This document shows positions 1 through 64,000 of a stretch of 64,000 nt of DNA, in pieces (the first letter of the stretch is position 1; every line of letters begins with the position of its first letter). Both the position numbers and the translations under genes were made by a program. The notes beneath the pieces were generated by a model that saw only the letters and a list, made by a program, of their open reading frames with translations, was not told the DNA's origin and did no database searches. The DNA comes from Candidatus Moranbacteria bacterium UBA1362 (lineage in GTDB: Bacteria > Patescibacteriota > Minisyncoccia > Moranbacterales > GWC2-37-73), in the NCBI GenBank assembly GCA_002306085.1, contig DBRS01000014.1, positions 10,690 to 74,689 on the forward strand, written 5' to 3'.

Positions 1-423
1 CTTTTCATGTCTGAGAGCAATGAGAAGATCGAGATCGCTCGCCGGTTTTGAATTTTTCATGGCAACCGCGCCTGTAACTGCAACCATCCTTACAAAAGGC
101 ACGAATCTGAGCCACTTTGCGACAGAAATGAGTTTTCTAAATTTTCTCAGCGAATTTTTGTTGCCGGCAATGCGCTTTTTGACCAAATACTTTTTTCCTC
201 TCAGAAAATAAAATCCGTTAAAATTATTCACGTACTGATTGAGCGATTTTTCCTCAAGACTGATAACAACATCCCTTAGTTTGAAGTTTGAAGAATGATT
301 GGGCGTGTCATAATAATCGCTCCTTATCATATGTTTCCATATTTCAAAAGCTGTGAGCGGATAATCAAAACAGTCATAATATATGATTGTTGCCAGAATA
401 TTTTTGGAAAGTTCGTGATTCAT
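1..423 (-). CDS. Hypothetical protein, putative minimal nucleotidyltransferase fold (partial; C-terminus lies beyond the window's left edge)
   Basis: Minus-strand ORF starting at ATG (revcomp of cat at 421-423) and open to position 1. Translation is MNHELSKNILATIIYYDCF...VTGAVAMKNSKPASDLDLLIALRHEK, with a G-x10-DLD pattern like NTase-fold proteins. It is not in the ORF track because it is open-ended. It abuts the AI-2E gene without overlap. Confidence 0.35.
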   Translation of the reverse strand, partial: MNHELSKNILATIIYYDCFDYPLTAFEIWKHMIRSDYYDTPNHSSNFKLRDVVISLEEKSLNQYVNNFNGFYFLRGKKYLVKKRIAGNKNSLRKFRKLISVAKWLRFVPFVRMVAVTGAVAMKNSKPASDLDLLIALRHEK

Positions 424-447
424 TTTTATGGCTCAGATTTAAAATAC

Positions 448-1482
448 TCAAATCTCTCTTTCTTCTTCGGTATTTTTATAAAACAAATCCGAAATAAGCA
501 CTCCGGCTGATGTGGCAAGTGGTATTGCCAGAATTGCCCCTAGCGTCCCTCCGAGTTTCGCTCCTATAAGCAACGCTAGAATAACAACAACCGGATTCAG
601 CCCTACGACCTTTTTCATAAGCTGCGGCGCAATGACATGACTTTCAAGTTGCTGAATGACAGTGAGAATTCCTAATATGATAAGTCCCGTAACGGGTGAA
701 ATAAAAAAACCGACAATCGAAGCCAGCGCCACGGATATAATTGGTCCAAGATACGGTACTATCTCCAAAAGCCCGGCAAACAGTGCAAGAATGAGAGCAT
801 ATGGCACTCTGAAAATTGAAAGTGCGATAAAATCAAGAGCAAATATTATAAGCATAAGAAGGAGTTGTCCTCCCAGCCATCTGCCTATTTTCTTTTTTAT
901 CCTGTTGGCAACGATTACGACGTGATCCTTGTGAGCTTTGGGGGTAAGCGAGACAAGAAAACTATTCATGCCATCTTCTTTGACGGACATATAAAAAGTC
1001 AGCGCAAAAATGACAAGCAGCGATATGAAGAAGGAAAACACGCTGGCGGTTGTTGAAAATACTTGTCCTGAAGATTGGAAGAAATTACTGATGGCATTTT
1101 GCAAAAATTCTCCACTTTGAAACTGGATACCATAAGAATTGGCATATCTTTCTATTCCCGTGAATGTATCGGCAAGCGCTCCGCTGTAAACCGGAAGCTT
1201 TTCAGCAAAATCTTTGAACTGGCTCACTAAAGGCGGAATGAGAAAAGAAATAAGGAGCACCACGAAAAGAACAATGGCAACATATATAATGAAGACACCG
1301 AAAGGTCGTGGTATTTTTCTCTTCGCCATCCAATCGATTGCGGGATCAAGAGTTGCAGTAAGAATTACAGAAAGAAGAAACAGAGCCACGATATCTCTCA
1401 CTAAATACAAAAACCACAGCCCCAACAGAACAAGTATCACACGTATGGCAACGTTTGTTGCTATGCTTATTTGCTTGTCCAT
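448..1482 (-). CDS. AI-2E family transporter (UPF0118/PerM-like membrane protein)
   Basis: 344-aa polytopic membrane protein. The N-terminal pattern LLGLWFLYLVRDIVALFLLSVILTATLDP and overall topology are typical of AI-2E/YhhT-type transporters. Confidence 0.7.
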   Translation of the reverse strand: MDKQISIATNVAIRVILVLLGLWFLYLVRDIVALFLLSVILTATLDPAIDWMAKRKIPRPFGVFIIYVAIVLFVVLLISFLIPPLVSQFKDFAEKLPVYSGALADTFTGIERYANSYGIQFQSGEFLQNAISNFFQSSGQVFSTTASVFSFFISLLVIFALTFYMSVKEDGMNSFLVSLTPKAHKDHVVIVANRIKKKIGRWLGGQLLLMLIIFALDFIALSIFRVPYALILALFAGLLEIVPYLGPIISVALASIVGFFISPVTGLIILGILTVIQQLESHVIAPQLMKKVVGLNPVVVILALLIGAKLGGTLGAILAIPLATSAGVLISDLFYKNTEEEREI

Positions 1483-1629
1483 CTAAATAAAATTACGAAT
1501 TACAATTATCAAACAAACTTTTTAATTAAATTTTACCGTTCTTTCTTTCTCCTTTTCTGAAAGGATAAAACGTGTTTTTTCTACTTGCCAACTTTACAAT
1601 TCGGGTTGCAAACTCAAGTCTATGTAAAA

Positions 1630-2904
1630 TCAAAGTCCGGATTTTAATATTTCATAAAGTTTTTTGTCATATCTGTGTGGGCCTATGACCGCGCAATTCA
1701 GTTTCTCCTTTTTGAAAATATCTTTTGCGACCCTCAAAATATCTTGCGAAGTCACAGCATCTATTTTATTCAAAGAATCTTGGATATTGTGAAGCTTCTC
1801 TCCGTTAAATTCCTGTTCTACAAAAAACATGGCAACTTCGTCGGAAGCTTCAAGATTCATCACGGCTCTTCCCTTCATGAAATCTTTGGCTTTTTGCAAT
1901 TCTTTTTCGCTCACTTTTTCACTTGCGATTTTTTTGTATTCGCCAAGAATCACTTTCAAAACATCCTCAAGTTTCCCATGATCAATTCCCGCGTATGTCG
2001 CAAAATATCCACAATCTTGATATGCATCGGCTCCGGCCTTGACGTGATATGCCAATCCTCTCCGCTCGCGCACTTCAGTGAACAAACGGCTACTCATATT
2101 TCCTCCAAGAATCACGCCGAGTGTCGCCAAGACGTAACGATCCTTATGATTGTGATGATAAGCGCGATTGCCAATGACCACATGCGTCTGATCCGTCTTT
2201 TTGAATTTGATCTTTATTGCAGGCTTGCTCTGCTTTTCAACAATTTTTTCAAACTGCAATCCTTTGCCTTTTTGCAGACTTCCAAAATATTTCTCCGTTT
2301 CCGAAATTATTTTTTTCTTGTCGAATTTTCCCGCAACACACACAATGGTTCTGTCCGCCGTGTAATGCTTTTTCATATAATCAACAAAATTCTTTCTTTG
2401 AAGACTCGCCACAGTTTTTTTGGATCCCACTATGTCTCTTCCAAGCGTATTCCCATCGTATATGAAATTTTCAAAAACATCCCAGATATTCCTTTGCGGA
2501 GTATCTTCATACATATTTATTTCCTGAATGATGGTTCCTCTTTCCTTTTCTATTTCTTTCGCCTCAAGCTTTGAATTCAGAACCATGTCAGAAATTATGT
2601 CAAAAGCGTCGTGAATGTGCCTTGAATCAACTTTCACATGATATTCGGTTCTGTCTTTTGCCGTAAAAGCGTTGTATTCTCCGCCAAAAGCATCCAGCTC
2701 TTCCGTAATTGAAAGCGACGTCGGCCTTTTTTTGGTGCCCTTGAAAAGCATGTGTTCGATGAAATGCGAAACCCCAGCTTCATCTCCTTTCTCATAGCGC
2801 GATCCCACACCGACCATCACGACCAAAGTCGCGGTCTCCGTCCCCTGCATGGGCACAGTAATCAGCCTCACCCCGTTTTTTAATGTCATTTTCTCAAATT
2901 TCAT
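1630..2904 (-). CDS. M16 family zinc metallopeptidase (insulinase/PqqL-like)
   Basis: 424 aa. The inverted zinc-binding motif HFIEHMLFKGT (HxxEH) lies near the N-terminus, with an M16 two-domain length. Confidence 0.8.
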   Translation of the reverse strand: MKFEKMTLKNGVRLITVPMQGTETATLVVMVGVGSRYEKGDEAGVSHFIEHMLFKGTKKRPTSLSITEELDAFGGEYNAFTAKDRTEYHVKVDSRHIHDAFDIISDMVLNSKLEAKEIEKERGTIIQEINMYEDTPQRNIWDVFENFIYDGNTLGRDIVGSKKTVASLQRKNFVDYMKKHYTADRTIVCVAGKFDKKKIISETEKYFGSLQKGKGLQFEKIVEKQSKPAIKIKFKKTDQTHVVIGNRAYHHNHKDRYVLATLGVILGGNMSSRLFTEVRERRGLAYHVKAGADAYQDCGYFATYAGIDHGKLEDVLKVILGEYKKIASEKVSEKELQKAKDFMKGRAVMNLEASDEVAMFFVEQEFNGEKLHNIQDSLNKIDAVTSQDILRVAKDIFKKEKLNCAVIGPHRYDKKLYEILKSGL

Positions 2905-2911
2905 ATCATTT

Positions 2912-3862
2912 TTATTTATTTTTTACTCTGCTTATTCTTATAAGTCCGGAGCAAGGCACTATTTCCACCCCTCTTTTTTCCAGTTCGTCCAAAAACAAGT
3001 TCATCCCCAAAGAATCCGATGAAATGTGCCCCGCGATTACCACATTCAGATGGGCTTTTTCCGCCTCTTTCCTGCCTTCCTCTCCCATATGCATACCTAT
3101 TATCGTACCTACTCCGGCCTGAGATAATTTTTCAAAAAGTTTCGGGCTTCCCGAGGTTCCTCCGGTTATCTCGGTAAGCGCAATCTTTCCGGCCCTGTTG
3201 TCCTCCGCTCCGGAAAATATCATGGGGCCAAATCCTTTTTTTGCGGCTTCTCTGTATTCTGGTATTTCCAAAAGCAGCTTAATAATATCTCCCACATATT
3301 CAGGTTTGTTTTTCTCCACCTTGTTTTTGATGAACTTAGCAACCATATTGTCCGCAGGAGTGTGCACGTTGATCAAATCTACATTCATCAATTTTGCGGC
3401 ATCCACTGTTTTGTAATGATTCTCAGCATTTATTCCCCGGCTCACTTCGCTGATTCTGACTTTCATAAGGCTTTCCGCAACATTTATAGGCACCCCATGC
3501 TGCTCCAGCACATCGGCCTGCATGTGCATCACATCATCAAGACCAGAAAGACCCATTCCGATTGGATGATGTGCGATAACAGTTTCTATATCCAATTCCT
3601 CCGCCAGCATGATTTCGGCGGTATCGATATCGATCCCGGCCATCAATTTTTTGACGCTTCTCCTTTCGCTATCGAAATGAATTCTTGTGTCAGAATACGG
3701 ATTGACAAAGCGCTCGACGTCGAAAGATTCTTTTCGGTCTTTCGGCAATTTTTCGTATCTCTCTTTTTGTCTTTTCAGATAGTCAGTAATTCTTTTTTTG
3801 CTGCGAAAATCATTTTTGATTCCGAGATTTATTGCAAGTCTGTATATTTCTTTGATATTCAT
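2912..3862 (-). CDS. Nif3-like dinuclear metal center protein
   Basis: 316 aa. It has the VIAHHPIG motif and a C-terminal NVVIAGHISSDSLG region, both typical of the NIF3/YqfO family. Confidence 0.6.
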   Translation of the reverse strand: MNIKEIYRLAINLGIKNDFRSKKRITDYLKRQKERYEKLPKDRKESFDVERFVNPYSDTRIHFDSERRSVKKLMAGIDIDTAEIMLAEELDIETVIAHHPIGMGLSGLDDVMHMQADVLEQHGVPINVAESLMKVRISEVSRGINAENHYKTVDAAKLMNVDLINVHTPADNMVAKFIKNKVEKNKPEYVGDIIKLLLEIPEYREAAKKGFGPMIFSGAEDNRAGKIALTEITGGTSGSPKLFEKLSQAGVGTIIGMHMGEEGRKEAEKAHLNVVIAGHISSDSLGMNLFLDELEKRGVEIVPCSGLIRISRVKNK

Positions 3863-3879
3863 TGCGTCTTATAAATTAA

Positions 3880-5187
3880 TTATTGTTGAATTTTTCTGAT
3901 AAGCGAAAGCGGTTCAATTCCTTTTCTATCTATCACAATATAGTAAAAACTATCGTGTCCGCCATGAGCGGATTCAACTTCTTTTCTGTCTTCATTATAT
4001 ATCCCCACGATTTTTATTGGAATATTCCTATTTTTTGCTATCACTTCCAGTTTGTCATCTTTTCTGAGCGCATTGTGAACTTTCACTTTCAATTCTTTTC
4101 CGTCCAATTCGACAACTTCTCCCACAAATTGATATTCATCATTCGACTGCTGCCCTGATAAATTTTGACCGGCTTCATTTCCAAATAAAAATCCTTTCGT
4201 ATACCCTCGATTCGCAAGTTTGTTCAGCTCTTCTCGCCCCCGATTCACGGCATTCTTTACCTCCGCAGAGTTTTTTTTCGATTCGATCACATCAATAACT
4301 TTCCTGTAGGCACGCGTCACGCAAGCGACATAATATGAGCTTTTGCTGCGTCCTTCTATTTTGAAGGATGTAACTCCCGCGTTTTTGAGCTCCTCAAGAT
4401 GTTCGATTAAATTCAAATCTTTACTGTTAAAAAAATATGTTCCGTGTGAATCTTCCTCGAGCTCGACAATTTCTCCGCTTTTCTTTTCAATCACCTTCGC
4501 GTATGCCCATCGGCATGGCTGGGTACAATCCCCTTCATTTGCACTCTTTCCACTCATCCATTTGCTCAAAATGCAGCGTCCGGAATAACTCATGCACATC
4601 GCCCCATGCACAAAATACTCAAGTTCCAGTTTTGGCACTTTTTTGCGGATAATTTTAATGTCTTCAAGTGTCACTTCTCTTGCAAGGATAATTCTTTTCA
4701 CTCCAACTTTATGCCAAAACTTGGCAGCCATCCAGTTTGTCGTGTTAGCCTGCGTGCTGAGATGAATGTCAATTCCTAGTAGGATTTTTTTCACAAGTCC
4801 TATTATACCGGGATCGCTCACGATGACAGCATCCGCTTTTAGTTTTTTTATAAACCTAAGATGTTTTTCGATTTGCGGAAGATGGTAGTTATGAGCATAA
4901 ATATTCACCGCTACATAAAATTTTTTTCCATGCGCATGAATATATTTGGAAGCCTCAAGCAGCGATTCCTCCGAAAAAGAATTTACGCGTGCACGCATCG
5001 AAACACTAGGGATTCCGGCATAAACGGCGTCCGCACCATATTCAATGGCATATTTGAGCTTTTCGATGCTTCCCGCAGGCGCAAGCAATTCTATTTTTTT
5101 ACCAAACTGATTTTTCGATCTGTTGGTCGAGTTTTTGGCAAAATCACGCGCAAGAAGCTCCTTTTTTGGGTTTTTTTCAGCATTCAT
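3880..5187 (-). CDS. Peptidase U32 family protein (collagenase-like)
   Basis: 435 aa. It carries the characteristic ELLAPAGS start of the U32 catalytic domain and a conserved E...C region (HGAMCMSYSGRC). Confidence 0.8.
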   Translation of the reverse strand: MNAEKNPKKELLARDFAKNSTNRSKNQFGKKIELLAPAGSIEKLKYAIEYGADAVYAGIPSVSMRARVNSFSEESLLEASKYIHAHGKKFYVAVNIYAHNYHLPQIEKHLRFIKKLKADAVIVSDPGIIGLVKKILLGIDIHLSTQANTTNWMAAKFWHKVGVKRIILAREVTLEDIKIIRKKVPKLELEYFVHGAMCMSYSGRCILSKWMSGKSANEGDCTQPCRWAYAKVIEKKSGEIVELEEDSHGTYFFNSKDLNLIEHLEELKNAGVTSFKIEGRSKSSYYVACVTRAYRKVIDVIESKKNSAEVKNAVNRGREELNKLANRGYTKGFLFGNEAGQNLSGQQSNDEYQFVGEVVELDGKELKVKVHNALRKDDKLEVIAKNRNIPIKIVGIYNEDRKEVESAHGGHDSFYYIVIDRKGIEPLSLIRKIQQ

Positions 5188-5277
5188 AGGTTTATACTAC
5201 AATTTAACTCTCTTTTGTGTTTAAGTCAAAAAAGCGCCCTGAAAAGCGCTTTTTTATCCAGAGAGATTGAGCATTTG

Positions 5278-5694
5278 TTAAACAATTTTTTTTCCGGTTC
5301 CCGATTCTTTTTCAGAAAAAAATTGTTTGATTTTTGCCACAAGCTCGGCTGGAGTATGTTGAGACTTCACAAAATATCCGTTGGCGCCCAACGCAAATGC
5401 TTGCTGCTTGTCTTCCTCATTGTTAAGATTGGTGAAAACAATGATAGGAATGTTCTTGAGACTTTCATTCTTTTTTATCTTTTCAAGCGTTTCCAATCCA
5501 TCGAGTGCCGGCATAACGATATCCAAAAGAACCATATCTATTTCCTTCCCTCTTCTTTCTAGCCATTCTATTGCCTCATTTCCATTTATCGCCTGTAAAA
5601 CCTCAAATCCCTGACCTGAGAGAGCCTGCGTATACATTTCGCGAAGATCTTCCTCGTCCTCCGCGATTAAAACTGTTCTTTTTTTGTTTTCCAT
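5278..5694 (-). CDS. Response regulator, stand-alone receiver (CheY-like) domain
   Basis: 138 aa. It begins VLIAEDEEDLREMY and contains LLDIVMPALDGLETLEKIK, giving the acidic pocket, phospho-acceptor Asp and conserved Lys of REC domains. Confidence 0.8.
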   Translation of the reverse strand: MENKKRTVLIAEDEEDLREMYTQALSGQGFEVLQAINGNEAIEWLERRGKEIDMVLLDIVMPALDGLETLEKIKKNESLKNIPIIVFTNLNNEEDKQQAFALGANGYFVKSQHTPAELVAKIKQFFSEKESGTGKKIV

Positions 5695-5801
5695 ATTATT
5701 TTGAGCAAATAATCTGATTAATATGAAATAATTATAGCATAATATTTAAATTTGTTCCATTAAATGCTTGATTTAGTTTGCTTTGCTGATAGACTAAAGA
5801 T

Positions 5802-6248
5802 ATGAATGTGCTGGCTACCAACAAAAGGGCGAGTTTTGATTATGAGCTTCTTGATCGTTATGAGGCTGGTTTAATGCTGACAGGAGCAGAAGTAAAATCG
5901 GCTAAAATGGGGCACATGAGCCTCAAGGGAAGCTTTGTTACAATGCATGGCGGAGAGTTGTACTTAACAAATGCCAGTATTTCTCCCTATAAATTCGCCG
6001 GAAGCTCCGAAAAATACGATCCAACCAGATCACGAAAACTGCTTGTTCACAAGTCCGAGATAAATTCTTTGGCGGGAAAAATGCACATAAAAGGCTTGAC
6101 ATTGGTGCCAGTTCGTGTGTATACTAAAAGACGACTTATCAAATTGGAATTCGCCATAGGACGTGGTAAAAAGGCTTTTGACAAGCGCCAAGATATTGCA
6201 AAAAAGGAAGCAAAACGCTACATAGACCGAAAACTCAGGAATGCCTGA
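5802..6248 (+). CDS. smpB: SsrA-binding protein SmpB
   Basis: 148 aa with strong similarity to SmpB (ASFDYELLDRYEAG...KLLVHKSEINSLAGK...GLTLVP). It lies immediately upstream of the tmRNA gene and ends with a TGA stop. Confidence 0.9.
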   Translation: MNVLATNKRASFDYELLDRYEAGLMLTGAEVKSAKMGHMSLKGSFVTMHGGELYLTNASISPYKFAGSSEKYDPTRSRKLLVHKSEINSLAGKMHIKGLTLVPVRVYTKRRLIKLEFAIGRGKKAFDKRQDIAKKEAKRYIDRKLRNA

Positions 6249-6287
6249 AATTTAAGTTTTGGAATTCAAAATTTGAAATTAAAAATT

Positions 6288-6323
6288 CCAGCTAAAAATT
6301 CAAAATTTTGAATTTTTAGCTGG
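6288..6323. repeat. Perfect 36-bp palindrome between smpB and tmRNA
   Basis: ccagctaaaaattcaaaa|ttttgaatttttagctgg is exactly self-complementary. Its last two bases overlap the GGGG start of tmRNA. It probably acts as the smpB terminator or as a processing or promoter element. Confidence 0.7.
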
Positions 6324-6728
6324 GGTTGTTTAGTTTCGACAGGTTGTACTTTTCAAAATATGCAAGCCGACCATTGCCGTAATGTCGCCAAACTTTCGGC
6401 AAAGATATAAGTGCAAACTTCATATCAAAAGCAAAAGCGGTTTTCGCAAGAGGATTTGCTTTTGCTCCAGCTTTAGCTTAATTTAACAGCTTTAGCCATC
6501 GGACTGCCGATTTCTCATAAGCAATCTCCGGTGTCAATCATGAGGATAGTTTGATGCGGTTTTCCGGCTGCATCAAGTGAAATTCTTCCGGAAACTGCGC
6601 ATGTCGGGTTTTGTTTATTTCATACCGCATGCGCCGATCTCCGATTTTTTCGGAGGGAAATAAAACAAGCTTGTAGAATATTTTGGATTGTCAATTTTGG
6701 ACATGGGTGCGATTCCCATCAACTCCAC
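6322..6728 (+). ncRNA. ssrA: Transfer-messenger RNA (tmRNA, ssrA)
   Basis: The 5' end GGGGTTGTTTAGTTTCGACAGG matches the tmRNA 5' consensus (GGGGnuG...UUCGAC.GG). The 3' end GGACATGGGTGCGATTCCCATCAACTCCAC matches the tRNA-like T-arm and acceptor. The acceptor stem GGGGUUG/CAACUCC contains the G3:U70 alanine identity pair. An internal tag reading frame (...GCA AAA GCG GTT TTC GCA AGA GGA TTT GCT TTT GCT CCA GCT TTA GCT TAA) ends with ...PALA-stop about 110 nt from the 5' end. CCA is not encoded. It sits directly downstream of smpB. Confidence 0.85.
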
Positions 6729-6883
6729 TGAAAAAATTTTAAATACTAAAGCAACCTGACTACATTCCTTAGGAAAACTAGTCATGGTTCACTAAAGCCA
6801 TAAGAAAGAGATTTCGTTTCAAACCAAAACAACCAACCGGTCCGGCGCCACTAAGAACAAATGAAGCGATCCGGACTCCCTAT

Positions 6884-7348
6884 GTGCTTGTCATTGATGA
6901 ACAAGGAAAACAACTTGGAAAGATGCCGATACAGGAAGCGCTTGCTACCGCGCGGGAACACATGCTTGATCTGGTAGAAGTTTCCCCAAAAGCAATTCCT
7001 CCCGTATGCCGCATCATGGGCTATGGAAAGTATCTCTATCAGCAATCCAAGCAGATGAGGCTGGCAAAAGCCAAGCAAAAAAAGATTGAAATGAAAGGAA
7101 TAAGACTGGGGCTCAGAACCGACACGCACGATCTCGATTTCAAAAGATCGCAGGCTGAAAAATTTCTGAAACAAGGAGATAAGGTCAAAATAGACATAAT
7201 GCTGAGAGGAAGAGAAAAAGCACACCAGGATCTGGCAAGAACAAATTTGCAGAATTTTATTTCATCGATATCCGTTCCATACAAAATAGAAGAGCCTATA
7301 AAAAGATTTCCTGGAGGATTTAATGTGATAATCGTACCAATTTCCTAG
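6884..7348 (+). CDS. infC: Translation initiation factor IF-3
   Basis: This is clear IF-3 (LVIDEQGKQLGKM...PPVCRIMGYGKYLYQQSK...DIMLRGRE). The listed ORF starts at GTG 6884, but the frame is open back to 6782. The upstream in-frame translation ...RFRFKPKQPTGPAPLRTNEAIRTPY aligns with the IF-3 N-terminal extension. The true start is therefore probably the non-canonical ATA at 6800, matching the classic AUU/AUA autoregulated infC start. Confidence 0.85.
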   Translation: MLVIDEQGKQLGKMPIQEALATAREHMLDLVEVSPKAIPPVCRIMGYGKYLYQQSKQMRLAKAKQKKIEMKGIRLGLRTDTHDLDFKRSQAEKFLKQGDKVKIDIMLRGREKAHQDLARTNLQNFISSISVPYKIEEPIKRFPGGFNVIIVPIS

Positions 7349-7457
7349 GAATAATAATTTTTAATTTTAAATTTGAATCAATTTCTAATTTTTAATGATT
7401 AAATTTTGAAACATTTAAAATTCAATCAAAATTTGAAATTCATAATTCAACAAAAAG

Positions 7458-7664
7458 ATGCCTAAGATGAAAACACCGAAGTCCGTTGCAAAAAAAGTAA
7501 AGATAACGAAAAACAAGAAAGCTATAAGAAGAGGCACCGGACAAAATCATTATAATTCCAAAGAAAGCGGAAAAGTAGGCAGAGAGAAGAAGAAAGACCA
7601 GAGACTTTTCAGAGCCGACGAAAAGAACGTTATTGATGCGCTACCGTATGTGATCGGAAAATAA
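7458..7664 (+). CDS. rpmI: 50S ribosomal protein L35
   Basis: 68 aa, starting MPKMKTPKSVAKKVKITKNKKA and ending ALPYV, like L35. It sits in the infC-rpmI-rplT arrangement. Confidence 0.85.
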   Translation: MPKMKTPKSVAKKVKITKNKKAIRRGTGQNHYNSKESGKVGREKKKDQRLFRADEKNVIDALPYVIGK

Positions 7665-7762
7665 GCACATAAATCACTAATCTACACGAATCGCGTCCCG
7701 AATTTTCCCGAATGCATTAGATTATTCGCGAATAAATCAGAGTCGATTCGAAAACTATCAAT

Positions 7763-8107
7763 ATGACACGAGTAAAACGAGGCGTAGTCGCTTCAAAAAG
7801 AAGAAAAAACACCCTGAAAATGGCAAAGGGATATCGCTGGCACCGCAGCAAAAATTATAAAGCAGCCAAGGAAGCAATCCTCAAGGCTGGAAAATACGCC
7901 CACAGGGACAGAAGAGCCAAGAAACGCACAAACCGCTCTCTTTGGATTTTGCGGCTGAATAATGCACTGCGCACGCTTGATCTCACCTATAGTAAGTTTG
8001 TAGCCTTGCTCAGAACAAAGAGCATTGAAATCGACCGCAAGGTACTTTCGCAAATGGCCGTGGAAAATCCGGCAGTATTTCAGAAATTAGTCGAGAAAGT
8101 AAAATAA
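7763..8107 (+). CDS. rplT: 50S ribosomal protein L20
   Basis: 114 aa, MTRVKRGVVASKRRKNTLKMAKGYRWHRSKNYKAAKEA..., a canonical L20. Confidence 0.9.
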   Translation: MTRVKRGVVASKRRKNTLKMAKGYRWHRSKNYKAAKEAILKAGKYAHRDRRAKKRTNRSLWILRLNNALRTLDLTYSKFVALLRTKSIEIDRKVLSQMAVENPAVFQKLVEKVK

Positions 8108-8127
8108 ATCCGCTTCCGATCCGAATT

Positions 8128-8158
8128 TTAAAACCCGTTTTGACGGGTTTTAAAATTT
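8128..8158 (+). terminator. Rho-independent terminator after rplT
   Basis: Hairpin aaaacccg-ttttga-cgggtttt followed by aaaattt. A second hairpin at ~8222-8245 (aaccggaatgaaatttccggtc) is followed on the minus strand by a T-run and serves the convergent gene 8281..8721. Confidence 0.6.
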
Positions 8159-8280
8159 GCGAAGAATCTTATGCTGCAAATTTATGCGATCACATGATTT
8201 TGCAGCTCATGCAAAATAACTAAAACCGGAATGAAATTTCCGGTCTTATAACAACAAGAATTTATAATAATATTAAACAT

Positions 8281-8721
8281 TCACAACACAATAAACTCAA
8301 TATTTTCATTTCCGTCGACTAATCTCGCATAAACCAAAACAACTTCTCTGTCCGGATATTTCGCCAAAATCTTTTCTTTCGCTTTTTTCAATTCTTTTTC
8401 GTGAAATCTTTGTTCTGCATCACCATCTTCTTTAAATTGCCTGCTGCCTCCATATGCTCCGCAATCCTGATGGTTCACAATAACTATTTTTTTGGCATGA
8501 TGTAAATTCACCGGAACGTCAATACAGGACATTGCCAGGTCATTCCCATCGCTTTCATTAATCGCCTTCGCGCTTCCCGGCAGTGACGGAAAATCAAATG
8601 AATTCAAACTTAATTCCTTTTGAACAAATTCAAACGTTTCTCGCCAAAAACGAAAATCGATGCAACAAAGAACGACAGCTTCGCATGAATGTATATCTTT
8701 AAATTTAAAGGGAATTTTCAT
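8281..8721 (-). CDS. Hypothetical protein, beta-carbonic-anhydrase-like Cys/His motifs
   Basis: 146 aa. It has CCIDFRFW and IVIVNHQDCGAYGG, which resemble the CxDxR and HxxCG zinc-ligand motifs of beta-class carbonic anhydrases. It is much shorter than typical beta-CAs, so the call is tentative. Confidence 0.3.
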   Translation of the reverse strand: MKIPFKFKDIHSCEAVVLCCIDFRFWRETFEFVQKELSLNSFDFPSLPGSAKAINESDGNDLAMSCIDVPVNLHHAKKIVIVNHQDCGAYGGSRQFKEDGDAEQRFHEKELKKAKEKILAKYPDREVVLVYARLVDGNENIEFIVL

Positions 8722-8762
8722 ATGTAAATTCGTAATGAATTATGAATTCGTAGTTTGCGAGA

Positions 8763-9203
8763 TTAATCTATCTTTATCCCATGTTTTGCGCGGCGTTTTC
8801 TAGCCACTCTGATTCTTGCAGCATGCTTCTCTATGGCTGCAGCAACTTTCGCATATTCCATCTCATCCATTGTAACCTTCTGCTTCTTGAGCTCTTCAGC
8901 CCGCTTCCTTGCTTCTTCCGCACGTTGCATGTCGATTTCTTCCGCATGTTCCGCAGTATCCGCAAGCACAACAAGCGCATTATCGTTGAATTCAATGAAT
9001 CCTCCCGAAGTCACAAGCGAAATTTCTTCTCCCCCGTCTTTAAGGACTATTTCCCCGGCCTTAAGCGCCGCAATATAACTGCGATGGTTCGGTAAAATCG
9101 TAACTTCCCCGTCGGAAACAGGAAGCGTCGCCTGGTCTATTTCCTGTTCAAACACGCTTCGCTCAGGAGTAACTATCTTAAATTTTATTTTCTGAGTAGA
9201 CAT
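8763..9203 (-). CDS. atpC: F0F1 ATP synthase subunit epsilon
   Basis: 146 aa, with FKIVTPERSVFEQEIDQATLPVSDGEVTILPNH...LVTSGGFIEF. It is the last gene of the atp operon, directly after atpD. Confidence 0.85.
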   Translation of the reverse strand: MSTQKIKFKIVTPERSVFEQEIDQATLPVSDGEVTILPNHRSYIAALKAGEIVLKDGGEEISLVTSGGFIEFNDNALVVLADTAEHAEEIDMQRAEEARKRAEELKKQKVTMDEMEYAKVAAAIEKHAARIRVARKRRAKHGIKID

Positions 9204-9333
9204 AAAAGATAACTTTATAATGACAAAATTCCAATGACTAGTGACAATTCAAGCTCAAAATCCAAAGTTCAAATTTGACATTTAATCATTTGGATTTGAT
9301 TTGCCATTGGAAATTCGTCATTTATCATTAAAC

Positions 9334-10716
<1,383 letters not shown>

Positions 10717-10887
10717 TCATTGAATTATTAGTTATTTTAAATTATCGGCTTATAATTTTTAATTCTTTAATGACTAATTTTAAATATTGTTTCATTTGAT
10801 AATCTTCAGTTGGATGCTAACTCATTTTTAGCAAAGATTCAAAAAATTATTATTATATCAATGTTTGAACTATATTTTAGTCGGAAT

Positions 10888-11865
10888 TCATTCCAATGCC
10901 GCTCTTCCCGCGCTGATCTCTGCAATTTCCTGCGTAATCTTTCCCTGCCTTATCTGATTGTATGTGAGCGTCAAATCTTCAGACATTTCCAGCGCTGCAT
11001 CGCTCGCATTCCTCATCGCCATCATTCTTGCGCTCTCTTCCGAAGCCTTTGATTCCAAAATCGCATGAAAAACCTGCATTTCAATGAGGCGTGGAATGAT
11101 AAACTGCAAGACTTCTTCTGGTCCCGGCTCAACTTTATATTCCTGCATAGGTTTTTTAAGACCATATTCCTCGGCGACAACATCCATTTCGGCAATCTGC
11201 TTTTCAATGTCTATTTTTGAAATCGGAAGAATTTGGCGGATACGGGTCTTCTGTACAACGGTCGAAACGTAGTCTGTATAAATTATGACTACCTTGTCGT
11301 ATTTTTTTGCCAAATATTCATCGATGACAATTTTTGAAATTGGCTTGATGTCAGCGACAGTCATGAATTGCACACCATCGGCAAACGCCGCAACAATTTC
11401 TTTTTTCAATTTACGCACCATTCCTTCTCCCTTCTTGCCGACCGTGATAAAATCAATTCTCACATCCTCGTCTCTTACGGGAGACAGGATTTTTTTGCCG
11501 GCGATACGGTTTATTTTCAATTTTTCCGGATGCAAAATTTCTTCACGAATTTTTTTGAAAATTTGCGTGTTAAATGAACCGCACAGACCTCTGTCGGAAG
11601 CAACGACAATCATCAAAACATTTTTCACTTCCCTGACTTCCAAAAGCCCGTGATCTTGCGAAGTTTCAAAGGCACGTGCAAGATTTGTCAGCACGCTCCA
11701 GGCGCTGTGCGCATATGGGCGGATCGCAATGACGCTCGAAACGGCGCGCCTCATTTTTGCAGCGCTAACCATCTCCATCGCTCGAGTAATCTTTCTGGTG
11801 CTATTGATAGACTTTATGCGTCTTCTGATATCTTTACCGCTTGGCACTTTGGTGACATGTGGCAC
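10888..11865 (-). CDS. atpG: F0F1 ATP synthase subunit gamma
   Basis: 325 aa. The N-terminus is IRRRIKSINSTRKITRAMEMVSAAKMRRA and the C-terminus ends ITQEIAEISAGRAALE. Confidence 0.85.
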   Translation of the reverse strand: MPHVTKVPSGKDIRRRIKSINSTRKITRAMEMVSAAKMRRAVSSVIAIRPYAHSAWSVLTNLARAFETSQDHGLLEVREVKNVLMIVVASDRGLCGSFNTQIFKKIREEILHPEKLKINRIAGKKILSPVRDEDVRIDFITVGKKGEGMVRKLKKEIVAAFADGVQFMTVADIKPISKIVIDEYLAKKYDKVVIIYTDYVSTVVQKTRIRQILPISKIDIEKQIAEMDVVAEEYGLKKPMQEYKVEPGPEEVLQFIIPRLIEMQVFHAILESKASEESARMMAMRNASDAALEMSEDLTLTYNQIRQGKITQEIAEISAGRAALE

Positions 11866-11922
11866 GTGACATGTTACAAGGAAATTCCAAGTTACTTGTC
11901 ACTTGTCTCTTGTTACTTATTA

Positions 11923-13422
11923 TTACTCGTAGGTTTCCTTATACTCTTTAATCGCCTTCTCCAGTGCCTCCACAACATCGTCTGTAAGGTCTTTTTTCTC
12001 TCCGATCAGCTCGATGACGTTCTTCGCCTGCGTGTCCAGATACTTATGAAAATCGTTTTCCCACTGCTTTATTTTCGCAACTTCAACGTCATCCAAAAAT
12101 CCGTTTGTCAGCGCATAGAGAATTGCAACCTGATGTTCAACCGGCATCGGTTCGTATTGCCCCTGCTTTATTATTTCTATGGTGCGCTGCCCTCTTTCAA
12201 TTTGAGCTCTGGTTTTTTCATCAAGATCGGATCCGAATTGCGCAAACGCTTCGAGTTCGCGAAACTGCGCCAGATCCAAGCGGAGTTTTCCTGCAACTTT
12301 TTTCATCGCCTTAATCTGCGCGCTTGATCCTACGCGTGAAACCGAAATACCGACATTAAGCGCGGGACGGACACCTTTGTAGAAAAGATCCGATTCCAAG
12401 AAAATCTGACCGTCCGTAATCGAAATGACATTTGTAGGAATGTAAGCGGAAACATCTCCCGCCTGTGTTTCAATAATCGGAAGCGCGGTAAGCGATCCTC
12501 CGCCGAATTCGTCATTCATTTTTGCGCTTCTTTCCAGAAGTCTTGAATGCAGATAGAAAACATCTCCGGGATATGCTTCGCGGCCCGGCGGACGGCGCAG
12601 AATCAATGAAATCTGGCGATATGCCCAGGCATGCCTTGAAAGATCGTCATAGATTACCAGAACGTCTTCGCCCTTGTCCATGAAATATTCGCCGAGAGCG
12701 CATCCGGAATATGGAGCGATGTATGAAAGCGCAGCACTGTCCGATGCTCCGGCCACAACGACAGTCGTATATTCCATCGCGCCGCGTTTTTCAAGCTCGC
12801 CCACAATCCTTGCGATTTTTGACTCCTTCTGGCCCACCGCGACATAGATGCATTTCATGTTCTGCTCCTTCTGATTGATGATAGTATCAATCGCGATTGC
12901 GGTCTTTCCTGTCTGGCGGTCGCCGATAATAAGTTCGCGCTGTCCGCGTCCGATCGGAATCATCGCGTCAATCGCTTTGATACCCGTCTGCACCGGCTGA
13001 TTCACAGATTTTCTGGTAATAACTCCGGGAGCGATTTTTTCCACAGGATAATATTTTTCAGCCTTGATATCTCCCTTGCCGTCAACCGGTGTTCCGAGCG
13101 GATTAATAACTCTTCCGATCATCGCGTCTGAAACCGGAATCGAAAGAATTTTCCCGGTAGTTTTCACTTCATCACCTTCCTTGATATCGGTATAGCTTCC
13201 CAAAACCATCGCTCCCACCCGATCCTCTTCGAGGTTAAGCGCCACGCCTATTTCACCATTGGGAAATTCCACCATTTCGGAAGCCATGATATCGGAAAGT
13301 CCTGAAATTCTGGCAATGCCGTCGCCGACTTCGACAACTTTGCCGACTTTTTCCGCCTGCACTTCTGTCTTGAAGTTTTCAATCTGTTTCTTCAGCTGAT
13401 CTACGATAAAATCCTTGTTCAT
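11923..13422 (-). CDS. atpA: F0F1 ATP synthase subunit alpha
   Basis: 499 aa, with [18 protein letters not shown] and [21 protein letters not shown]. Confidence 0.95.
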
Positions 13423-13579
13423 AAATATATTGTTACATTGTTATATTGTTAAATTGTTTTTTGGCTCAATCAAGAGCAATTTAGCCATCAAACAATTTAG
13501 CAATTTACTGGACTTGACTTTTATATCAATTTGGAGTATAATTAAAGGTTGGGAGCACATTACAAACTTGGAGGTTTAT

Positions 13580-13780
13580 ATGCTGATATTTTACTTGGTA
13601 ACCGCATCGTTATCGATCGGCGCAATTTGCGGCATAGTTTCATATTATGCCTGCGTTTCACTAATCAACTACGCGCCCAATTTTCCTTTGGTGGAAATCA
13701 TACACCCCATCGGAGCCCCTTATTTTATGTTTAATGCTGGTTCGGTTATCGCAGCAGTGCTGATGATCTGTTCGGCATGA
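13580..13780 (+). CDS. Small hydrophobic protein (66 aa), antisense-oriented inside the atp operon gap
   Basis: ATG at 13580 is preceded by GGAGG with 7-nt spacing. It encodes MLIFYLVTASLSIGAICGIVSYYACVSLINYAPNFPLVEIIHPIGAPYFMFNAGSVIAAVLMICSA, which has two predicted TM helices. It is followed by a hairpin plus T-run. The longer in-frame ORF in the track (from 13415) lacks an RBS. Confidence 0.4.
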   Translation: MLIFYLVTASLSIGAICGIVSYYACVSLINYAPNFPLVEIIHPIGAPYFMFNAGSVIAAVLMICSA

Positions 13781-13794
13781 AACATGGCAGCATC

Positions 13795-13836
13795 CGCCAC
13801 CTTTCCGCATTGCCGGACGGTGGTTTTTCTTTTTCC
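13795..13836 (+). terminator. Putative intrinsic terminator after the small ORF
   Basis: ccgccacc...ggtgg stem followed by tttttctttttcc. Confidence 0.45.
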
Positions 13837-14120
13837 TGGTTTTCGAATATACTGTTCTCAGCCAACGTTCAATGACCAAGGATCAATGATCAAGAAGATT
13901 TCTTGTTCATTGGTCTCTGTCCACTGACTCATGAGCCTGCATTTCTGCCTTTCGCATTTTATTTGCGCCATATGAAGTACGTAGGCAAAGCGCGAATGAT
14001 GAGCGTTAAAAAATTTTATCTTGGAGCGAAGCGCTTGCCCGGTGCCTTCATCAGGCGCGATTTTCTTTTGTAACTTTTTACCAAAAAGGAAAATTAATTC
14101 TGAATTTTAATTTCAAAAAA

Positions 14121-14522
14121 CTACTTTATCAATTCTTTTTTCAATCTTTTTAACTGCGTTGTCACGCTTGCGTCCAAAATTTCATCACCAACTCTTATCA
14201 CGATTCCGCCTCTGATATTTTCATCGACAACATTTTTCAAAACAACTTCTTTCGCCGAATATTTATTTTTGACAAAACTTTCTACTTCCTTGTATTCCGC
14301 ATCTTGCATCTTGCGTCTTGTCACTATCGTTGCTTCGACAATTCCGTGTTTCTTGTTGTATAATTCCGTGAATTTTTCAATTACTTTTCCGGCATTTTTG
14401 AGTTCACTTTCCTTTTTCAAGTTTTCGGCAAAACGCAAAACAACACCGCTGATTTCTTTTTCAGTCTTGTTTTCCGTAAGTTCCAACAATGTTTTCGCGT
14501 ATTGCGTTATTGTCGCTCTCAT
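14121..14522 (-). CDS. atpH: F0F1 ATP synthase subunit delta (short form)
   Basis: 133 aa. The C-terminal region GGIVIRVGDEILDASVTTQLKRLKKEL resembles the delta/OSCP C-terminus. Its position between atpF and atpA fits the operon. Confidence 0.7.
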   Translation of the reverse strand: MRATITQYAKTLLELTENKTEKEISGVVLRFAENLKKESELKNAGKVIEKFTELYNKKHGIVEATIVTRRKMQDAEYKEVESFVKNKYSAKEVVLKNVVDENIRGGIVIRVGDEILDASVTTQLKRLKKELIK

Positions 14523-15007
14523 TATTTTATCGCTTTCTCAATTAATTCTTTGTCCTTTTTATCATCAATTTTTTCTTCAATAACTTTTTCGGCCGCCATA
14601 GCAACAAGGTTTGCTACTTGCTTCTTAACATCCTGCATCATCTGCGTTCTCTCTAGTTCAAGTTTCTTTTCGGCATCCGCAAGAATTTTTTCACTCTGAG
14701 CTTTCGCATTAGCAATGATTTCTTCCTTGTTCTTCGCTGCCATACCTTCGGCCTTTGCCACAATTTCCTGAGCCTGTTTTCTTGCTTCCGTCAAAACATC
14801 TTTTTCTTTTTTTTCAATTTCCGTTAATTTTTTCTGCGCTTCTTCCGCATCTTTTAATCCCTTTTCAATCTTTTCTGTTCTTTCGTTTAAAAGCTTCAGC
14901 ACCGGTCCGTAGGCGAACTTGTACAGCACAAAAAGCAGCACAAGAAAATTAACGATCTGCGCCAGGAGAAGTCTCCAATCGATTCCAAGATTATGTAATA
15001 GCTCCAT
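14522..15007 (-). CDS. atpF: F0F1 ATP synthase subunit b
   Basis: 161 aa. It has a single N-terminal TM helix (LLLAQIVNFLVLLFVLYKF) and then a long charged coiled coil. Confidence 0.85.
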   Translation of the reverse strand: MELLHNLGIDWRLLLAQIVNFLVLLFVLYKFAYGPVLKLLNERTEKIEKGLKDAEEAQKKLTEIEKKEKDVLTEARKQAQEIVAKAEGMAAKNKEEIIANAKAQSEKILADAEKKLELERTQMMQDVKKQVANLVAMAAEKVIEEKIDDKKDKELIEKAIK

Positions 15008-15085
15008 ATATTTAATTAGTTATCAGTTGTTAGTTTATGGTTCACAGACAGATGCTGTGAACCGCTAACCAAAAACCGAAAACTT

Positions 15086-15379
<294 letters not shown>

Positions 15380-15445
15380 TTAAATGGTTAAATAGTTAAA
15401 TTGTTAAATTGTTTTGGCAATTTAGCAATTTAGCCATTTAGCAAT

Positions 15446-16198
15446 CTAATGAGATGTTTCCGTCACCGCCATTTTCAAAAACACCAACGTCAGCATCGCA
15501 AAAACCAGTGCCTGCACGAATCCCACAAACAGTTCCAAAAACAAAAACGGCAGCGGCACAAAATACGGAACCAGATTCAGCATCACAATGAGCAGCACTT
15601 CGCCCGCGAAAATATTTCCGAAAAGACGGAAGGAAAACGAAATAATTTTTGCAATCTCGCTGATAAGTTCCAAAATTCCCACAAAGGTTCCGATGAAATA
15701 CGGTTTATGAAAGGGACTCACGAAAAATTTGCCGGCATATTTTGCCGCACCAATCGCTGCAATTCCCATAAATTGGATTGTAAAAACCGAGATAAGAGCG
15801 ATTGCCAAAGTCACGTTGAGATCGGCGGACGAGCTTCTCAAAAATGGAATCAGCACATTCTCTCCGTGATGCTCGCCATAAACTCCCACTGTTCCCAGCC
15901 CCGGAATAAGTTCCACCCAATTGGACAAAATTACAAAAAGAAAGATCGTCATCACGATCGGAAAAAATTTCTTCGACTGTTCCCTGTTCTGAGTAACGCT
16001 GTCAACAAGACCCAGAACCGCTTCAATGACATATTCAAAAACATTCTGAAAGCCTTTCGGAACCAGTTGCAGGCGCGAACGCATGGCGAAAGAGGCGGCT
16101 ATTATTATCGCGCTCAAAGCAAGCGTCACGATCAAAGTATTGGTGACAATAAAATTTCCTATGTGAAAAAGCGGTTCCGGTGCTAATGATATTGTCAT
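15446..16198 (-). CDS. atpB: F0F1 ATP synthase subunit a
   Basis: 250 aa polytopic protein. SFRLFGNIFAGEVLL contains the essential Arg of subunit a. Confidence 0.9.
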   Translation of the reverse strand: MTISLAPEPLFHIGNFIVTNTLIVTLALSAIIIAASFAMRSRLQLVPKGFQNVFEYVIEAVLGLVDSVTQNREQSKKFFPIVMTIFLFVILSNWVELIPGLGTVGVYGEHHGENVLIPFLRSSSADLNVTLAIALISVFTIQFMGIAAIGAAKYAGKFFVSPFHKPYFIGTFVGILELISEIAKIISFSFRLFGNIFAGEVLLIVMLNLVPYFVPLPFLFLELFVGFVQALVFAMLTLVFLKMAVTETSH

Positions 16199-16208
16199 AA
16201 AGCGTCTT

Positions 16209-16526
16209 TTATTTAGAAACCTGTCTAATGGCAGTCAGGCAAGCACTTATATATCTTTGAATAAAATTATTTTTTATCTTCGGTTTTTCCATTCTTTCTT
16301 CGCTTCTTATAATGTCCATTAACTTTTTATAAACAATATAAAAAGTAACAATTATCGAAAGAAACAGGCCGATAAGCAGAAGCCATGGAGATGTTCCAAA
16401 TTTCTTATCCAAAAGCCTTCCTCCAAGCGTAAAAATTACCAACGGTATCGCGATTGAATATCCGAGTTCCCAGGCAAACCCCACAGCGGACCAGGAATCT
16501 TTTTTAGATTCTTCTTTCATCTGCAT
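16209..16526 (-). CDS. AtpZ/AtpI-like small membrane protein (ATP synthase gene 1 family)
   Basis: 105 aa. WSAVGFAWELGYSIAIPLVIFTLGGRLLDKKFGTSPW matches the AtpZ-family pattern W..G....P...G..LD.. It occupies the first position of the atp operon. Confidence 0.55.
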   Translation of the reverse strand: MQMKEESKKDSWSAVGFAWELGYSIAIPLVIFTLGGRLLDKKFGTSPWLLLIGLFLSIIVTFYIVYKKLMDIIRSEERMEKPKIKNNFIQRYISACLTAIRQVSK

Positions 16527-16796
16527 TTTAATATTTTTATATACCCGGGCCCTTTCTTCATCGAGGTTTTCTGCGACAGTGCAATAAAAAAACAGCGCAG
16601 CGCAGTCACTCTCCTAAAAAATACCCTTGGTTCTTATTATCTTACAAAAGTCAAGTAAAGTCAATACCAAAAAATTTAAACAAAGCCCTGGTTTTTGAAC
16701 ACATGATACCTATACGTTTTTTAACTTCAAAGCAATTATGCACATATTATGTGCCGCGCTTTATGCACATAAAAAAGTTTTTAGAAGAATAAAATT

Positions 16797-16827
16797 ACAC
16801 ACTTGCGCGCAGTGCGTGCAAGTGTGT
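16797..16827. terminator. 31-bp hairpin (10-bp perfect arms) downstream of tatD and upstream of the atp operon
   Basis: acacacttgc-gcgcagtgcgt-gcaagtgtgt. On the minus strand the hairpin is followed by AATTTTATT, so it is probably the tatD terminator. It could also be an operator. Confidence 0.45.
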
Positions 16828-16883
16828 AAAACTTTTCATGCCGTATGATATAAATATCCAAATTATTGCCAAATACCAGTAAA

Positions 16884-17729
16884 TTATTTTATTCCAAACA
16901 CCTCTTTCCCGTTTTGTGTGGTTTTTTCCGCCACTTCTTCAATGGAAATTCCTTTCACATCGGCAATCTTTTGCGCCACAAATTTCACAAAAACCGGCTC
17001 GTTGCGTTTCGATTTTTCAAGCGGCCGCGGAGTAAGATACGGGCAATCAGTCTCAATGACAATATTTTCAAGACCTATTTCTTTGATAAGACGATCATAG
17101 CTTTCTCCGTAGGTAATAATTCCGTTGAGCCCGATTTTATATCCGAGTTCTATAAACTTGTTGGCGGTTTTATAGCTTCCAACGAAACTGTGGACGATTC
17201 CTTTTTTGTCTGCCACATTGTTTTGCAAAATTTCCAGAAGATCATCATACGCATCCCAACAATGAATAATCAAAGGTTTTTGCACTTCATTGGCTAAGTC
17301 TATAAATTTCTTCAGAATTTCTTTTTGTTTTTCTTTGAGAGGATCAGTATCAATTCCTTCCTCAAAGTGATGATAATCCAATCCCACCTCACCGATCGCC
17401 ACAACTTTCGCATCATTCGCAAGCTCGAGGTATTTTTCACGTTCAAATTCTTCGCCGTTTGTCTTTATTTCGACTTCACTGATTTCTTCTTCCGGATCAC
17501 GATACGAAAAACTTCCTTTGTTGAGATGAACAGGATGTGTTCCGACCGCCGCCCATACCCCGGTTTTAAATTTATTGGCATATTCGACAGCGCGTTTGCT
17601 GGTAGAGTACTGCGATCCGACATTAACGACAAAAACGCCTTCTTCAAGGCATTGTTTCAAAATGTCTTCTCCATCGCCTTTGAACGCGGAAAAATTGACA
17701 TGTGCGTGAGAATCGAAATACTGTGACAT
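16884..17729 (-). CDS. tatD: TatD family metal-dependent deoxyribonuclease/hydrolase
   Basis: 281 aa. The N-terminal FDSHAHVNF, the internal HCWDAYDDL-like region and the C-terminal ETDCPYLTP are typical of TatD. Confidence 0.85.
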   Translation of the reverse strand: MSQYFDSHAHVNFSAFKGDGEDILKQCLEEGVFVVNVGSQYSTSKRAVEYANKFKTGVWAAVGTHPVHLNKGSFSYRDPEEEISEVEIKTNGEEFEREKYLELANDAKVVAIGEVGLDYHHFEEGIDTDPLKEKQKEILKKFIDLANEVQKPLIIHCWDAYDDLLEILQNNVADKKGIVHSFVGSYKTANKFIELGYKIGLNGIITYGESYDRLIKEIGLENIVIETDCPYLTPRPLEKSKRNEPVFVKFVAQKIADVKGISIEEVAEKTTQNGKEVFGIK

Positions 17730-17829
17730 GCATCAAGATGGCGTACCAAATACCTGAATGTATTCACACAAAATACATCCGCATGATACATGATACGTCT
17801 TCAATTATACCAAAAGCTTTGATAATATT

Positions 17830-18222
17830 TTATGGATTTCCTATTCTTTCAAGATTGCCGTTCAGCACTATGGGCTTCATTGCCAAAATTTCCTCTTTAT
17901 ATGAAACATTCGGAATGCCATCCAAAAGGAAAATTTTTTTTCCGAGCGCATGCGCAAATCCCATTTCCAAAAAAGAACACCCGCTTATATAATTTTTCCT
18001 TCCCTGTTTTTCGAGATTGTTCAGAACCAGAATGGCATCACAGTTTCTTATTTTACGGAGAAACAAACTTCTATCGTTCTTTTTCCTGTGTTCATCGCTC
18101 TCGATCACTTGATCAACATATTTAAAAGCGGGAACGACTTTATGTTTCAAAAAAATTAATCTCTCTTGCACGTCCATTATCTCAGGGATAACATGGACGT
18201 TTCCACTAAGCGCTATTTTCAT
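17830..18222 (-). CDS. Hypothetical protein, possible nucleoside 2-deoxyribosyltransferase-like Rossmann fold
   Basis: The ORF is open from 18276, but the second ATG at 18222 (MKIALSGNVHVIP...) is preceded by AGTGGGGG at SD-like spacing. Features are CDAILVLNN...GCSFLEMGFAHALGKKIFLLDGIP. The family assignment is weak. Confidence 0.3.
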   Translation of the reverse strand: MKIALSGNVHVIPEIMDVQERLIFLKHKVVPAFKYVDQVIESDEHRKKNDRSLFLRKIRNCDAILVLNNLEKQGRKNYISGCSFLEMGFAHALGKKIFLLDGIPNVSYKEEILAMKPIVLNGNLERIGNP

Positions 18223-18329
18223 AATATATTTCTTGCCCCCACTATTACTTATATCAAAATATATTACAAGTCGCATTTGCTATTATTCCGATACCGCGGA
18301 ATTGAGGGTTGGCCCCGGGCCATGAGAGA

Positions 18330-19751
18330 TTATCTTATCCTCTGGAACAATGGCTCCGTCTTTTTTGTTTCAAGCGCTTTCTTGATCTTTTCAGCAGTTT
18401 CGGGAAGAAACGGAACCAAAAGTTGGGATATGATATAAAGATCGGAGTTCAGCTTTTCCATTACCTCCTTGAACCTATTTTCATCAGCCTTTTTGAGTTC
18501 CCACGGCTTATTGTCTTCGATATATTTATTGGCCTTGCGAACAAACATCCAAACATATTCAAGAGCCCTGTCTATTTCAAAATTTTCCAAATATTCGGAA
18601 ATTTTTCCATCAGGTTTTACATCGGGAATTTGAAATTCCAAATTTTGGGAAAGTTTTATGACTCGCGAGGTCAGATTTCCCAATCCGTTCGCCAGGTCAG
18701 CATTATATTTTTCCGTCATCCTCTCCCACGTGATATCTCCGTCTTTGGACGATGGCAGTGACGTGAGAAGCACATAACGTGCGCCGTCAATTCCGAATTT
18801 TTCCACAACTTCTTCCGGATTGATAATATTTCCCAAAGTTTTGGATATCTTCTGATTGTTTATCGTGAGATATTCATGCGAAAGAATTTGGGTCGGAACG
18901 GAAACTCCCGCCGAAAGCAGCATGGCGGGCCAATAGATCGCATGGAACCTCAATATCCCTTTTCCAATCACATGCACCCTATTTTCATTCTCCAGCCAAT
19001 ATTTCTTATAAAGATCTCCTTCATTCTCATAGCCAAGCGCGGTGATATAATTCGAAAGCGCATCCACCCAGACATACATGATCTGGCCCTCGTCACCCGG
19101 AACCGGAACACCCCAATTTTCCGCACGTTTCACGCTTCTTGAAATCGAAAAATCTTCAAGACCCTGCCTGATAAAGCTCAACACTTCATTTTTTCTGTAT
19201 TCCGGCACAATTTTCAAAGTGTCGCTCTCAATCAACTCTTCGAGTTTTTTCTGATAGTTTGACAACTTGAAAAAATAATTTTCTTCTTCGACAACTTCGC
19301 ATTCCGTAAGATGGTCGGGGCATTTTCCGTCAACAAGATCTTTTTCCATCTTGAACTCCTCGCATCCAACACAATAAAGACCTTTGTAATTTTTTTTATA
19401 AATATCTTCTTTCTTGAAAGACGACCATAATTTCTGCGCTCCGGCAAAATGCTCCTTTTTCGCGGTTCTTATGAACTGATTGTACGAAAGGTTGAGCATA
19501 CCCTTAAGCCCCTGAAAGCTCTTGGCGTTTTCATCAATGAATTCTTCCGTCGATTTCCCCGCTTTTTTCGCGCTTTGCACATTCTTAAGACTGTTGTCAT
19601 CGGAACCCGTCAAAAAATATGTGTCATCTTTCAAGACGTCACGATGCCAACGCGCCAGAACATCGGCCTGGATTTTTTCCACGGCATGCCCGACATGCGG
19701 TTTGGCGTTCACATAGTCAATTGCTGTTGTTACGTAATATCTATTTTTCAT
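18330..19751 (-). CDS. metG: Methionyl-tRNA synthetase (minimal core form)
   Basis: 473 aa. It has the class I HIGH-type motif (AKPHVGHA), a zinc knuckle (CVGCEEF...CPDH) and the KMSKS-type motif KISKTLGN. Confidence 0.85.
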   Translation of the reverse strand: MKNRYYVTTAIDYVNAKPHVGHAVEKIQADVLARWHRDVLKDDTYFLTGSDDNSLKNVQSAKKAGKSTEEFIDENAKSFQGLKGMLNLSYNQFIRTAKKEHFAGAQKLWSSFKKEDIYKKNYKGLYCVGCEEFKMEKDLVDGKCPDHLTECEVVEEENYFFKLSNYQKKLEELIESDTLKIVPEYRKNEVLSFIRQGLEDFSISRSVKRAENWGVPVPGDEGQIMYVWVDALSNYITALGYENEGDLYKKYWLENENRVHVIGKGILRFHAIYWPAMLLSAGVSVPTQILSHEYLTINNQKISKTLGNIINPEEVVEKFGIDGARYVLLTSLPSSKDGDITWERMTEKYNADLANGLGNLTSRVIKLSQNLEFQIPDVKPDGKISEYLENFEIDRALEYVWMFVRKANKYIEDNKPWELKKADENRFKEVMEKLNSDLYIISQLLVPFLPETAEKIKKALETKKTEPLFQRIR

Positions 19752-19997
19752 ATTAAGAATGATGTTACATAAAAATAGTAGAAGCTAATAGCACCTACTG
19801 ACAAACGACAATGAAATAAACATTTATATCAACTAAATTTTATATTGGCACTGTTTTAATGATTAGGCAAGTCCTAAGAAACTTTCGCAATAAATTAGCC
19901 ATGTAAATCACAATTAATGTTTTTATATAGCATATCAACATGTTCACGTATGGTCAGTATTTTATTACCTATACAGATTTATTTCGCGTCTATTCTC

Positions 19998-21326
19998 TCA
20001 ATCGAAAAGCTTCTTGTAGTTCTTGGACCAGTATACGATTCCGTTGTAATAGTTTTCATTGAAAGCTCCGAGGTAGTTGATGGAAGCTTTTTTTATGGCC
20101 GATTTGCTGTCCGAAGTCGCGCCAGCATCTCTTAATTTTATCGCCATCGCCGTAACGCCGTCCGTGAGATCCCATGGATCGGGAGTTTTGTGCCCTGTTT
20201 TTGCCGCTATCCGCGAAGAATAGCCTTTCCACACATCAGACATGAACTGCGCAACTCCCATTGCTCCTCCCTGCCCGATATAGCTGCTTGGAGAACATGA
20301 AACTTTTTTGTTCTTGCTATAACCCAAATCGTCAACCAAATCATAGAAAATATCCATTCTCTTGTAGAGAAGCTTAATTGATTTTTTATATTTTGATCCG
20401 TATTTTTTGTATCTTGCCACTGCCACTTTTTCAACTTCTTTATACGTACATTGTCCCGTATTGGCTCCCAGGTTCGTTTCCATCTTCAGAAACCCGTAAA
20501 GAACACCCTTCGGAACTCCGGTATTTTTGCTGGCGAATTCTACCGCTTCCTTTATATCCTTCGCGTTAAAAGATTTTCCGGTCAATATGCTCAGGTCAGC
20601 CTGTAATTCCGCGAGTTTCTCCTGCAATTCACTGACTGTCGCTTCTTGTTCTTCAACTTCCTCCTGCACGTTTACCTGCTGGACAACTAAATCTTTCTTC
20701 TGCCCAACCTTCTCGTCAAGTATTTCTTCATGTTGTTTTTTCGTTTCGGCTAGCTCGATCTTGTCGCGCTCCACCTGATTTTTTGTCTCGGCAATATCTT
20801 GCGAAATATTCATTATCTTATCCTCAAGCGTCATGAGATTATCAGCATTGGAAAAAACATCCCTAAAATTTTCCCCCGCCAAAACTATACTAATAACCGG
20901 CTGGCTCTTGATGTAATATATCTGCTGGAGAAAACTCTTCAGCATCGCTTTCTTAAGCTCTATTTGCTCGTTCAAGTTTTTAATTTCCTCCTCTTTGCGT
21001 GAAATAGTTTCTTCAGCGTCCTTTATCGCGGCCTGCGTCTTGTTTATAGCGGACTGCGTCGAAGAAACCGCGCTCTGAAGTTGTCCCAAAACACTCTGTT
21101 TTTCCTGCAGTTCCTTTTGCTCTTTTTCAAGTTTCTTCTCAAGATCCTTGATGCTGTCTTCCGTATCTTCTATTTCTTCCTTCTTTTCTTTTTCTTCATC
21201 TCCCGCTGAATCTCCATCAGCAGCAAAAGCGCCGGCGTTCCAAAAGGAAATCTGAGACAAAGCGAAAACAGGCAGGACAAGCGCCCACACAACAGCAAAC
21301 ATGATGTTTTTCTGCGCGTTATTCAT
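19998..21326 (-). CDS. Secreted coiled-coil protein with C-terminal lytic transglycosylase-like (MltB/SLT_2-type) domain
   Basis: 442 aa. It has an N-terminal signal or TM segment, about 200 aa of E/K-rich coiled coil, then a C-terminal domain with GAMGVAQFMSDVWKGY, resembling the GAMG.QFMP motif of MltB-type transglycosylases. Confidence 0.5.
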   Translation of the reverse strand: MNNAQKNIMFAVVWALVLPVFALSQISFWNAGAFAADGDSAGDEEKEKKEEIEDTEDSIKDLEKKLEKEQKELQEKQSVLGQLQSAVSSTQSAINKTQAAIKDAEETISRKEEEIKNLNEQIELKKAMLKSFLQQIYYIKSQPVISIVLAGENFRDVFSNADNLMTLEDKIMNISQDIAETKNQVERDKIELAETKKQHEEILDEKVGQKKDLVVQQVNVQEEVEEQEATVSELQEKLAELQADLSILTGKSFNAKDIKEAVEFASKNTGVPKGVLYGFLKMETNLGANTGQCTYKEVEKVAVARYKKYGSKYKKSIKLLYKRMDIFYDLVDDLGYSKNKKVSCSPSSYIGQGGAMGVAQFMSDVWKGYSSRIAAKTGHKTPDPWDLTDGVTAMAIKLRDAGATSDSKSAIKKASINYLGAFNENYYNGIVYWSKNYKKLFD

Positions 21327-21552
21327 ATTTTTATTTTAGCATGCCCGTTAAGATAAGCAAACACCGGATAATTTCAAATTTTGAATTTTGAATAAATTTT
21401 TAATGTTTTATTTTTTAAACATTCAATCATTCAAGCTTGATCCGAGATCAAAATTCATAATTCAAAATTTTTTATTATAATCTTTACATCTTCTTATTTT
21501 TATATTATAATATTTTGGTTGTAATATAAAAATGCTTTAACAGAACAAACAC

Positions 21553-22515
21553 ATGCTGATAGATGATATAAAAATTGAAGTGTCTGCGGGAAACGGCGGA
21601 AAGGGATGCGTTGCTTTTAACAAGAACCTCATGAGTCTCGGCCCCGCTGGCGGGAATGGCGGAAAAGGCGGCGATGTCATTTTTCAGGGCGTTTCAGATC
21701 TTAACGCGCTTGGACAATTTCGCTATAAAAAGCAAATTTTTGCCGAAAACGGACGCGACGGCAAAGGACAATTTTGCGACGGACCGGACGGAAAAGATCT
21801 TGTGGTGAAAGTTCCGATCGGAACCGTAATTCATAACCTCGATACCGGGATAAGTCCCGAAATTACCAAAGTCGGACAACAATTGACAGTTGCGAAAGGA
21901 GGACGCGGCGGCAGAGGCAATTTTTTGTTCCGCTCCTCGAGAAACACCACTCCGAAACAATTTGAAGAAGGAAAAGAGGGCCAGCATCTTAATATACGTC
22001 TGGAACTTAAACTTATTGCCGACGTTGGGTTCGTGGGCCTTCCGAACGTAGGAAAATCAAGCCTTCTCAATGAAATCACCAATGCCAGCGCAAAGGTGGC
22101 CAATTATCAATTCACCACGCTTGAACCTAACCTCGGCGTTCACTGCGGGCTTATCCTTGCGGACATTCCCGGACTCATCGAAGGCGCATCCGCCGGAAAA
22201 GGACTTGGCATAAAATTCCTAAAACACATCGAGCGCACAAAAATACTTTTTCATTTTATTTCAGCCGAATCGGAAAATCCCGCAAAAGACTACAAACTTA
22301 TCAGAAAAGAATTGGGCAAGTATAACAAAAATCTACTTAGCAAGTCGGAATATGTTTTTTTGAGCAAAACAGACAATGTTTTGCCTGAAGATGTTAAGAA
22401 AAAAATCAAAAGACTTGAAAAAATTTCCAAAAAGATTCTACCTATTTCCATCCACGACTGGGACAGCTTGCAGAAAGTCAAGGACTTGCTTAATAAAATC
22501 GAGAAAGAAAAATAA
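21553..22515 (+). CDS. obg: GTPase Obg/CgtA (without long C-terminal domain)
   Basis: 320 aa. It has an N-terminal glycine-rich Obg fold (GGKGCVAF...GGNGGKGGDVIF), a G1 motif (GLPNVGKSS) and a G3 motif (ADIPGLIEGAS). Confidence 0.9.
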   Translation: MLIDDIKIEVSAGNGGKGCVAFNKNLMSLGPAGGNGGKGGDVIFQGVSDLNALGQFRYKKQIFAENGRDGKGQFCDGPDGKDLVVKVPIGTVIHNLDTGISPEITKVGQQLTVAKGGRGGRGNFLFRSSRNTTPKQFEEGKEGQHLNIRLELKLIADVGFVGLPNVGKSSLLNEITNASAKVANYQFTTLEPNLGVHCGLILADIPGLIEGASAGKGLGIKFLKHIERTKILFHFISAESENPAKDYKLIRKELGKYNKNLLSKSEYVFLSKTDNVLPEDVKKKIKRLEKISKKILPISIHDWDSLQKVKDLLNKIEKEK

Positions 22516-22807
22516 CATCTTGTTGTCATTCCGGCCATTAAGCTGAAGCCCAGAAAAACATCTCTTTCGGATTCCCGCTTTTCTGTCGCTTTGCTTCCTT
22601 TGCCATGCAAAGCATTGCAAGCAAGCAGGAGAATGACATTGCTTATCTTGTTACGTAGCATAGAGGCCTCTATAGAGGTCTCTATTTAAAAACACCATTT
22701 ATATGTTTTGAAAAATTTTAGAAACCAGTCTTATAAGATTTTCATTTTACAGATGGCCGCATAATTATGAAAATTTTGCATTTTCTGAAAAATTGGTGTC
22801 CAGAATT

Positions 22808-24115
22808 TTAATTAACGGCCAATCCGCTTGGCACGGCAGGTGCGATTGCATCTTCGCTTCCCGAGTTTCCAAAAGTTATCGGGTGTCCAGTTTCATTTGC
22901 TGTTCCATCCGAATCAACAACATATAGATAAGCAGTTGAACCATCTGGAAATGACCCCTGATTTAAACTTATTGTAATTGACTGTCCGTTTGAGTTCCAA
23001 GCAGTCGCAGGCTGAACTTCCAAATGATTACATGTTGAATACGTTGGAGCATTGCCGATAACAACGCGTGAAGGAGTGTTATCAACATATATATCGTCCA
23101 TCCATGTTTTAACTAAAGTTGGAGAATATACACCACCAGTATGCCATCCTATCGCCCAAATTTCATTGAAAACAAGATCCGCGCCCGCCCAATCTATCAC
23201 ATCATACATAGCAACTCCATCAACAAGCAATGTGTAGGTACGATTAACACTATCAAATATTGCTTCAAAAAAATGCCATACGTTTATCGCTGGATTATTT
23301 TCCCTCCATACGTTTCCGAATACATTCGGATTATCATAAACATATGCCTGTTGTTGTGTCCATGAGAAAGTTTTGTTGACTATGTCTGAATGATCTGAAA
23401 CCCTTAAAAACTTCGAGCTATGATTTCTAGTAGCCACATAGTTTGTTCCAATTCCGTTTGAACCAAAACTAAAGGTAGCTTTATCGGTCCACGGAGCATA
23501 TATTTGAAAGGTATCGGCAGTCGGATTTTTGACATAATACGTATCGCCAGGATTTATGTTGACAGGCAATTCTCCTCCGGCAAAAAACATGACAGGATTA
23601 TCTTCAACATATTCATGGTTTGCAACCGTTATGCTATCAGTGCTATCATCAAAGCTACAAGGAAGCTGATCGCTAACAAAAACGTTTGCATCAGCTTTCC
23701 ACCACCACGAAATATATAAATAGTTCGCCCCCGGAACATAATGCGTGCTCATTGCATTTACTCCGCCTGAACTATGATAATTAGCAGATGATTTACCCCT
23801 CTGTTCGCTTCTAATGGAATTATATTTAGTAGCGTTATATATATTACCTTCCCACGGATAGTCGGAACCGACTGGAATTTTCGCATCATTAGATAGTCCC
23901 GAATACTGGTTTTCAACTGTATCCCAAAGATTGGGCAATGCGGTAGTTTTCGTGCCAAATTCTATTCCTGAAATCATCACAGAATTTCCATGTGATATCG
24001 TTCCATTTACTGCACTGATACTTGGCGCGGCTTGAGAAATATTTGCAAAACAAAAAAGGCAAAATACCAACACGCATTTGATTATTCTACTTCTTTTTAT
24101 TTTTTTAATGCGCAT
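22808..24115 (-). CDS. Secreted hypothetical protein (signal peptide; W/Y/N-rich, possibly lectin/LamG-like beta-sandwich)
   Basis: 435 aa with signal peptide MRIKKIKRSRIIKCVLVFCLFCFANISQA. No recognisable catalytic motif was found. Confidence 0.3.
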   Translation of the reverse strand: MRIKKIKRSRIIKCVLVFCLFCFANISQAAPSISAVNGTISHGNSVMISGIEFGTKTTALPNLWDTVENQYSGLSNDAKIPVGSDYPWEGNIYNATKYNSIRSEQRGKSSANYHSSGGVNAMSTHYVPGANYLYISWWWKADANVFVSDQLPCSFDDSTDSITVANHEYVEDNPVMFFAGGELPVNINPGDTYYVKNPTADTFQIYAPWTDKATFSFGSNGIGTNYVATRNHSSKFLRVSDHSDIVNKTFSWTQQQAYVYDNPNVFGNVWRENNPAINVWHFFEAIFDSVNRTYTLLVDGVAMYDVIDWAGADLVFNEIWAIGWHTGGVYSPTLVKTWMDDIYVDNTPSRVVIGNAPTYSTCNHLEVQPATAWNSNGQSITISLNQGSFPDGSTAYLYVVDSDGTANETGHPITFGNSGSEDAIAPAVPSGLAVN

Positions 24116-24186
24116 TATTGTGTATGCCGATTATTTTTTGTGCTTAACGGCCAAAGTTTGTAAACATGTAAAATCGCGAAATTATA

Positions 24187-24573
24187 TTATATATGTTCGC
24201 GGTTGTGACGTTTTTTTGAAGGTTCGAAATGGTGGAGAACCGTATTGATCAGCCAAAGAACAAGACTGAAAGCAAGAGCCCACCAAAAATTTGTTATATG
24301 AAATCCCGGAACGATTGCGCTGGTCACCATCACAAGAAAAGCGTTTATTACAAATGTGAATAAACCTAGAGTGACTATTTCTATCGGTAGCGTAAGAATT
24401 ATCAAGATAGGCTTGATTATTGTGTTCAAAAATCCGAGCACCACCGCCACAACGAGCGCCACAAAAAAGCTCTGCACAAAAATCGCTTCATCAGGCAGGA
24501 TATACGCGGCAATCATCACCGCCAGTGTCGATAAAAACCAATGGATGACAGGCCTCATATTTATTGATAACAA
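24187..24573 (-). CDS. Phage holin family (DUF360-type) 4-TM membrane protein
   Basis: 128 aa. IIKPILIILTLPIEIVTLGLFTFVINAFLVMVTSAIVPGFHITNFWWALAFSLVLWLINTV matches the LTLP..TLGLF..N.....PGFH pattern of the holin superfamily IV / DUF360. Confidence 0.6.
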   Translation of the reverse strand: MLSINMRPVIHWFLSTLAVMIAAYILPDEAIFVQSFFVALVVAVVLGFLNTIIKPILIILTLPIEIVTLGLFTFVINAFLVMVTSAIVPGFHITNFWWALAFSLVLWLINTVLHHFEPSKKRHNREHI

Positions 24574-24663
24574 ATGATATTAGTAGCAGGCCTGATCTTC
24601 ATTCGTAAGTCCCGGAAAATAAAAACCTGCAATCAACAACTTATAACCAGATATCCATCTACA

Positions 24664-25638
24664 TTATACCCTATTTTTCCTTAAAAATATCTTGACGACA
24701 TGCCACGCTTGCTTTGCGCTTTTGGTTCCCATCAATTCTGTTCTCAAACCTTTTGCCCCATCAAAACCGCTTGCGTAGACTGCATAATGTTTTTTAATCA
24801 CGTTGTAATTTTTTGTGCCCTTTAAAAATTTTTCAAACAATCTGGCATGCTCAATCATTGCTTCAAGACGTTCTGCAACGGGAACATTTTCAATTTTAAC
24901 CTTGTGGTTGAAAAACCAGGGATTTCCCAAAACTCCCCTTCCTACCATAATCCCATCCACTCCCGATTCTTTCGCTTTTCGCACTCCGTCTTTGCGGCTT
25001 TTTATATCACCGTTGCCGATTATCACAACTCCGCTGCCTTTTGCAATCTCAACCGCGCGCTTGATTGCGTCCCAATCCGCCGTGCCGGCAAATGATTGTT
25101 TTTTTGTGCGCCCGTGAACTATTATGGCTGCAGGTTTTTCCGACAAAAGTTCGGCAAGCCACGACTCAATTTCATTTTCGCTCCAGCCGATCCTCGTTTT
25201 TACTGAAACAGGCAGATCGCCCGCACCTTTTTTTGCCGCCCGAATTATTTCCCTCGCCCGCTTGGGATTTTTCATAAGCGCCGCTCCCGCTCCCTGATCG
25301 ACGATGCTCTTGTCAGGACATCCCATGTTGATGTCGATCCCGTCAAAACCGAGTTTTCTTGCGACTTCCGCGCAATATCGAAAATTTTCCGGCCTTGCGC
25401 CGAAAAATTGCGCCACAATAAGATGTTCATCCTCGAGAAACCTCAAATTTTTCATCAATATTTTCTTTGCGTCTTTATTGACCAATCCGTCGCAAGCGAC
25501 AAATTCTGTGAAAAGAACATCCGGTTTGCCATACTTAACAAGCATCTGCCTCGTGGCGATGTCGGTAACGTCATGCATCGGAGCCAGCACAAAGAACGGC
25601 TTTTTCTTCTTTGCCAATTTTTGCCAAAAATTATTCAT
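24664..25638 (-). CDS. dus: tRNA-dihydrouridine synthase
   Basis: 324 aa. The FMN TIM-barrel motifs are FVLAPMHDVTD and GIDINMGCPDKSIV (catalytic Cys). Confidence 0.85.
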   Translation of the reverse strand: MNNFWQKLAKKKKPFFVLAPMHDVTDIATRQMLVKYGKPDVLFTEFVACDGLVNKDAKKILMKNLRFLEDEHLIVAQFFGARPENFRYCAEVARKLGFDGIDINMGCPDKSIVDQGAGAALMKNPKRAREIIRAAKKGAGDLPVSVKTRIGWSENEIESWLAELLSEKPAAIIVHGRTKKQSFAGTADWDAIKRAVEIAKGSGVVIIGNGDIKSRKDGVRKAKESGVDGIMVGRGVLGNPWFFNHKVKIENVPVAERLEAMIEHARLFEKFLKGTKNYNVIKKHYAVYASGFDGAKGLRTELMGTKSAKQAWHVVKIFLRKNRV

Positions 25639-25685
25639 AAATAAAGATTACTATATAAGCAAGAAAAGCGCCAAGAAATTATAAA

Positions 25686-25784
25686 GAGCCAAACAATTGT
25701 TTTTTGCGGCTTCCGCATGAATGCATCATAAACCAGGTTTGTGATGCATGAATGTAAGGCAAGCAAAAAATAATTGTTTGGCTC
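25686..25784. repeat. 99-bp element with 22-bp near-perfect terminal inverted repeats
   Basis: The arm gagccaaacaattgttttttgc lies at 25686-25707 and gcaaaaaataattgtttggctc at 25763-25784 (one mismatch). The 55-bp loop contains the direct repeat gcatgaatg twice. It sits just downstream of the minus-strand gene ending at 25799. Confidence 0.6.
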
Positions 25785-25798
25785 AGTCCAAAATCTAG

Positions 25799-26170
25799 CT
25801 ATTCTACGGTTTTTCCCAAGTTCGTCTTCTTAAAATTCACTTTCCAGACCGGTTCGTAAACATTGTCAAATTCATCCTTGGCAACAACCGTTTCTCCTTT
25901 CATGAGTGTTGAAATAGCAATATCATTCAGCATTTCTTTTTGCGAATCGACTTCCAGTTTCAAGTCTTCCAGTTTTTCATATGACCTTCCCAATTGCGCC
26001 TGTATCCTTGTTTCGATCGCCTTCTTCTTTTCTCGCAATTCCTTAATCTTTTCCACGATTTCTTCATACTCGTCAGTCTGCACGAGCGCGTCCTTATACA
26101 TGTCGCGCAGATCCTTCTGCTCTTTTTTCATCTCACGGATTTTGTTGAACACTTCTTGAACGTTTTGCAT
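25799..26170 (-). CDS. Hypothetical coiled-coil protein
   Basis: 123 aa and highly charged (KELREKKKAIETRIQAQLGRSYEKLEDLKLEV). No known domain was found. Confidence 0.4.
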   Translation of the reverse strand: MQNVQEVFNKIREMKKEQKDLRDMYKDALVQTDEYEEIVEKIKELREKKKAIETRIQAQLGRSYEKLEDLKLEVDSQKEMLNDIAISTLMKGETVVAKDEFDNVYEPVWKVNFKKTNLGKTVE

Positions 26171-26317
26171 ACTATTTTAGTATGGATTAAATGATTATTT
26201 TGCGATGACGAAATCAATGATAGCACATTTTGTAAAATCCAAAAAGAAAAAGCGCCGCAGCTCCCATGTGTGGGAACCGCGACGCATGCATGCTTCAGCG
26301 CCGTCACAATCTTATTT

Positions 26318-26737
26318 TCATACCGCAAACAGATGATTGGGATCCGCTATCCCAATATACTTGTGGAAAATCGGTATTTTGTCACCATAATGGCAGACGC
26401 TCAAAATCCTTACGTGCACGTGATATCCTTTTTTGATCGCATCTGTCAAAGACTTCCTATGCTGATGCAAATTATTCACGACCATAGAGCCTGTGGTGCC
26501 ATCTTCTCTTCTAAAGAAAATTTTACCTTTCCATACCTGTAATTTGACTGGGGCCAATTCAATCGTTTCCTCTTTGCGAAAAATACATCTGATCTGAGGT
26601 GCACTATAACATGCCCAAGCTATTCGTGAAAACCAACCTGCCGCAAAACAAGCAACACCAATTACTATGACCGTTATAATTGTCATATAACCTCCTCCCG
26701 GGATAAATTTTTGAATGTCAAAAAACTGAAGTGCCAT
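26318..26737 (-). CDS. Hypothetical protein with N-terminal TM anchor
   Basis: 139-aa ORF. The TM helix is TIITVIVIGVACFAAGWF. The start may instead be the internal Met at ~26686. Confidence 0.35.
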   Translation of the reverse strand: MALQFFDIQKFIPGGGYMTIITVIVIGVACFAAGWFSRIAWACYSAPQIRCIFRKEETIELAPVKLQVWKGKIFFRREDGTTGSMVVNNLHQHRKSLTDAIKKGYHVHVRILSVCHYGDKIPIFHKYIGIADPNHLFAV

Positions 26738-26892
26738 GAAAAACCCATTTTTTCTTTACTTCAAGATATTATCAAACAAAAATAAAGGCAAACCCAATTA
26801 TTCACACAACCACATGAAGTAGCATGGTAGCAGAAAAGAACCTGTATACATGGAAAAATTTTCGCAACCGTAAGTTTCTCGATACGTGCCTC

Positions 26893-26924
26893 AAACTGTT
26901 ATGTAACATGTTACATAACAGTTT
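26893..26924. promoter_or_regulatory. Perfect 32-bp palindrome (candidate operator) upstream of gene 26318..26737
   Basis: aaactgttatgtaacatgttacataacagttt is exactly self-complementary. Confidence 0.5.
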
Positions 26925-26950
26925 ATATAACACTTTACGCAACAGATTTG

Positions 26951-26985
26951 GAAAAAGAAAAGGCCGATACTTTGTGGTATCGGCC
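26951..26985 (-). terminator. Rho-independent terminator of gene 27023..27436
   Basis: 9-bp perfect stem ggccgatac/gtatcggcc, followed on the minus strand by ttttctttttcc. Confidence 0.7.
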
Positions 26986-27022
26986 ACTTGAAATGATATT
27001 TCATAACCAAATCAACCGTTCA

Positions 27023-27436
27023 TCAGGCCACTCGCCTCCCTTGCTTCCTCAGCTTTTTCTCCAACTCTTCTTCCCGCTTCTTCTGTTGTTTAACGTGCAC
27101 TGAAAAGCAAATCCGTTTCAACCACTCCTCTTTCTTAAATTCCGACGTTGAAAAAGAAACTCCTATGATGTGCTCACCGTGATTGAGGGATCTTATCTGG
27201 CGATGAAAAACTGCACTATTCAAAAATGATTCACTGATGATTTCCATGATATGTTTCTTGCTTCCATGTTGCGCATCATTTGAATTTTCATCGCCATTGT
27301 CCTCACTATCTTGGTGAAAATGTTCCGGGCAATTGACTACTATTTCGACATTACCGCCACAACTCCTGAGAGTCGCGGAAACATATGTTTCATCCTGCGT
27401 CTTAATTAGAATCTCAAACACACCCTTTGATTCCAC
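27023..27436 (-). CDS. Hypothetical protein
   Basis: 137 aa with an acidic and His-rich middle region. No known domain was found. Confidence 0.35.
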   Translation of the reverse strand: MESKGVFEILIKTQDETYVSATLRSCGGNVEIVVNCPEHFHQDSEDNGDENSNDAQHGSKKHIMEIISESFLNSAVFHRQIRSLNHGEHIIGVSFSTSEFKKEEWLKRICFSVHVKQQKKREEELEKKLRKQGRRVA

Positions 27437-27564
27437 ATCTCCCCTCCTGAAATTTGGCTCATATTGATTACAATTTTAAACAACAACCTATCTCTGCTGC
27501 AAATGAAAAATCCTTTATCTATAATACAACACAAAAGCTCATATTTTGCAAATAGAACGATAAA

Positions 27565-27600
27565 TGAAAAAGAGGGCGCGAAGCCCTCTTTGTAGTTTTT
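27565..27600. terminator. Bidirectional hairpin terminator (agagggc-gcgaa-gccctct)
   Basis: The stem-loop is flanked by A-run and T-run on both sides. It terminates the minus-strand gene 27737..28438. Confidence 0.6.
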
Positions 27601-27626
27601 ATGAGTCTTTTTTATCTTTGACTCTT

Positions 27627-27690
27627 CCCCACGCCAACAGAGATTAAGATGAATTACTCTCGGTTGGTGTGGGGATTTTTTTGTTTTTTT
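27627..27690 (+). terminator. Strong plus-strand hairpin plus T-run with no upstream plus-strand gene
   Basis: ccccacgccaacagag...ctctcggttggtgtgggg followed by attttttttgtttttttgttttt. It may be a second terminator or the 3' end of an unannotated small RNA. Confidence 0.45.
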
Positions 27691-27736
27691 GTTTTTGTTA
27701 TTAAGTTTTTCTCACTGTATTTAAATTTTTCAATTT

Positions 27737-28438
27737 TCACAGATACTCAGACAGCTTGTCGTAATAGTATGTAATATCCCTTATCCATTTCTGTTCGCTG
27801 GAATCGCCTTGACATCCTTTGTAGCCACATTTCCAGACAACCATTTTATTCGGAGTATCAAGCTTTTCTTCGTTGATCATCTGGCTGATTCTGGCCGCCA
27901 CAGTTTCGACGGCCTCCCTTGGAGAGTTGAAGCACGAATGTCCTCCGCTTCCCGTTTTTTCAGTTTTCATACGAAAGCCCCAATAATTGTAGCAGTCTTT
28001 TCCGTTGAGTACAGGCTTACGCTTGCCCCAGTTGCTTTCTTTCTTGGCAATGCTTACCAAAAATGCGGCTACCTGCGGATCCTGCATGGCTATATACGGA
28101 GCCATTTTTCCGATCGGATAGCCTTTCACCATTTTTTTTATTTCCATCTCGAAAGCTATGTTCCTTTTTTCCTCTTCCACAACTATCGGTTCTTCACCAA
28201 AACCTTTGACAAGAAAAAAGGCTGCCGCGACAGTAATCGAAAAAATGAACAGTAGCACGGGAACCAAAACTATGCTCCTATCTTTGCGGAGGTTTCCCAT
28301 CGTGAGCGGCATCGCAATTGCAGTTTTCACCGGCTTGCTACTGCGTTTCCGCAAACATGAAGACCTTTTTTTGGGAAGTTTTTTGTTTTTTTTGGAGATT
28401 TTTCTCATTTTTTTGTTTTTGAAAGCAAAAACGGGCAA
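27737..28438 (-). CDS. Membrane-anchored hypothetical protein, possible peptidoglycan hydrolase-like (ESxWG motif)
   Basis: 233-aa ORF. The probable true start is the internal MPLTMGNLRK, followed by a TM helix. AKKESNWGK resembles the E-S-G-W-G catalytic region of glucosaminidase/FlgJ-like domains. The C-terminus is Cys-rich. Confidence 0.3.
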   Translation of the reverse strand: MPVFAFKNKKMRKISKKNKKLPKKRSSCLRKRSSKPVKTAIAMPLTMGNLRKDRSIVLVPVLLFIFSITVAAAFFLVKGFGEEPIVVEEEKRNIAFEMEIKKMVKGYPIGKMAPYIAMQDPQVAAFLVSIAKKESNWGKRKPVLNGKDCYNYWGFRMKTEKTGSGGHSCFNSPREAVETVAARISQMINEEKLDTPNKMVVWKCGYKGCQGDSSEQKWIRDITYYYDKLSEYL

Positions 28439-28644
28439 CCACCCGTTTCTACCCTATCTTTATCCCATATATCTATTATACACCTTTTTGGGTAAAAAAT
28501 CAACCCCCGCTAAGAAACTGACAAGCCATTGATATATCATCAAGTATTTTTAAATCTTAAATAATATATCTCATGACCGATCGTTCTTATTTTTCGATTG
28601 ATCAGCTCTTAACGGAATTGATAATGGTGGCAAAGAAACACAAA

Positions 28645-30426
28645 CTATTTCTTGTTTTCTCTGCTGTAATTTTTCCAAAGAACGCGAAAATTTTCGTCGG
28701 AAAGAAGATCATTGAAAGTTCCCTCTGCAACTATTCTGCTGTTCTTAAAAAGATAGATGTAATCGAACTCTTTGAGAAGATGCAACCCGTGCACTGCGGA
28801 AATGACGACTTTGTCCTTGAAATTTTCAAAGATGTTCCGATATATTTCCGCCTCGTTTTCAATGTCGACACTGCTCGTCGGTTCATCCAGAAGCAGAAAC
28901 TGGCTATCCTTCGCGGCAAGGAACCCTCTGGCAAGCGCAAGTCTCTGCTTTTCTCCGCCGCTTAAGGATACTCCCCTTTCCATGACGTTTGTTTTGAGAC
29001 CTTTTTCAAGCCGTGAAATCAATTTGTCAAGCCTGGACATTTTTACGGCTTTTTCGATTTCATCTTCGCTCACATGAACTCCCATTGTTATATTATATTC
29101 AATTGTATTGTTGAATATTTCAGGTTCCTGCGGAATCAGCGTGCAATAATTGTGGATATGTTTAAGTCCGTGCTTCAGTTTTTTCCCATCACAAAAAACT
29201 TTGGCGTCGTCCGGCTCGTGCAATCCTCTCAAAAGTGAAAGAACAGTGCTCTTCCCCGAGCCGCTCGTACCGATAAGCGCGATTTTCATATTTCTTTCAA
29301 AACTCAATGACGCATCGGTTACGGCATATACTTTTAAATCTGAATCAATCTCCTGCCTGTAGGAAAAATTGAGCTGTTTAATCTGAATCGTCTTCCATTT
29401 TCTTGGAAGCGAATATCTTCTCCCGAGCCGCAGCTTGTCATATTCTTCATTTATCGTTTCGGCGGCCATAACAGCCTCGTTTTGCCTCACTGTCTCGCTG
29501 TATTTCCAGGCAAAAGTATCGAATGCGTTTCCGATATTGTTAAGATACTGATAAAGAACGAACAGCGTTCCGATTACTATGACTCCCTGATTTTTATATG
29601 ACACATACACATTAAGCAAAATAACCGCTGCTGTCATGACCTCGATGATCATGCTTGACGTAAACCACTTCGATTCGTTCAAAATTGAGCTTCTCAGAAA
29701 AACCCTGTACGGCTCCATCGACCGTTTTTCAATTTCTTTTGCGGCGCTTTTTTTGAGTCGCAGCGAAATTATTGTTATGTAGTTGCTGATGTAGTCGTAA
29801 ATTCCGGCCGCGATATTATTTTCGCCCTTGAAAATAATTTTGTAATGCCTTATCAACGCTTTGTCGAATTTCAATATCACATATACGGCAACAGCCGCAG
29901 TGAAAAGTGCAATGAAAACCGGATTTATGTCATACAATCCCATTATGATTATCGATACGACAAAAGCGGTGAAATTTTGAATAATGAAAAAAAGTTCGCT
30001 GGAAAATGTGAAGAGATTTTCGCTTGCCTTGTTAATCTTGTCGATTGTGTCTCCGGAATGATGGTCTTTGTGCCACCGCGCGGGCAGTTCCATGGTCCGT
30101 TCAAACATCGTTTGCCTGTAGTTTTTCCTTATCAAAAACGCGTTTCTGTTCTCAATTGTTCTTGAGATAAAATTAAATATCCACCCCATTATGCTCAGTA
30201 CGATCAGAAGGCCGACATTATACGCGATAAAAAGGATCGGGTTTGATTTTTCGGTAGCGAATTGTATCTCATTAAATATTCTCCCGATCACAACCGGCTG
30301 AAGGAGCCAGATGATGTTTCCGATCAAGGAAAACACAACAACAAAAATGTATGCCGTTTTTATTCCAGCTGCATATTCCCAAGAATATCTGAAAATGTTG
30401 TAGAGAGGATTTTTAGAATACATCAT
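28645..30426 (-). CDS. ABC transporter, fused permease/ATP-binding (type I exporter, MsbA/bacteriocin-exporter-like)
   Basis: 593 aa. It has a 6-TM N-terminal domain, Walker A GTSGSGKST, signature LSGGEKQRLALARGF and Walker B FLLLDEPTS. There is no N-terminal C39 peptidase domain. Confidence 0.9.
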   Translation of the reverse strand: MMYSKNPLYNIFRYSWEYAAGIKTAYIFVVVFSLIGNIIWLLQPVVIGRIFNEIQFATEKSNPILFIAYNVGLLIVLSIMGWIFNFISRTIENRNAFLIRKNYRQTMFERTMELPARWHKDHHSGDTIDKINKASENLFTFSSELFFIIQNFTAFVVSIIIMGLYDINPVFIALFTAAVAVYVILKFDKALIRHYKIIFKGENNIAAGIYDYISNYITIISLRLKKSAAKEIEKRSMEPYRVFLRSSILNESKWFTSSMIIEVMTAAVILLNVYVSYKNQGVIVIGTLFVLYQYLNNIGNAFDTFAWKYSETVRQNEAVMAAETINEEYDKLRLGRRYSLPRKWKTIQIKQLNFSYRQEIDSDLKVYAVTDASLSFERNMKIALIGTSGSGKSTVLSLLRGLHEPDDAKVFCDGKKLKHGLKHIHNYCTLIPQEPEIFNNTIEYNITMGVHVSEDEIEKAVKMSRLDKLISRLEKGLKTNVMERGVSLSGGEKQRLALARGFLAAKDSQFLLLDEPTSSVDIENEAEIYRNIFENFKDKVVISAVHGLHLLKEFDYIYLFKNSRIVAEGTFNDLLSDENFRVLWKNYSRENKK

Positions 30427-30550
30427 TTATTTTTTATGCGTCTGTCTTAATAATATCACCGGATAATAATGATGACAAAAAACCGCAATAAAAATTGCGG
30501 CCAGCATCTTTCGGCTAATAAAATTTATGCTCCTTGTCGGAGATAATCAT

Positions 30551-31294
30551 TCAGCGTAAAGCGGAACGCGAAAAAGAAGCAAGAAACAACAGGTGAATAT
30601 GAGTCAAAAGCAACCGCAAAAGAGATTTGTCATATTCATTGCGCCCGCTTTTGAAACATAAGACGCACTTTATCGGAGATTCTTGATAATAGCTTTCGAT
30701 AACATTAATATCTTCTCTGTTTGTAGCATGTTCCAAATTCCCGTTGGCGACCGCAAGATTAGACAGCTTGAAATTCATCGCTCCGGAATCACCGCTTGGA
30801 TAGTACAGCTCTTTAAGGGTTTTTCCGGATCTTATATCGATAAACCTTACCAGTCCTTCTTTTGATTTGGCCACCGAAACGAACAGATATGAAAGCAGCT
30901 TCGCGTATGAAACCTTTTCCACTTCCTTGCCGGGAAATACCTGACAAATTGACATGAAATCCTTCAAAAGCTTGCGCTCGTTGTTTATCCTGCCGATATG
31001 CTCGTAGCTGTTTTTCAATTCATTCTCTATTTGCTCGCGTTCGGCGAATAGACTGTTTATTTTTCTTCGGTATATGCGATAAATGAGAAAAATAAAGACA
31101 CTTTCAACAAAAATTATGACAGATTGCTCATAATCTTCCGGAATCGAGAAGCTTCCGATGACATGACCCTTGAAAATATGGGGAGTGAGAACTGACACGA
31201 CCGCAACCAGCACAAAAGCAAAAAGCACAGCTCTCCTTGCCATCAGAATTTTTTCTGAAATTCTTCTGATTCTTTTCGGCATCCTTTTGCACAT
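30551..31294 (-). CDS. Hypothetical membrane protein (2 N-terminal TM helices plus cytoplasmic domain) upstream of the ABC exporter
   Basis: 247 aa. No recognisable motif was found. Confidence 0.35.
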   Translation of the reverse strand: MCKRMPKRIRRISEKILMARRAVLFAFVLVAVVSVLTPHIFKGHVIGSFSIPEDYEQSVIIFVESVFIFLIYRIYRRKINSLFAEREQIENELKNSYEHIGRINNERKLLKDFMSICQVFPGKEVEKVSYAKLLSYLFVSVAKSKEGLVRFIDIRSGKTLKELYYPSGDSGAMNFKLSNLAVANGNLEHATNREDINVIESYYQESPIKCVLCFKSGRNEYDKSLLRLLLTHIHLLFLASFSRSALR

Positions 31295-31392
31295 TAATAA
31301 TTATTGCAAAAGTATTGAGCCAATTGCGATTATATTACGCAAAATATTTTTCTTTTTTTTCAATTTTAAAATTGCCAAAGGGCTTATTTGTT

Positions 31393-32634
31393 CTATATGT
31401 ATCTTCTGTTTCGAAGTTCATCAGGCAAATATTGCTGGCCGCTTGAGTCTTCCAAGGGGGTGTATTTGTATCCTTTCCCGTATCCAAGTTTTTCCATGAG
31501 CTTTGTCGGCGCGTTGCGTATATGCATCGGCACCGGAAGATTTCCGAATTTTTCGACGTCTTTTTTAGCTTTTTCGTACGCAAAATACGCTTTGACGCTT
31601 TTGGGAGCTTTCGAAAGATAGATTGCAAGCTGCGCCAAATGCACGCTGCATTCGGGATAGCCGATTTTATGGCAGGCATCGAAAACATTATTCGCAAGAA
31701 CAAGCGCAAAATTGTCGGCAAGTCCCACGTCCTCAGAAGCAAAGCGCAGCAACCTTCTTGCGACATATTTTGGATCTTCTCCGCCCTCAAGCATCCTTGC
31801 AAGCCAGTACAGCGCGGCATTGGCATCTCCCCCGCGCATGGATTTGTGAAGAGCGGAAATAATGTTGTAATGTTCTTCACCAGTTTTGTCATAGTAAAGA
31901 TGCGATTTTTGCAAAACCTTCTTGATAAGTTCGGAGTCTATCATCCGCGTTTGCCCGGTCTTTGCCGAAATTTCAGCCGACAGCTGCGCCGCCGCTTCCA
32001 GCGTGTTGAGCGCCATGCGCGCATCGCCGTTTGCAAGTTTTGAAAGGATCGAAATATCATTATCCGAAATTTTTATTTTCTCATTTCCAAGCCCTCTTAC
32101 CTTATCTTCAAGCGCGCGCCTAAGGATTTTTTCAATGTCACGCGGCTCCAGTTTTTCCAAAACCAGAATGCGCGAACGCGATATAAGAGCAGAAATGACT
32201 TCGAAACTGGGATTTTCCGTCGTGGCTCCGATCAGCGTGACAGTTCCGTTCTCAACATAAGGAAGTAGCGCATCCTGCTGCGCCTTATTCCAGCGATGAA
32301 TTTCATCAATAAACAAAATGGTTCTTTTCCCGTCCTTTTTTATTTTTTTCGCGCGCTCCACGACAGACATGAGATCTCTTTTGCCGCTTGCAACTCCGCT
32401 GAGCTGGATGAATTCCGAGCCTGTTTCATTTGCAATGATTGAAGCAAGAGTCGTCTTTCCGCTTCCGGGAGGTCCCCAAAAAATAAGCGACGGCACGCTG
32501 TCGCTTTCAATAGCCCTGCGAAGAAAAGAATCTTTTCCAACCAATTTTTCCTGCCCGAAAAATTCCTCAAGCTTCTGGGAACGCATGCTGTCGGCCAGCG
32601 GCGCATATCTTTTCATGTTTTCCTTCGCTTTCAT
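31393..32634 (-). CDS. rarA: Replication-associated recombination protein A (AAA+ ATPase RarA/MgsA)
   Basis: 413 aa, with Walker A FWGPPGSGKTTLA and Walker B ILFIDEIHRWNKAQQD. Confidence 0.9.
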   Translation of the reverse strand: MKAKENMKRYAPLADSMRSQKLEEFFGQEKLVGKDSFLRRAIESDSVPSLIFWGPPGSGKTTLASIIANETGSEFIQLSGVASGKRDLMSVVERAKKIKKDGKRTILFIDEIHRWNKAQQDALLPYVENGTVTLIGATTENPSFEVISALISRSRILVLEKLEPRDIEKILRRALEDKVRGLGNEKIKISDNDISILSKLANGDARMALNTLEAAAQLSAEISAKTGQTRMIDSELIKKVLQKSHLYYDKTGEEHYNIISALHKSMRGGDANAALYWLARMLEGGEDPKYVARRLLRFASEDVGLADNFALVLANNVFDACHKIGYPECSVHLAQLAIYLSKAPKSVKAYFAYEKAKKDVEKFGNLPVPMHIRNAPTKLMEKLGYGKGYKYTPLEDSSGQQYLPDELRNRRYI

Positions 32635-32691
32635 AAAACACAGTAATAATCGATCTTATAAACAAATTCTAGCATAAAAAAGAAAACCCTC

Positions 32692-33375
32692 CTAAGAGGG
32701 TTTTTTGCCGGACTCGTTGCGTCTGGCTTTTTTAAGCTGTTTTTCCAGCAATGCTTTGGCTCTTTCGGACCAGGGCTGCGGAGCATTTGTTCGAAGATAT
32801 TCCAGCGTATAATCTCTTTTGATGCCGCGTCTCAACATTTCTCTCCATGCCCGTTCCTTCCATTTTTCAGACATGTCATAATCCACTTTGATCGCTATGA
32901 CATTATGAAACAGGAAGTCGCCTTTTTCATTCTCAAGAAGCTTTTGCCACGCTCTTTCTCTCCATTCTTCGGGAGCGTAAGGGTTTTCAAGTATGTAATA
33001 ATAGTTGTAATACCAAAAACATTCGTTGAAAATTCTGCCGAAATTTTTGTCGAAATCTGCAAGTTTTTCCACCATCTCGGAAGGGAAATTTTTCGTCTGC
33101 CAAAAGAATGTGTTGGCATATTTTTCTCCAGCGTCCGGTTCAAGTCTGAAGTATTTCCTTATAGCTTCATGTCCGAGCACATACTCAGGGCTACAATCTT
33201 TGAAAATCTCCCGACCTCTTTCTGAAAAAACCTCACGATCTGTCAGAAACCATGCGCGTCCGTTAAAAACTATCCAAGACATGAAATAATATCTCATGCA
33301 ATACCTCCTTTTTATATAATCAAGGAACAATAAGTAAGCATACTTCACTCCAACTTCACTGTCAACAAGAGCCAA
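32692..33375 (-). CDS. Hypothetical protein with internal W-x-ERAW repeats
   Basis: 227 aa. The repeats are EEWRERAWQKLL, EKWKERAWREML and PWSERAKALL. Confidence 0.35.
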   Translation of the reverse strand: MALVDSEVGVKYAYLLFLDYIKRRYCMRYYFMSWIVFNGRAWFLTDREVFSERGREIFKDCSPEYVLGHEAIRKYFRLEPDAGEKYANTFFWQTKNFPSEMVEKLADFDKNFGRIFNECFWYYNYYYILENPYAPEEWRERAWQKLLENEKGDFLFHNVIAIKVDYDMSEKWKERAWREMLRRGIKRDYTLEYLRTNAPQPWSERAKALLEKQLKKARRNESGKKPS

Positions 33376-33415
33376 ACTACTTTGTTTTTTTCTTCAAATT
33401 ACTCCTGCCCGCTTA

Positions 33416-34654
33416 TTATTCATATTTCAAAGCATCAATCGGACTCATTGCCGCGGCTTTGCGAGCCGGATAGAATCCAAAAATTATTCCTACTGCCGCC
33501 GAAATTCCAAAAGCAAGCAATATTGAGGAAATAGAAATTTTCGTCTCAAGCGTTGAAAAATGCGACACAAAAAATGAAGCGACCCATCCGAACCCCACTC
33601 CGATTAGTCCGCCAAAAAAAGTAAGCACGACCGATTCTGCCAAAAATTGCAGATTAATATATATTTTTTTTATACCGACGGCTTTTCTTAATCCTATCTC
33701 ACGCGTGCGTTCCGTAACTGTCGTAAGCATCATATTCATTATCCCTATCCCTCCAACCAAAAGCGAAATGCCGGCAATGGACGCAAGTAACAGCGTAAGC
33801 GTTCCCGTAATGTTCGAAGCTGTTTCAATAATATCGGCCTGGTTCATAAGCCTGAAATCAGCTTCGTCCTCATTTTTTATCCCGTGCCTTTCAAGCAGCA
33901 ATGATGTGATTTGTTCTTGAACAGATTCCATCAAACTCTGATCGCTCGCGGTAATACTCACGGAGCTGATATGGTCGTTCCCCGTCAGATAGCGCTGTGA
34001 AGTCATGATTGGAATATAAACTGTATCATCGAAATTGTTAAATCCGCTGCCGCCTTTCGCTTCGGTAACGCCGATCACTTCAAAATTGATTCCATTTATC
34101 TTTATTGACTGCCCTACAGGATCGACCCCTTCTCCGAATAAATCATCACGCGTGTCTGGACCGAGCACTGCTACTTTCGCCAGAACTTTGGAATGATATT
34201 CCGTAATAAAATTTCCGGAATCGATTTCGATATTCCTGACCGAAACATATTCAGGAACCGTTCCTATTGTCTGGGTGCGCGTATTCGTTCCTTTCGCTGT
34301 AATTTGATATTGTCCGTTATCAGAAGGCGCTACCGCTTCTATGTTTTGCACTTCACTCTTAATGGCTTCTACATCTTCCCATGTTATCGTCTTGGCGCTT
34401 CCTGCCACTGATCTTACCCCGCCGCTTCTCTGCGCTCCCGGCTGGATCATGATAAGATTCGATCCGATCGACTGGATTTGTTCCGAAATGGAAGCCTGGG
34501 AGCCTTGTCCTATCGCGACCATGGCAATTACCGACCCCACACCTATGATTATACCCAAAACAGTAAGACCAGATCTAACTTTATTTGTGGAAAGAGACCA
34601 AATTGTTTCTCTCAATAAATCTCCAAGCATCGATTTAAAAACTGCTATCAGCAA
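33416..34654 (-). CDS. ABC transporter permease, FtsX/MacB-type
   Basis: 412 aa. It has an N-terminal TM, a large periplasmic domain and a C-terminal FtsX-like 3-TM bundle. Confidence 0.85.
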   Translation of the reverse strand: MLIAVFKSMLGDLLRETIWSLSTNKVRSGLTVLGIIIGVGSVIAMVAIGQGSQASISEQIQSIGSNLIMIQPGAQRSGGVRSVAGSAKTITWEDVEAIKSEVQNIEAVAPSDNGQYQITAKGTNTRTQTIGTVPEYVSVRNIEIDSGNFITEYHSKVLAKVAVLGPDTRDDLFGEGVDPVGQSIKINGINFEVIGVTEAKGGSGFNNFDDTVYIPIMTSQRYLTGNDHISSVSITASDQSLMESVQEQITSLLLERHGIKNEDEADFRLMNQADIIETASNITGTLTLLLASIAGISLLVGGIGIMNMMLTTVTERTREIGLRKAVGIKKIYINLQFLAESVVLTFFGGLIGVGFGWVASFFVSHFSTLETKISISSILLAFGISAAVGIIFGFYPARKAAAMSPIDALKYE

Positions 34655-34676
34655 TTTAAAATTTTAAAATTTATTT

Positions 34677-35387
34677 TCATTTTACGATATGGTCGTTCGG
34701 CACATTCTCCACGTCCCTCTCGATTTTTCCGTCTCTTATATGAATGATTCTTTTGGCATAATCCGCAACATCCATTTCATGCGTTATGATAACTATCGTA
34801 TGACCTTTCTCATTAAGCTCCTGAAAAGCTTTCATGACTATCTGGCTTGTTTTCGTATCAAGGTTTCCCGTAGGCTCGTCGGCAAGTATGATTAAAGGAT
34901 CATTAATTAATGCTCTTGCAATTGCGACGCGCTGCATTTGTCCGCCTGAAAGCTGATTGGAAAGATTGAAAAATTTTTCCTCTTCCATTCCTGCATACAG
35001 CAGACACTTCTTTGCCCGCTCGATGCGCTTTTCTTTCGGCACACCGGAATAAAGCAGCGGAAGCATAACGTTTCTCAATACTGTTGTGCGCGGAAGCAGA
35101 TTAAAAGACTGAAACACAAATCCTATTTTTTTTCTGCGAAGATCTGCAAGCTCGTCATCATTCAGTTTTGAAACTTCCCGCCCGTCCAAGAAATATTCCC
35201 CGCTTGTCGGAACATCAAGCTCGCCAAGAATATGCATAAGCGTGGATTTTCCACTACCCGACGGCCCTATAATAGAAACAAATTCTCCCTTTTTAATATT
35301 GAACGAAACATCATCAAGCGCGACGGTTTCCACATCTCCGTTCTTGTATACTTTTCTCAGATTCCTGCAATCGATCATAAATTTCAC
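34677..35387 (-). CDS. ABC transporter ATP-binding protein (MacB/LolD-type)
   Basis: 236 aa, with Walker [10 protein letters not shown], signature [15 protein letters not shown] and Walker [12 protein letters not shown]. Confidence 0.9.
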
Positions 35388-35397
35388 ATCTTATTTT

Positions 35398-36591
35398 TTA
35401 CATCCTTATCATCATATCTCTGCCAGGAAATCCCCTGGGGCCGTTCCTGTCATTTGATTTTTGGAGATCAGATTTCTCATCGCCTGAATCATTTGCATTT
35501 GAAGACTTGTGTGAATCCACCGCCCGTGTAACGATATTGTCGCCTTCATTTACGCCGCTTACTATCTCAGTTCTAGTATTATTCGTTATTCCGATTTCAA
35601 TCTGGCGGTCTTCCGGAATTTGGCCGTTCATTACCTGCACATAGTTTTTCCCGTTTCTTGTTTTTATGGCACTGCTCGGAATGATAACAGCGTCTTCCTT
35701 GGAGTTCGTAATTATTTCAGCCGACACGTTCATCCCCGGCCTTATTCTGTCGTCAAGCGAATCAAGGGATATAACTATGCCATATGTGACAACTCCCGAA
35801 TTTGTAGTTCCAAGCGCATCTATTTTTTCCACTTTTCCTGTAAGACTCAAGCCATCAATGGCATCAATGGCAACAGTAGCCGTTTGCCCGACTTTTACAT
35901 TCGAAATGTCCACCTCATTCACCTGTACCTCGGCTTTCACCGTGCCCAGATCTCCTATGATTATCGGTGTCTTATCGCCGTTTCCCGAAGACGAATCATT
36001 AAGACTGTCTCCGTTTTCAATGTTTATCTCAATCACGGTTCCGTCTATCGTGGAAACGGCTCTTGTTTCAGAAGCATTTTTGAGCGCGTTCTGATGGGCC
36101 TTCCAGCTCGTTTTGACGTTTCTTTCCGCAACTTCCACGGAAATTTCTGCCGCATCAAGTTTCTTTTTTGTAATTTTTTTCTCCTCGGAATTAGAATCTT
36201 CATATACATTCTTGGCTTCTTTTTTGTTAGCTTTTGCGTTCTCCAAAGAAGCCATCGCCTGCAGATATGAAGAATATGCTCTATCCGCGTCTATGCTTAA
36301 TTCATCATTATCTATCATAAAAAGCAGTTGTCCTTTTTTTACGCTGTCGCCTACGCTCACCGCCAAACCGTAAACCGTCCCTGAAATCCTAGGATCTACA
36401 TTGACAAGCTGATCAACAATAATACTGCCGCTTGCGGAAACCGATGTTGCCATGGGGCCTTTTTGCGCCCTTGCCGTAACGTAGCGAACTTCTTTGCTTT
36501 CGGAATTCGCGCTGCTGTATAAATAGTAGCCCGTGCCGGCTGCGAGCAAAAACAGAATGATCCAAAAATATTTTTTCCTGATGGATTTCAT
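35398..36591 (-). CDS. Efflux transporter periplasmic adaptor subunit (HlyD/MacA-like)
   Basis: 397 aa. It has a signal/TM, a biotinyl-lipoyl-like beta region, a long coiled coil and a C-terminal beta-barrel. It lies with the ABC/FtsX pair. Confidence 0.75.
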   Translation of the reverse strand: MKSIRKKYFWIILFLLAAGTGYYLYSSANSESKEVRYVTARAQKGPMATSVSASGSIIVDQLVNVDPRISGTVYGLAVSVGDSVKKGQLLFMIDNDELSIDADRAYSSYLQAMASLENAKANKKEAKNVYEDSNSEEKKITKKKLDAAEISVEVAERNVKTSWKAHQNALKNASETRAVSTIDGTVIEINIENGDSLNDSSSGNGDKTPIIIGDLGTVKAEVQVNEVDISNVKVGQTATVAIDAIDGLSLTGKVEKIDALGTTNSGVVTYGIVISLDSLDDRIRPGMNVSAEIITNSKEDAVIIPSSAIKTRNGKNYVQVMNGQIPEDRQIEIGITNNTRTEIVSGVNEGDNIVTRAVDSHKSSNANDSGDEKSDLQKSNDRNGPRGFPGRDMMIRM

Positions 36592-37032
36592 TTATTTATG
36601 ATTTAAATTAAAAATAATATACGACAACATATTATTATAATTTATTATAATTTCAATTCAGTTACAGTCAAGGAATATCCTGTATCAATGGCAAACGTTT
36701 TTCCGGGCCCGAAAACTTTTACGCCAGTGAAGCGCCTGGATATGCCATTTTTTCCGGGCAATTTTCGTCTTGCCTTATCTTAACATGCAAAGACCGCCTG
36801 TTCCAGCCTGGCGGAAAAGCCCTTATGAAGATGCCCATATTAAAAATTTAGCATTTTTCCTAGCTACTCCTATGCTTTAATTCCCCAAAAATATCGAAGC
36901 TTCTGAGAATTCTGCTAACTCATCATCGTCGACTCTCCCTATCACCGATTCAGCCATGCAAATTTATATTAACTCCAGTCTTTAATACGAGATTTATTTA
37001 ATATATTTGCAGGCTTCCGCCATTTATACAAA

Positions 37033-37683
37033 CTATTTGCACACGTACAGGCAAGAATCTATCCAATCCGAAAGTTTCTCCTGAGAGTCCACATATCCCA
37101 AGATGTCAAGCAAATTTCCTTTATGGAAACCAAGATGAAGATGTTTTCTTTCACCGTCAGTTTGTTCGCTGTAACCCCTTCCCAGCTTTCCGAGAACGTC
37201 TCCTTTGCGGATATTATCGCCGATCTTAGCATTCACCGATCCCAGATCAAGATGACCGTATATAACTGTGATTGAATCATTTTCAAGTTCGCATGCCTGA
37301 ACCGCGACTCCGCCATAGCCCGTGGCGCTCTTTTTTGACAGCAGCCTGCCTTCACAAACAGCCCTCACAAAAACATCGGAATCCTGTTCCTCGGGAAAAA
37401 CTTCAAAATCCGCCCCAGTGTGATATCCCGCAAATCTTTCCGGCTGGACAGGCGAACTGCCAGGGGAAATAAATATGCCAAAAGGTTTTTTTGTAACTCT
37501 TTCGGCCGCCCTGTCCAAAGGAGCAGCAAAATCAGAATTCTCCTCTTTCTTAACTTCTGCATCTTGCGCAACATGAAACACCGGAAAAGCCGTATCGTTC
37601 TTTTGCAGGAAAAATCTAAACAAAAGAAAAATCATCGAAAATACAATTATGGTGACGGAAAACATTATGAACAATTTTTTCAT
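37033..37683 (-). CDS. M23 family metallopeptidase (LytM-like)
   Basis: 216 aa with an N-terminal TM. GYHTGADFEV (HxxxD) and HLHLGFHKG (HxH) are the zinc ligands of M23 peptidases. Confidence 0.8.
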   Translation of the reverse strand: MKKLFIMFSVTIIVFSMIFLLFRFFLQKNDTAFPVFHVAQDAEVKKEENSDFAAPLDRAAERVTKKPFGIFISPGSSPVQPERFAGYHTGADFEVFPEEQDSDVFVRAVCEGRLLSKKSATGYGGVAVQACELENDSITVIYGHLDLGSVNAKIGDNIRKGDVLGKLGRGYSEQTDGERKHLHLGFHKGNLLDILGYVDSQEKLSDWIDSCLYVCK

Positions 37684-37865
37684 GATTTTTATCTCTGCTA
37701 TGTTTCTTATTAACGCTCATTTTCAATTCGCTGTAAAACAACACATTTCCCTATATTACATTTTCCAACATTATCGGATATTTGCAAAATTACAATATAA
37801 AAAATAATTCATATCATTTATTGCTCATTCTTGTCCGTGTTTTTTTCATCACAGAATTCATACAA

Positions 37866-39476
37866 TCACTTCCTTGAAATTATTTTGTTTTTGTACATTT
37901 CTTTGTCCGCTTTTTGGATCGCAGCATCCAGATCGCTGCTCAGCACAGCGTATGTCGCACCGATAGCGATGTCAATTTTTAACTTTTCCATTCCTTCAAC
38001 CAATATTTCTCCCGCTTTTTCCTGAAGGCGAAGAACGACCGTTTCCACTTCTCCTTTTTTTATTCCTGGAAGCAATATGCAAAATTCATCTCCTCCAAAC
38101 CTTGCAACCAGATCTTTTTCCCTGAATTGAGAATTCAAAAAATTTGCCGTTTTTTGAATAAGCCTGTCTCCCGCAAGATGACCGTAGCAGTCGTTAACTT
38201 TTTTAAGGCCATTCACATCGACCATAATCACGCCTCCGTTGAAATACCGGCGCTTCCTGTATCTTTCAAGTTCCCTTTCAAAATAATACCTATTGTAGAC
38301 TCCCGTCAGCATATCATGCGTGCTCGAATATATTATGCGCTCTTCGGCCATTTTATGTCTTGTGATGTTCACGGCATATATTCTTGCGACGTTGTATTGG
38401 GGAGTAAGATAGATGGTCTCTGCAAAATATTCGCTTCCGACTCCGATTTCGCGATAGATCGGCCTCTTTTTGTTCTTCTGCAGACGTTTTAAGATGATAT
38501 TTATGTCTTTCGGCAGAAATTCATTAAGGCCGCGTTCGCCACACAATCCGCGCAGCACATTTCTTGCCGCCCTGTTGGCAAATGTAAGATTCAAAGAAAA
38601 GTCTATTTCTATTATCGGATTCGGATCAAGTTTGGGAAAGGATGCCAGATGTTCAATTTTCTGTTCGGCCAATTTTCTCTCACTGGTATCGACAAACAGA
38701 ATTGTGAATTTGCCCTTTCCGGGACTCGAGGAGAATGTTTCGTAGTACCGCTTTGTTACCGGGTTATAATTTTCAAAACGCACGGATTTTCCCGTCAATG
38801 CCACATTGCCATATATATCCACCCAGGTCGGCATTTCATCGTTGGGAAATATTTCTTTCATTGTTTTTCCCACCACATCGTAAGCCTTAAGTCCCGTAAG
38901 ACGCTCGTAGGCCTTGTTTATTTCCAGGAAACGATAGTCGCAGGGAGCGCCGTGTTCGTCGCATATTATCTCGCAAAGAGCAAACCCCTCGTTCATCGAA
39001 TCAAACAGGGATTTATACCTGTCTTTGCTCGGATCGGTTCCATGGCCGCGCTTTTCAATCCCTTTTGCGCCGCCGGCAAAAAAGAAAAAAAACTTCTGAT
39101 TAAAGAGAATTAAGTTTGAAATTGAAAATACGATTATATTTTTTTCGGACTTCCCCCTTTCAAGACGCATGGTAATTTTTTTTGCCACTTTTTTCTTTTG
39201 ATCGGATGCGGACATTGCTTTTGTAACAGAACATCGCGGACAACTTGTTCCCTTTCCGCACCCTTCCTCGGACAAATTTTCGCAGATCAAAAACTCTCCG
39301 ATTTTTTTGTAGTAAGCACTTCCGGAAGAAGACTTGCGCAGCATTAAAGCTTCCTTGTTTGCCACAAGAATCCTTTTCTTTTCATCAAGAACAAGCGCAG
39401 CAAACGGCATTCCAGACACCATTTCCTCAAGCTTGCTTTGCAACGTTATTTTTTGTTTAACGGACAGATTTTTCAT
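37866..39476 (-). CDS. PAS-domain diguanylate cyclase (GGDEF)
   Basis: 536 aa. It has an N-terminal Cys-rich segment (CENLSEEGCGKGTSCPRC), PAS-like regions and a C-terminal GGDEF domain with RFGGDEFCILLPG. Confidence 0.85.
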   Translation of the reverse strand: MKNLSVKQKITLQSKLEEMVSGMPFAALVLDEKKRILVANKEALMLRKSSSGSAYYKKIGEFLICENLSEEGCGKGTSCPRCSVTKAMSASDQKKKVAKKITMRLERGKSEKNIIVFSISNLILFNQKFFFFFAGGAKGIEKRGHGTDPSKDRYKSLFDSMNEGFALCEIICDEHGAPCDYRFLEINKAYERLTGLKAYDVVGKTMKEIFPNDEMPTWVDIYGNVALTGKSVRFENYNPVTKRYYETFSSSPGKGKFTILFVDTSERKLAEQKIEHLASFPKLDPNPIIEIDFSLNLTFANRAARNVLRGLCGERGLNEFLPKDINIILKRLQKNKKRPIYREIGVGSEYFAETIYLTPQYNVARIYAVNITRHKMAEERIIYSSTHDMLTGVYNRYYFERELERYRKRRYFNGGVIMVDVNGLKKVNDCYGHLAGDRLIQKTANFLNSQFREKDLVARFGGDEFCILLPGIKKGEVETVVLRLQEKAGEILVEGMEKLKIDIAIGATYAVLSSDLDAAIQKADKEMYKNKIISRK

Positions 39477-41124
39477 TTAATTTTTTATTTTTAATCATCA
39501 TTTGGCGAGCAGCCTTGAGCGCACTTTCCACATCCTTGCCGCTTTTGGCGTATGCTATCCCGATTGAAACACCGGAAAACCTGATCGAGCCCTCAGCTTT
39601 CATCCTGTTGACTTTCGATTTTATCCTTTCAGCAATCGCAAGAATCATTTTCCCGTTTGTATTCGGAAGCAGTATGCAGAATTCATCCCCTCCGATTCGA
39701 GCCACGATGTCTTCATCCCGAAACTCGTTGGAAATGATATTCGCGGTCGCCTGAATAATTTCATCACCGACGGAATGTCCGTATGCGTCATTGATTTTCT
39801 TAAGCCCGTTTATATCGGCTCTTATCACGCCCCCGTTGAAATCCCTTCTTCCCTTGAATTTCTGCAGCTGTTTTTCAAAATACAGCACGTTATGAAGACC
39901 TGTCAGCGCATCATAGGTGCTGATGTGCTGTATTTTCTCCCGCGCCGATTTCCTTCCGCTGATATCCTTCAGAATCGTATATATCAGATCCTTGCCCTTG
40001 TCTTTTATAAGAATGCTCATTTCCTCCACATCGATACATTTTCCGCAAGTTCTCAGGAGTTTTATTTCAGATGACGGCAATGCCATAATGCCGCAAGCCA
40101 GCGACTGAAATCTCTTTGCCACGAAAGAATGGTAGTCGGGTCTGATAAAGTCATAAATGCTTTTTCCGGGATTGGAGCAGAAAAATTTGGCGCCGCACAA
40201 CCCTTCTGCCGCAGGATTTGCAAAAACTATCTTTCCTTTTTCATGCACAATAATGGCTTGGGGCGACAAGTCTACAAGAAGTTTGCCTCTCGCCTCTTCT
40301 TCCCTCATTTTTTTTCCTTTCGCGCGCAATTCATTGATATACAGACAATAGGGCTTCATCAAACCCGCTTCGACAATACCCAAATAAGCCAAATATGCGG
40401 ATAGAACCATCAGGATATGCCGGATATCGCCTGAAGCTGCGAAAAAATACCGATTTCCGGCGAGCAAAAATTCAATCAAAATATTTGCAAACAACGACAT
40501 CTCGATAAACAGGAAAACCAAATTGTCAAAACTGTCTTTTTTATAATGCAGAGAAAAAAGGCCGCCAATCGTGACGGCAAGTGCCGCATATCCCGCAGCA
40601 ATCCCCAGCGGCGTAATTGTTCCGTCAGATAAGATGACTGCGGGAAAAATATTCCACTGAAAAATCGAAAGCAAAACAAAAGCCGTCACGGCGGAGTACG
40701 CAAAAAAACTCAAACCCGCGTTAATTCTTTTTCCGATCAAAAACGGCGCTCCGGCGAACGATGCGCCAAGCATAAAACGCATGACAATACTGACCTGTTC
40801 CTGAAGGTTTCGGTCATATCCGGAAAAAATATCCGCCTCGACAATGGACAACAAATGGAATACTCCGAAAATACCGACAAAGAAATACGCAATGCCCATC
40901 AGGGTGAAAAAGTTGTTCTTCAAATATCTGCGGGAATTCCATACAAGCAGAAAAATGCTCAGAAAAATGGCCACGCTGGCAATTTCAGCCAGTGAATAGA
41001 AAAATAGATCGCTTTTTGTTTTTGCCAAAAAGAGTGCCACGAGAATGATTGCAAACCTCATTACAGGCACCCCATAGGATGCAACACTCATATTCGTCTT
41101 TATGTTGCGGTTACTGAGAAACAA
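39457..41124 (-). CDS. Membrane sensor diguanylate cyclase (multi-TM N-terminus plus PAS plus GGDEF)
   Basis: 555 aa with ~7 N-terminal TM helices and a GGDEF motif RIGGDEFCILLPN. It overlaps the downstream paralog by 20 nt. Confidence 0.85.
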   Translation of the reverse strand: MFLSNRNIKTNMSVASYGVPVMRFAIILVALFLAKTKSDLFFYSLAEIASVAIFLSIFLLVWNSRRYLKNNFFTLMGIAYFFVGIFGVFHLLSIVEADIFSGYDRNLQEQVSIVMRFMLGASFAGAPFLIGKRINAGLSFFAYSAVTAFVLLSIFQWNIFPAVILSDGTITPLGIAAGYAALAVTIGGLFSLHYKKDSFDNLVFLFIEMSLFANILIEFLLAGNRYFFAASGDIRHILMVLSAYLAYLGIVEAGLMKPYCLYINELRAKGKKMREEEARGKLLVDLSPQAIIVHEKGKIVFANPAAEGLCGAKFFCSNPGKSIYDFIRPDYHSFVAKRFQSLACGIMALPSSEIKLLRTCGKCIDVEEMSILIKDKGKDLIYTILKDISGRKSAREKIQHISTYDALTGLHNVLYFEKQLQKFKGRRDFNGGVIRADINGLKKINDAYGHSVGDEIIQATANIISNEFRDEDIVARIGGDEFCILLPNTNGKMILAIAERIKSKVNRMKAEGSIRFSGVSIGIAYAKSGKDVESALKAARQMMIKNKKLNEKSVR

Positions 41125-41279
41125 TATTGATCATAAATTGCACACGCTTTCATCAAGCGGTTAATTATCTTGATACAATTAATATTCAAATATATTTCAT
41201 TGATATCTGTTTTTTTCGGAGACGAAATAATCAGACAAAGCGAATGTATTTATTAAGGTAAAAATAAACTTGCATCTTT

Positions 41280-41429
41280 ATGTGGACGCTGTTTATAATC
41301 CTGCTAATCCTGTGGTTTATCGGACTCATAACCTCCTATACTTTCGGAGGTTTGATCCATATCCTTTTGGTAGCAGCCGTGATACTTCTCATAATCCGGC
41401 TCATTCAGGGACGCACTTCCCGATAAACG
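41280..41429 (+). CDS. lmo0937-family micro membrane protein (49 aa)
   Basis: MWTLFIILLILWFIGLITSYTFGGLIHILLVAAVILLIIRLIQGRTSR has the conserved GGLIHILLV core of this family. It lies in a different frame from the 78-aa ORF listed in the track. Confidence 0.6.
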
Positions 41430-41639
41430 CCGCCAAAAAGTCTGGTAAGGAATATATTCCTTACCAGAAATACGGCCCTTTGCTATACGCAAACGAGGTT
41501 CTTTAATGCAAAGCGCCGGGCGTCGACATTTGCATTTTGCCTGAATTTTGATTAATATTCGCGCAAAGGAGGTATTGGAGATATTAAAGCAATATAAGCA
41601 CCTTAACATCACCAAAAAACAAAGAAAAAAGGAGAAGAA

Positions 41640-42188
41640 ATGTCGACAACAAACAGTTGTGTTTTTATTGATACTGCAAACATCAATGCTTCATTCAGAA
41701 AAATAAAATCAAAACTTGGGCTGTCGGATAAAATCAAGCTTGACTTTGACAACCTGATCAAAATTATAACGGTTGGAAGCAACTTGGTCTCAAAATCCAT
41801 ATACGTGGAATCGAGATCATCAGATGACGGCAGCAGAAAATTCATTGATTTTCTGAAACACAGAGGTTTTAACGTGATCACCAAAGAGATCAAAGTAATT
41901 TCTCTCGACAACGGCGACAAGAAAAACAAGGCAAATTTCGATGCCGAGATAGCATACGACATATGTCAAAGCGTCTGGAAAAGAGAATGCAACAAGGTTT
42001 TTCTTTTCTCGGGCGATTCGGATTTTGCATATGTCACAAGGCAAATTAAAAATCTCGGCATAACCGTGGTCGTGATTTCCTCCAAAAACTCCCTGTCTCG
42101 GGAACTTTTGGAACTGGCGGACAATGTTGTTTACTTGGAAGATCTGCTGACAAATGAACACAACATAACATTTTCAAAACAATCATAA
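41640..42188 (+). CDS. NYN (LabA-like PIN-fold) domain protein
   Basis: 182 aa, with VFIDTANINAS...FDAEIAYD...FLFSGDSDF acidic residues typical of the NYN/LabA nuclease fold. Confidence 0.65.
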   Translation: MSTTNSCVFIDTANINASFRKIKSKLGLSDKIKLDFDNLIKIITVGSNLVSKSIYVESRSSDDGSRKFIDFLKHRGFNVITKEIKVISLDNGDKKNKANFDAEIAYDICQSVWKRECNKVFLFSGDSDFAYVTRQIKNLGITVVVISSKNSLSRELLELADNVVYLEDLLTNEHNITFSKQS

Positions 42189-42529
42189 ACGCCGAATGTT
42201 TTCCGCTTTTATAAAGCAGTTATTGAAGGCAATAAAAAATTCAAAACTATTCCAACAAACCTCCTTTGATTTAGCACCTGAGCCGCCTGAGCAGATTTTG
42301 CCAGACGGCTCTTAAATTTTTCAAATATCTTGGCAGATTTCTCGGCATTGTTTGCGCAAATTTATATTTTTGTGCCCGATGGCATTGCAATTAATTTTTC
42401 CGCATAACTTTTTCTCCCGCTTTTTTAATCAGCCTGAATACAATATTTTTCACATGCGTATAATGATATAATGCAGCTACGGCTGCCATAGAAGCTGATG
42501 TTTTATTAATTTGTTTTTATAAAACAACC

Positions 42530-43579
42530 ATGAAAAAACTTTTTCATCTATCGATGGGACTTATCGTGCTGGCTTTTGTCGCCCATATAATTTTCACAAA
42601 AGCCGTCATGGATAGCGCAGAGGAAAAAAGCGGGCAACCATCAAAACCAAGCATAGTTTCCGAAAAAAAACAGAATCTTCCCAAAAATAACAAAAGAGCC
42701 ATGAATCTGACATCCGACTCGATTCCCGTAATGGCGGAAAAGGAATTTGAAGGCTCCGACTTAAAATTGGATAAAGCGCTCAAAGAAACCGATGAGTACA
42801 CAAGCTATCTTGCAACATACAAAAGCGAGGGTCTTAAAATTTCCGCGGTCATGAACGTTCCCAAAAGCAAGGGTCCGCTTCCGATCATAATTCTCAATCA
42901 TGGGTACATGGATCCGAAAGTATACAAAAGCGGCAGCGGGGTTCCGAGAGAACTGGATTATTTTGCCAAGCACGGCTATGTTGTTTTTCAGTCCGACTAT
43001 CGAGGATACGGAACGTCGGATCTTGATCCAAGCAATGATGTGCGCCCTCGCAGCGGCTATGTTGAAGATGTTCTGAACGCGATCAGCGCGCTTAAAAAAT
43101 CCGATCTCGATTTTCTCGACAAGGAAAACATAGGTATGCTCGGACATTCGATGGGCGGCGGAATAGCACTTAACATCATGGTCACAAAACCTGACAGCGC
43201 GAAAGCGTACGTCCTGCTCGCTCCGATTCATTCCGACTATAAGGTTAACTTTGACAAGTGGGTCAAGACTGAATGGCCTGAAACCGCTCAGCAATTCTAC
43301 AGGATTTATGGAACATATAAAGAAAAGCCCGAGATTTGGGAAAGCTTCTCGGCAAAAAATTATTTTGACAGAATAAACGCTCCCGTGATGCTGCACCAGG
43401 GTTCCGCCGACAGCCAGGTTCCCGCAGAGTGGTCGCGCGATCTTTTCCGTGACCTCAAGGATCACAAAAAAGACGTCGCCTACCATGAATATCCGGGCGA
43501 AGAACACGTTTTCTCATCTGGCGCGCATTCCGTCGCAATGAAAAAAACACTCAGCTTCTTTGATAAGGAATTGAAATAA
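42530..43579 (+). CDS. Alpha/beta hydrolase (S9/dienelactone-hydrolase-like), membrane-anchored
   Basis: 349 aa with an N-terminal TM. It has the nucleophile elbow GHSMGGG and downstream Asp/His (HQGSADSQV, EEHVF). Confidence 0.7.
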   Translation: MKKLFHLSMGLIVLAFVAHIIFTKAVMDSAEEKSGQPSKPSIVSEKKQNLPKNNKRAMNLTSDSIPVMAEKEFEGSDLKLDKALKETDEYTSYLATYKSEGLKISAVMNVPKSKGPLPIIILNHGYMDPKVYKSGSGVPRELDYFAKHGYVVFQSDYRGYGTSDLDPSNDVRPRSGYVEDVLNAISALKKSDLDFLDKENIGMLGHSMGGGIALNIMVTKPDSAKAYVLLAPIHSDYKVNFDKWVKTEWPETAQQFYRIYGTYKEKPEIWESFSAKNYFDRINAPVMLHQGSADSQVPAEWSRDLFRDLKDHKKDVAYHEYPGEEHVFSSGAHSVAMKKTLSFFDKELK

Positions 43580-43701
43580 TCTTCTTATAAAAATCCCTGC
43601 CGAAAGCAGGGTTTTTTATTTGCTGGTAGCCCATATTCAAAAAAGCGCATTTTGCTTGATGCAAGCTGAAATGCGCAAACGTGTTTCTTTTGCCGGACAG
43701 A

Positions 43702-43863
43702 TTATGCCTCATCGTCCCATTTCACACCCTTAGCCCCGAGATATTTCCGAATATTCTTCTGCATGACGCAGCGCACCGTATCGGAAGATATCTTGCCCTT
43801 GGCACGCACGGCTTCGAGCGCTTCATTGAGCCTTATGAGATTTTTCTCTCCGTAGTCATCCAT
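43702..43863 (-). CDS. Small hypothetical protein (53 aa)
   Basis: Not in the ORF track because it is under 60 aa. ATG is preceded by GAGGAGGTAG. It encodes MDDYGEKNLIRLNEALEAVRAKGKISSDTVRCVMQKNIRKYLGAKGVKWDDEA. Confidence 0.4.
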   Translation of the reverse strand: MDDYGEKNLIRLNEALEAVRAKGKISSDTVRCVMQKNIRKYLGAKGVKWDDEA

Positions 43864-44053
43864 CGTCTACCTCCTCTGCAAAAGATTCAACACCTATTGA
43901 ATATAATAAAACACCGGCCGTTAGTCAAACAAAAAAAGCCGGTATTGTCGGCAATTTTTAATCTTCTGCAAGCGCCCCCAATTTTTAATTATACATCTTT
44001 TTTGACAAAAAGTCAAGCGATTAAACCGCTTCAGAAAATACTCCCAAAGCAGT

Positions 44054-44359
44054 CTAAAAATTACCGCGTTCGGTATAATTGCTAATCGCCATAACGAGCT
44101 GCACAAAAAGATATCCTATGAACATGTAGACGAGAAGCGCCACCAAAGTCGTGAATTCCACCACGTATCTCCCCTGAAGCGCCGGCGCCGGAAAAATGCC
44201 ACTAAACGGATTGAGAAGCGGTTCAGTTGTCGCATAAAGCCATCTTACGAACGGGGCATTTTCGCTCGCCCCAAAAAGTCTGAACAAAAAACGAAATCCG
44301 AGAAAAAATGCTATCACTCCTACAATAAAATTTATGAATATTATCATAATTCTGAGCAT
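44054..44359 (-). CDS. YggT family membrane protein
   Basis: 101 aa. FVRWLYATTEPLLNPFSGIFPAPALQG...VVEFTTLVALLV matches the YggT/Ycf19 pattern. Confidence 0.65.
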   Translation of the reverse strand: MLRIMIIFINFIVGVIAFFLGFRFLFRLFGASENAPFVRWLYATTEPLLNPFSGIFPAPALQGRYVVEFTTLVALLVYMFIGYLFVQLVMAISNYTERGNF

Positions 44360-44397
44360 AATTTTGATTAATCACGATTTGAATTTTTCATTTTATT

Positions 44398-44604
44398 TCA
44401 TTGAAAAAACGGGATGTTTCTTACCGAATCGTATACGCTTGCCAAAATTGCAGCCACTGCCGCCGCAATGACGGTCGCGCCTATCGCCCACCCCAATCCA
44501 TAGAAAATTCCTCTTAAAAAATTCCTGCCCGGCGAATTCGCCGATTCGATTCTGTCCGTAAGTTTTCTTACGCTGTTTATGAGCATGTTTACTTCCTCGT
44601 TCAT
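44398..44604 (-). CDS. Small hypothetical membrane protein
   Basis: 68 aa with a C-terminal TM helix (GLGWAIGATVIAAAVAAILASV). Confidence 0.35.
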   Translation of the reverse strand: MNEEVNMLINSVRKLTDRIESANSPGRNFLRGIFYGLGWAIGATVIAAAVAAILASVYDSVRNIPFFQ

Positions 44605-44819
44605 AATTCTTATTACATTTATGCGTAAATTTTTACAACTTGCGATCCGGATGCGTCAAAACTTTTACACGTAAAGATGCGAATATTTTTCTTATCCAAT
44701 ACCATTTTTTGCCCATTTTAAGCCTAATATTGTAATAGAACGAAGGCTGTGCTTCTGTAATATTAAATTTTTTCTTTGAGTACTACATCTTGCAAGTAAG
44801 CATTAAATCCGAAAAAACC

Positions 44820-45755
44820 ATGTACAAAATTCTGATTATGGGTAGCGGCTTTGTTGGACAAGCAACCGGAAAGTCGTTGTCTAAACTGGGACATGACGTG
44901 ATTTTTTGCGACACAGACGAAAGGAAACTTAGAAACCTTGAAAGCGAAGGATTTAAAACGTGCAGAGAAAAAAATTTGGAAGAAATCAGTCCGGATATAA
45001 TATTTTTGACGGTTCCCACTCCGACAAAAAACGGACAAGTCGATTTGAAATTCATACATTCGGCGGCAAAAAGCGTCGCCTCAAAAATAATCAAACGCGC
45101 GAACAATATTCCTCTTGTTGTCGTAAAAAGCACGGTTCCCCCCGGAACAACAGAACACTCAATTATTCCGATTCTTGAAACGTATTCGCAGAAAAAATCC
45201 GGACAGGATTTTGAAACAGCCATGAATCCGGAATATCTCAGGGAAAGATTTGCCGTCAAAGATTTTGAAAATCCAAGATTGATCCTGATCGGCTCAAATA
45301 CAAAAAGGGCCCGGGAAATGCTGTGCAAACTCTATGACCCGTATGCAAAAAAATGCCAGATAGTTTCCGTAACTCCCAAGGAGGCGGAGATGCAGAAATA
45401 CGTGCATAATCTTTGGAATGCGACAAAAATATCTTTCTTCAATGAGATACGGGCACTTTCGGAAAAGACCGGAATAAATCCCGACGCCATTTTCAGACTT
45501 ACGATAAAGAGCGCTGAAGCGTCGTGGAATCCGGAATACGGAATTCGCAATTTCGGGCCATATGGCGGCAGCTGCCTGCCGAAAGATACCGTTGCCTTCC
45601 TTCATTGGTCGAAAAACCACGCCCAAACCGATCTTCCGCTGTTGAGATCCGTAATTAAAGTGAATGAAAATCTCAGAAAAGAATTGGCGCAACCGAAAAT
45701 TTCAAGCGCGCAACCCGCAATCGGAGACAAAATGCATGAGATTCGAAATAACTGA
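44820..45755 (+). CDS. UDP-glucose/GDP-mannose 6-dehydrogenase family protein lacking the C-terminal UDP-sugar-binding domain
   Basis: The N-terminus MYKILIMGSGFVGQATG has the NAD-binding GxGxVG. The catalytic-cysteine motif is GGSCLPKD. The protein ends right after the central domain (...SVIKVNENLRK) at ~311 aa. The third, UDP-binding domain is absent, so the gene is either truncated or degenerate. The TTG at 44790 listed in the track is a less likely start. Confidence 0.7.
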   Translation: MYKILIMGSGFVGQATGKSLSKLGHDVIFCDTDERKLRNLESEGFKTCREKNLEEISPDIIFLTVPTPTKNGQVDLKFIHSAAKSVASKIIKRANNIPLVVVKSTVPPGTTEHSIIPILETYSQKKSGQDFETAMNPEYLRERFAVKDFENPRLILIGSNTKRAREMLCKLYDPYAKKCQIVSVTPKEAEMQKYVHNLWNATKISFFNEIRALSEKTGINPDAIFRLTIKSAEASWNPEYGIRNFGPYGGSCLPKDTVAFLHWSKNHAQTDLPLLRSVIKVNENLRKELAQPKISSAQPAIGDKMHEIRNN

Positions 45756-45766
45756 CAGCACAAATC

Positions 45767-48556
45767 ATGATTGCAGAAACCATCTACAACATGCGAGAAA
45801 TAATTCTGCTTTACGCACCTCTTGGAATAGTGGGAATCTGGCGCTGGAGCGTGTGGCTCTGGCAAAAAATACTCTCATTCCGTTACAGGCCGATTCCGCC
45901 GCTCGCTGAAAAAATTTTTTCCTACTCGATAATCACACCGGTGTACAACGAAGATCCTGAAGTTTTCGCTAGAGCTCTCATATCATGGAAAAATAACGAA
46001 CCGGATGAAATCGTAGCTGTCATTGACCGAAGCGACAAGGCATGTATTGATGTTTTCAAAAAATTTTCCGCAATTTTTGCGGGAGCAAGACTTTTCATCA
46101 CAGATGAGCATGGCAAGCGTCCCGCGCTCGGAAGAGGCATTAAAGCCGCCCGCTCACAAATCTTGGCGCTTGTCGATAGTGACACAATCTGGAACGAAGG
46201 AACCGCAAAAAATGCTCTCTCCCCGTTCCTTGATAGCAGTGTCGGGGGAGTTGCCACACGCCAGACAGTGCTGAATCCCAAGACGTTGGCCCAAAAACTT
46301 TTTGCCATACGGCTCAATCTCCGGTATCTTCACGAGTTTCCCTATCTTTCCGTCACGGGAAGTCTGCTGACCTGCCTTTCCGGCAGAACCGCTTTTTATA
46401 GAAAAAATGCCGTCCTGCCGATAGTCGATAAGATGATTCATGAGAAATTTTTGGGCAAAAAGTGCATAAGCGGAGAAGACAAAAGACTGACTTTCTTGAT
46501 ACAAAAAAAAGGATGGAAGATGAAATATCAGCAAGACGCTATCGTCAGCACTCCCGGAGCTCCCGAACTCGTGAAATTTTTTTCACAAAATCTGCGGTGG
46601 AGCCGCAACAGCTGGCGCACTGACATACGAGCATTCTTCAGTTATTTTCCGTGGAAACAAGAGCCGCCCCTGTTCGCATATCACCTTTTCGACAGAGCCG
46701 TACAGCCGTTCACATTGTTGATAGGTCCCATATATCTTTTCATTTTTATAAGCATGGGCTATTGGAACTTGGCTTTTATCCTGATCGCATGGTGGCTCAT
46801 AAGCAGGACCATAAAACTTTTTCCACACTTGAGACGGAATCCGAAAGATATTTTCATCGTTCCGTTCTTCGTGATTGCTCAATACGTCCTGGCAATACTT
46901 AAAATTTACGGGTTGTTTACGCTCGACTACCATTCCTGGATCACGCGCTGGCACAAAAGCAGATTACGAAAAAAAACATTCATGGAACTTCTTCCTTCAA
47001 GAATGACCGCGATTTTCGTGGTAGGCGGACTGTCATTTGCGCTTGTGCAATATCAATATGATAACTTGCAAAATAGCGAATCAAAGCAACGACAAACGGC
47101 CATTGCTTATACGGAAGATTTTTCGCAATTTGACCTCAATGCAAAACAGCAAAATTTCCAGCGGAAAAGAAACGCTTCAAATACAGTGTCATACATCTTA
47201 AGAAAACCTGATTCGCCCAACTTCATAAATTGGCGGCTCAATCTTTCTCCCGAAGCCTCAAAAAAGATTCTTGCACAGCGGCAATCGGGCTTTTCCGCGT
47301 CACCGGGGACAAAATTCCATATCAACATCGAAGACTTGAAAAATCCCATCTCTGCGGACGATCTCGATCCCATAGGAATGCCGCTAGTTTTTTACAATTC
47401 CTATACGAACACGATTCGCCTCAAGGGAAAAGGCTCGGTGGTGACAATTCCTTATGCGGCCAAAGTCTTGAAAAGTGCGGGCATAACCGAACCTCTCGAG
47501 GAAATATCTCCGGGCGAATGGATACTGAGAAGCGACCTGTATGTTTCAGACGGGGTTACGCTGATCATGGACAAGAAAGACATGAGATCACTGAAAATGA
47601 AAAGTGAGCCTGATAATTTCGTCAAGCTCCATTCTTACAACGGAAGCATCCTGATCAACGGGATAATGGTAACTTCGTGGGATGAAAAAGAATCGAGGCC
47701 CGACTATAAATATGAAGACGGCCGTGCATATATCCGCGCGAAAGAAAACGGAAGGATGGATATCCTTGATTCCGATCTCGGATATCTCGGGTATCCGAGA
47801 TTTTCCATCATCATGGGACTTCCGGAAACAGAAGGAGCGATATATGGCATTTCATGGAAAGTCAACAACAGTTCGATCGGAAAATCCGTGATTACCGGCA
47901 TCGTGAAAAATAACAGGATCCACCACAATTATTTCGGGTTGTATACGTATGGCGCAACCGGCATGGTGATAAGCAACAATGAGGTCTACGAAAATGTACA
48001 GTACGGGATCGACCCGCATGACGACTCCAATAATCTTCTTATTGAAAATAATTATGTGCACAATAATGGAAACCATGGAATAATCGTCTCAAAAAGGGTT
48101 GTTTGCAGCACGATCAGAGGCAACGTTTCGGAACGGAACAGGCTCCATGGCATAATGCTGGATCGCCAGTCAAATTACAATCTGGTGGAAAAAAACATCG
48201 CATCCGCCAATGTGAACGGCATAGCGATATATGATTCTCATTCCAATTTGATCAGAAACAACACCTTCGTGCAAAATCGTTTCGGCGTAAGAGCAAATGT
48301 AAATTCCTCAAACAATATGATTTTTGCAAACACAATGAAGAAAAATGAAAGAGGAATTTTCCTTTACAACGATGCAAAAGGAAATCTGATCTCGGGCAAC
48401 ACAATACGCGAAAACGACCAGGGAGTTTATTTCAAAAAAGCCAGAGAAAACGTGCTTTTCGACAAGCTTGGCTGGAATGACAATAAGATAAACATAAAAC
48501 TTGATGACTATTCTCGAAGCGGGAATTTCATCAGAAAGCCGGGAGGCGTTGAATAA
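45767..48556 (+). CDS. Processive family-2 glycosyltransferase (HasA/NodC/chitin-synthase-like) fused to a C-terminal right-handed parallel beta-helix (PbH1 repeat) domain
   Basis: 929 aa. The N-terminal half has a TM, GT-A motifs D..SD, ALVDSDT, GEDKRLTFL (like GDDRHLT) and QNLRWSRNSW (QxxRW), and then further TM helices. After ~aa 470 come many PbH1-type repeats (NNRIHHNYFGLYTYGATGMVISNNEVYEN...IENNYVHNNGNHGIIVS...EKNIASANVNGIAIYDSHSNLIRNNTF...), as in C5-epimerases and polysaccharide lyases. Confidence 0.75.
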   Translation: MIAETIYNMREIILLYAPLGIVGIWRWSVWLWQKILSFRYRPIPPLAEKIFSYSIITPVYNEDPEVFARALISWKNNEPDEIVAVIDRSDKACIDVFKKFSAIFAGARLFITDEHGKRPALGRGIKAARSQILALVDSDTIWNEGTAKNALSPFLDSSVGGVATRQTVLNPKTLAQKLFAIRLNLRYLHEFPYLSVTGSLLTCLSGRTAFYRKNAVLPIVDKMIHEKFLGKKCISGEDKRLTFLIQKKGWKMKYQQDAIVSTPGAPELVKFFSQNLRWSRNSWRTDIRAFFSYFPWKQEPPLFAYHLFDRAVQPFTLLIGPIYLFIFISMGYWNLAFILIAWWLISRTIKLFPHLRRNPKDIFIVPFFVIAQYVLAILKIYGLFTLDYHSWITRWHKSRLRKKTFMELLPSRMTAIFVVGGLSFALVQYQYDNLQNSESKQRQTAIAYTEDFSQFDLNAKQQNFQRKRNASNTVSYILRKPDSPNFINWRLNLSPEASKKILAQRQSGFSASPGTKFHINIEDLKNPISADDLDPIGMPLVFYNSYTNTIRLKGKGSVVTIPYAAKVLKSAGITEPLEEISPGEWILRSDLYVSDGVTLIMDKKDMRSLKMKSEPDNFVKLHSYNGSILINGIMVTSWDEKESRPDYKYEDGRAYIRAKENGRMDILDSDLGYLGYPRFSIIMGLPETEGAIYGISWKVNNSSIGKSVITGIVKNNRIHHNYFGLYTYGATGMVISNNEVYENVQYGIDPHDDSNNLLIENNYVHNNGNHGIIVSKRVVCSTIRGNVSERNRLHGIMLDRQSNYNLVEKNIASANVNGIAIYDSHSNLIRNNTFVQNRFGVRANVNSSNNMIFANTMKKNERGIFLYNDAKGNLISGNTIRENDQGVYFKKARENVLFDKLGWNDNKINIKLDDYSRSGNFIRKPGGVE

Positions 48557-48648
48557 ATTTTTTTTCGATGCGTATAAATCTTATGATGCTTTTCTATGCG
48601 GATACTCTCCGTTCCTAAAACATTCTTAACAACTTTCATAAAACGAAA

Positions 48649-49824
48649 ATGAGCAAAAATTTCAAGATCATAATTATGTTTTTGACGGTTATCGCCGCCC
48701 TTGCAGCGATAGCAATCTTTGCAAGAAAAAACTTAAAAGAAGATTTTCAGGATACCGCACCCCGCGAAATTTTTAGTGATATGAAAACCACGGAAATTCC
48801 GGAAGAAAAAAAATACACCGCCGAGGAAATATCATATTACATAAATCCTTCGGGCAGCGATGAAAACAACGGAAAGACGCGGGAAACTCCCTTCAAAACC
48901 ATCCAGAAAGCAGTTGATCTCGCAATGCCGGGAGACGTGATTTATCTTTTGGACGGAAACTACGAGCAGGACATCATTTCAAAAAGAAACGGCACGAAAG
49001 AAAATCCCATTACAATAACCGGATCCCACGCTGCGGCAGTTAAGGGAGGCGGCGGAGCAAGAGCGATTGAAATCAATCATGATCATATCGTCCTTGAAAA
49101 TTTCACCATTGACGGATTGCACGGAGATCCGAAGAAGCAATCGGGCTACAGGGATAAACTTATCTACGTGCAAGGAAAAGAAAAAGGTTCCGGAGTAACG
49201 GGACTTAAAATAACAAGAATGAACATAAGAAACGGAGGCGGAGAATGCATAAGACTGAGATATTTTGCTCAAGAAAATGAAATATCAAAAAACACCATTC
49301 AAAATTGCGGAGTTCATGATTTCGTCTTCAACGCCGGCGGAAAAAATGGAGAAGCAATCTACATCGGAACGGCTCCGGAACAAAGAACAGACGGCAAGAA
49401 TCCCACAAGCGACATAGACAGATCTGACCGCAATTGGATACACGACAACAAAATAGACACCCGCGGAAATGAATGCGTCGACATCAAGGAGGATTCCTCG
49501 GAAAACATCGTTGAGAATAATTCATGCACAGGGCAAAAAGACAAGGAATCCGCCGGACTTGATTCGCGCGGCAGCGGAAATATTTTTAGAAACAATGAAG
49601 TTTTCGGCAATTTGGGAGCCGGAGTAAGACTTGGCGGAGATGAAAAAGATGACGGAATTGAGAACGACGTGTATTCAAACATAATCAGGGACAATCGCAG
49701 CGGCGGAATAAAAATAATGAGAGAGCCGCAGGGGAAAATATGTTCAAATGATATGGCAAGAAACGGCAAAGGAAATTTTGTCGGAGATTATGCGGAAAAT
49801 TTTTCCAACAAAGAATGCGACTAA
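48649..49824 (+). CDS. Membrane-anchored right-handed beta-helix repeat protein (pectate-lyase/epimerase-like)
   Basis: 391 aa with N-terminal TM FKIIIMFLTVIAALAAIAIFA. Beta-helix repeats include ITITGSHAAAV, IENNSCTG and FRNNEVFGN. It lies directly downstream of the synthase fusion. Confidence 0.6.
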   Translation: MSKNFKIIIMFLTVIAALAAIAIFARKNLKEDFQDTAPREIFSDMKTTEIPEEKKYTAEEISYYINPSGSDENNGKTRETPFKTIQKAVDLAMPGDVIYLLDGNYEQDIISKRNGTKENPITITGSHAAAVKGGGGARAIEINHDHIVLENFTIDGLHGDPKKQSGYRDKLIYVQGKEKGSGVTGLKITRMNIRNGGGECIRLRYFAQENEISKNTIQNCGVHDFVFNAGGKNGEAIYIGTAPEQRTDGKNPTSDIDRSDRNWIHDNKIDTRGNECVDIKEDSSENIVENNSCTGQKDKESAGLDSRGSGNIFRNNEVFGNLGAGVRLGGDEKDDGIENDVYSNIIRDNRSGGIKIMREPQGKICSNDMARNGKGNFVGDYAENFSNKECD

Positions 49825-49835
49825 GCAAACAACAT

Positions 49836-50279
49836 TTAAATCATTTCTCTTGCCTTCATCGCCATTATTTTTGCCGACAGTCCCAGATTTAATTTTTCTC
49901 CTATATTTTTCTCGGAAAAAGGAAACACGATGTTTTCTTCCTTTGCGACATGATCATCTATGACCTGCTGCATCTCACGCACCTTATTTTCATACTCAAC
50001 CAACCCTCCATCAAAATCCCTGAGTTCGTTTATATAACCGCGGACTTTGTTGTGTTCCTGAATGCTTTCTTCAATCATTTTTTCGCCTTCCATTGATACG
50101 CTCCTGACCTCGGGATAGAAAAGCTCTTCCTCGATTTTTGCATGTGTTTCGAAATTTTTGAATATTCTTTCCGCCAGCCTCTTTTTGTCATCGAAATCTT
50201 TTTCATCGCCCAGATCGATGAAAAGCTCCTTAACTTTTCTATGATCCCTTTTTAGGATTTCTATAGGCATTTGTTCCAT
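49836..50279 (-). CDS. Hemerythrin-like (HHE cation-binding) domain protein
   Basis: 147 aa. The H/E spacing (H..E...H....E and the HxxxE region DDHVAKEE) is characteristic of the hemerythrin fold. Confidence 0.6.
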   Translation of the reverse strand: MEQMPIEILKRDHRKVKELFIDLGDEKDFDDKKRLAERIFKNFETHAKIEEELFYPEVRSVSMEGEKMIEESIQEHNKVRGYINELRDFDGGLVEYENKVREMQQVIDDHVAKEENIVFPFSEKNIGEKLNLGLSAKIMAMKAREMI

Positions 50280-50411
50280 ATGATTATCAATTAATATTTA
50301 TACGTGAAATACAATCGCTAAAATGAAAAATTTCGCTTTTAGCTTGAAATTATCAGCCTTCATTTTTGTACTATTGGAAGACATAGGGTTTACTAGAAAG
50401 GAGGCAAAAAA

Positions 50412-50588
50412 ATGAAGAGCAGCAACAGAGGTTTGGCAAGCGCAGACAAGAAAACGAGACGTGAGGTTGCCAGAAAGGGCGGCCGGGCTGAACATGAAAA
50501 ACGAGGGCTCCAGGCTGCCGACAAAGAAACAAGACGAAGAGTTGCAAGAGCAGGCGGGCGCGCATCGCGAGGAGGCCGCAGCAGATAA
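50412..50588 (+). CDS. Small basic KGG-repeat stress-protein-like peptide (58 aa)
   Basis: AGGAGG lies 7 nt upstream of the ATG. It encodes MKSSNRGLASADKKTRREVARKGGRAEHEKRGLQAADKETRRRVARAGGRASRGGRSR, with a repeated (K/A)GGR motif. It is not in the ORF track, which lists overlapping ORFs in other frames. Confidence 0.45.
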   Translation: MKSSNRGLASADKKTRREVARKGGRAEHEKRGLQAADKETRRRVARAGGRASRGGRSR

Positions 50589-50642
50589 AACCATAACTTT
50601 TTACTTTACATCAAAAACAAGCCGGAAAGAAATGAAAAAATT

Positions 50643-51032
50643 TCATCCCTCCCGCATCTTTTTCCCGAGAAAATCGACTATTTCTTTGTCGCCGACATAA
50701 CAATTTTTGCCATCCCACAAAAGCGGCACGCCGATTGAATTTTCTTCGATGCCGCAGGATAATGCTTTTTCCCTCAATTCTCTTGCATTCGCGCTGTTAA
50801 AATAAATTTCTTTCCTGGAAATGCTCACTTTTTCTTCCACATTATTTTCACTTATAAATCTTTCTACATTCGCGCAGTGGGGACAGCTTTCCCCGTAAAA
50901 CAGAGTCACCCCGTTCGGTGACTGCGGGTCCTGCCCGAAGAATTCTCTGCTTTCTCCTCCGAAAAGAACGAAAGCCAAAAAAGCCGCGGCAATGACGGTA
51001 AAAATAATAGATATTTTTGTTTCTTGTTGCAT
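50643..51032 (-). CDS. Membrane-anchored glutaredoxin/thioredoxin-like protein (CPHC active site)
   Basis: 129 aa with an N-terminal TM. LFYGESCPHCANVERF fits a glutaredoxin-like fold. It is a paralog of 58344..58754. Confidence 0.65.
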   Translation of the reverse strand: MQQETKISIIFTVIAAAFLAFVLFGGESREFFGQDPQSPNGVTLFYGESCPHCANVERFISENNVEEKVSISRKEIYFNSANARELREKALSCGIEENSIGVPLLWDGKNCYVGDKEIVDFLGKKMREG

Positions 51033-51070
51033 AACATTTTATGCCGATCTATTTCTGCCGAAAGAAAAAT

Positions 51071-51535
51071 TCACAAAAATTCATTCCGGAAAAAAATTCC
51101 GAATTCCTTCGGAAGCATATTTTCGATATCGCGTATTTCATTTTTGGCAATGTGTTTTCCGAGTATTTTAAAAACGCCCCTTATAGTTTTTTCCGTCGAT
51201 ATGTCCGGATCGCTCGGAAATTTTCTTTCCACTTCTCCGATAAATTCAGCCCTGTTGAATTTCACCGGCATTTTTGACGGCTTCCATCCTTCATAATAAG
51301 CGCCGCGTATCAGCATCGGAAGCTGCGCTCCGAAGTCAGCGGCTTCTTCAACGGTAAGCCGGTCCCGCACCGTCTGAATAACCGCCTTCAAAAGAGAATA
51401 CGCCCTGTTCCTGCTGCCCAGCCATTCAAATTCATTTTCAATATCCTTGAGAAGCAGATTTGATTTTTGGATTGTGCTGTCGAAAACACCTTTCTTCGGC
51501 ATATAATTTTGCTGATTTACTTTTAAGTACTGCAA
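51071..51535 (-). CDS. DUF2267 family protein
   Basis: 154 aa. LTVEEAADFGAQLPMLIRGAYYEGWKP matches the DUF2267 core. Confidence 0.55.
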   Translation of the reverse strand: MQYLKVNQQNYMPKKGVFDSTIQKSNLLLKDIENEFEWLGSRNRAYSLLKAVIQTVRDRLTVEEAADFGAQLPMLIRGAYYEGWKPSKMPVKFNRAEFIGEVERKFPSDPDISTEKTIRGVFKILGKHIAKNEIRDIENMLPKEFGIFFRNEFL

Positions 51536-51642
51536 AAGAAAAACAATTATTTCAGCGCGACATGATGAATCGCAACATATTTAAAGCTTCCCTCGAAAGG
51601 AAGCTTTAATCTGTATTCTATTTCCATCCATCTCGTCCGTAA

Positions 51643-52251
51643 CTACTTGCGCTTGGAGTTGCCATTGCCATGTTTTTTGTCATTGTCTTGCACCCCTTTA
51701 TCTTTCTGATACTTGCCGTCATGCTTTTTGTCATACCTGTCATTGCCACACTTCTTTTTTGAGCAATGGTGACGTTTGTCTTTCTTGTCCTTGTCCCCGT
51801 CTTTCTTGTCCTTATCATTATCGTCATCGTCATCATCATCGTCGTCATGTTCGTTATTGTTTCCGCCCACGCAGGCATTCTCGTTCCAGCTCCAGCGCGC
51901 ATGATCACCGCATCTCGGAATCCAGTTCCAGCCGGCATCCACTTCCCTTATTTTCGCGAGCAATTCTTCCTTGCTGTCGATGTCATAACTATCCTGCTCG
52001 CGTTTCCTGTCTTTGCGGTCATCGCCGTTGCCTCCTTTGCAACGATCCTCATCCGTATCCCATACCGCATTATCTCCGCAGTTCGGGACCCAATCCCAAC
52101 CGGCATCAGCTTCTTCCACGACCTCCAGAAGCTCCTGTTCGCTTGTTATCATGCTTCTTGCATCAGCTTGGGACGCCACACAGCCGATTCCAAAGACCGA
52201 AAGTGCAGCCAATAGGAGAAACTGCAATCCGCCTGTTTTTAGTCTTTCCAT
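51643..52251 (-). CDS. Secreted low-complexity Asp/Lys-rich protein with duplicated Cys-Trp motif
   Basis: 202 aa with a signal peptide. It has two copies of a ~25-aa motif (DAGWDWVPNCGDNAVWDTDEDRCKGGNG and DAGWNWIPRCGDHARWSWNENACVGGNN). The C-terminus is a poly-D (DDDDDDDDD) and DK/KD-rich tail. Confidence 0.4.
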   Translation of the reverse strand: MERLKTGGLQFLLLAALSVFGIGCVASQADARSMITSEQELLEVVEEADAGWDWVPNCGDNAVWDTDEDRCKGGNGDDRKDRKREQDSYDIDSKEELLAKIREVDAGWNWIPRCGDHARWSWNENACVGGNNNEHDDDDDDDDDNDKDKKDGDKDKKDKRHHCSKKKCGNDRYDKKHDGKYQKDKGVQDNDKKHGNGNSKRK

Positions 52252-52420
52252 AGCATTTTAGGTTAATTATTAGATAAGATAAGGCCTTAATCCTATCAAA
52301 AAACAGCTGCAATCATTAATACAAAGACGTTTTTGGCTTGTTTCAAAGGCTTTTGCTGTTAAAAAAACGACTTGTATATAAAAAGCCGCTTTTTATTTTA
52401 TTTTTAAAACTCCGTCGATT

Positions 52421-52606
52421 TTATTGCCTCAGCACAACATATACCATATATAAACCTGAAATCAGGGCAATAATTATGAGAAATCCCAGAATAGAACCGA
52501 AAAAATCACTCCAATATGCCCCGATTGCCGCTCCAATCGACAAAAGAGCCAGCTTGAATATTCCCAATTGCCGCCAAGTAAAAATATAAGATCTGAATAT
52601 TCGCAT
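52421..52606 (-). CDS. Small 2-TM membrane protein
   Basis: 61 aa, hydrophobic. Confidence 0.35.
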   Translation of the reverse strand: MRIFRSYIFTWRQLGIFKLALLSIGAAIGAYWSDFFGSILGFLIIIALISGLYMVYVVLRQ

Positions 52607-52685
52607 TTTTTAAATTTAAATTTTAGACATTATTAAATACAATCGTAGTGAAAATTATGTTCTTCCCGGCAAACCAGCAGAAAAA

Positions 52686-53846
52686 CTATTTTTGAAATAC
52701 AAACGTTTCCCAAAAATCATCTTTTTCTCCGCCCAGACGCCATAGCGCCACCTTTCCAATTCCGTGCCTTTCAAACAGTTCAAGCTTTTTGCAGATACTT
52801 TTTTCATTCTCGGTCCAAACAATGTAACTCCTGCCATTTTTGCGGTACGAAAAATTTACGCTTTTTTCCAATTCATTCCATTTTTGAACTGCTCCGCTGT
52901 CCATCCTTATCTTTTCCGCGTCCTTAATGTTGAGTTCTTCTTCAAGTCCGGTTGCTTTTCCGGACGGCAAAATTTCCCAGGCTTCAGCGTAGAGCGGAAC
53001 ACCGGCAAATATTTTGCTCTTGGAAGCTTTGGCATCGTTTATCGCATACGCGAGAATATCTTTGACCCAGCGCGCCGAAGCGACAGGCCCGGGAGAGCTT
53101 TGCGGATAGTGTTCGCCGTAGAGTTCAAAATACAAATGATCCGCCTTGGATGAAATCAGCCTAAGATCCTGCGCGTGCGAGCCGTTGTCTTCTTTCGGAT
53201 CGTCCTCTGATGTTTTCGGCAGAATTGAAACTCCAAGCATCTTGTTTTTTCTGTGCAGCGCGTCCGCAAGCTCTGACACAAACAGCGAAAACATTTCCTT
53301 CTGATCGGCTTTCATCATCTCATAGCCGATATTTGCGCCGTCGAATCCGTTACTTTCCACAATGGACACAATTTCCCTGATATGTTTTTTTCTCGCGTTT
53401 TCGTTTTCAATTGCCTTTCGAACCCTCTTATGATCCCAATCTGTTTCGGTTTCATAATATTCCGGAAGATTCACAATTGTGGCAAAAACCTTAACTCCTT
53501 TCTTCTGAGCATTCCTCAGCATTGCGATATCTTCTTTTGTATTGTCATATTTTTTGACCGAGCCGTCTTCGTCAAGCTTGTACCAAAAAAATCCCAGATA
53601 ATCTATGTACTGGGAATTTCTTTCAAACGATCTGAACGCATTTTCCTGATCCCAATACGGAACCCACGCCATAACTTCAAAATCCTCAAGTTTGGAACCG
53701 CATTTGATGGCTTCCGATTGCCCCGAAGGATGACGGTAAAAAACCAGCGCAAGCGCCAGAAAAATAAGAGCGGCTATTATTAACAAGACATCATGTCTGG
53801 ACATCAGGTTTCTGAAAAAATATAAGCACTTCAAAACATAGTACAA
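52686..53846 (-). CDS. Putative glycosyl-hydrolase-like TIM-barrel protein (GH18-like), membrane-anchored
   Basis: 386 aa with an N-terminal TM. The region SNGFDGANIGYEMM aligns with the GH18 DG.D.D.E catalytic strand, but the aspartates are replaced. The protein may be non-catalytic or belong to a GH-like family. Confidence 0.3.
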   Translation of the reverse strand: MYYVLKCLYFFRNLMSRHDVLLIIAALIFLALALVFYRHPSGQSEAIKCGSKLEDFEVMAWVPYWDQENAFRSFERNSQYIDYLGFFWYKLDEDGSVKKYDNTKEDIAMLRNAQKKGVKVFATIVNLPEYYETETDWDHKRVRKAIENENARKKHIREIVSIVESNGFDGANIGYEMMKADQKEMFSLFVSELADALHRKNKMLGVSILPKTSEDDPKEDNGSHAQDLRLISSKADHLYFELYGEHYPQSSPGPVASARWVKDILAYAINDAKASKSKIFAGVPLYAEAWEILPSGKATGLEEELNIKDAEKIRMDSGAVQKWNELEKSVNFSYRKNGRSYIVWTENEKSICKKLELFERHGIGKVALWRLGGEKDDFWETFVFQK

Positions 53847-53937
53847 TATTCGTCGAAAAGACCTTGCGCAACTTTCGCTGAAAAAGAAAAAAGCCTTGCG
53901 ATATCATATGTCGCAAGGCCGTGTTCATCGGCTCGTT

Positions 53938-54141
53938 TCATTTTCCGAGCCGCGCTTGATATTTTGCCGGTTCATTTTCAGGCCAGACTTCCCAAGTCTC
54001 GGGAACTTCGTCTCCGATGTGAAGCTTGAAAAACTCATCCGGAGGCTCGATGAATATCATCCTTCCGTCGCTCCTGCGCTTTGCCAATCCTCCGGCTGAT
54101 GTGCGATAAGTGATATCCTCGCGCGCTTCCTTCCCTTCCAT
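53938..54141 (-). CDS. Small hypothetical protein (67 aa)
   Basis: AGGAGG lies 8 nt upstream of the ATG. A hairpin plus T-run terminator lies downstream at ~53895-53930. Confidence 0.4.
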   Translation of the reverse strand: MEGKEAREDITYRTSAGGLAKRRSDGRMIFIEPPDEFFKLHIGDEVPETWEVWPENEPAKYQARLGK

Positions 54142-54378
54142 ATACCCTCCTCCTTATCTTGCATTTTTGTTAAAGATGCTTCCTGTAACTGAAACATCAG
54201 ATTACCATAAAAATTGTTTTTAGTAAAGCATGACAGTCCAAGCCGATCCAAACACAAAGGCTTTGAAATATTTTCAAAATTCCGCATCCGTCGAAAATGA
54301 AAATACGCCTATTTATTAATGTATTAAAAAAGAGCTAATTGCTTGATCTACAGTTATATTTTATCTCAACCTTCAGCC

Positions 54379-54407
54379 TTGCCAACTGCAGAATCTTTTG
54401 ATATAAT
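54379..54407 (+). promoter_or_regulatory. Near-consensus sigma70-type promoter (TTGCCA, 17 bp, TG-n-TATAAT) upstream of tRNA-Asn
   Basis: -35 ttgcca at 54379-54384, a 17-bp spacer and an extended -10 tgatataat at 54399-54407. A hairpin gttgct-gaaaa-agcaac plus T-run lies immediately downstream at ~54413-54436. Confidence 0.45.
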
Positions 54408-54540
54408 GCCTACGTTGCTGAAAAAGCAACATTTTTAAAAATCGAATATTCTGGCGTATCTGCCTGCCGCAGCCAAGACACAACTAAAGAGAAAAATATC
54501 TAAAAAGCTAATGCGGCAAATAACTTTCAAAAAACATTAT

Positions 54541-54612
54541 TCCGGCGTAGCGCAACGGTAGCGCAGGGGACTGTTAATCCCTTGGTTGTAGGTTCGAATC
54601 CTACCGCCGGAG
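54541..54612 (+). tRNA. tRNA-Asn (anticodon GTT)
   Basis: Manual fold. The acceptor is tccggcg/cgccgga, the D-arm gcgc-aacggta-gcgc, the anticodon arm gggga-cTGTTaa-tccct and the T-arm gtagg-ttcgaat-cctac. The discriminator is G and CCA is not encoded. Confidence 0.85.
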
Positions 54613-54750
54613 CACTGAAGTGTACTGTGCGTTCTCGAGTATGTAGTTAAAGGGAGAACGTAGCTCAAATAAAAGCTTTTTATCTTGAAGACGGCAGTTC
54701 TGAAGTAGAAAACTTAAGAGTTGCCGTTTTTCGTTTGCTTCAGAGGCGGA

Positions 54751-55489
54751 AAAGGGGTCAGGTACCTTTTTTCGGCCTTCCTCTTGGAATTAATGTAGAA
54801 ATCAGATTTAGTTTCTCGGCTATGTTTTTTATCCAATTTTCATTCCCATAAGGACGACCTCTTTTAATGGAATAATGTATTTTTTCCAATTTGTCTTCTT
54901 CGTTTTTATCAAGAGTATTAACCCATTCAAGATAACCGTCGGGCATTTCAACCGGCCATTTTGCAAGAAGCTTCTTTTGTTCCTCGTTTCCGTTTTCCCT
55001 GATCCAAAGACTGGACCATTTCCAATCTTGAGCCTTTTCAGTCAATCCGGCCCTCAAAGAATTTCTTTCCACATAACGGCAAACTTGCAAAAAATGATTA
55101 TCTTTTTCAACAAGAAAGGATTTGAATCTTCCCTGATAAACATGCCCGCAACCAATAGTTTTGTAATGGGCATGGTAACGTTGAGTGTGGGTATGAGTTA
55201 TCCATCTCATGAAATTTGACAAATCTTCTCCGTTTTTTGGATATAGCACAAAATGCCAATGGTTTGGCATTATGCAATATGAAAGAATTCGCATCGGATA
55301 CTTTTCCTTCGCTTCAAAAAGTATTTTTTCAAACGCTTCGTAATCTTTTTGTTTTTGAAATATTTTTTCTCTGCCATTGGCACGATTCAAGACATGGTAA
55401 ACCATATCGCCAACAGCTGAGCGTGGTATTCTTGCCATGCTCCAATCATATCACAATATTTATTGATAAAAAAGGTACCTGACCCCTTT
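54751..55489. mobile_element. IS200/IS605-family or RAYT-like element bounded by perfect 22-bp inverted repeats
   Basis: The left IR aaaggggtcaggtacctttttt (54751-54772) and right IR aaaaaaggtacctgaccccttt (55468-55489) are exact reverse complements. Each contains the GGTACC palindrome. They flank a single HuH Y1 transposase gene 140 bp from tRNA-Asn. Confidence 0.65.
54758..55438 (-). CDS. IS200-like / REP-associated tyrosine (Y1, HuH) transposase
   Basis: 226 aa. YHVLNRANGREKIF...ILSYCIMPNHWHFVLYP (the HuH motif is HWH) ...YQGRFKSF (catalytic Tyr region). The stop codon lies inside the left IR. Confidence 0.8.
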   Translation of the reverse strand: MARIPRSAVGDMVYHVLNRANGREKIFQKQKDYEAFEKILFEAKEKYPMRILSYCIMPNHWHFVLYPKNGEDLSNFMRWITHTHTQRYHAHYKTIGCGHVYQGRFKSFLVEKDNHFLQVCRYVERNSLRAGLTEKAQDWKWSSLWIRENGNEEQKKLLAKWPVEMPDGYLEWVNTLDKNEEDKLEKIHYSIKRGRPYGNENWIKNIAEKLNLISTLIPRGRPKKGT

Positions 55490-55553
55490 TTCTTTCTCAA
55501 TGTTGAATTGCTTCAAGGCGATGTTCTGCGGATCGGCTCCCGGTATTGTACAA

Positions 55554-56522
55554 CTAGCCAAAAATAACATTAAACAGATATCCCATGACGATTATCCCGA
55601 TAGTGGTTATTCCGAAAAAAATTGCCAGAAGCTGCCATCGCATCACCTTTTTGAGGATCAGTGCTTCAGGCAGTGACAGAGTAACGATTGCAGTCATGAA
55701 AGCTAAGACTGTGCCAAGCGGTGCGCCTTTGCCAACCATTGCATCCATTATTGGAAGAACGCTGACCGAATTGGCATAGAGCGGAACTCCTGACAAAACA
55801 GCCATTGGAACAGTCCACCAAGATTTTGCTGATAAATAATGTTCAACGAAGTTAGCAGGGATAAGACCGTGAATCAAAGCTCCGATTCCGACACCCAAAA
55901 GGACATAGGGAAAAATTTGTTTGGTAATTTTAAATCCATCTGTCCAAAAATATACCATCTGTTGACGAAAAGAAAGTTTATTGCCTCCATTTTCCAGTTC
56001 AACTTGCTTGCGCGATTTGAATTGCATGAGTTCGGGAAGGACATATTTTTCAACTTTTAATTTTTGAATCAACATTCCGCTAATTATTGCAATCGCCAGT
56101 CCGAATAAGTTATATAAAAAGGTTACTTTAATCCCGAAGAGTGCGGGGAAAAGATAGAGCGATGATTCGTTGATCAAAGGAGAGCTTATCAAAAATGCAA
56201 AGGTGATTCCCAAAGGAATGCCCGCACCCATAAAACCGATAAAAAGCGGGATTGATGAGCAGGAACAGAAAGGGGTAACAATCCCCAAAAGGGCGGCAAA
56301 AAGATAATTTAGCCCATACCAACGCTTTTTGGTCAGAATATCCCGTGCTCTTTCCATTGGAAAATAATAACGAGTAATCGCCATTATATAATTGACAACA
56401 ATCAAAAGCAGCCCGATCTTAACCGTGTCGTAAATAAAAAAGTTTATTCCGTCTGAAATTCCGGTATGCTCGGCTAGTTTGAAAACATCATAGGTCAGCC
56501 AATCGGCGAATGTTTTTATCAT
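55554..56522 (-). CDS. DUF318/ArsP-like permease
   Basis: 322 aa polytopic protein with the hallmark TPFCSCSSIP motif of the ArsP/DUF318 permease family. Confidence 0.7.
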   Translation of the reverse strand: MIKTFADWLTYDVFKLAEHTGISDGINFFIYDTVKIGLLLIVVNYIMAITRYYFPMERARDILTKKRWYGLNYLFAALLGIVTPFCSCSSIPLFIGFMGAGIPLGITFAFLISSPLINESSLYLFPALFGIKVTFLYNLFGLAIAIISGMLIQKLKVEKYVLPELMQFKSRKQVELENGGNKLSFRQQMVYFWTDGFKITKQIFPYVLLGVGIGALIHGLIPANFVEHYLSAKSWWTVPMAVLSGVPLYANSVSVLPIMDAMVGKGAPLGTVLAFMTAIVTLSLPEALILKKVMRWQLLAIFFGITTIGIIVMGYLFNVIFG

Positions 56523-56528
56523 ATATTG

Positions 56529-57245
56529 TTATAAATTGATTAAATATCTAATAAGGTATTGTAGATAGTAAATTCCAGCTAAAAGAAAAATTGTGGCAAC
56601 GCTATATCGCATTATTTTTTCAATGTTTTCCATTATATTGTAGATTTTTCCCAATTTTCCGATACTAAAAGCCAAAATAAAAGAAAAAGCAATAACGGGC
56701 AGCCCAGTTCCTAATGCAAACAAAGGAGGCAAAAGTAAACCGCCAGTTGATTTAATAACAAGTGGAATAAGTATTCCGAAAAATAATACTCCACTATAAG
56801 GGCAAAAGGCTAAAGCGAAAACAATACCCAATAGCAGTGTTCCAATATGTCCTTTTGTTGCCAGCCATTGTTTAATTTTTTCAATCTTCTCGTTTCTTGA
56901 GCCAATGTTTATTTTAATAATCCCAAACATTACTAATGCAATCAAGACAAGTAGTATTCCCAATACTTTATCGCCCCATCCCTGAAAAATTTTTGCCACC
57001 TGAAAGGAGGAAAGCCCGAAAAAAATAAGACCTGCCAAGAGCATATAGCTTATGCCCCTTCCCAAAGTATAAATAAAACCGCTGACTAGAGTATGCTTGG
57101 CGGTTTTTATTTCTCTGGAAATAAAAGCGATGGCAGTAATATTAGTTGCCAAAGGGCATGGACTGATGGAAGTCATCACTCCCAAGACAAAAGCAGATAG
57201 CAAGGGGATATTATATTGGTCTATTAAGATATTAAAAAATTCCAT
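56529..57245 (-). CDS. CcdA/DsbD-like transmembrane thiol-disulfide transporter
   Basis: 238 aa with 6 TM helices. The first helix carries SISPCPLAT, the Cys-Pro motif of the DsbD_2/CcdA family. Confidence 0.65.
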   Translation of the reverse strand: MEFFNILIDQYNIPLLSAFVLGVMTSISPCPLATNITAIAFISREIKTAKHTLVSGFIYTLGRGISYMLLAGLIFFGLSSFQVAKIFQGWGDKVLGILLVLIALVMFGIIKINIGSRNEKIEKIKQWLATKGHIGTLLLGIVFALAFCPYSGVLFFGILIPLVIKSTGGLLLPPLFALGTGLPVIAFSFILAFSIGKLGKIYNIMENIEKIMRYSVATIFLLAGIYYLQYLIRYLINL

Positions 57246-57256
57246 ATTTATTCGAA

Positions 57257-57823
57257 TTATTCAATGCAACAATCAATCGCTTTTCTTACGAGATCTCTTA
57301 GTTTTCCGGTAAAACCTGTTGGATTATTGTCGAGCTTGTTAAGCGCATTTTCGTCAATTTTTTTGATTGTTTTTTCAGATTCAACTCCACCGGCTTCTTT
57401 GATGTCATTTGTCCCGATAAGCTTCATATTTAAAGCCCAGAACATTCCATAAAGGTCATAAGATTTTTGGAACAGTTCCTTGGCTTCTTCTTTCTTGCCC
57501 ATTCCCAATTGTTTTGTTCCAACTTCCATAAGCCGCATCGATGCAGCCAGAAGGTGCTTGGAAATGCACCAAACTTCGCCTTCATATTCTTTAATAATTT
57601 TCTGAAGCAAAGACTTGCGCATTTCCCTTACTTCTTTGAGCAAATCAAAATATTCGTCTTTGCCTGTTTTTTCAGCTGTGAAGAAAAAATGTTCCTCAAT
57701 GCTAATAAGATTCATGATGGCAATACTAAGATCTTGATCGGATGATAGATCCATCTTATCCTGTTTCTTCATCTGATCAATTTTTTTCACGAATTCGCTT
57801 AAATTTTTGATTTTGTTTTGCAT
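57257..57823 (-). CDS. Hypothetical helical protein
   Basis: 188 aa. No motif was found. Confidence 0.3.
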   Translation of the reverse strand: MQNKIKNLSEFVKKIDQMKKQDKMDLSSDQDLSIAIMNLISIEEHFFFTAEKTGKDEYFDLLKEVREMRKSLLQKIIKEYEGEVWCISKHLLAASMRLMEVGTKQLGMGKKEEAKELFQKSYDLYGMFWALNMKLIGTNDIKEAGGVESEKTIKKIDENALNKLDNNPTGFTGKLRDLVRKAIDCCIE

Positions 57824-57827
57824 AATT

Positions 57828-58343
57828 TTATTTAGTTAGAAAATAATAAACGACGCTTAAAATGATTAAAGGTGCAATTGGCATTACCACTTTCTGAAAA
57901 GGAAAGTAGGCGTGTCCGTTATTTTTATCTTTGAGATGAAAATACCAGCTGGCGCCAAACCAAAAAGAAATGCTTCCGGCAATTATGCCGAAAAGCAGTT
58001 TGTCTAGACCGCAGTTACAAAAAGTATTTAAGGGATTGCCAATTATCTTGGAATAATGCAGCGGAATTAAGATTAAGGCATAATATCCTGCAATGTTAGC
58101 GTAAATTCTGCCTTTGAATTTGATATTTTTCTTATCCAGCCAGCTTTCCGTCCAAGCAATCATAGAAACGATCAGCCCTCCGATCCAAAGTCCGGTAATT
58201 GAATCATCTATTCCCAGCCAGCGTGAAAGTCCGACACCGGCGCTGACAGCAATTGTGCAAATTGGACAAACCGCCCATGCTTTTTTGGCAAAAATAACCC
58301 CGACTGTAAAAAACGCTAAAAATAACGCTGATTTTTTATTCAT
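57828..58343 (-). CDS. Membrane protein with CPxC and CxC motifs (possible thiol-disulfide oxidoreductase)
   Basis: 171 aa and ~4 TM helices. AVCPICT lies in TM1 and FCNCG in a later loop. Confidence 0.35.
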   Translation of the reverse strand: MNKKSALFLAFFTVGVIFAKKAWAVCPICTIAVSAGVGLSRWLGIDDSITGLWIGGLIVSMIAWTESWLDKKNIKFKGRIYANIAGYYALILIPLHYSKIIGNPLNTFCNCGLDKLLFGIIAGSISFWFGASWYFHLKDKNNGHAYFPFQKVVMPIAPLIILSVVYYFLTK

Positions 58344-58754
58344 TTATTTTTCGTAAATTTTTTGTTTGAAAAAAGCAATGATATCTTTGTCGCCACTCAG
58401 GCATTTTTCTCCGTCCCAAAGAAAGGGAATACCTATTGAATCTTTCGGTATTCCACAGGCTCTGGCTTTTTCTTCCAATTGTTTGAAATTGGCTCGGTCG
58501 CGATAGATCTCCTTTTGAGAAAATTTTATTTTTTCATCTACTTTATTTTTTTTGATGTAGTCTTCCACGATCAAACAATGCGGGCAGCCGTCCCCATAGA
58601 AAAAAATTATATTCTCTTCCGATTCCACTTTCTCCTGAACCGGCATCTCGCTTGCCGGCAATTGCTCTGAGCTTTTATCTTTGAAAAAAGCATAAAATGA
58701 AAATATCAGAGTGAAAATGAATAAGACTGTAGGTATAATGATTTTATTTTTCAT
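58344..58754 (-). CDS. Membrane-anchored glutaredoxin-like protein (CPHC)
   Basis: 136 aa. FFYGDGCPHCLIVEDYI. It is a paralog of 50643..51032. Confidence 0.65.
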   Translation of the reverse strand: MKNKIIIPTVLFIFTLIFSFYAFFKDKSSEQLPASEMPVQEKVESEENIIFFYGDGCPHCLIVEDYIKKNKVDEKIKFSQKEIYRDRANFKQLEEKARACGIPKDSIGIPFLWDGEKCLSGDKDIIAFFKQKIYEK

Positions 58755-58760
58755 GGTTTT

Positions 58761-59243
58761 TTATAATAAACTTTTTATTTCCGAAACAAGATAATCAGAA
58801 AAAGCCTTTTTGTCGGATATTAGTCTCCAAACCCGGGTGTCTTCTTTGATGTTGTCCTTGCCGTCGATAATCGGATTGATAAAAAGCGATGATCCAGCCG
58901 CCTTAAACTTAGCCGCAATTTCCTTATTTTCCGGCAAATCCACGTTAATTTCTTTGAATTCAATTTTTCCTTCATGCAACTCTAATTGAAAGAATTCCTC
59001 AAGCGTTGCTTTCGTGTATTGACCTATTGTTATGCAGGAATGGCAGCGGTTAGTGGAATGAAACATGTAAACCTGGATTTTTTCCGCCGGTTTTGTTTTT
59101 TGAACTTCAGTCTCCTGAGAATTTTTTTGCGTGTTGATGCTGTCGGACTGAGAATTTTTGTTCGAATTTGCGCTTATATAGATAAGTGCTATGGCAAAAA
59201 ACAAAGCGCTTCCATAAAGCAAATATATCCCTAACTTTTTCAT
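58761..59243 (-). CDS. Secreted/anchored CxxC protein (CHSC), possible thioredoxin-like fold
   Basis: 160 aa with an N-terminal TM. VYMFHSTNRCHSCITIGQY. Confidence 0.35.
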   Translation of the reverse strand: MKKLGIYLLYGSALFFAIALIYISANSNKNSQSDSINTQKNSQETEVQKTKPAEKIQVYMFHSTNRCHSCITIGQYTKATLEEFFQLELHEGKIEFKEINVDLPENKEIAAKFKAAGSSLFINPIIDGKDNIKEDTRVWRLISDKKAFSDYLVSEIKSLL

Positions 59244-59264
59244 AATATGCTCCTATCTTAATTA

Positions 59265-59552
59265 TTAGCACTTGCAATTGCAAGAACAAGCCCCGGCCTG
59301 ATTGTTTGCTGACATTTTGTAATTTGCCAATATTTCTTTGATTTGATCAACATCAGGCACTGATCCGGCTATGACTACTTTCTCATCCACAATCAAAACT
59401 GGCATGCTCATTACGTTATATTCCATTATTTTTTGAATGTCGGTTATTTTTTCTACCGTCGTTTCCATTTTTAATTCTTCCAGAGCTTTTTTTGTGTTGG
59501 ATTCAAGTTTTTGGCAATTAGGACAGTCAGAGCCTAAGATTTTAATGTTCAT
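59265..59552 (-). CDS. Thioredoxin-family small redox-active disulfide protein (CPNC active site) with Cys-rich tail
   Basis: 95 aa. MNIKILGSDCPNCQKLE resembles the 'redox-active disulfide protein 2' family that is commonly paired with ArsR and DUF318 permeases. The C-terminus is CSCNCKC. Confidence 0.65.
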   Translation of the reverse strand: MNIKILGSDCPNCQKLESNTKKALEELKMETTVEKITDIQKIMEYNVMSMPVLIVDEKVVIAGSVPDVDQIKEILANYKMSANNQAGACSCNCKC

Positions 59553-59557
59553 AACGT

Positions 59558-59866
59558 TTATTTGATTACTTGATTAAAAATTTTCTTATAATCCTTGATA
59601 GCTTTTTTATTAAGGGAATAGCGGATAAAATTTCCTTCCCTTGTTTCATTCAAAAGCCCTATTTTTTTCAGTTGCTTTAGATGGTGGGAAGCCAATTTGT
59701 CTGAGATGCCGATGGCGGGAATTATTTCGCATACGCATTTTGAGCCTCTCTGAAGAACGCAGAGAATTTTCAGTCTGTTTGGATCGGCGATGGCGCGAAG
59801 AAATGAATATGTTTTGGCAACATCATCCGCCTCTTTTGAATTTTTTCCGCAACAATTGAATGACAT
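59558..59866 (-). CDS. ArsR/SmtB family metalloregulatory transcriptional repressor
   Basis: 102 aa. The wHTH region has the metal-sensing CVCE motif (LKILCVLQRGSKCVCEIIPAIGISDKLASHHLKQLKKIGLL). Confidence 0.85.
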   Translation of the reverse strand: MSFNCCGKNSKEADDVAKTYSFLRAIADPNRLKILCVLQRGSKCVCEIIPAIGISDKLASHHLKQLKKIGLLNETREGNFIRYSLNKKAIKDYKKIFNQVIK

Positions 59867-60033
59867 AAAAAAACTATTCTAGTTTATATTAGAATAGTAT
59901 AATCTTTTTTTAATTTTGTCAAAAGTTCCGGGCCTGTTGTAACAAAAACAAGGCCTTAACGATCTTGTTTATAAAATACTTCCTATGATAGATATGTTTC
60001 GCAACTTTAATATTAGTCATAGCAAGGAATTGA

Positions 60034-60378
60034 TTAAAATGGTTTAGTGATATTTACGTCATCCACTCTGACTTTGTGAGAAATAATCAAAGACTTCAAA
60101 TGTTCCCTGAATTCTTGCATTGGCACAAGCCCGCTTCGTGCGTTTGTCAAAGCTTGAAATCCATCCGCTTTAGTTAAATTCAATCCGAGAGCCACCACTC
60201 CCATATTGAAACCAAGCTGGATCTTCCGCTCTTCGGATAAATCATCCCACTTGTCTACTTGTGTAAATCGTAGCACTTGTTCACAGGCGTGAATAACAAA
60301 ATCATTCATATTATTTCTTATATCTATAATTATATCATAAAAAGCTTTGGAGTTATATTGGTATAAAAAATAACCCAA
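60034..60378 (-). CDS. Hypothetical protein
   Basis: 114 aa with no motif. It lies immediately 3' of the intron-containing tRNA gene. Confidence 0.3.
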   Translation of the reverse strand: MGYFLYQYNSKAFYDIIIDIRNNMNDFVIHACEQVLRFTQVDKWDDLSEERKIQLGFNMGVVALGLNLTKADGFQALTNARSGLVPMQEFREHLKSLIISHKVRVDDVNITKPF

Positions 60379-60440
60379 TAAAAATGGGTTATTTTATCTA
60401 GCTCCGCGAGTAGGACTCGAACCTACAACCAATTGATTAC

Positions 60441-60986
60441 ACATTATCTCTTTGTTTCCAAAAAGGGTGGACTATATCATCTCCTTTACAGGAGTGAGGC
60501 GCTTCCCGGAATTTAAAATTCCAGTACTCTCTTGCAAGATAGTCTCTGAACCTTTCCCGGATGATGGGACTTGGCTGCTGATTACCATAATTTCTGCTGA
60601 GAAATGTTAGGCTTCCAGCAATTCACCTCATTCTTCACTTCCAAATTTCTTTGGAAGGCTGCGAATGTTATTATGCAACTCTCTGTGGCAATTTGCGCAT
60701 ACAAGAATGCATTTTTCAACTTCACCTTTCACTCTCTCCCAGCTGCGGGTCAAACCCGATTGGGAAACGCCAAATTCTTTTTTGAAGAATCGGCATGATG
60801 AAATTCCAATGCATCACTGCAACGATCATAGCCACAAAGCGCACACCTACCGCCTCCATATTGAATTGCCATTTCTCTAAGTTTCTTGCGTCTTTTTGAA
60901 ACAGCCTTGATCATATACTCTCGGCGGTCAGCATATTTTCGGGTATCCTTCATATATTTTAATTATAACATGAAGGAACGTGTACC
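60441..60986 (-). ncRNA. Group I self-splicing intron (inserted in tRNA anticodon loop)
   Basis: The minus strand contains the canonical group I core elements R (GTTCAGAGACTA, plus-strand coords 60541-60552) and S (GATATAGTCC, 60470-60479). The intron ends in G before the 3' exon. The 5' exon ends in U, consistent with a P1 U.G pair. Confidence 0.7.
60583..60953 (-). pseudogene. Decayed HNH homing-endonuclease gene inside the intron
   Basis: The 67-aa ORF 60750..60953 encodes ...GGGRCALCGYDRCSDALEFHHADSSKKN (a CxxC knuckle plus the HH of HNH). The same frame, interrupted by two TGA stops, continues as ...KNAFLYAQIATES..., where the second knuckle (N..LC..CH) has mutated to Y/I/A. Confidence 0.5.
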
Positions 60987-61744
60987 ACAGTCAACTGCTC
61001 TACCATTGAGCTATCGCGGAATATTTAATTTTAAAAATGTTGCCCAATAAAGCAACAAAAGCATTATAACAAAAGATTGCCTGCTTGGCAAGGCTTAAAA
61101 ATGGGCCGGATCTTGAATAACGCATCTGTCTTATCACTTGTTTTTGCGGCGTTTTTCGCGGTTGTCGCCATCGGCATGATTTTGATCGGCTTTGCTTTCA
61201 ATATGTTTTTCTGACAAAAGTAACGGCTTTTCCCGATATTTCGATTTTTTCACGAGAAGCATGTTATTCATCAATTAACATATTCTGTTTTTGTGATAGA
61301 ATATGAACATAACATTAATACAAAAAAATGAACCACAAAAGGCTTGAAGTTTTTCTGGAGTTCCTGTGTTTTGGAGTGATCATGGGCGTTATTGAAGACA
61401 TGATCGCAGTCAGAATCACATCAGGAACACCTATAACATGGAAGGTTTTCGGAGTCATCGTTTTAATAGCGATTCCTTTTGCCTTCATCGGAGAAATGAT
61501 CGTCGACAAGATCAACTTTGTGAAGCTTTTCAGAAGATTCTTTTCAAAAAAACGAAGGGCATAGAAAAAACAGCAAAACAAAATCGAAGCGCCGCAAGGC
61601 GTTTTTTTGTTTGCCGACATCCCTTCCCTGTTCATGCGGAGGATCCAATGATGAGCAATGTTCATCCCGATCACTGGCGACAGAAGACGAAAAAATTCTG
61701 TTTGTACTAAATGTAGGCATGATAATTAATTAATCTTCAAAAAA

Positions 61745-62128
61745 ATGGACAAAAAATACATCGACGGTTTTGTTCTTGCGGTTCCGAAAGAAAAACTTGA
61801 CTCTTATCGCGAGATGGCCCAAAAGATGGCAAAACTTATGAAAAAATACGGCGCCCTGAAATATATCGAGGCTGTCGGAGAAGACATGAATCCGAAAATG
61901 ATGGAAGGCATGGAAATTGCGAAATTCCCGCAGATGGTCCAGGCCAGGCCCGACGAAGTTGTGATGTTTTCCTTCATCGTTTTCGAATCCCGCGCGCATC
62001 GCGATGAAGTAAACGCCAGGGTCATGAAGGATCCCTTTTTGAATGATTATGAGATGAAGGAAAAAATGATGCCTTTTGACATGAAACGCATGGCCTACGG
62101 CGGATTTGAAGTCATCGTGGAAAGCTGA
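61745..62128 (+). CDS. DUF1428 family protein
   Basis: 127 aa. YIDGFVLAVPKEKLDSYREMAQKMAKLMKKYGALKYIE...FIVFESRAHRDEVNARVMKDP...MPFDMKRMAYGGFEVIV matches the DUF1428 consensus. Confidence 0.7.
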   Translation: MDKKYIDGFVLAVPKEKLDSYREMAQKMAKLMKKYGALKYIEAVGEDMNPKMMEGMEIAKFPQMVQARPDEVVMFSFIVFESRAHRDEVNARVMKDPFLNDYEMKEKMMPFDMKRMAYGGFEVIVES

Positions 62129-62265
62129 AAGTCCGGCATCTTCAAAAAACCCGCTGTACTGGCGGGTTTTTTACACGCATAATTTTTGTTTGCGAACTTT
62201 TCTTAAATCCAGGATAATTGAAGTAACATGAGAAGTCACGTGACCCCTCACGTTACCTTGCGTCA

Positions 62266-63069
62266 TCAGTCGTAAGGCAACGCGCCGAGTGCGGAATAGC
62301 GTTCATTGAGGCTGCCGAAAATCTCCATATCTTCTTCGCTTATTTCAAAATCAAAAATATCAATATTTTCTTCAAGATGCGGCTTTTGATTCGCTTTTGG
62401 AATCGGCACCGTTCCAAGCTGCAAATTCCAGCGCAGCAGCAGTTGCGCCGGCGATTTTTTGTATTTTTCCGCAAGCTGCGCAAGACGCGCATCATCAAGA
62501 CGATCGGTCCTTGTAAGCGGACTGTATGCCTGGATGACAATGTCGTTTTCCCTGCAATAGCTAAACATTGCCATGCTGTGTCCGAAAGGGCTCCATTCTA
62601 TTTGATTAACTGCCGGCACTTCACCGGTTGCCGACGCAAGCTCGTTGATAAGACTCATCGAGTAATTGCTCACGCCTATATCCCTTGCTATTCCCTCGTC
62701 TCTTGCCCTGATCAATCCCTTCCATAAATCTTCTCCTGCTCCTGTTTCCGGAGGGCGGTGAATAAGAATAAGATCTGCGTAATCCAATCCCATTTCTTTC
62801 ACATATGATTTTGAAGCTTCGTACGCATCGTCTATTTCTTCAATTTTTGTGACGATATACAGCTTTTCGCGCGGAACGTTGCTTGTTCTTATCGCCTCGC
62901 CTGCGGCCGGCTGCGTTCCATAGTCCGACGCAGTATCAATCATGCGGTATCCGATGTCTATGGCATGCCGCACCGTGCCGGCGGTATCCCTGGTAAGCTG
63001 CCACGTGCCAAGTCCCATGACGGGCATTCGGCGCCCGGTGCGCAAATTTATTTTTGATTCTATATCCAT
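62266..63069 (-). CDS. Aldo/keto reductase
   Basis: 267 aa. DTASDYG (catalytic Asp/Tyr region), KIEEI (Lys) and LILIHRP are the AKR catalytic tetrad context. Confidence 0.8.
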   Translation of the reverse strand: MDIESKINLRTGRRMPVMGLGTWQLTRDTAGTVRHAIDIGYRMIDTASDYGTQPAAGEAIRTSNVPREKLYIVTKIEEIDDAYEASKSYVKEMGLDYADLILIHRPPETGAGEDLWKGLIRARDEGIARDIGVSNYSMSLINELASATGEVPAVNQIEWSPFGHSMAMFSYCRENDIVIQAYSPLTRTDRLDDARLAQLAEKYKKSPAQLLLRWNLQLGTVPIPKANQKPHLEENIDIFDFEISEEDMEIFGSLNERYSALGALPYD

Positions 63070-63235
63070 AATAATAAAATTTTGTCTTCAAATTTATACA
63101 AACAAGCCTTGACGATTATTGCGCATACTGCGCGCATGCAAAAAAATCGAAAATAGTTTTGTATTAGTATCGGAGCCGTATGATGGCACTAATTAGTGTA
63201 ATAGAATGATACGGTAAAATAATAAAACAAAATTT

Positions 63236-63403
63236 ATGGAAAAAATCAAAGTCGAAAACCACACATTCACAGGATTTTCATGGTTCGCAGGTTGGCTTTT
63301 TACGATCGGCTTCCTCAAACTCACATTCTGGAAAGGAGCGCTTGCCTTGATCGTCTGGCCTTATTACATCGGACAATATATCAACGCATTGACGCAAAAC
63401 TAA
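63236..63403 (+). CDS. Small membrane protein (55 aa)
   Basis: MEKIKVENHTFTGFSWFAGWLFTIGFLKLTFWKGALALIVWPYYIGQYINALTQN. It is not in the track because it is under 60 aa. Confidence 0.35.
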   Translation: MEKIKVENHTFTGFSWFAGWLFTIGFLKLTFWKGALALIVWPYYIGQYINALTQN

Positions 63404-63439
63404 ATCTTTGCGGATAATTTCATAACAATTTGTATACAT

Positions 63440-63814
63440 ATGAAAAACATATTTTCGCGCGGATATGCAGAAATGATTATCCGTTGGTCTCCTCGTGTTC
63501 TGGGATTGGGATTCGTCTTGTTTCTCTCCCTTTTCGCTTTTGACGTGTTTGAGGGAGAATTCAACGCCAAGATGCTGCTGGGGTTTTTCATCCATCTTCT
63601 ACCTTCCCTAACGCTGCTCGCGATAGTCATTGCTTCGTGGAAATGGGAACTTGTCGGAGCGGTCTGCTTCTTTTCTTTCGCAATATTCTACGTGTGGAGC
63701 ATCGGATTGGGACGCCCTTGTAGCCGGTATGCTTTCATATCTGGACCGGCCGCGATCGTCGCCGCACTATTTTTCATGAGCTGGCTCCAAAAAAGAAAGT
63801 CGCTGAAAAAATAA
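63440..63814 (+). CDS. Hypothetical 4-TM membrane protein
   Basis: 124 aa and hydrophobic. It is followed by a terminator. Confidence 0.4.
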   Translation: MKNIFSRGYAEMIIRWSPRVLGLGFVLFLSLFAFDVFEGEFNAKMLLGFFIHLLPSLTLLAIVIASWKWELVGAVCFFSFAIFYVWSIGLGRPCSRYAFISGPAAIVAALFFMSWLQKRKSLKK

Positions 63815-63850
63815 CTATTCTAACGCAGACTGAACGCGCATGCAACATGC

Positions 63851-63890
63851 AAGAAGACCAACCGCATGTGATGGTCTTCTTTTTCTTTTA
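63851..63890 (+). terminator. Rho-independent terminator
   Basis: The stem gaagacca...tggtcttc is followed by tttttctttt. Confidence 0.65.
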
Positions 63891-64000
63891 CCTTCCTTCG
63901 GATTTTTTCCCCTTATTGATCAGCTCTCTGACTCTCTTTCCTCCCATCTGTCCAAGCTCCCGATACCCTTCATGCCCGAGCTCCTGTTTTCTCGTGTTTC
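63888..64000 (-). CDS. C-terminal fragment of a small basic stress-protein-like ORF (partial; the start lies beyond the window end)
   Basis: The minus-strand frame reads ...[36 protein letters not shown]-stop. It has GGKR motifs like the peptide at 50412..50588. Confidence 0.25.

Follow-up and report, generated by a model that had tools for sequence, protein, structure and literature searches.

A cysteine-rich, ArsR-headed gene block in a Moranbacteria bacterium: an arsR-arsE-arsF-arsG-permease cassette and a conserved Patescibacteria module in a putative composite operon

The closest described counterpart of the locus analyzed here is the ArsEFG cassette, found in Shewanella putrefaciens 200 and on plasmids of Fulvitalea and Prevotella. 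In the literature ArsG functions in efflux, and Chen, Zhang and Rosen reportedly proposed in 2019 that ArsE/ArsF is a nitroreductase and ArsG an efflux permease, with no electron relay. Further points of comparison are the thioredoxin-CcdA/DsbD-ResA/CcmG pathway, the MerP/MerT/MerA relay, and disulfide catalysts such as Erv2, Ero1 and DsbB, in which a helical bundle is combined with a flexible tail that carries a shuttle pair of cysteines. The family (PF03773) of the organoarsenical efflux permease ArsP, of which a CSC motif has been discussed as a feature, also provides SaoE of the SAO system, where it accompanies the thioredoxin-like SaoT and SaoC with its C-terminal CC (bioRxiv 10.1101/2022.07.06.499078).

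The window, a stretch of 64,000 nucleotides from a Moranbacteria (Patescibacteria/CPR) bacterium of anaerobic-digester origin, contains a minus-strand block of eight ORFs with successive gaps of 5, 21, 6, 0, 4, 11 and 6 bp (Table 1). An earlier note on this DNA had described eight consecutive minus-strand genes, and all of the ORFs were found exactly where it had placed them, as were the motifs that it quoted (ArsR CVC, CPNC, CSCNCKC, CHSC, CPHC, CPIC, CNC, SISPCPLA and TPFCSCSS). Since homologues of each ORF were detected elsewhere, and several anaerobic-digester contigs and the MAG GCA_035411305.1 carry the identical eight-gene block, these are real genes rather than chance ORFs.

Table 1. 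Positions and assignments of the features at the locus (window coordinates).
Feature	Position	Strand	Assignment	Basis
Permease gene	55554..56522	-	ArsP_1-family permease; TPFCSCS motif (TPFCSCSS here)	Pfam PF03773, 196.9 bits (cut-off 32.3)
arsG	56529..57245	-	CcdA/DsbD-type membrane protein; SISPCPLA, ALAFCPYSG	NF040495 (equivalog), 278 bits (cut-off 200); Pfam DsbD_2, 66.8 bits
P188	57257..57823	-	Cytoplasmic protein of 188 aa, predicted all-helical; module-2 gene 3	Conservation, fusions
Mem171	57828..58343	-	Membrane protein; module-2 gene 2	Signal peptide, CPxC, four TM helices
Grx136	58344..58754	-	N-terminally anchored extracytoplasmic glutaredoxin-like protein; CPHC, second Cys pair C100/C118; module-2 gene 1	
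arsF	58761..59243	-	Membrane-anchored exported CxxC (RCHSC) protein	NF040494, 105.6 bits (cut-off 60)
arsE	59265..59552	-	Cytoplasmic MTH895/ArsE-family thioredoxin-like protein; CPNC, Cys-rich tail CSCNCKC	TIGR00412, 100.7 bits (cut-off 62); Pfam Thioredoxin_3, 95.9 bits
arsR	59558..59866	-	ArsR/SmtB metalloregulator; N-terminal CC, CVC in DNA-binding domain	Pfam HTH_5, 56.6 bits (cut-off 22); NF033788, 82.7 bits (cut-off 55)
Palindrome	59873..59898	.	Candidate ArsR operator, ACTATTCTA-N8-TAGAATAGT	Perfect 9-N8-9; covers part of promoter -10
Promoter	59894..59922 (59922..59894)	-	Sigma-70-like, TTGACA-17-TACTAT, 5' of arsR	10/12 consensus positions
Grx129	50643..51032	-	Stand-alone Grx136 paralog outside the operon; CPHC, same second Cys pair	38% identity, E 8e-36

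As judged from profile matches, five of the eight genes are an already-named arsenic-type detoxification cassette, arsR-arsE-arsF-arsG-ArsP_1 permease, the products of arsE, arsF and arsG all exceeding the cut-offs of their NCBIfam models. The same five genes are annotated by PGAP in identical order on plasmid pFA1 of Fulvitalea axinellae, and on a plasmid of Prevotella nigrescens F0103 the cassette adjoins arsC-acr3. The annotated ArsG proteins of the two are 49.6% and 41.5% identical to that of the operon, respectively, and their orthologous "permease" (260 and 310 bits), encoded 3' of arsG or of the thioredoxin gene, has the same TPFCSCS motif. The earlier picture of an ArsR-headed, cysteine-rich operon, with a thioredoxin-like protein in the cytoplasm, a CcdA/DsbD-type membrane protein, CxxC proteins that are exported and a permease of the ArsP_1 family, was borne out, but its description of the ArsR and DUF318 permease families as functionally poorly defined does not fit this curated cassette. 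The locus differs from the Bacteroidota plasmids in having three extra genes between arsF and arsG, a Cys-rich C-terminal tail on ArsE, an N-terminal CC in ArsR and a CPR host, and in the absence of arsC and acr3; within the window, neither these nor arsB or arsM was found near the operon.

The N-terminal CC of ArsR, which the earlier note did not mention, is shared together with CVC by most of seven CPR homologues. ArsE, which has no export signal, matched MtH895 (PDB 1ILO) with an E value of 7.6e-13, and Cys-rich tails of its type also occur at three other loci (L009, L022 and L073). Among the homologues of ArsF, those at L061 and L073 have lipoboxes and those of Bacteroidota have signal peptides, with F61, H62, C67 and C70 invariant; a thioredoxin fold is not established for it, with a PDB E value of 0.4 and an hhalign probability of 45% over 21 columns. 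Both CcdA-type membrane cysteines of ArsG are invariant. Taken together, the lack of an export signal in ArsE, the two cysteines of ArsG and the invariant CxxC of the exported ArsF suggest a trans-membrane relay. Such an arrangement resembles the ResA/CcmG pathway, in that a DsbD_2-family protein with two conserved membrane cysteines is flanked by genes for a cytoplasmic thioredoxin-like and an exported CxxC protein, but the operon has no cytochrome c maturation genes and ArsF is not demonstrably of the thioredoxin fold. The permease shares the hallmark CSC of the PF03773 family, its TPFCSCS motif being kept in CPR loci, but scored far below the cut-offs of the curated equivalogs SaoE (107 versus 325) and SO_0444 (82 versus 300), the latter assigned to Cu/Zn.

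The three middle genes, by their conservation and order elsewhere, are a separate uncharacterised module that appears to have been captured here between arsF and arsG. The Grx-Mem-P188 trio was found in the same order across Patescibacteria, with at least 597 species hits. In 66 of 77 loci P188 is immediately preceded by the Mem171 gene (median gap 6.5 bp), and in 46 of 64 the Mem171 gene is immediately preceded by the Grx gene (median gap 2 bp), spacings of 2-7 bp being typical, and the remaining neighbours are usually housekeeping genes. Ars-type genes are contiguous with the module, within about 1.3 kb, in 11 of 79 loci and in at least five different orders, and at two loci (L009 and L045) P188 directly adjoins ArsE and ArsP without Mem171 or Grx. 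Across genomes, each of the two sub-modules is conserved, and the two recur side by side in varying orders; the eight-gene order as a whole was seen in this one species only. The absence of an ars-type neighbour in the other 68 loci, together with a P188 identity of 65-87% between classes, suggests a housekeeping role of the module unrelated to metalloids.

Grx136 gave no family above cut-off in Pfam or NCBIfam, but matched a glutaredoxin (PDB 7c10) with an E value of 4e-4, and its homologues have N-terminal anchors or lipobox variants and conserve the second Cys pair. For Mem171, a signal peptide (AxA|VCPxC) is predicted to place CPxC at the extracellular mature N-terminus; four TM helices come after it, and the two loops rich in K/R (residues 70-80 and 137-151) would face the cytoplasm. 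Among 68 homologues, the CPxC part of the formerly noted CPIC/CNC pair of motifs holds in 67, whereas CNC occurs in only 9-16. Mem171 has no conserved intramembrane Cys or His, and its conserved cysteines all appear to be extracellular, so that no route by which electrons or ligands could travel between P188 and the outside is apparent.

P188 is probably the most interesting component of the operon. It was formerly singled out as free of cysteine motifs, which proved incorrect: the family has an invariant EEH, a near-invariant Cys86 (WCISKH) and a conserved C-terminal CC (DCCIE). At least 8000 homologues, forming 622 clusters at 50% identity, were found, with no relative in Pfam, NCBIfam or PDB, and the predicted structure is a poor model (pLDDT 53.7). 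In two homologues a LAGLIDADG intein is inserted precisely 5' of the Cys86 codon position, which marks this site as the conserved core. Fusions of P188 to Grx make up about 80 clusters and retain CPHC as well as the second Cys pair and the C-terminal CC; one fusion of the type Trx-P188 was also detected. In eight clusters P188-Grx is preceded by an F420_oxidored domain (67 bits), which binds NADP; genomes with the NADP-domain and Grx fusions have no adjacent Mem171. Judging from these fusions, P188 is a probable redox partner of proteins with the thioredoxin fold, and most likely it would feed in electrons as their reductase. A helical core with a catalytic Cys, together with a flexible C-terminal tail bearing two further cysteines, would also recall Erv2/QSOX and high-Mr thioredoxin reductase, shuttle-cysteine enzymes which we take P188 to resemble, in keeping with its natural fusion to thioredoxin-fold and NADP-binding domains; unlike them, it has no Pfam match to Evr1_Alr or to pyridine-nucleotide disulfide oxidoreductases, and its bundle has one Cys rather than CxxC.

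The gaps of 0-21 bp, the lone strong promoter and the palindrome 5' of arsR argue for a single operon. The promoter is the top sigma-70 consensus match in 54400-60500, and terminator-like sites within the block (6) were not in excess over shuffled sequence (5.0 ± 2.7). Upstream of the closest arsR homologue (L009), the same half-site recurs as TATTCTAA-N6-TTAGAATA, and at three other loci (L028, L040, L059) arsR is preceded by a different conserved palindrome, TATCAAT-N4-ATTGATA. We consider it about an even call that the block forms a single transcription unit, repressed by ArsR and composed of two thiol-based envelope modules, and from its anatomy we infer the following flow. A thiophilic inducer, whether a soft metal, As(III) or an organoarsenical in trivalent form, would bind the CC/CVC of ArsR and release it from the palindrome covering the -10 box. 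Cytoplasmic ArsE would donate reducing equivalents to ArsG, whose two membrane cysteines would hand them on to ArsF with its exported CxxC. In parallel, cytoplasmic P188, with Cys86 and the C-terminal CC as a flexible "shuttle", would be coupled by way of Mem171 to the exported CPHC of Grx136. The reduced surface thiols might then bind or reduce the toxicant, to be removed by the CSC-motif permease and possibly ArsG. Several observations speak against this reading: the published roles of ArsE/ArsF and ArsG, the absence of conserved intramembrane Cys or His in Mem171, the 68 loci without ars-type neighbours and the high identity of P188 across classes, the lack of arsC, acr3, arsB and arsM near the operon, the poor model of P188, the unsupported thioredoxin fold of ArsF and the restriction of the eight-gene order to one species. 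The regulated extracytoplasmic reductive or organoarsenical pathway of the earlier note was a fair and broadly right reading, but missed the known cassette and the composite nature of the block.

An alternative takes the names of the cassette literally: the block would detoxify aromatic or methyl arsenicals as in Shewanella, with ArsE and ArsF acting as nitro-group reductases on roxarsone or nitarsone in trivalent form, ArsG and ArsP expelling the products, and the middle three genes being passengers of the transcript. The above-cut-off matches of ArsE, ArsF and ArsG to NCBIfam equivalog/subfamily models, the Pfam ArsP_1 match, the arsC-acr3 linkage in Prevotella and the CVC of ArsR, a motif typical of As(III) sensors, all favor it, and the relationship of DsbD_2 to TauE/SafE-type exporters (33% identity) makes transport by ArsG plausible. 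We nevertheless regard it as unlikely, considering that ArsF is exported and ArsE cytoplasmic, which is less in keeping with a soluble nitroreductase of two subunits than with a relay across the membrane, that ArsG keeps both CcdA redox cysteines, and that nitro-aromatic arsenicals, as synthetic feed additives, are an unlikely native substrate of a cassette widespread in CPR and Bacteroidota; a passenger role is further at odds with the repeated adjoining of the module to ars-type genes in differing orders.

Two other readings start from the middle genes. Grx136 and Mem171 might form or isomerise disulfides in CPR secreted and pilus proteins as a housekeeping envelope system. P188 would then be their redox partner, or an electron sink, on the cytoplasmic side, a CcdA-type reducing branch would consist of ArsE, ArsG and ArsF, and the ArsR-family protein would sense thiol or redox stress instead of a metalloid. 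The Patescibacteria-wide occurrence of the module among housekeeping genes and the very high conservation of P188 with its intein at Cys86 are consistent with such a system, as are the general theme of Erv2, Ero1 and DsbB and the resemblances to DsbA/DsbB and VKOR systems: Grx136 is an exported thioredoxin-superfamily protein bearing the DsbA motif CPHC, and Mem171, likewise exporting its CxxC, would be the small multi-helix membrane partner. We rate this reading as quite unlikely. A Mer-like ligand exchange, in which a metal(loid) would pass from Grx136 (as MerP) via the CPxC of Mem171 (MerT/MerC) to the CC of P188 (MerA), be transformed or buffered inside and be exported by ArsP without trans-membrane electrons, seems highly improbable. 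Its on-paper architecture is parallel, comprising an exported protein that binds through CxxC, a small membrane protein whose first mature helix bears two cysteines at its outer end, and a cytoplasmic protein with a C-terminal vicinal CC; it needs no membrane-embedded redox cysteines, and it agrees with the association of the module with ArsR, Cys-tailed ArsE and CSC permeases as well as with a thematic parallel in the SAO system (bioRxiv 10.1101/2022.07.06.499078). However, there is no homology to MerP, MerT, MerC, MerA or SaoC and no fold relationship to the MerP/MerT/MerA relay, P188 has no flavin-disulfide reductase domain, its NADP-domain/Grx fusions without adjacent Mem171 indicate redox chemistry rather than metal trafficking, and such universal conservation would be surprising in an import route for detoxification.

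The second Grx-like paralog reported earlier outside the operon, Grx129, is real, and at many other CPR loci the Grx encoded 5' of the membrane gene is nearer to Grx129 than to Grx136.

As summarized in the table below, the eight genes of the operon were recovered as consecutive minus-strand open reading frames at exactly the coordinates proposed in the earlier note, with gaps of 5, 21, 6, 0, 4, 11, and 6 bp between successive genes. The top-scoring sigma-70-like promoter within 54.4-60.5 kb (TTGACA-17-TACTAT, 59922..59894, 10/12) was located just upstream of arsR, and a perfect 9-N8-9 palindrome, ACTATTCTA-N8-TAGAATAGT (59873-59898), which overlapped its -10 box, was regarded as the candidate ArsR operator. 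The half-site of this palindrome was also found upstream of the closest arsR homologue (L009; L numbers denote homologous loci in other genomes or contigs), and another group of loci shared a different palindrome at the equivalent position upstream of arsR, both of which fit autoregulated repressors of the ArsR/SmtB type. Terminator-like hairpins within the block were no commoner than in shuffled sequence, and the identical eight-gene block was present in several anaerobic-digester contigs and in the MAG GCA_035411305.1. All the cysteine motifs quoted in the earlier note were present in the sequence; of the two assigned to the membrane protein Mem171 (CPIC and CNC), however, the CPxC was conserved in homologues and the CNC was not, and the 188-aa protein P188, which had been said to carry no such motif, proved to possess Cys86 (WCISKH) and, at its C-terminus, DCCIE, whose cysteines vary little or not at all throughout its family. 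The source names attached to the encoded proteins were Candidatus Moranbacteria/Moraniibacteriota, which belong to Patescibacteria/CPR.

Features of the operon and its surroundings
Feature	Coordinates	Strand	Evidence
Hemerythrin	49836-50279	-	
KGG/LEA_5-like basic peptide	50412-50588	+	
Grx129, stand-alone paralog of Grx136	50643-51032	-	
DUF2267 protein	51071-51535	-	
tRNA-Asn(GUU)	54541-54613	+	
REP-associated tyrosine transposase (RAYT)	54758-55438	-	NF047646 73 bits, just under cut-off 80; Y1_Tnp 66.5 bits
ArsP_1 permease	55554-56522	-	PF03773 196.9 bits (cut-off 32.3); TPFCSCSS (CSC motif)
ArsG family	56529-57245	-	NF040495 equivalog 278 bits (cut-off 200); Pfam DsbD_2 66.8 bits
P188	57257-57823	-	
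Mem171	57828-58343	-	
Grx136	58344-58754	-	
ArsF family	58761-59243	-	NF040494 105.6 bits (cut-off 60)
MTH895/ArsE-family thioredoxin-like protein	59265-59552	-	TIGR00412 100.7 bits (cut-off 62); PDB 1ILO E 7.6e-13
ArsR/SmtB regulator	59558-59866	-	HTH_5 56.6 bits (cut-off 22); NF033788 82.7 bits (cut-off 55)
tRNA-Thr(UGU), interrupted after U33 by 547-nt group I intron	60401-61020	-	RF00028 85.1 bits, core 60448-60687

Judging from the profile matches, five of the eight genes constitute a known, curated cassette, and the ars part of the operon is ordinary. ArsR carried the sequence KCVCEI (CVC, helix alpha3) together with an N-terminal CC, features common to most of the seven CPR homologues; these cysteines may act as metal(loid)-binding ligands. 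ArsE was devoid of an export signal and ended in a Cys-rich tail (CSCNCKC in the window; CGCC, CSCGGKC, and CSCGSC in three CPR relatives). ArsF, in which the FH..C..C motif was invariant, exhibited export features, namely an N-terminal anchor in the window, a lipobox in each of L061 and L073, and, in Bacteroidota, signal peptides, and the two membrane cysteines of ArsG, C30 and C148 (SISPCPLA and ALAFCPYSG, on separate TM segments), were invariant in seven sequences ranging from CPR to Bacteroidota. The permease fell outside the characterised PF03773 subfamilies (SaoE, 107.2 vs the cut-off of 325 bits; SO_0444, 82 vs 300).

A tblastn search of ArsG against plasmids retrieved the same genes as annotated by PGAP. 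The order in pFA1 of Fulvitalea axinellae (ArsR, thioredoxin, ArsF, ArsG, permease) was that of the window minus the three middle genes, and a Prevotella nigrescens plasmid showed the order wHTH regulator, ArsF, ArsG, thioredoxin, permease, ArsC, and ACR3. ArsE and ArsF reportedly act on trivalent roxarsone and nitarsone by reducing their nitro group, the amino products being exported by ArsG. The name ArsEFG is attributed to Chen, Zhang and Rosen (Environ Sci Technol 2019), as cited in PMC9144182. The operon differed from this type in the Cys tail of ArsE, in the N-terminal CC of ArsR, and in the interruption between arsF and arsG, where three unrelated genes break the arsE-arsF-arsG contiguity seen in Fulvitalea and in L022, L059, and L073; it also lacked arsC and acr3, neither of which, nor arsB, was called within +/-10 kb of the operon. 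The whole operon is a new variant of the known cassette, and it extends the curated cassette to CPR bacteria.

For the three middle genes, Grx136, Mem171, and P188 (the trio), no Pfam or NCBIfam family scored above cut-off, no described relative was found in Pfam, NCBIfam, PDB sequences, PDB folds, or the literature searched, and a literature search for the CPR module gave nothing relevant. P188 homologues numbered at least 8000 in a 5.8-billion-cluster database (622 clusters at 50% identity), with 65-87% identity across classes, and a scan in which each GTDB species was represented by a single genome yielded at least 597 loci. Those listed came from Moran-, Uhr-, Nealson-, Magasanik-, Taylor-, Buchanan-, Jackson-, and Falkowbacteria, Paceibacterota, and Peribacteria, from unclassified Patescibacteria/Parcubacteria, and from some MAGs labelled otherwise. 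Neighbourhoods were counted in 80 loci fetched out of these, with up to 7 kb on each side. Mem171 lay directly upstream of P188 in 66/77 informative loci, the most frequent gap, 4 bp, being also that of the window, and a gene of the Grx136/Grx129 type directly upstream of Mem171 in 46/64. Ars-type genes were contiguous with the module in 11/79 loci and, within the flanks of up to 7 kb, were never more than about 1.3 kb away from it. They occurred in at least five orders (R, E, F, G, and P denoting ArsR, ArsE, ArsF, ArsG, and the ArsP-type permease), including R-E-P-F-G-Grx-Mem-P188, R-E-P-Grx-Mem-P188-F-G, R-E-P-Grx-Mem-P188, R-E-P-F-G-P188, R-P188-E-P, and one divergent arrangement; the order in the window, R-E-F-[Grx-Mem-P188]-G-P, was encountered in this species alone. 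Thus, the eight genes as such do not form a conserved neighbourhood, and what is conserved are two sub-modules that have been brought together repeatedly. The trio is a separate CPR-wide module captured in this operon.

In a set of 34 diverse P188 members, the residues D25, S27, E43, E44, H45, R69, E83, W85, C86, K89, H90, R97, E100, C185, C186, and E188 were invariant or nearly so; Pfam searches with the same members gave no recurrent family, and searches of PDB sequences with P188 or with Mem171 gave no match. Inteins generally occupy the best-conserved positions of conserved proteins, and in P0314 and P0355 (P numbers of this form denote P188-family proteins) a LAGLIDADG-type intein of ~385 aa, starting with Cys and ending in His-Asn, was located precisely between W85 and the near-invariant C86, which makes Cys86 the +1 nucleophile. 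P0242-P0244 contained two P188 copies in tandem within one polypeptide, the N-terminal copy being devoid of both Cys86 and the C-terminal CC, an arrangement that suggests a pseudo-dimer and hints at a dimer. Fusions to glutaredoxin were found in ~80 clusters, where the Grx domain, homologous to that of Grx136 (E 2e-14), was inserted ahead of the C-terminal CC and kept its CxxC (mostly CPHC) and second Cys pair, and P0258 represented a single Trx(CGSC)-P188 fusion. Furthermore, eight clusters (P0401-P0405, P0408, P0409, and P0415) had an N-terminal NADP-binding F420_oxidored domain (PF03807, 67 bits; cut-off 21.6), followed by P188, by a glutaredoxin domain with CPHC, and by the C-terminal CC, in 471-500 aa; the ~80 glutaredoxin-fusion clusters had no such NADP domain. 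No signal peptide was present in the P188 fusions. The fetched Grx-containing fusions were encoded on contigs of 57-66% GC (62-64% at L093-L095, the loci of NADP-P188-Grx fusions), where the Mem171 gene was absent beside them wherever flanking genes were visible and no conserved neighbours appeared in the genomic contexts fetched; the Trx-P188 contigs, at 33% GC, were AT-rich and did not extend far enough to reveal neighbours. The P188-Grx and NADP-P188-Grx proteins look like an unnamed family of soluble redox enzymes. At L009 and L045, P188 directly adjoined ArsE and ArsP without Mem171 or Grx. The intein, the tandem copies, the fusions to Grx, Trx, and NADP-binding domains, and the adjacency to ArsE/ArsP thus suggested that P188 acts in the cytoplasm as a redox partner of CxxC proteins with a thioredoxin fold and can be wired to NAD(P)H.

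With a putative catalytic Cys in its helical core and a Cys pair on a flexible tail, P188 may resemble Erv2/QSOX and high-Mr thioredoxin reductase, a likeness for which Pfam gave no support. A thematic parallel to the operon, not homologous to it, is provided by the SAO system (Haft, bioRxiv 10.1101/2022.07.06.499078), which comprises the thioredoxin-like SaoT, the ArsP-family SaoE with a CSC motif, and SaoC, which has a CC at its C-terminus. The assignment of P188 as SaoC-like was rejected on the basis of no NCBIfam match, a different location, no signal peptide, and a CC followed by two more residues.

Grx136 possessed an invariant CPHC and a second conserved Cys pair (C100 and C118), and its closest solved relatives were glutaredoxins; since the homologues have N-terminal anchors and several of them lipoboxes, the domain is probably extracytoplasmic. 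Mem171 began with a canonical signal peptide, in which a basic N-region and a hydrophobic core are followed by AxA directly preceding VCPxC, and family-wide the mean K+R count was 4.7 in loop 70-80 and 4.0 in loop 137-151, with few in the other loops. According to the positive-inside rule, the mature N-terminus with its CPxC would lie outside the cell, and four TM helices would follow it. An alternative six-TM topology with a cytoplasmic CPxC was rejected because of these K/R counts and the conserved AxA cleavage motif, and the N-terminal extensions of some Mem171 database entries look like over-called starts. Mem171 as a diverged CcdA/DsbD was likewise rejected, as hhalign against ArsG/DsbD_2 gave a probability of 1.7% and the sole resemblance was a short 'ALA-x-CP'. 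No Cys or His of Mem171 was conserved inside the membrane, which leaves no visible path from P188 to the outside CPxC and constitutes the weak point of the mechanism proposed here; speculatively, the N-terminal CPxC segment freed by signal peptidase might dip into the four-helix bundle.

From this anatomy of the operon we infer a flow through two relays. A thiophilic inducer would release ArsR from the palindrome, one route to the exported CxxC protein would lead from ArsE via ArsG to ArsF, and a parallel route would lead from P188 via Mem171 to Grx136; P188 may double as the reductase of ArsE, and the CSC permease would export thiol-reactive species. We tentatively propose that the trio is an undescribed trans-membrane thiol relay across Patescibacteria, with P188 as the presumed core of a new class of disulfide reductases linked to NAD(P)H (a helical bundle with catalytic Cys86 and a C-terminal CC shuttle) and Mem171 as a membrane conduit of a new kind, having no relationship to DsbD/CcdA, DsbB, or VKOR and working through the N-terminal CPxC generated by signal peptidase, the relay here feeding ars-type envelope machinery; taken jointly, these elements are possible but rather unlikely all to hold. 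Within the same doubtful thiol-relay reading, P188 would be free-standing in CPR, and GC-rich bacteria would carry it joined to glutaredoxin and an NADP-binding domain.

Read literally, the operon would be an ArsEFG detoxification system carrying the trio as passengers. Transfer from thioredoxin through CcdA to an exported CxxC protein is, however, an established trans-membrane relay pathway, and the operon appears to share its layout in cytoplasmic ArsE, two-Cys ArsG, and exported CxxC ArsF (a candidate thioredoxin fold); by this analogy, the ars anatomy resembles an electron relay more than it does a "nitroreductase plus pump", which sharpens the doubt about the annotation. A housekeeping Dsb-like system is another explanation to be weighed: apart from the ars-type genes, the recurrent neighbours of the trio were all housekeeping genes (ThrRS, an RRM protein, PilM, a P-type ATPase, and an ABC ATPase). 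Mem171 showed no sequence or fold similarity to DsbB/VKOR. A further rival is a Mer-like ligand-exchange route. The regulated extracytoplasmic reductive pathway envisaged in the earlier note is partly supported, in the form of a known ars cassette plus a captured CPR-wide module.

The embedded trio matters more than the ars part, P188 above all, which is very highly conserved and has no assigned function, and little is understood of the envelope biology and redox economy of the lineage that hosts the trio. To our knowledge, Patescibacteria/CPR lack the usual quinone-based disulfide machinery. The natural fusions of an NADP-binding domain, P188, and glutaredoxin represent a soluble, testable enzyme that could reveal the role of the family, and the repeated ArsE/ArsP linkage offers a testable phenotype for the trio.

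The GC content of the operon (56000-60000) was 37.1% as compared with 41.0% for the window, the adjoining 2-kb bins being at 40-45%. The operon was flanked by tRNA-Asn and the RAYT gene on one side and, one ORF upstream of the arsR promoter, by the intron-bearing tRNA-Thr on the other. The latter was missed by default ARAGORN and detected with introns allowed, and its intron contained an HNH-endonuclease-like frame that is broken into two ORFs (60750-60953 and 60628-60753). Metagenome contigs belonging to this species diverged immediately downstream of the permease, RAYT being present only in L004 and L005, the latter with an additional methyltransferase/helicase/ATPase insertion. Elsewhere, tRNA-Ser genes lay on both sides of the ars/P188 block in L022 (3905-7694), tRNA-His and tRNA-Arg directly upstream of arsR in L073 (11388-11555), and tRNA-Pro after P188 in L028 (3485-3561). 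The tRNA-adjoining blocks, the low GC, and the strain differences downstream suggest an island-like, mobile position of the ars part.

Outside the operon, the glutaredoxin-like paralog Grx129 was indeed found beside a KGG peptide and a hemerythrin, as the earlier note had described, within a stress-type gene cluster (49836-51535). The neighbouring minus-strand gene at 51643-52251 encodes a 202-aa protein to which the gene callers had assigned no Pfam family; its N-terminus resembles a signal peptide, and it contains two copies of a ~50-aa repeat (…EEADAGWDWVPNCGDNAVWD…, …REVDAGWNWIPRCGDHARWSW…) and a long D/K-rich tail. In addition, a tmRNA gene was detected at 6322-6730 (+; Rfam 121.6 bits), with the tag peptide ANFISKAKAVFARGFAFAPALA.

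Follow-up and report, generated by a model that had tools for sequence, protein, structure and literature searches.

Two halves of a tRNA gene lie apart on the minus strand in the genome of Candidatus Moranbacteria bacterium UBA1362, a host within Patescibacteria. This arrangement raises the questions of whether the halves constitute one gene interrupted by an intron, whether the intron can be spliced, and whether the HNH endonuclease gene inside it is still active. The assignment of the host agrees with the proteins encoded in the window, which match NCBI proteins of Candidatus Moranbacteria MAGs at 100% identity. All positions refer to the window, which is the whole stretch of DNA analysed (64,000 nucleotides of contig DBRS01000014.1).

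Exons and product of the split tRNA-Asn gene

The following features delimit the locus and the second tRNA-Asn gene of the window:

61063..61091, minus strand: promoter-like site of the split tRNA gene, composed of TTGCCA, a 17-nt spacer and TATAAT, the latter with a TG extension (11/12 consensus matches)
60987..61020, minus strand: 5' exon of tRNA-Asn(GUU), with acceptor, D arm, 5' strand of the anticodon stem and loop C32-U35; its 3' end reads ...GUUGACUGU
60440..60986, minus strand: group I intron of 547 nt, subgroup IA-like, between tRNA positions 35 and 36, with G (omega-G) at 60440 as the last base
60402..60439, minus strand: 3' exon of tRNA-Asn, with U36 A37 A38, 3' strand of the anticodon stem, variable loop, T arm, acceptor and discriminator G at 60402
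60362..60395, minus strand: terminator-like hairpin with an 11-bp stem and a subsequent U-run, directly past the tRNA (fold, -12.1 kcal/mol)
54541..54612, plus strand: intron-less tRNA-Asn(GUU), 6 kb from the split gene

The exons (61020-60987 and 60439-60402, minus strand) join into a 72-nt tRNA-Asn(GUU). In the joined sequence, ARAGORN recognised tRNA-Asn(GUU) of 72 nt with all stems paired and the loop CUGUUAA, which agrees with the complete cloverleaf and cuGUUaa loop of the initial annotation. The 5' half, which had been described as ending near 60987 on the minus strand, was placed at 61020-60987. Position 60403, given before as the end of the 3' half, is indeed the acceptor end, but the gene ends one base further, at the discriminator G (60402). 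CCA is not encoded at the 3' exon, and the 5' exon is identical in sequence to those of two relatives (L001 and L007). The similarity to the intact tRNA-Asn at 54541, previously estimated at about 80%, amounted to 58/72 identical positions without gaps and 62/74 aligned columns. The site at 61063..61091 is a putative promoter of the split gene, as suggested by its match to the consensus. The hairpin at 60362..60395 was not listed by a consensus scan.

Group I intron and ribozyme structure

The elements of the ribozyme were located as follows:

60659..60662, minus strand: internal guide sequence GCAG, pairing with exon CUGU as P1, in which a U.G wobble marks the splice site
60638..60657, minus strand: P2 hairpin CUUCCAAA-GAAA-UUUGGAAG (7/8 pairs compensatory)
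60448..60630, minus strand: ribozyme core P3-P9, including P7.1 and P7.2 (Rfam match and covariation)

The covariance-model search proposed in the initial annotation detected the Rfam family Intron_gpI (RF00028) at 60687-60448 on the minus strand, with 85.1 bits (gathering score 50 bits), E = 3e-20 and coverage of the full model (1-253). Together with the tRNA-Asn(GUU) formed by the joined exons, this match bears out the claim that a tRNA-Asn(GUU) gene is split by a group I intron. Exact copies of the R element GTTCAGAGACTA (60551-60540, minus strand) and the S element GATATAGTCC (60478-60469, minus strand) were found, as had been reported. A 5' splice site after U and an intron ending in G had also been recognised earlier; both were confirmed, with the terminal G at 60440, and in 76/76 homologous pre-tRNAs exon 1 ends in CUGU and exon 2 starts with UAA after a G. 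The guide motif, as GCAG[CT] upstream of P3 and adjoining P2, is present in 66/76 relatives. An ORF-less intron (L049) reads CUGU|AGAAAAU-GCAG-P2, with GCAG located 7 nt past the splice site.

Across 57 homologues, the P2-P9 structure had 90.8% of cells paired, compared with 68.6% in shuffled alignments and at most 46.5% when the structure was slid along the alignment. Compensatory changes were observed at 50/66 pairs, and the observed values were reached by 0/500 shuffles. P7 is invariant among the homologues and hence uninformative for covariation; of the two helices between P7 and P3', P7.1 had 4/4 and P7.2 had 8/8 compensatory pairs. By these extra helices, the intron may be described as subgroup IA-like. 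Every invariant column of the 57 homologues is retained in this copy, and its ribozyme looks intact. A candidate P10 pairing (AUU/AAU) in the window was unconserved, as the region is coding, and no convincing P10 was defined.

The initial annotation had itself raised the possibility that the halves are unrelated tRNA fragments, such as att-site remnants, in which case the likeness to a group I intron would be coincidental. The region is strain-variable and rich in IS elements, as such debris would suggest; however, 76 pre-tRNAs of different genomes have this intron between the same two halves, and the covariance-model match (85 bits) is accompanied by strong covariation. The halves are therefore not att debris, and the probability of this explanation is practically negligible.

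The exact insertion site needs separate consideration. Without the intron option, ARAGORN made no tRNA call at the split locus; with introns allowed, it called the gene tRNA-Thr (tgt) i(33,547), that is, a tRNA-Thr(UGU) with an intron at 33/34. Such a boundary, shifted by 2 nt, likewise places U at -1 and makes G the last intron base, since the intron ends in GUG. However, the GCAG guide sets the U.G wobble at U35 and not at U33, the tRNA body shares 81% identity with the tRNA-Asn of the genome itself, and the discriminator is G. Moreover, the G-N-G ending occurs in 48/76 homologues, whereas 28/76 are without G at the alternative omega position. In the study by Nakagawa et al. (mSystems 2026, PMC13011429), the identical ARAGORN/tFind miscall as tRNA-Thr(UGU) 33/34 is documented, and the junction was sequenced at 35/36. 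We consider the tRNA-Thr reading very improbable and retain tRNA-Asn(GUU) with an intron at 35/36. Because standard tools such as ARAGORN miss or mislabel such genes, distortions arise in the tRNA complements of CPR genomes and in the estimates of their completeness, a point already made in published work.

As read from the sequence, the locus yields a minus-strand pre-tRNA-Asn(GUU) carrying a subgroup-IA-like ribozyme between U35 and U36. [quoted passage not shown] Splicing of this copy is expected by homology with introns of the same class: one tRNA-Asn and one tRNA-Asp intron self-spliced in vitro, and their ligated exons were sequenced at 35/36 (PMC13011429).

HNH endonuclease gene and its frameshift

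The P1 loop of 320 nt is filled by the HNH ORF, the 3' end of which extends across the guide sequence and P2 into the first bases of P3. The gene consists of the following parts:

60777..60953, minus strand: part 1, codons 1-59, frame 0; frame 0 is then closed by a stop at 60752-60750, and the product annotated accordingly has 67 aa
60777..60783, minus strand: site of the 1-nt deletion, A AAA AAG (run tcAAAAAAg), an X XXY YYZ heptamer in phase
60628..60777, minus strand: part 2, -1 frame, EFGVSQ...CANCHRELH...SEE, with stop TGA at 60630-60628

The reading frame of this copy is interrupted by one 1-nt deletion, and no second lesion was found; at the same site, the sequence of L001, a relative with an intact gene, is tcg gaa aaa gaa. 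The -1 frame restores a protein of 108 aa with all invariant columns of the family alignment, including the conserved residues C37, C40, H52, H53, C86, N88, C89, H90 and H94. Two details of the initial annotation must consequently be revised. The two in-frame UGA stops it described belong to the out-of-frame sequence after the single deletion (60783-60777), and the second zinc knuckle, which had been considered mutated, is intact in the -1 frame as the motif half C82...C86-A-N-C89-H90...H94. An alternative code with UGA as a sense codon was also considered and rejected, as UGA ends 15/46 long ORFs and the HNH gene in relatives.

Intact homologues numbered more than 1000, the best of them 90% identical, and the family is present in at least 552 species-representative genomes. 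The repaired protein alone scored 15.2 bits against PF01844, below the gathering threshold of 21.4, and 15/30 family members matched PF01844 at E <= 0.01 (best 1.4e-5). The family profile matched the HNH domain of the group II maturase 6ME0 with E = 1.2e-4. The AF2 model of the repaired protein (pLDDT 84) contains strands 49-53 and 82-86 followed by a helix 87-94, a beta-beta-alpha order as in HNH enzymes; the top Foldseek matches were HNH nucleases, none of them with E below 0.12.

Errors of sequencing and assembly are most often of the kind seen here, a single base in an A-run, and the gene could in principle be intact in the organism. Against this, the ENA, Logan and NCBI assemblies (different runs, n = 3) are 100% identical over 681 bp and all have A6, the 67-aa product occurs on 26 contigs and under four NCBI protein accessions, and the repaired 108-aa protein was not found in a collection of 15 billion sequences. 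A pattern tolerating 5-8 A gave no match in JGI metagenome contigs, a collection that is evidently without the intron of this organism. An error therefore has very little probability; judged from the assemblies and contigs compared, the frameshift is genuine and has become fixed in every sampled copy.

Downstream of the deletion, codons 60-97 had dN/dS of 0.03-0.07, compared with 0.04 between intact genes, by which the lesion is recent. The same values, no higher than those of intact pairs, and the lack of a second lesion could also be expected if the gene were alive, with -1 slippage of the ribosome, or of the polymerase on the A-run, restoring the 108-aa endonuclease in small amounts that might be tolerated. 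The heptamer A AAA AAG, which arose through the deletion, is a classic slippery sequence of bacteria and is used for shifting in dnaX and IS911; here it lies in the X XXY YYZ phase from the ATG (the first A is codon position 3), and a -1 shift gives the family-consensus protein. However, the relatives have intact single ORFs without a slippery site there, so a selected, conserved frameshift is not indicated. In addition, no convincing stimulatory structure was found 5-9 nt downstream, the nearest hairpin starting about 18 nt away, and low dN/dS is equally expected from a very recent deletion. We regard slippage as unlikely. Most likely, the endonuclease is inactive and the intron has lost the mobility that its own protein conferred. 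The earlier description of a decaying HNH gene is thus correct in that the gene is disabled; multiple lesions were not confirmed, the damage being one recent frameshift.

We consider it highly probable that the locus is a member of the Patescibacterial 35/36 tRNA introns, with a splicing ribozyme, an HNH cassette in the P1 loop and an endonuclease probably inactivated by one recent frameshift. In the present Moranbacteria lineage, one A was lost from the A-run, leaving a 67-aa stub without the second half of the HNH motif.

Second tRNA-Asn gene and the variable segment

The split gene lies in a segment (approximately 54745-61324) with a G+C content of 37%, compared with 41.5% elsewhere in the window. 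In a strain with a 99.8%-identical flank, the segment with the split tRNA is replaced by unrelated DNA, and the edges of the segment vary by IS200/605 and IS1595 insertions. The conclusion that the intron is now fixed, which was drawn in the initial annotation, does not hold, given this strain-variable location and the intron-less copy 6 kb away. The latter differs from the split copy at -13, -8, -7, +6 and +7 around the insertion point and is predicted to be a potential homing site. Because an intron-less tRNA-Asn(GUU) is so near, the split copy is perhaps dispensable, and its function is therefore not guaranteed by selection.

The low G+C content, the replacement in the other strain and the IS-bounded edges would suit a split copy that is an unspliced, unused passenger of a mobile island, with the 54541 gene doing the work. 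However, both exons and the ribozyme are intact down to the invariant columns, the cloverleaf is perfect, and a strong promoter-like site and a terminator-like hairpin flank the split gene. Furthermore, the variant strain is without the 54541 copy at this locus as well, so neither copy is singled out as native. The passenger explanation is improbable, and a splicing tRNA-Asn gene remains the preferred reading. The locus offers a snapshot of the homing-endonuclease life cycle in a tRNA gene, with an apparently intact ribozyme, a population-fixed frameshift and an empty potential target 6 kb away.

Genomic context of the HNH family

The closest 80 HNH loci from other genomes were all (80/80) tied to tRNA-Asn genes: 74 lie inside the intron of the same split tRNA-Asn, 3 are located beside a tRNA-Asn with an ORF-less intron, and 3 are cut by a contig end. 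By these counts, the split-gene arrangement with HNH (74/80 loci) is far beyond chance. At viral HNH loci, the nearest tRNA is tRNA-Asn in 52/80. The tie to tRNA-Asn in both sets gives indirect support to a putative role of the family as homing endonucleases that would cut the intron-less allele at or close to the insertion point. Free-standing relatives were found beside intact tRNA-Asn genes in phage tRNA arrays, and others adjoin a tRNA-Asn with an ORF-less 35/36 intron (L049, L082 and L025).

In PMC13011429, tRNA-Asn 35/36 introns account for 15/22 tRNA introns in 95 complete Patescibacteria genomes and are the commonest type; HNH genes are reported in 4 tRNA-Asn introns, which are assigned to subgroup IA. 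A tRNA-Asn intron with an HNH gene had initially been considered unusual, a view that agrees neither with these frequencies nor with the spread of the HNH family. Our data suggest that, among draft genomes, tRNA-Asn introns with an HNH gene are far more frequent than the 4 cases from complete genomes would indicate, and that phage tRNA arrays share the endonuclease family. Both the abundance in drafts and the sharing with phages bear on the spread of 35/36 introns.

Start region of the HNH gene

Two features precede or cover the HNH start codon:

60962..60970, minus strand: extended -10-like motif TGTTATAAT, located 8 nt before the ATG of the HNH gene
60946..60977, minus strand: P1-loop hairpin with a 10-bp stem and the HNH AUG in its 3' arm (60955-60946), minimum-free-energy fold

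TATA[AC]T was found 6-9 nt before the ATG in 45/68 relatives (mean 4.1 and maximum 10 in shuffles), and the TGn extension is kept in 34-41 of these 45. TGTTATAAT is a putative promoter, as its conserved position suggests, and spans the last 3 nt of the 5' arm of the hairpin into the loop. In 50/63 relatives, an arm located upstream pairs with the AUG, compared with 34.8 in shuffled sequences. No obvious Shine-Dalgarno sequence was observed at the HNH start. The possibility that TGGTATAC is conserved solely as the complement of GUAUGCCA at the start codon was partly rejected: in this class, 16/17 copies retain T as the last base of the hexamer, although it could pair in just 4 of these 16, and the G of AUG invariably faces T and not C.

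A tentative reading, to which we assign somewhat less than an even chance, is that the HNH gene in the P1 loop is a self-contained cassette, in which TGnTATA[AC]T starts a leaderless mRNA and the hairpin masks the AUG on the pre-tRNA, and which came from phage HNH genes. The internal -10 promoter, 6-9 nt before the AUG, would produce a leaderless endonuclease mRNA without the 5' exon and the 5' arm of the hairpin. On the full pre-tRNA, the hairpin would pair the AUG and bar ribosomes from P1, the guide sequence and P2, leaving splicing undisturbed. The cassette itself would derive from free-standing phage HNH genes targeting tRNA-Asn genes.

Comparison with known systems

The intron class is already published and spliced in vitro (papers of 2020-2026), and the present copy adds one member. 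The type is named 'Asn.4Ug' by Williams (2020, 10.1101/2020.01.27.920355), as cited in PMC13011429. The locus shares with the Patescibacterial 35/36 class, as described there, the phylum, the tRNA, the site CUGU|UAA, the IA-type core with P7.1/P7.2, the HNH gene in some copies and the tRNA-Thr(UGU) 33/34 call by ARAGORN. It differs from that set in that it comes from a Moranbacteria MAG outside the complete genomes, its HNH gene is frameshifted, and it coexists with an intron-less tRNA-Asn(GUU), which is called rare in that study. In the accessible text of PMC13011429 and by keyword searches, no mention was found of a P1-loop ORF, a start-codon motif or hairpin, or phage relatives.

According to the same source, the introns of cyanobacterial tRNA-Leu(UAA) and tRNA-fMet and of proteobacterial tRNA-Arg and tRNA-Ile belong mostly to subgroup IC and are inserted at 33/34, 34/35 or 36/37, and the endonuclease of the tRNA-fMet intron is of the PD-(D/E)XK type (PMC13011429). 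The intron studied here resembles them in the short P1 built from anticodon-loop nucleotides and the guide directly 5' of P2, and some tRNA-fMet introns likewise carry a homing endonuclease. In contrast to these introns, it is IA-like, located at 35/36 and equipped with an HNH gene.

The motif CxxC...HH...N...CxxCH...H is common to the repaired protein, the En domain of the group II maturase (6ME0) and the small HNH nickases Gme HNH (4H9D) and T4 endonuclease VII. Unlike these, the present protein is a 108-aa stand-alone protein with an N-terminal basic helix; identity is below 20%, and the fold E-values are not significant. The free-standing HNH genes beside tRNA-Asn with ORF-less introns are arranged similarly to collaborative homing, or invasion of ORF-less introns by endonuclease genes (PMC3984707), with the difference that here the arrangement is known from genomes alone.

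The cassette reading, if true, would imply a division of labour between transcripts like that of T4 I-TevI, in a Patescibacteria tRNA gene. [quoted passage not shown] As in I-TevI (PMC2988022), the endonuclease ORF occupies a peripheral loop with its 3' end reaching into the ribozyme structure, the precursor has a hairpin that covers the start of translation, and transcripts from a promoter shortly before the ORF, which is predicted in our case, would omit the inhibitory arm. The present copy differs from T4 I-TevI in that the AUG itself is paired and the predicted promoter is a sigma-70-type extended -10 located 6-9 nt from the AUG, which would imply a leaderless mRNA.

Split tRNA-Asn gene and intron position

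The minus strand of the window carries a tRNA-Asn(GUU) gene that is split by a group I intron:

61020-60987, minus: tRNA 5' exon (acceptor TCCGCGA, D arm, anticodon stem GTTGA, loop CTGT)
60986-60440, minus: group I intron, 547 nt between the tRNA halves
60439-60402, minus: tRNA 3' exon (TAA, TCAAT, variable loop, T arm GTAGG/CCTAC, acceptor TCGCGGA, discriminator G)

As the initial annotation had proposed, the two halves form a complete tRNA-Asn(GUU): the manually joined exons (72 nt) were folded by ARAGORN into a perfect cloverleaf and called as tRNA-Asn(GUU), and they are identical to the tRNA-Asn gene at 54541 in 58 of 72 positions. Its anatomy of exons, intron, and R and S elements (60551-60540 and 60478-60469) also stood, apart from an end coordinate that was off by one. 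Without manual joining, ARAGORN found only the tRNA-Asn at 54541 and a tmRNA. The tmRNA gene is located at 6322-6730(+) (Rfam, 121.6 bits), with the tag peptide ANFISKAKAVFARGFAFAPALA predicted by ARAGORN.

In its intron-aware mode, ARAGORN called tRNA-Thr(UGU) and placed the intron 2 nt further upstream. Since the window intron ends with GUG, either boundary leaves a U ahead of the 5' splice site and a G as the final intron base. The tRNA-Thr(UGU) placement, between tRNA positions 33 and 34, was rejected because the guide sequence, family consistency, and experiment on the same class favour position 35/36. The GCAG motif directly precedes a GNRA-capped P2 hairpin in 66/76 homologous introns, and its pairing with exon CUGU places the diagnostic U.G wobble on U35; the intron of the ORF-less relative L049 reads CUGU/AGAAAAU-GCAG-P2 (slash, exon boundary). 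In all 76 homologous pre-tRNAs, CUGU ends exon 1 and UAA begins exon 2 after a G, whereas the shifted boundary would lack the terminal G in 28. Ligated exons of this intron class were sequenced by Nakagawa et al. (mSystems 2026, PMC13011429; bioRxiv 2025), who located the junction at 35/36 and documented exactly this Thr(UGU) 33/34 miscall.

Ribozyme structure

The Rfam Intron_gpI covariance model matched full-length within 60986-60440 (85.1 bits versus a gathering score of 50, E = 3e-20), which agrees with the group I identity initially assigned. The portion from the guide sequence to the 3' end was aligned for 57 homologues, and the structure derived from the window copy was projected onto the alignment (P2, P3, P4, P5/P5a, P6, the P7 pseudoknot, P7.1, P7.2, P8, and P9). 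Standard pairs occurred in 90.8% of cells, compared with 68.6% in shuffled alignments and at most 46.5% with partners slid. Changes on both sides were found in 50/66 pairs, and none of 500 shuffles reached any observed measure. P7 was invariant across the alignment and hence uninformative, and no P10 was definable in the intron structure. The extra helices P7.1 and P7.2, typical of subgroup IA, covaried at every pair, which fits the assignment of the class to this subgroup by Nakagawa et al. (PMC13011429).

HNH gene and frameshift

Frame 0 starts at ATG 60953 and reads MKDT...HHADSSKK before it loses the frame; the -1 frame continues as EFGVSQSGLTRSWERVKGEVEKCILVCANCHRELHNN...SEE and is open to a TGA at 60630-60628; the two in-frame UGA stops described initially are thus a misreading of a single frameshift. 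For the joined protein of 108 aa, more than 1000 homologues match over the full length, the top one with 90% identity. In a 30-sequence alignment, the joined protein keeps every invariant column, including both Cys pairs, H52-H53, N88, H90, and H94, so that the second zinc knuckle is not mutated, contrary to the same annotation. Its predicted assignment to the HNH family rests on PF01844 matches in 15 of the 30 family members (the window protein alone scores under the Pfam threshold), a family profile match to the HNH domain of the group II maturase 6ME0 (E = 1.2e-4), and a confident AF2 model (pLDDT 84) whose best fold matches, with weak E-values, are HNH nucleases.

Where the closest intact relative has tcg gaa aaa gaa, the window has tca aaa aa-g aa, a 1-nt deletion. 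The resulting run of six A was present in each of the matching assemblies from ENA, Logan, and NCBI, with 100% identity to the window over 681 bp. Candidatus Moranbacteria is the source of all 26 contigs and four NCBI accessions that carry the 67-aa stub, and the repaired 108-aa protein was absent among 15 billion sequences. The lesion is therefore real and, among the sampled sequences, fixed. Past the deletion, codons 60-97 showed dN/dS of 0.03-0.07 against intact relatives, the same range as between intact genes, and no second lesion was present in the HNH gene. The gene has taken a single recent hit without further decay; of the decay noted initially, only this frameshift holds. The deletion creates the heptamer A AAA AAG, correctly phased for -1 slippage; nevertheless, functional -1 frameshifting there is very unlikely, since relatives have no slippery site at this position and no well-placed stimulatory structure was found nearby.

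The C-terminal peptide encoded by codons 98-108, IRSLPKKFGSEE (ITQLP... in other lineages; alignments A1 / A2), owes its conservation to an overlap with the guide sequence and P2. GCAG is preserved either as R-S (CGC AGC) or as T-Q (ACG CAG), a pattern suggesting that constraints on the RNA outweigh those on the protein at these codons.

ORF embedding and proposed expression

The ORF occupies the P1 loop, which measures 320 nt in the window versus 7 nt in ORF-less L049. Its final codons specify the guide sequence (R-S = CGC AGC) and P2, and the P3 5' strand begins with its UGA stop codon, so that translation of the precursor would open up both P1 and P2. The window copy retains two features that are conserved near the start codon:

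60977-60946, minus: start-codon hairpin
60970-60962, minus: extended -10-like motif TGTTATAAT

In 50/63 relatives (34.8 expected), the AUG pairs with an arm upstream of it. In 45/68 tRNA-Asn introns (shuffles: mean 4.1, maximum 10), the HNH start codon is preceded at 6-9 nt by the hexamer TATA[AC]T, the counts covering window 60962-60970(-) and loci L001 and L007-L086. In the full motif TGnTATA[AC]T, frequently TGGTATACT, the TGn positions hold T in 41/45 and G in 34/45. Complementarity to the start region could account for part of the motif; as a full explanation this was rejected, the last T being kept in 16/17 copies in that class and pairable in only 4 of those 16, and the base facing the G of AUG being T throughout and never C. 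We infer that an internal extended -10 promoter might yield a leaderless endonuclease mRNA, with the start codon sequestered on the pre-tRNA. In a keyword search of Nakagawa et al. 2026 (PMC13011429), 'promoter' occurred in the T7 context only.

Distribution and proposed origin of the HNH family

HNH relatives were detected in at least 552 species-representative genomes. [quoted passage not shown]

L049:1501-2158, free-standing HNH gene and tRNA-Asn with ORF-less intron
L082:1026-1785, the same arrangement
L025:1501-2451, the same arrangement

An exon-junction-like sequence, CACCTGT/AGAGA, was observed upstream of the L049 HNH gene. In viral contigs (IMG/VR, at least 566 matches), HNH relatives occur in tRNA arrays. 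At viral loci L087-L166 they are 43-60% identical; the nearest tRNA is tRNA-Asn in 52/80 loci (~12 expected), on the same strand as the HNH gene in 64/65 and often ~40 nt or less from the ORF. The genomic arrangement suggests a tRNA-Asn-gene-specific HNH family, free-standing in phages and captured by the 35/36 intron in the manner of the collaborative-homing model (PMC3984707).

Nakagawa et al. (PMC13011429) describe endonuclease-bearing IA 35/36 introns from Patescibacteria only. HNH-bearing tRNA-Asn introns were also seen in MAGs labelled Omnitrophota, Elusimicrobia, Bacteroidota, and others (L034, L044, L061, L069, L071, and others); these labels may be binning or taxonomy artefacts.

Genomic context

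The host, Candidatus Moranbacteria, uses the standard genetic code. Features around the split gene are as follows:

Upstream of the split gene, minus: promoter-like site TTGCCA-17-TATAAT, 11/12 consensus matches
After the split gene, minus: terminator-like hairpin, predicted by folding
54541-54612, plus: intron-less tRNA-Asn(GUU), 6 kb from the split copy

Between the promoter-like site and the tRNA 5' end, a hairpin with a T-run (TGTTGCTTTATTGGGCAACA TTTTT; 61038-61057(-)) is terminator-like, yet its 5' arm contains the predicted start site. The 54541 copy has five flank differences from the split copy within 13 nt of the insertion point. Its anticodon stem-loop (GGGGACUGU/UAAUCCCU) is that of Moraniibacteriota loci L046, L052, and L083, where the site is intron-occupied.

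The segment ~54745-61324 has 37% GC versus 41.5% elsewhere and is replaced by ~7 kb of unrelated genes (NYN, zinc-ribbon proteins, trypsin-like) in strain L005, the flanks of which are 99.8% identical; the segment edges show polymorphism for IS200/605 and IS1595 insertions. Thus, the split tRNA gene is part of the accessory genome, and fixation applies to the frameshift and not, as claimed initially, to the intron. Besides the split tRNA, the segment holds an ArsR-thioredoxin-DsbD-ArsP-like cluster. An IS200/IS605-type Y1 transposase element at 54745-55391 (ORF 54758-55438) was present in the window and locus L004 and not in L003 or L006, and an IS1595-family insertion was found near 61726 (~61726-61732) in L003.

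Comparison with known systems

According to Nakagawa et al. (PMC13011429), this intron type was already listed as 'Asn.4Ug' by Williams 2020 (bioRxiv 10.1101/2020.01.27.920355). From 95 complete Patescibacteria genomes, Nakagawa et al. report 15 tRNA-Asn introns at 35/36, four of them with HNH genes, and they observed in-vitro self-splicing of the class. The window intron has every testable defining feature of these introns and therefore belongs to a kind already known before this analysis; the premise on which it had been called unusual is out of date. Its proposed expression would follow the same logic as that of T4 I-TevI (PMC2988022), and the free-standing HNH genes beside ORF-less introns at L049, L082, and L025 resemble, in genomic arrangement, the collaborative-homing model (PMC3984707).
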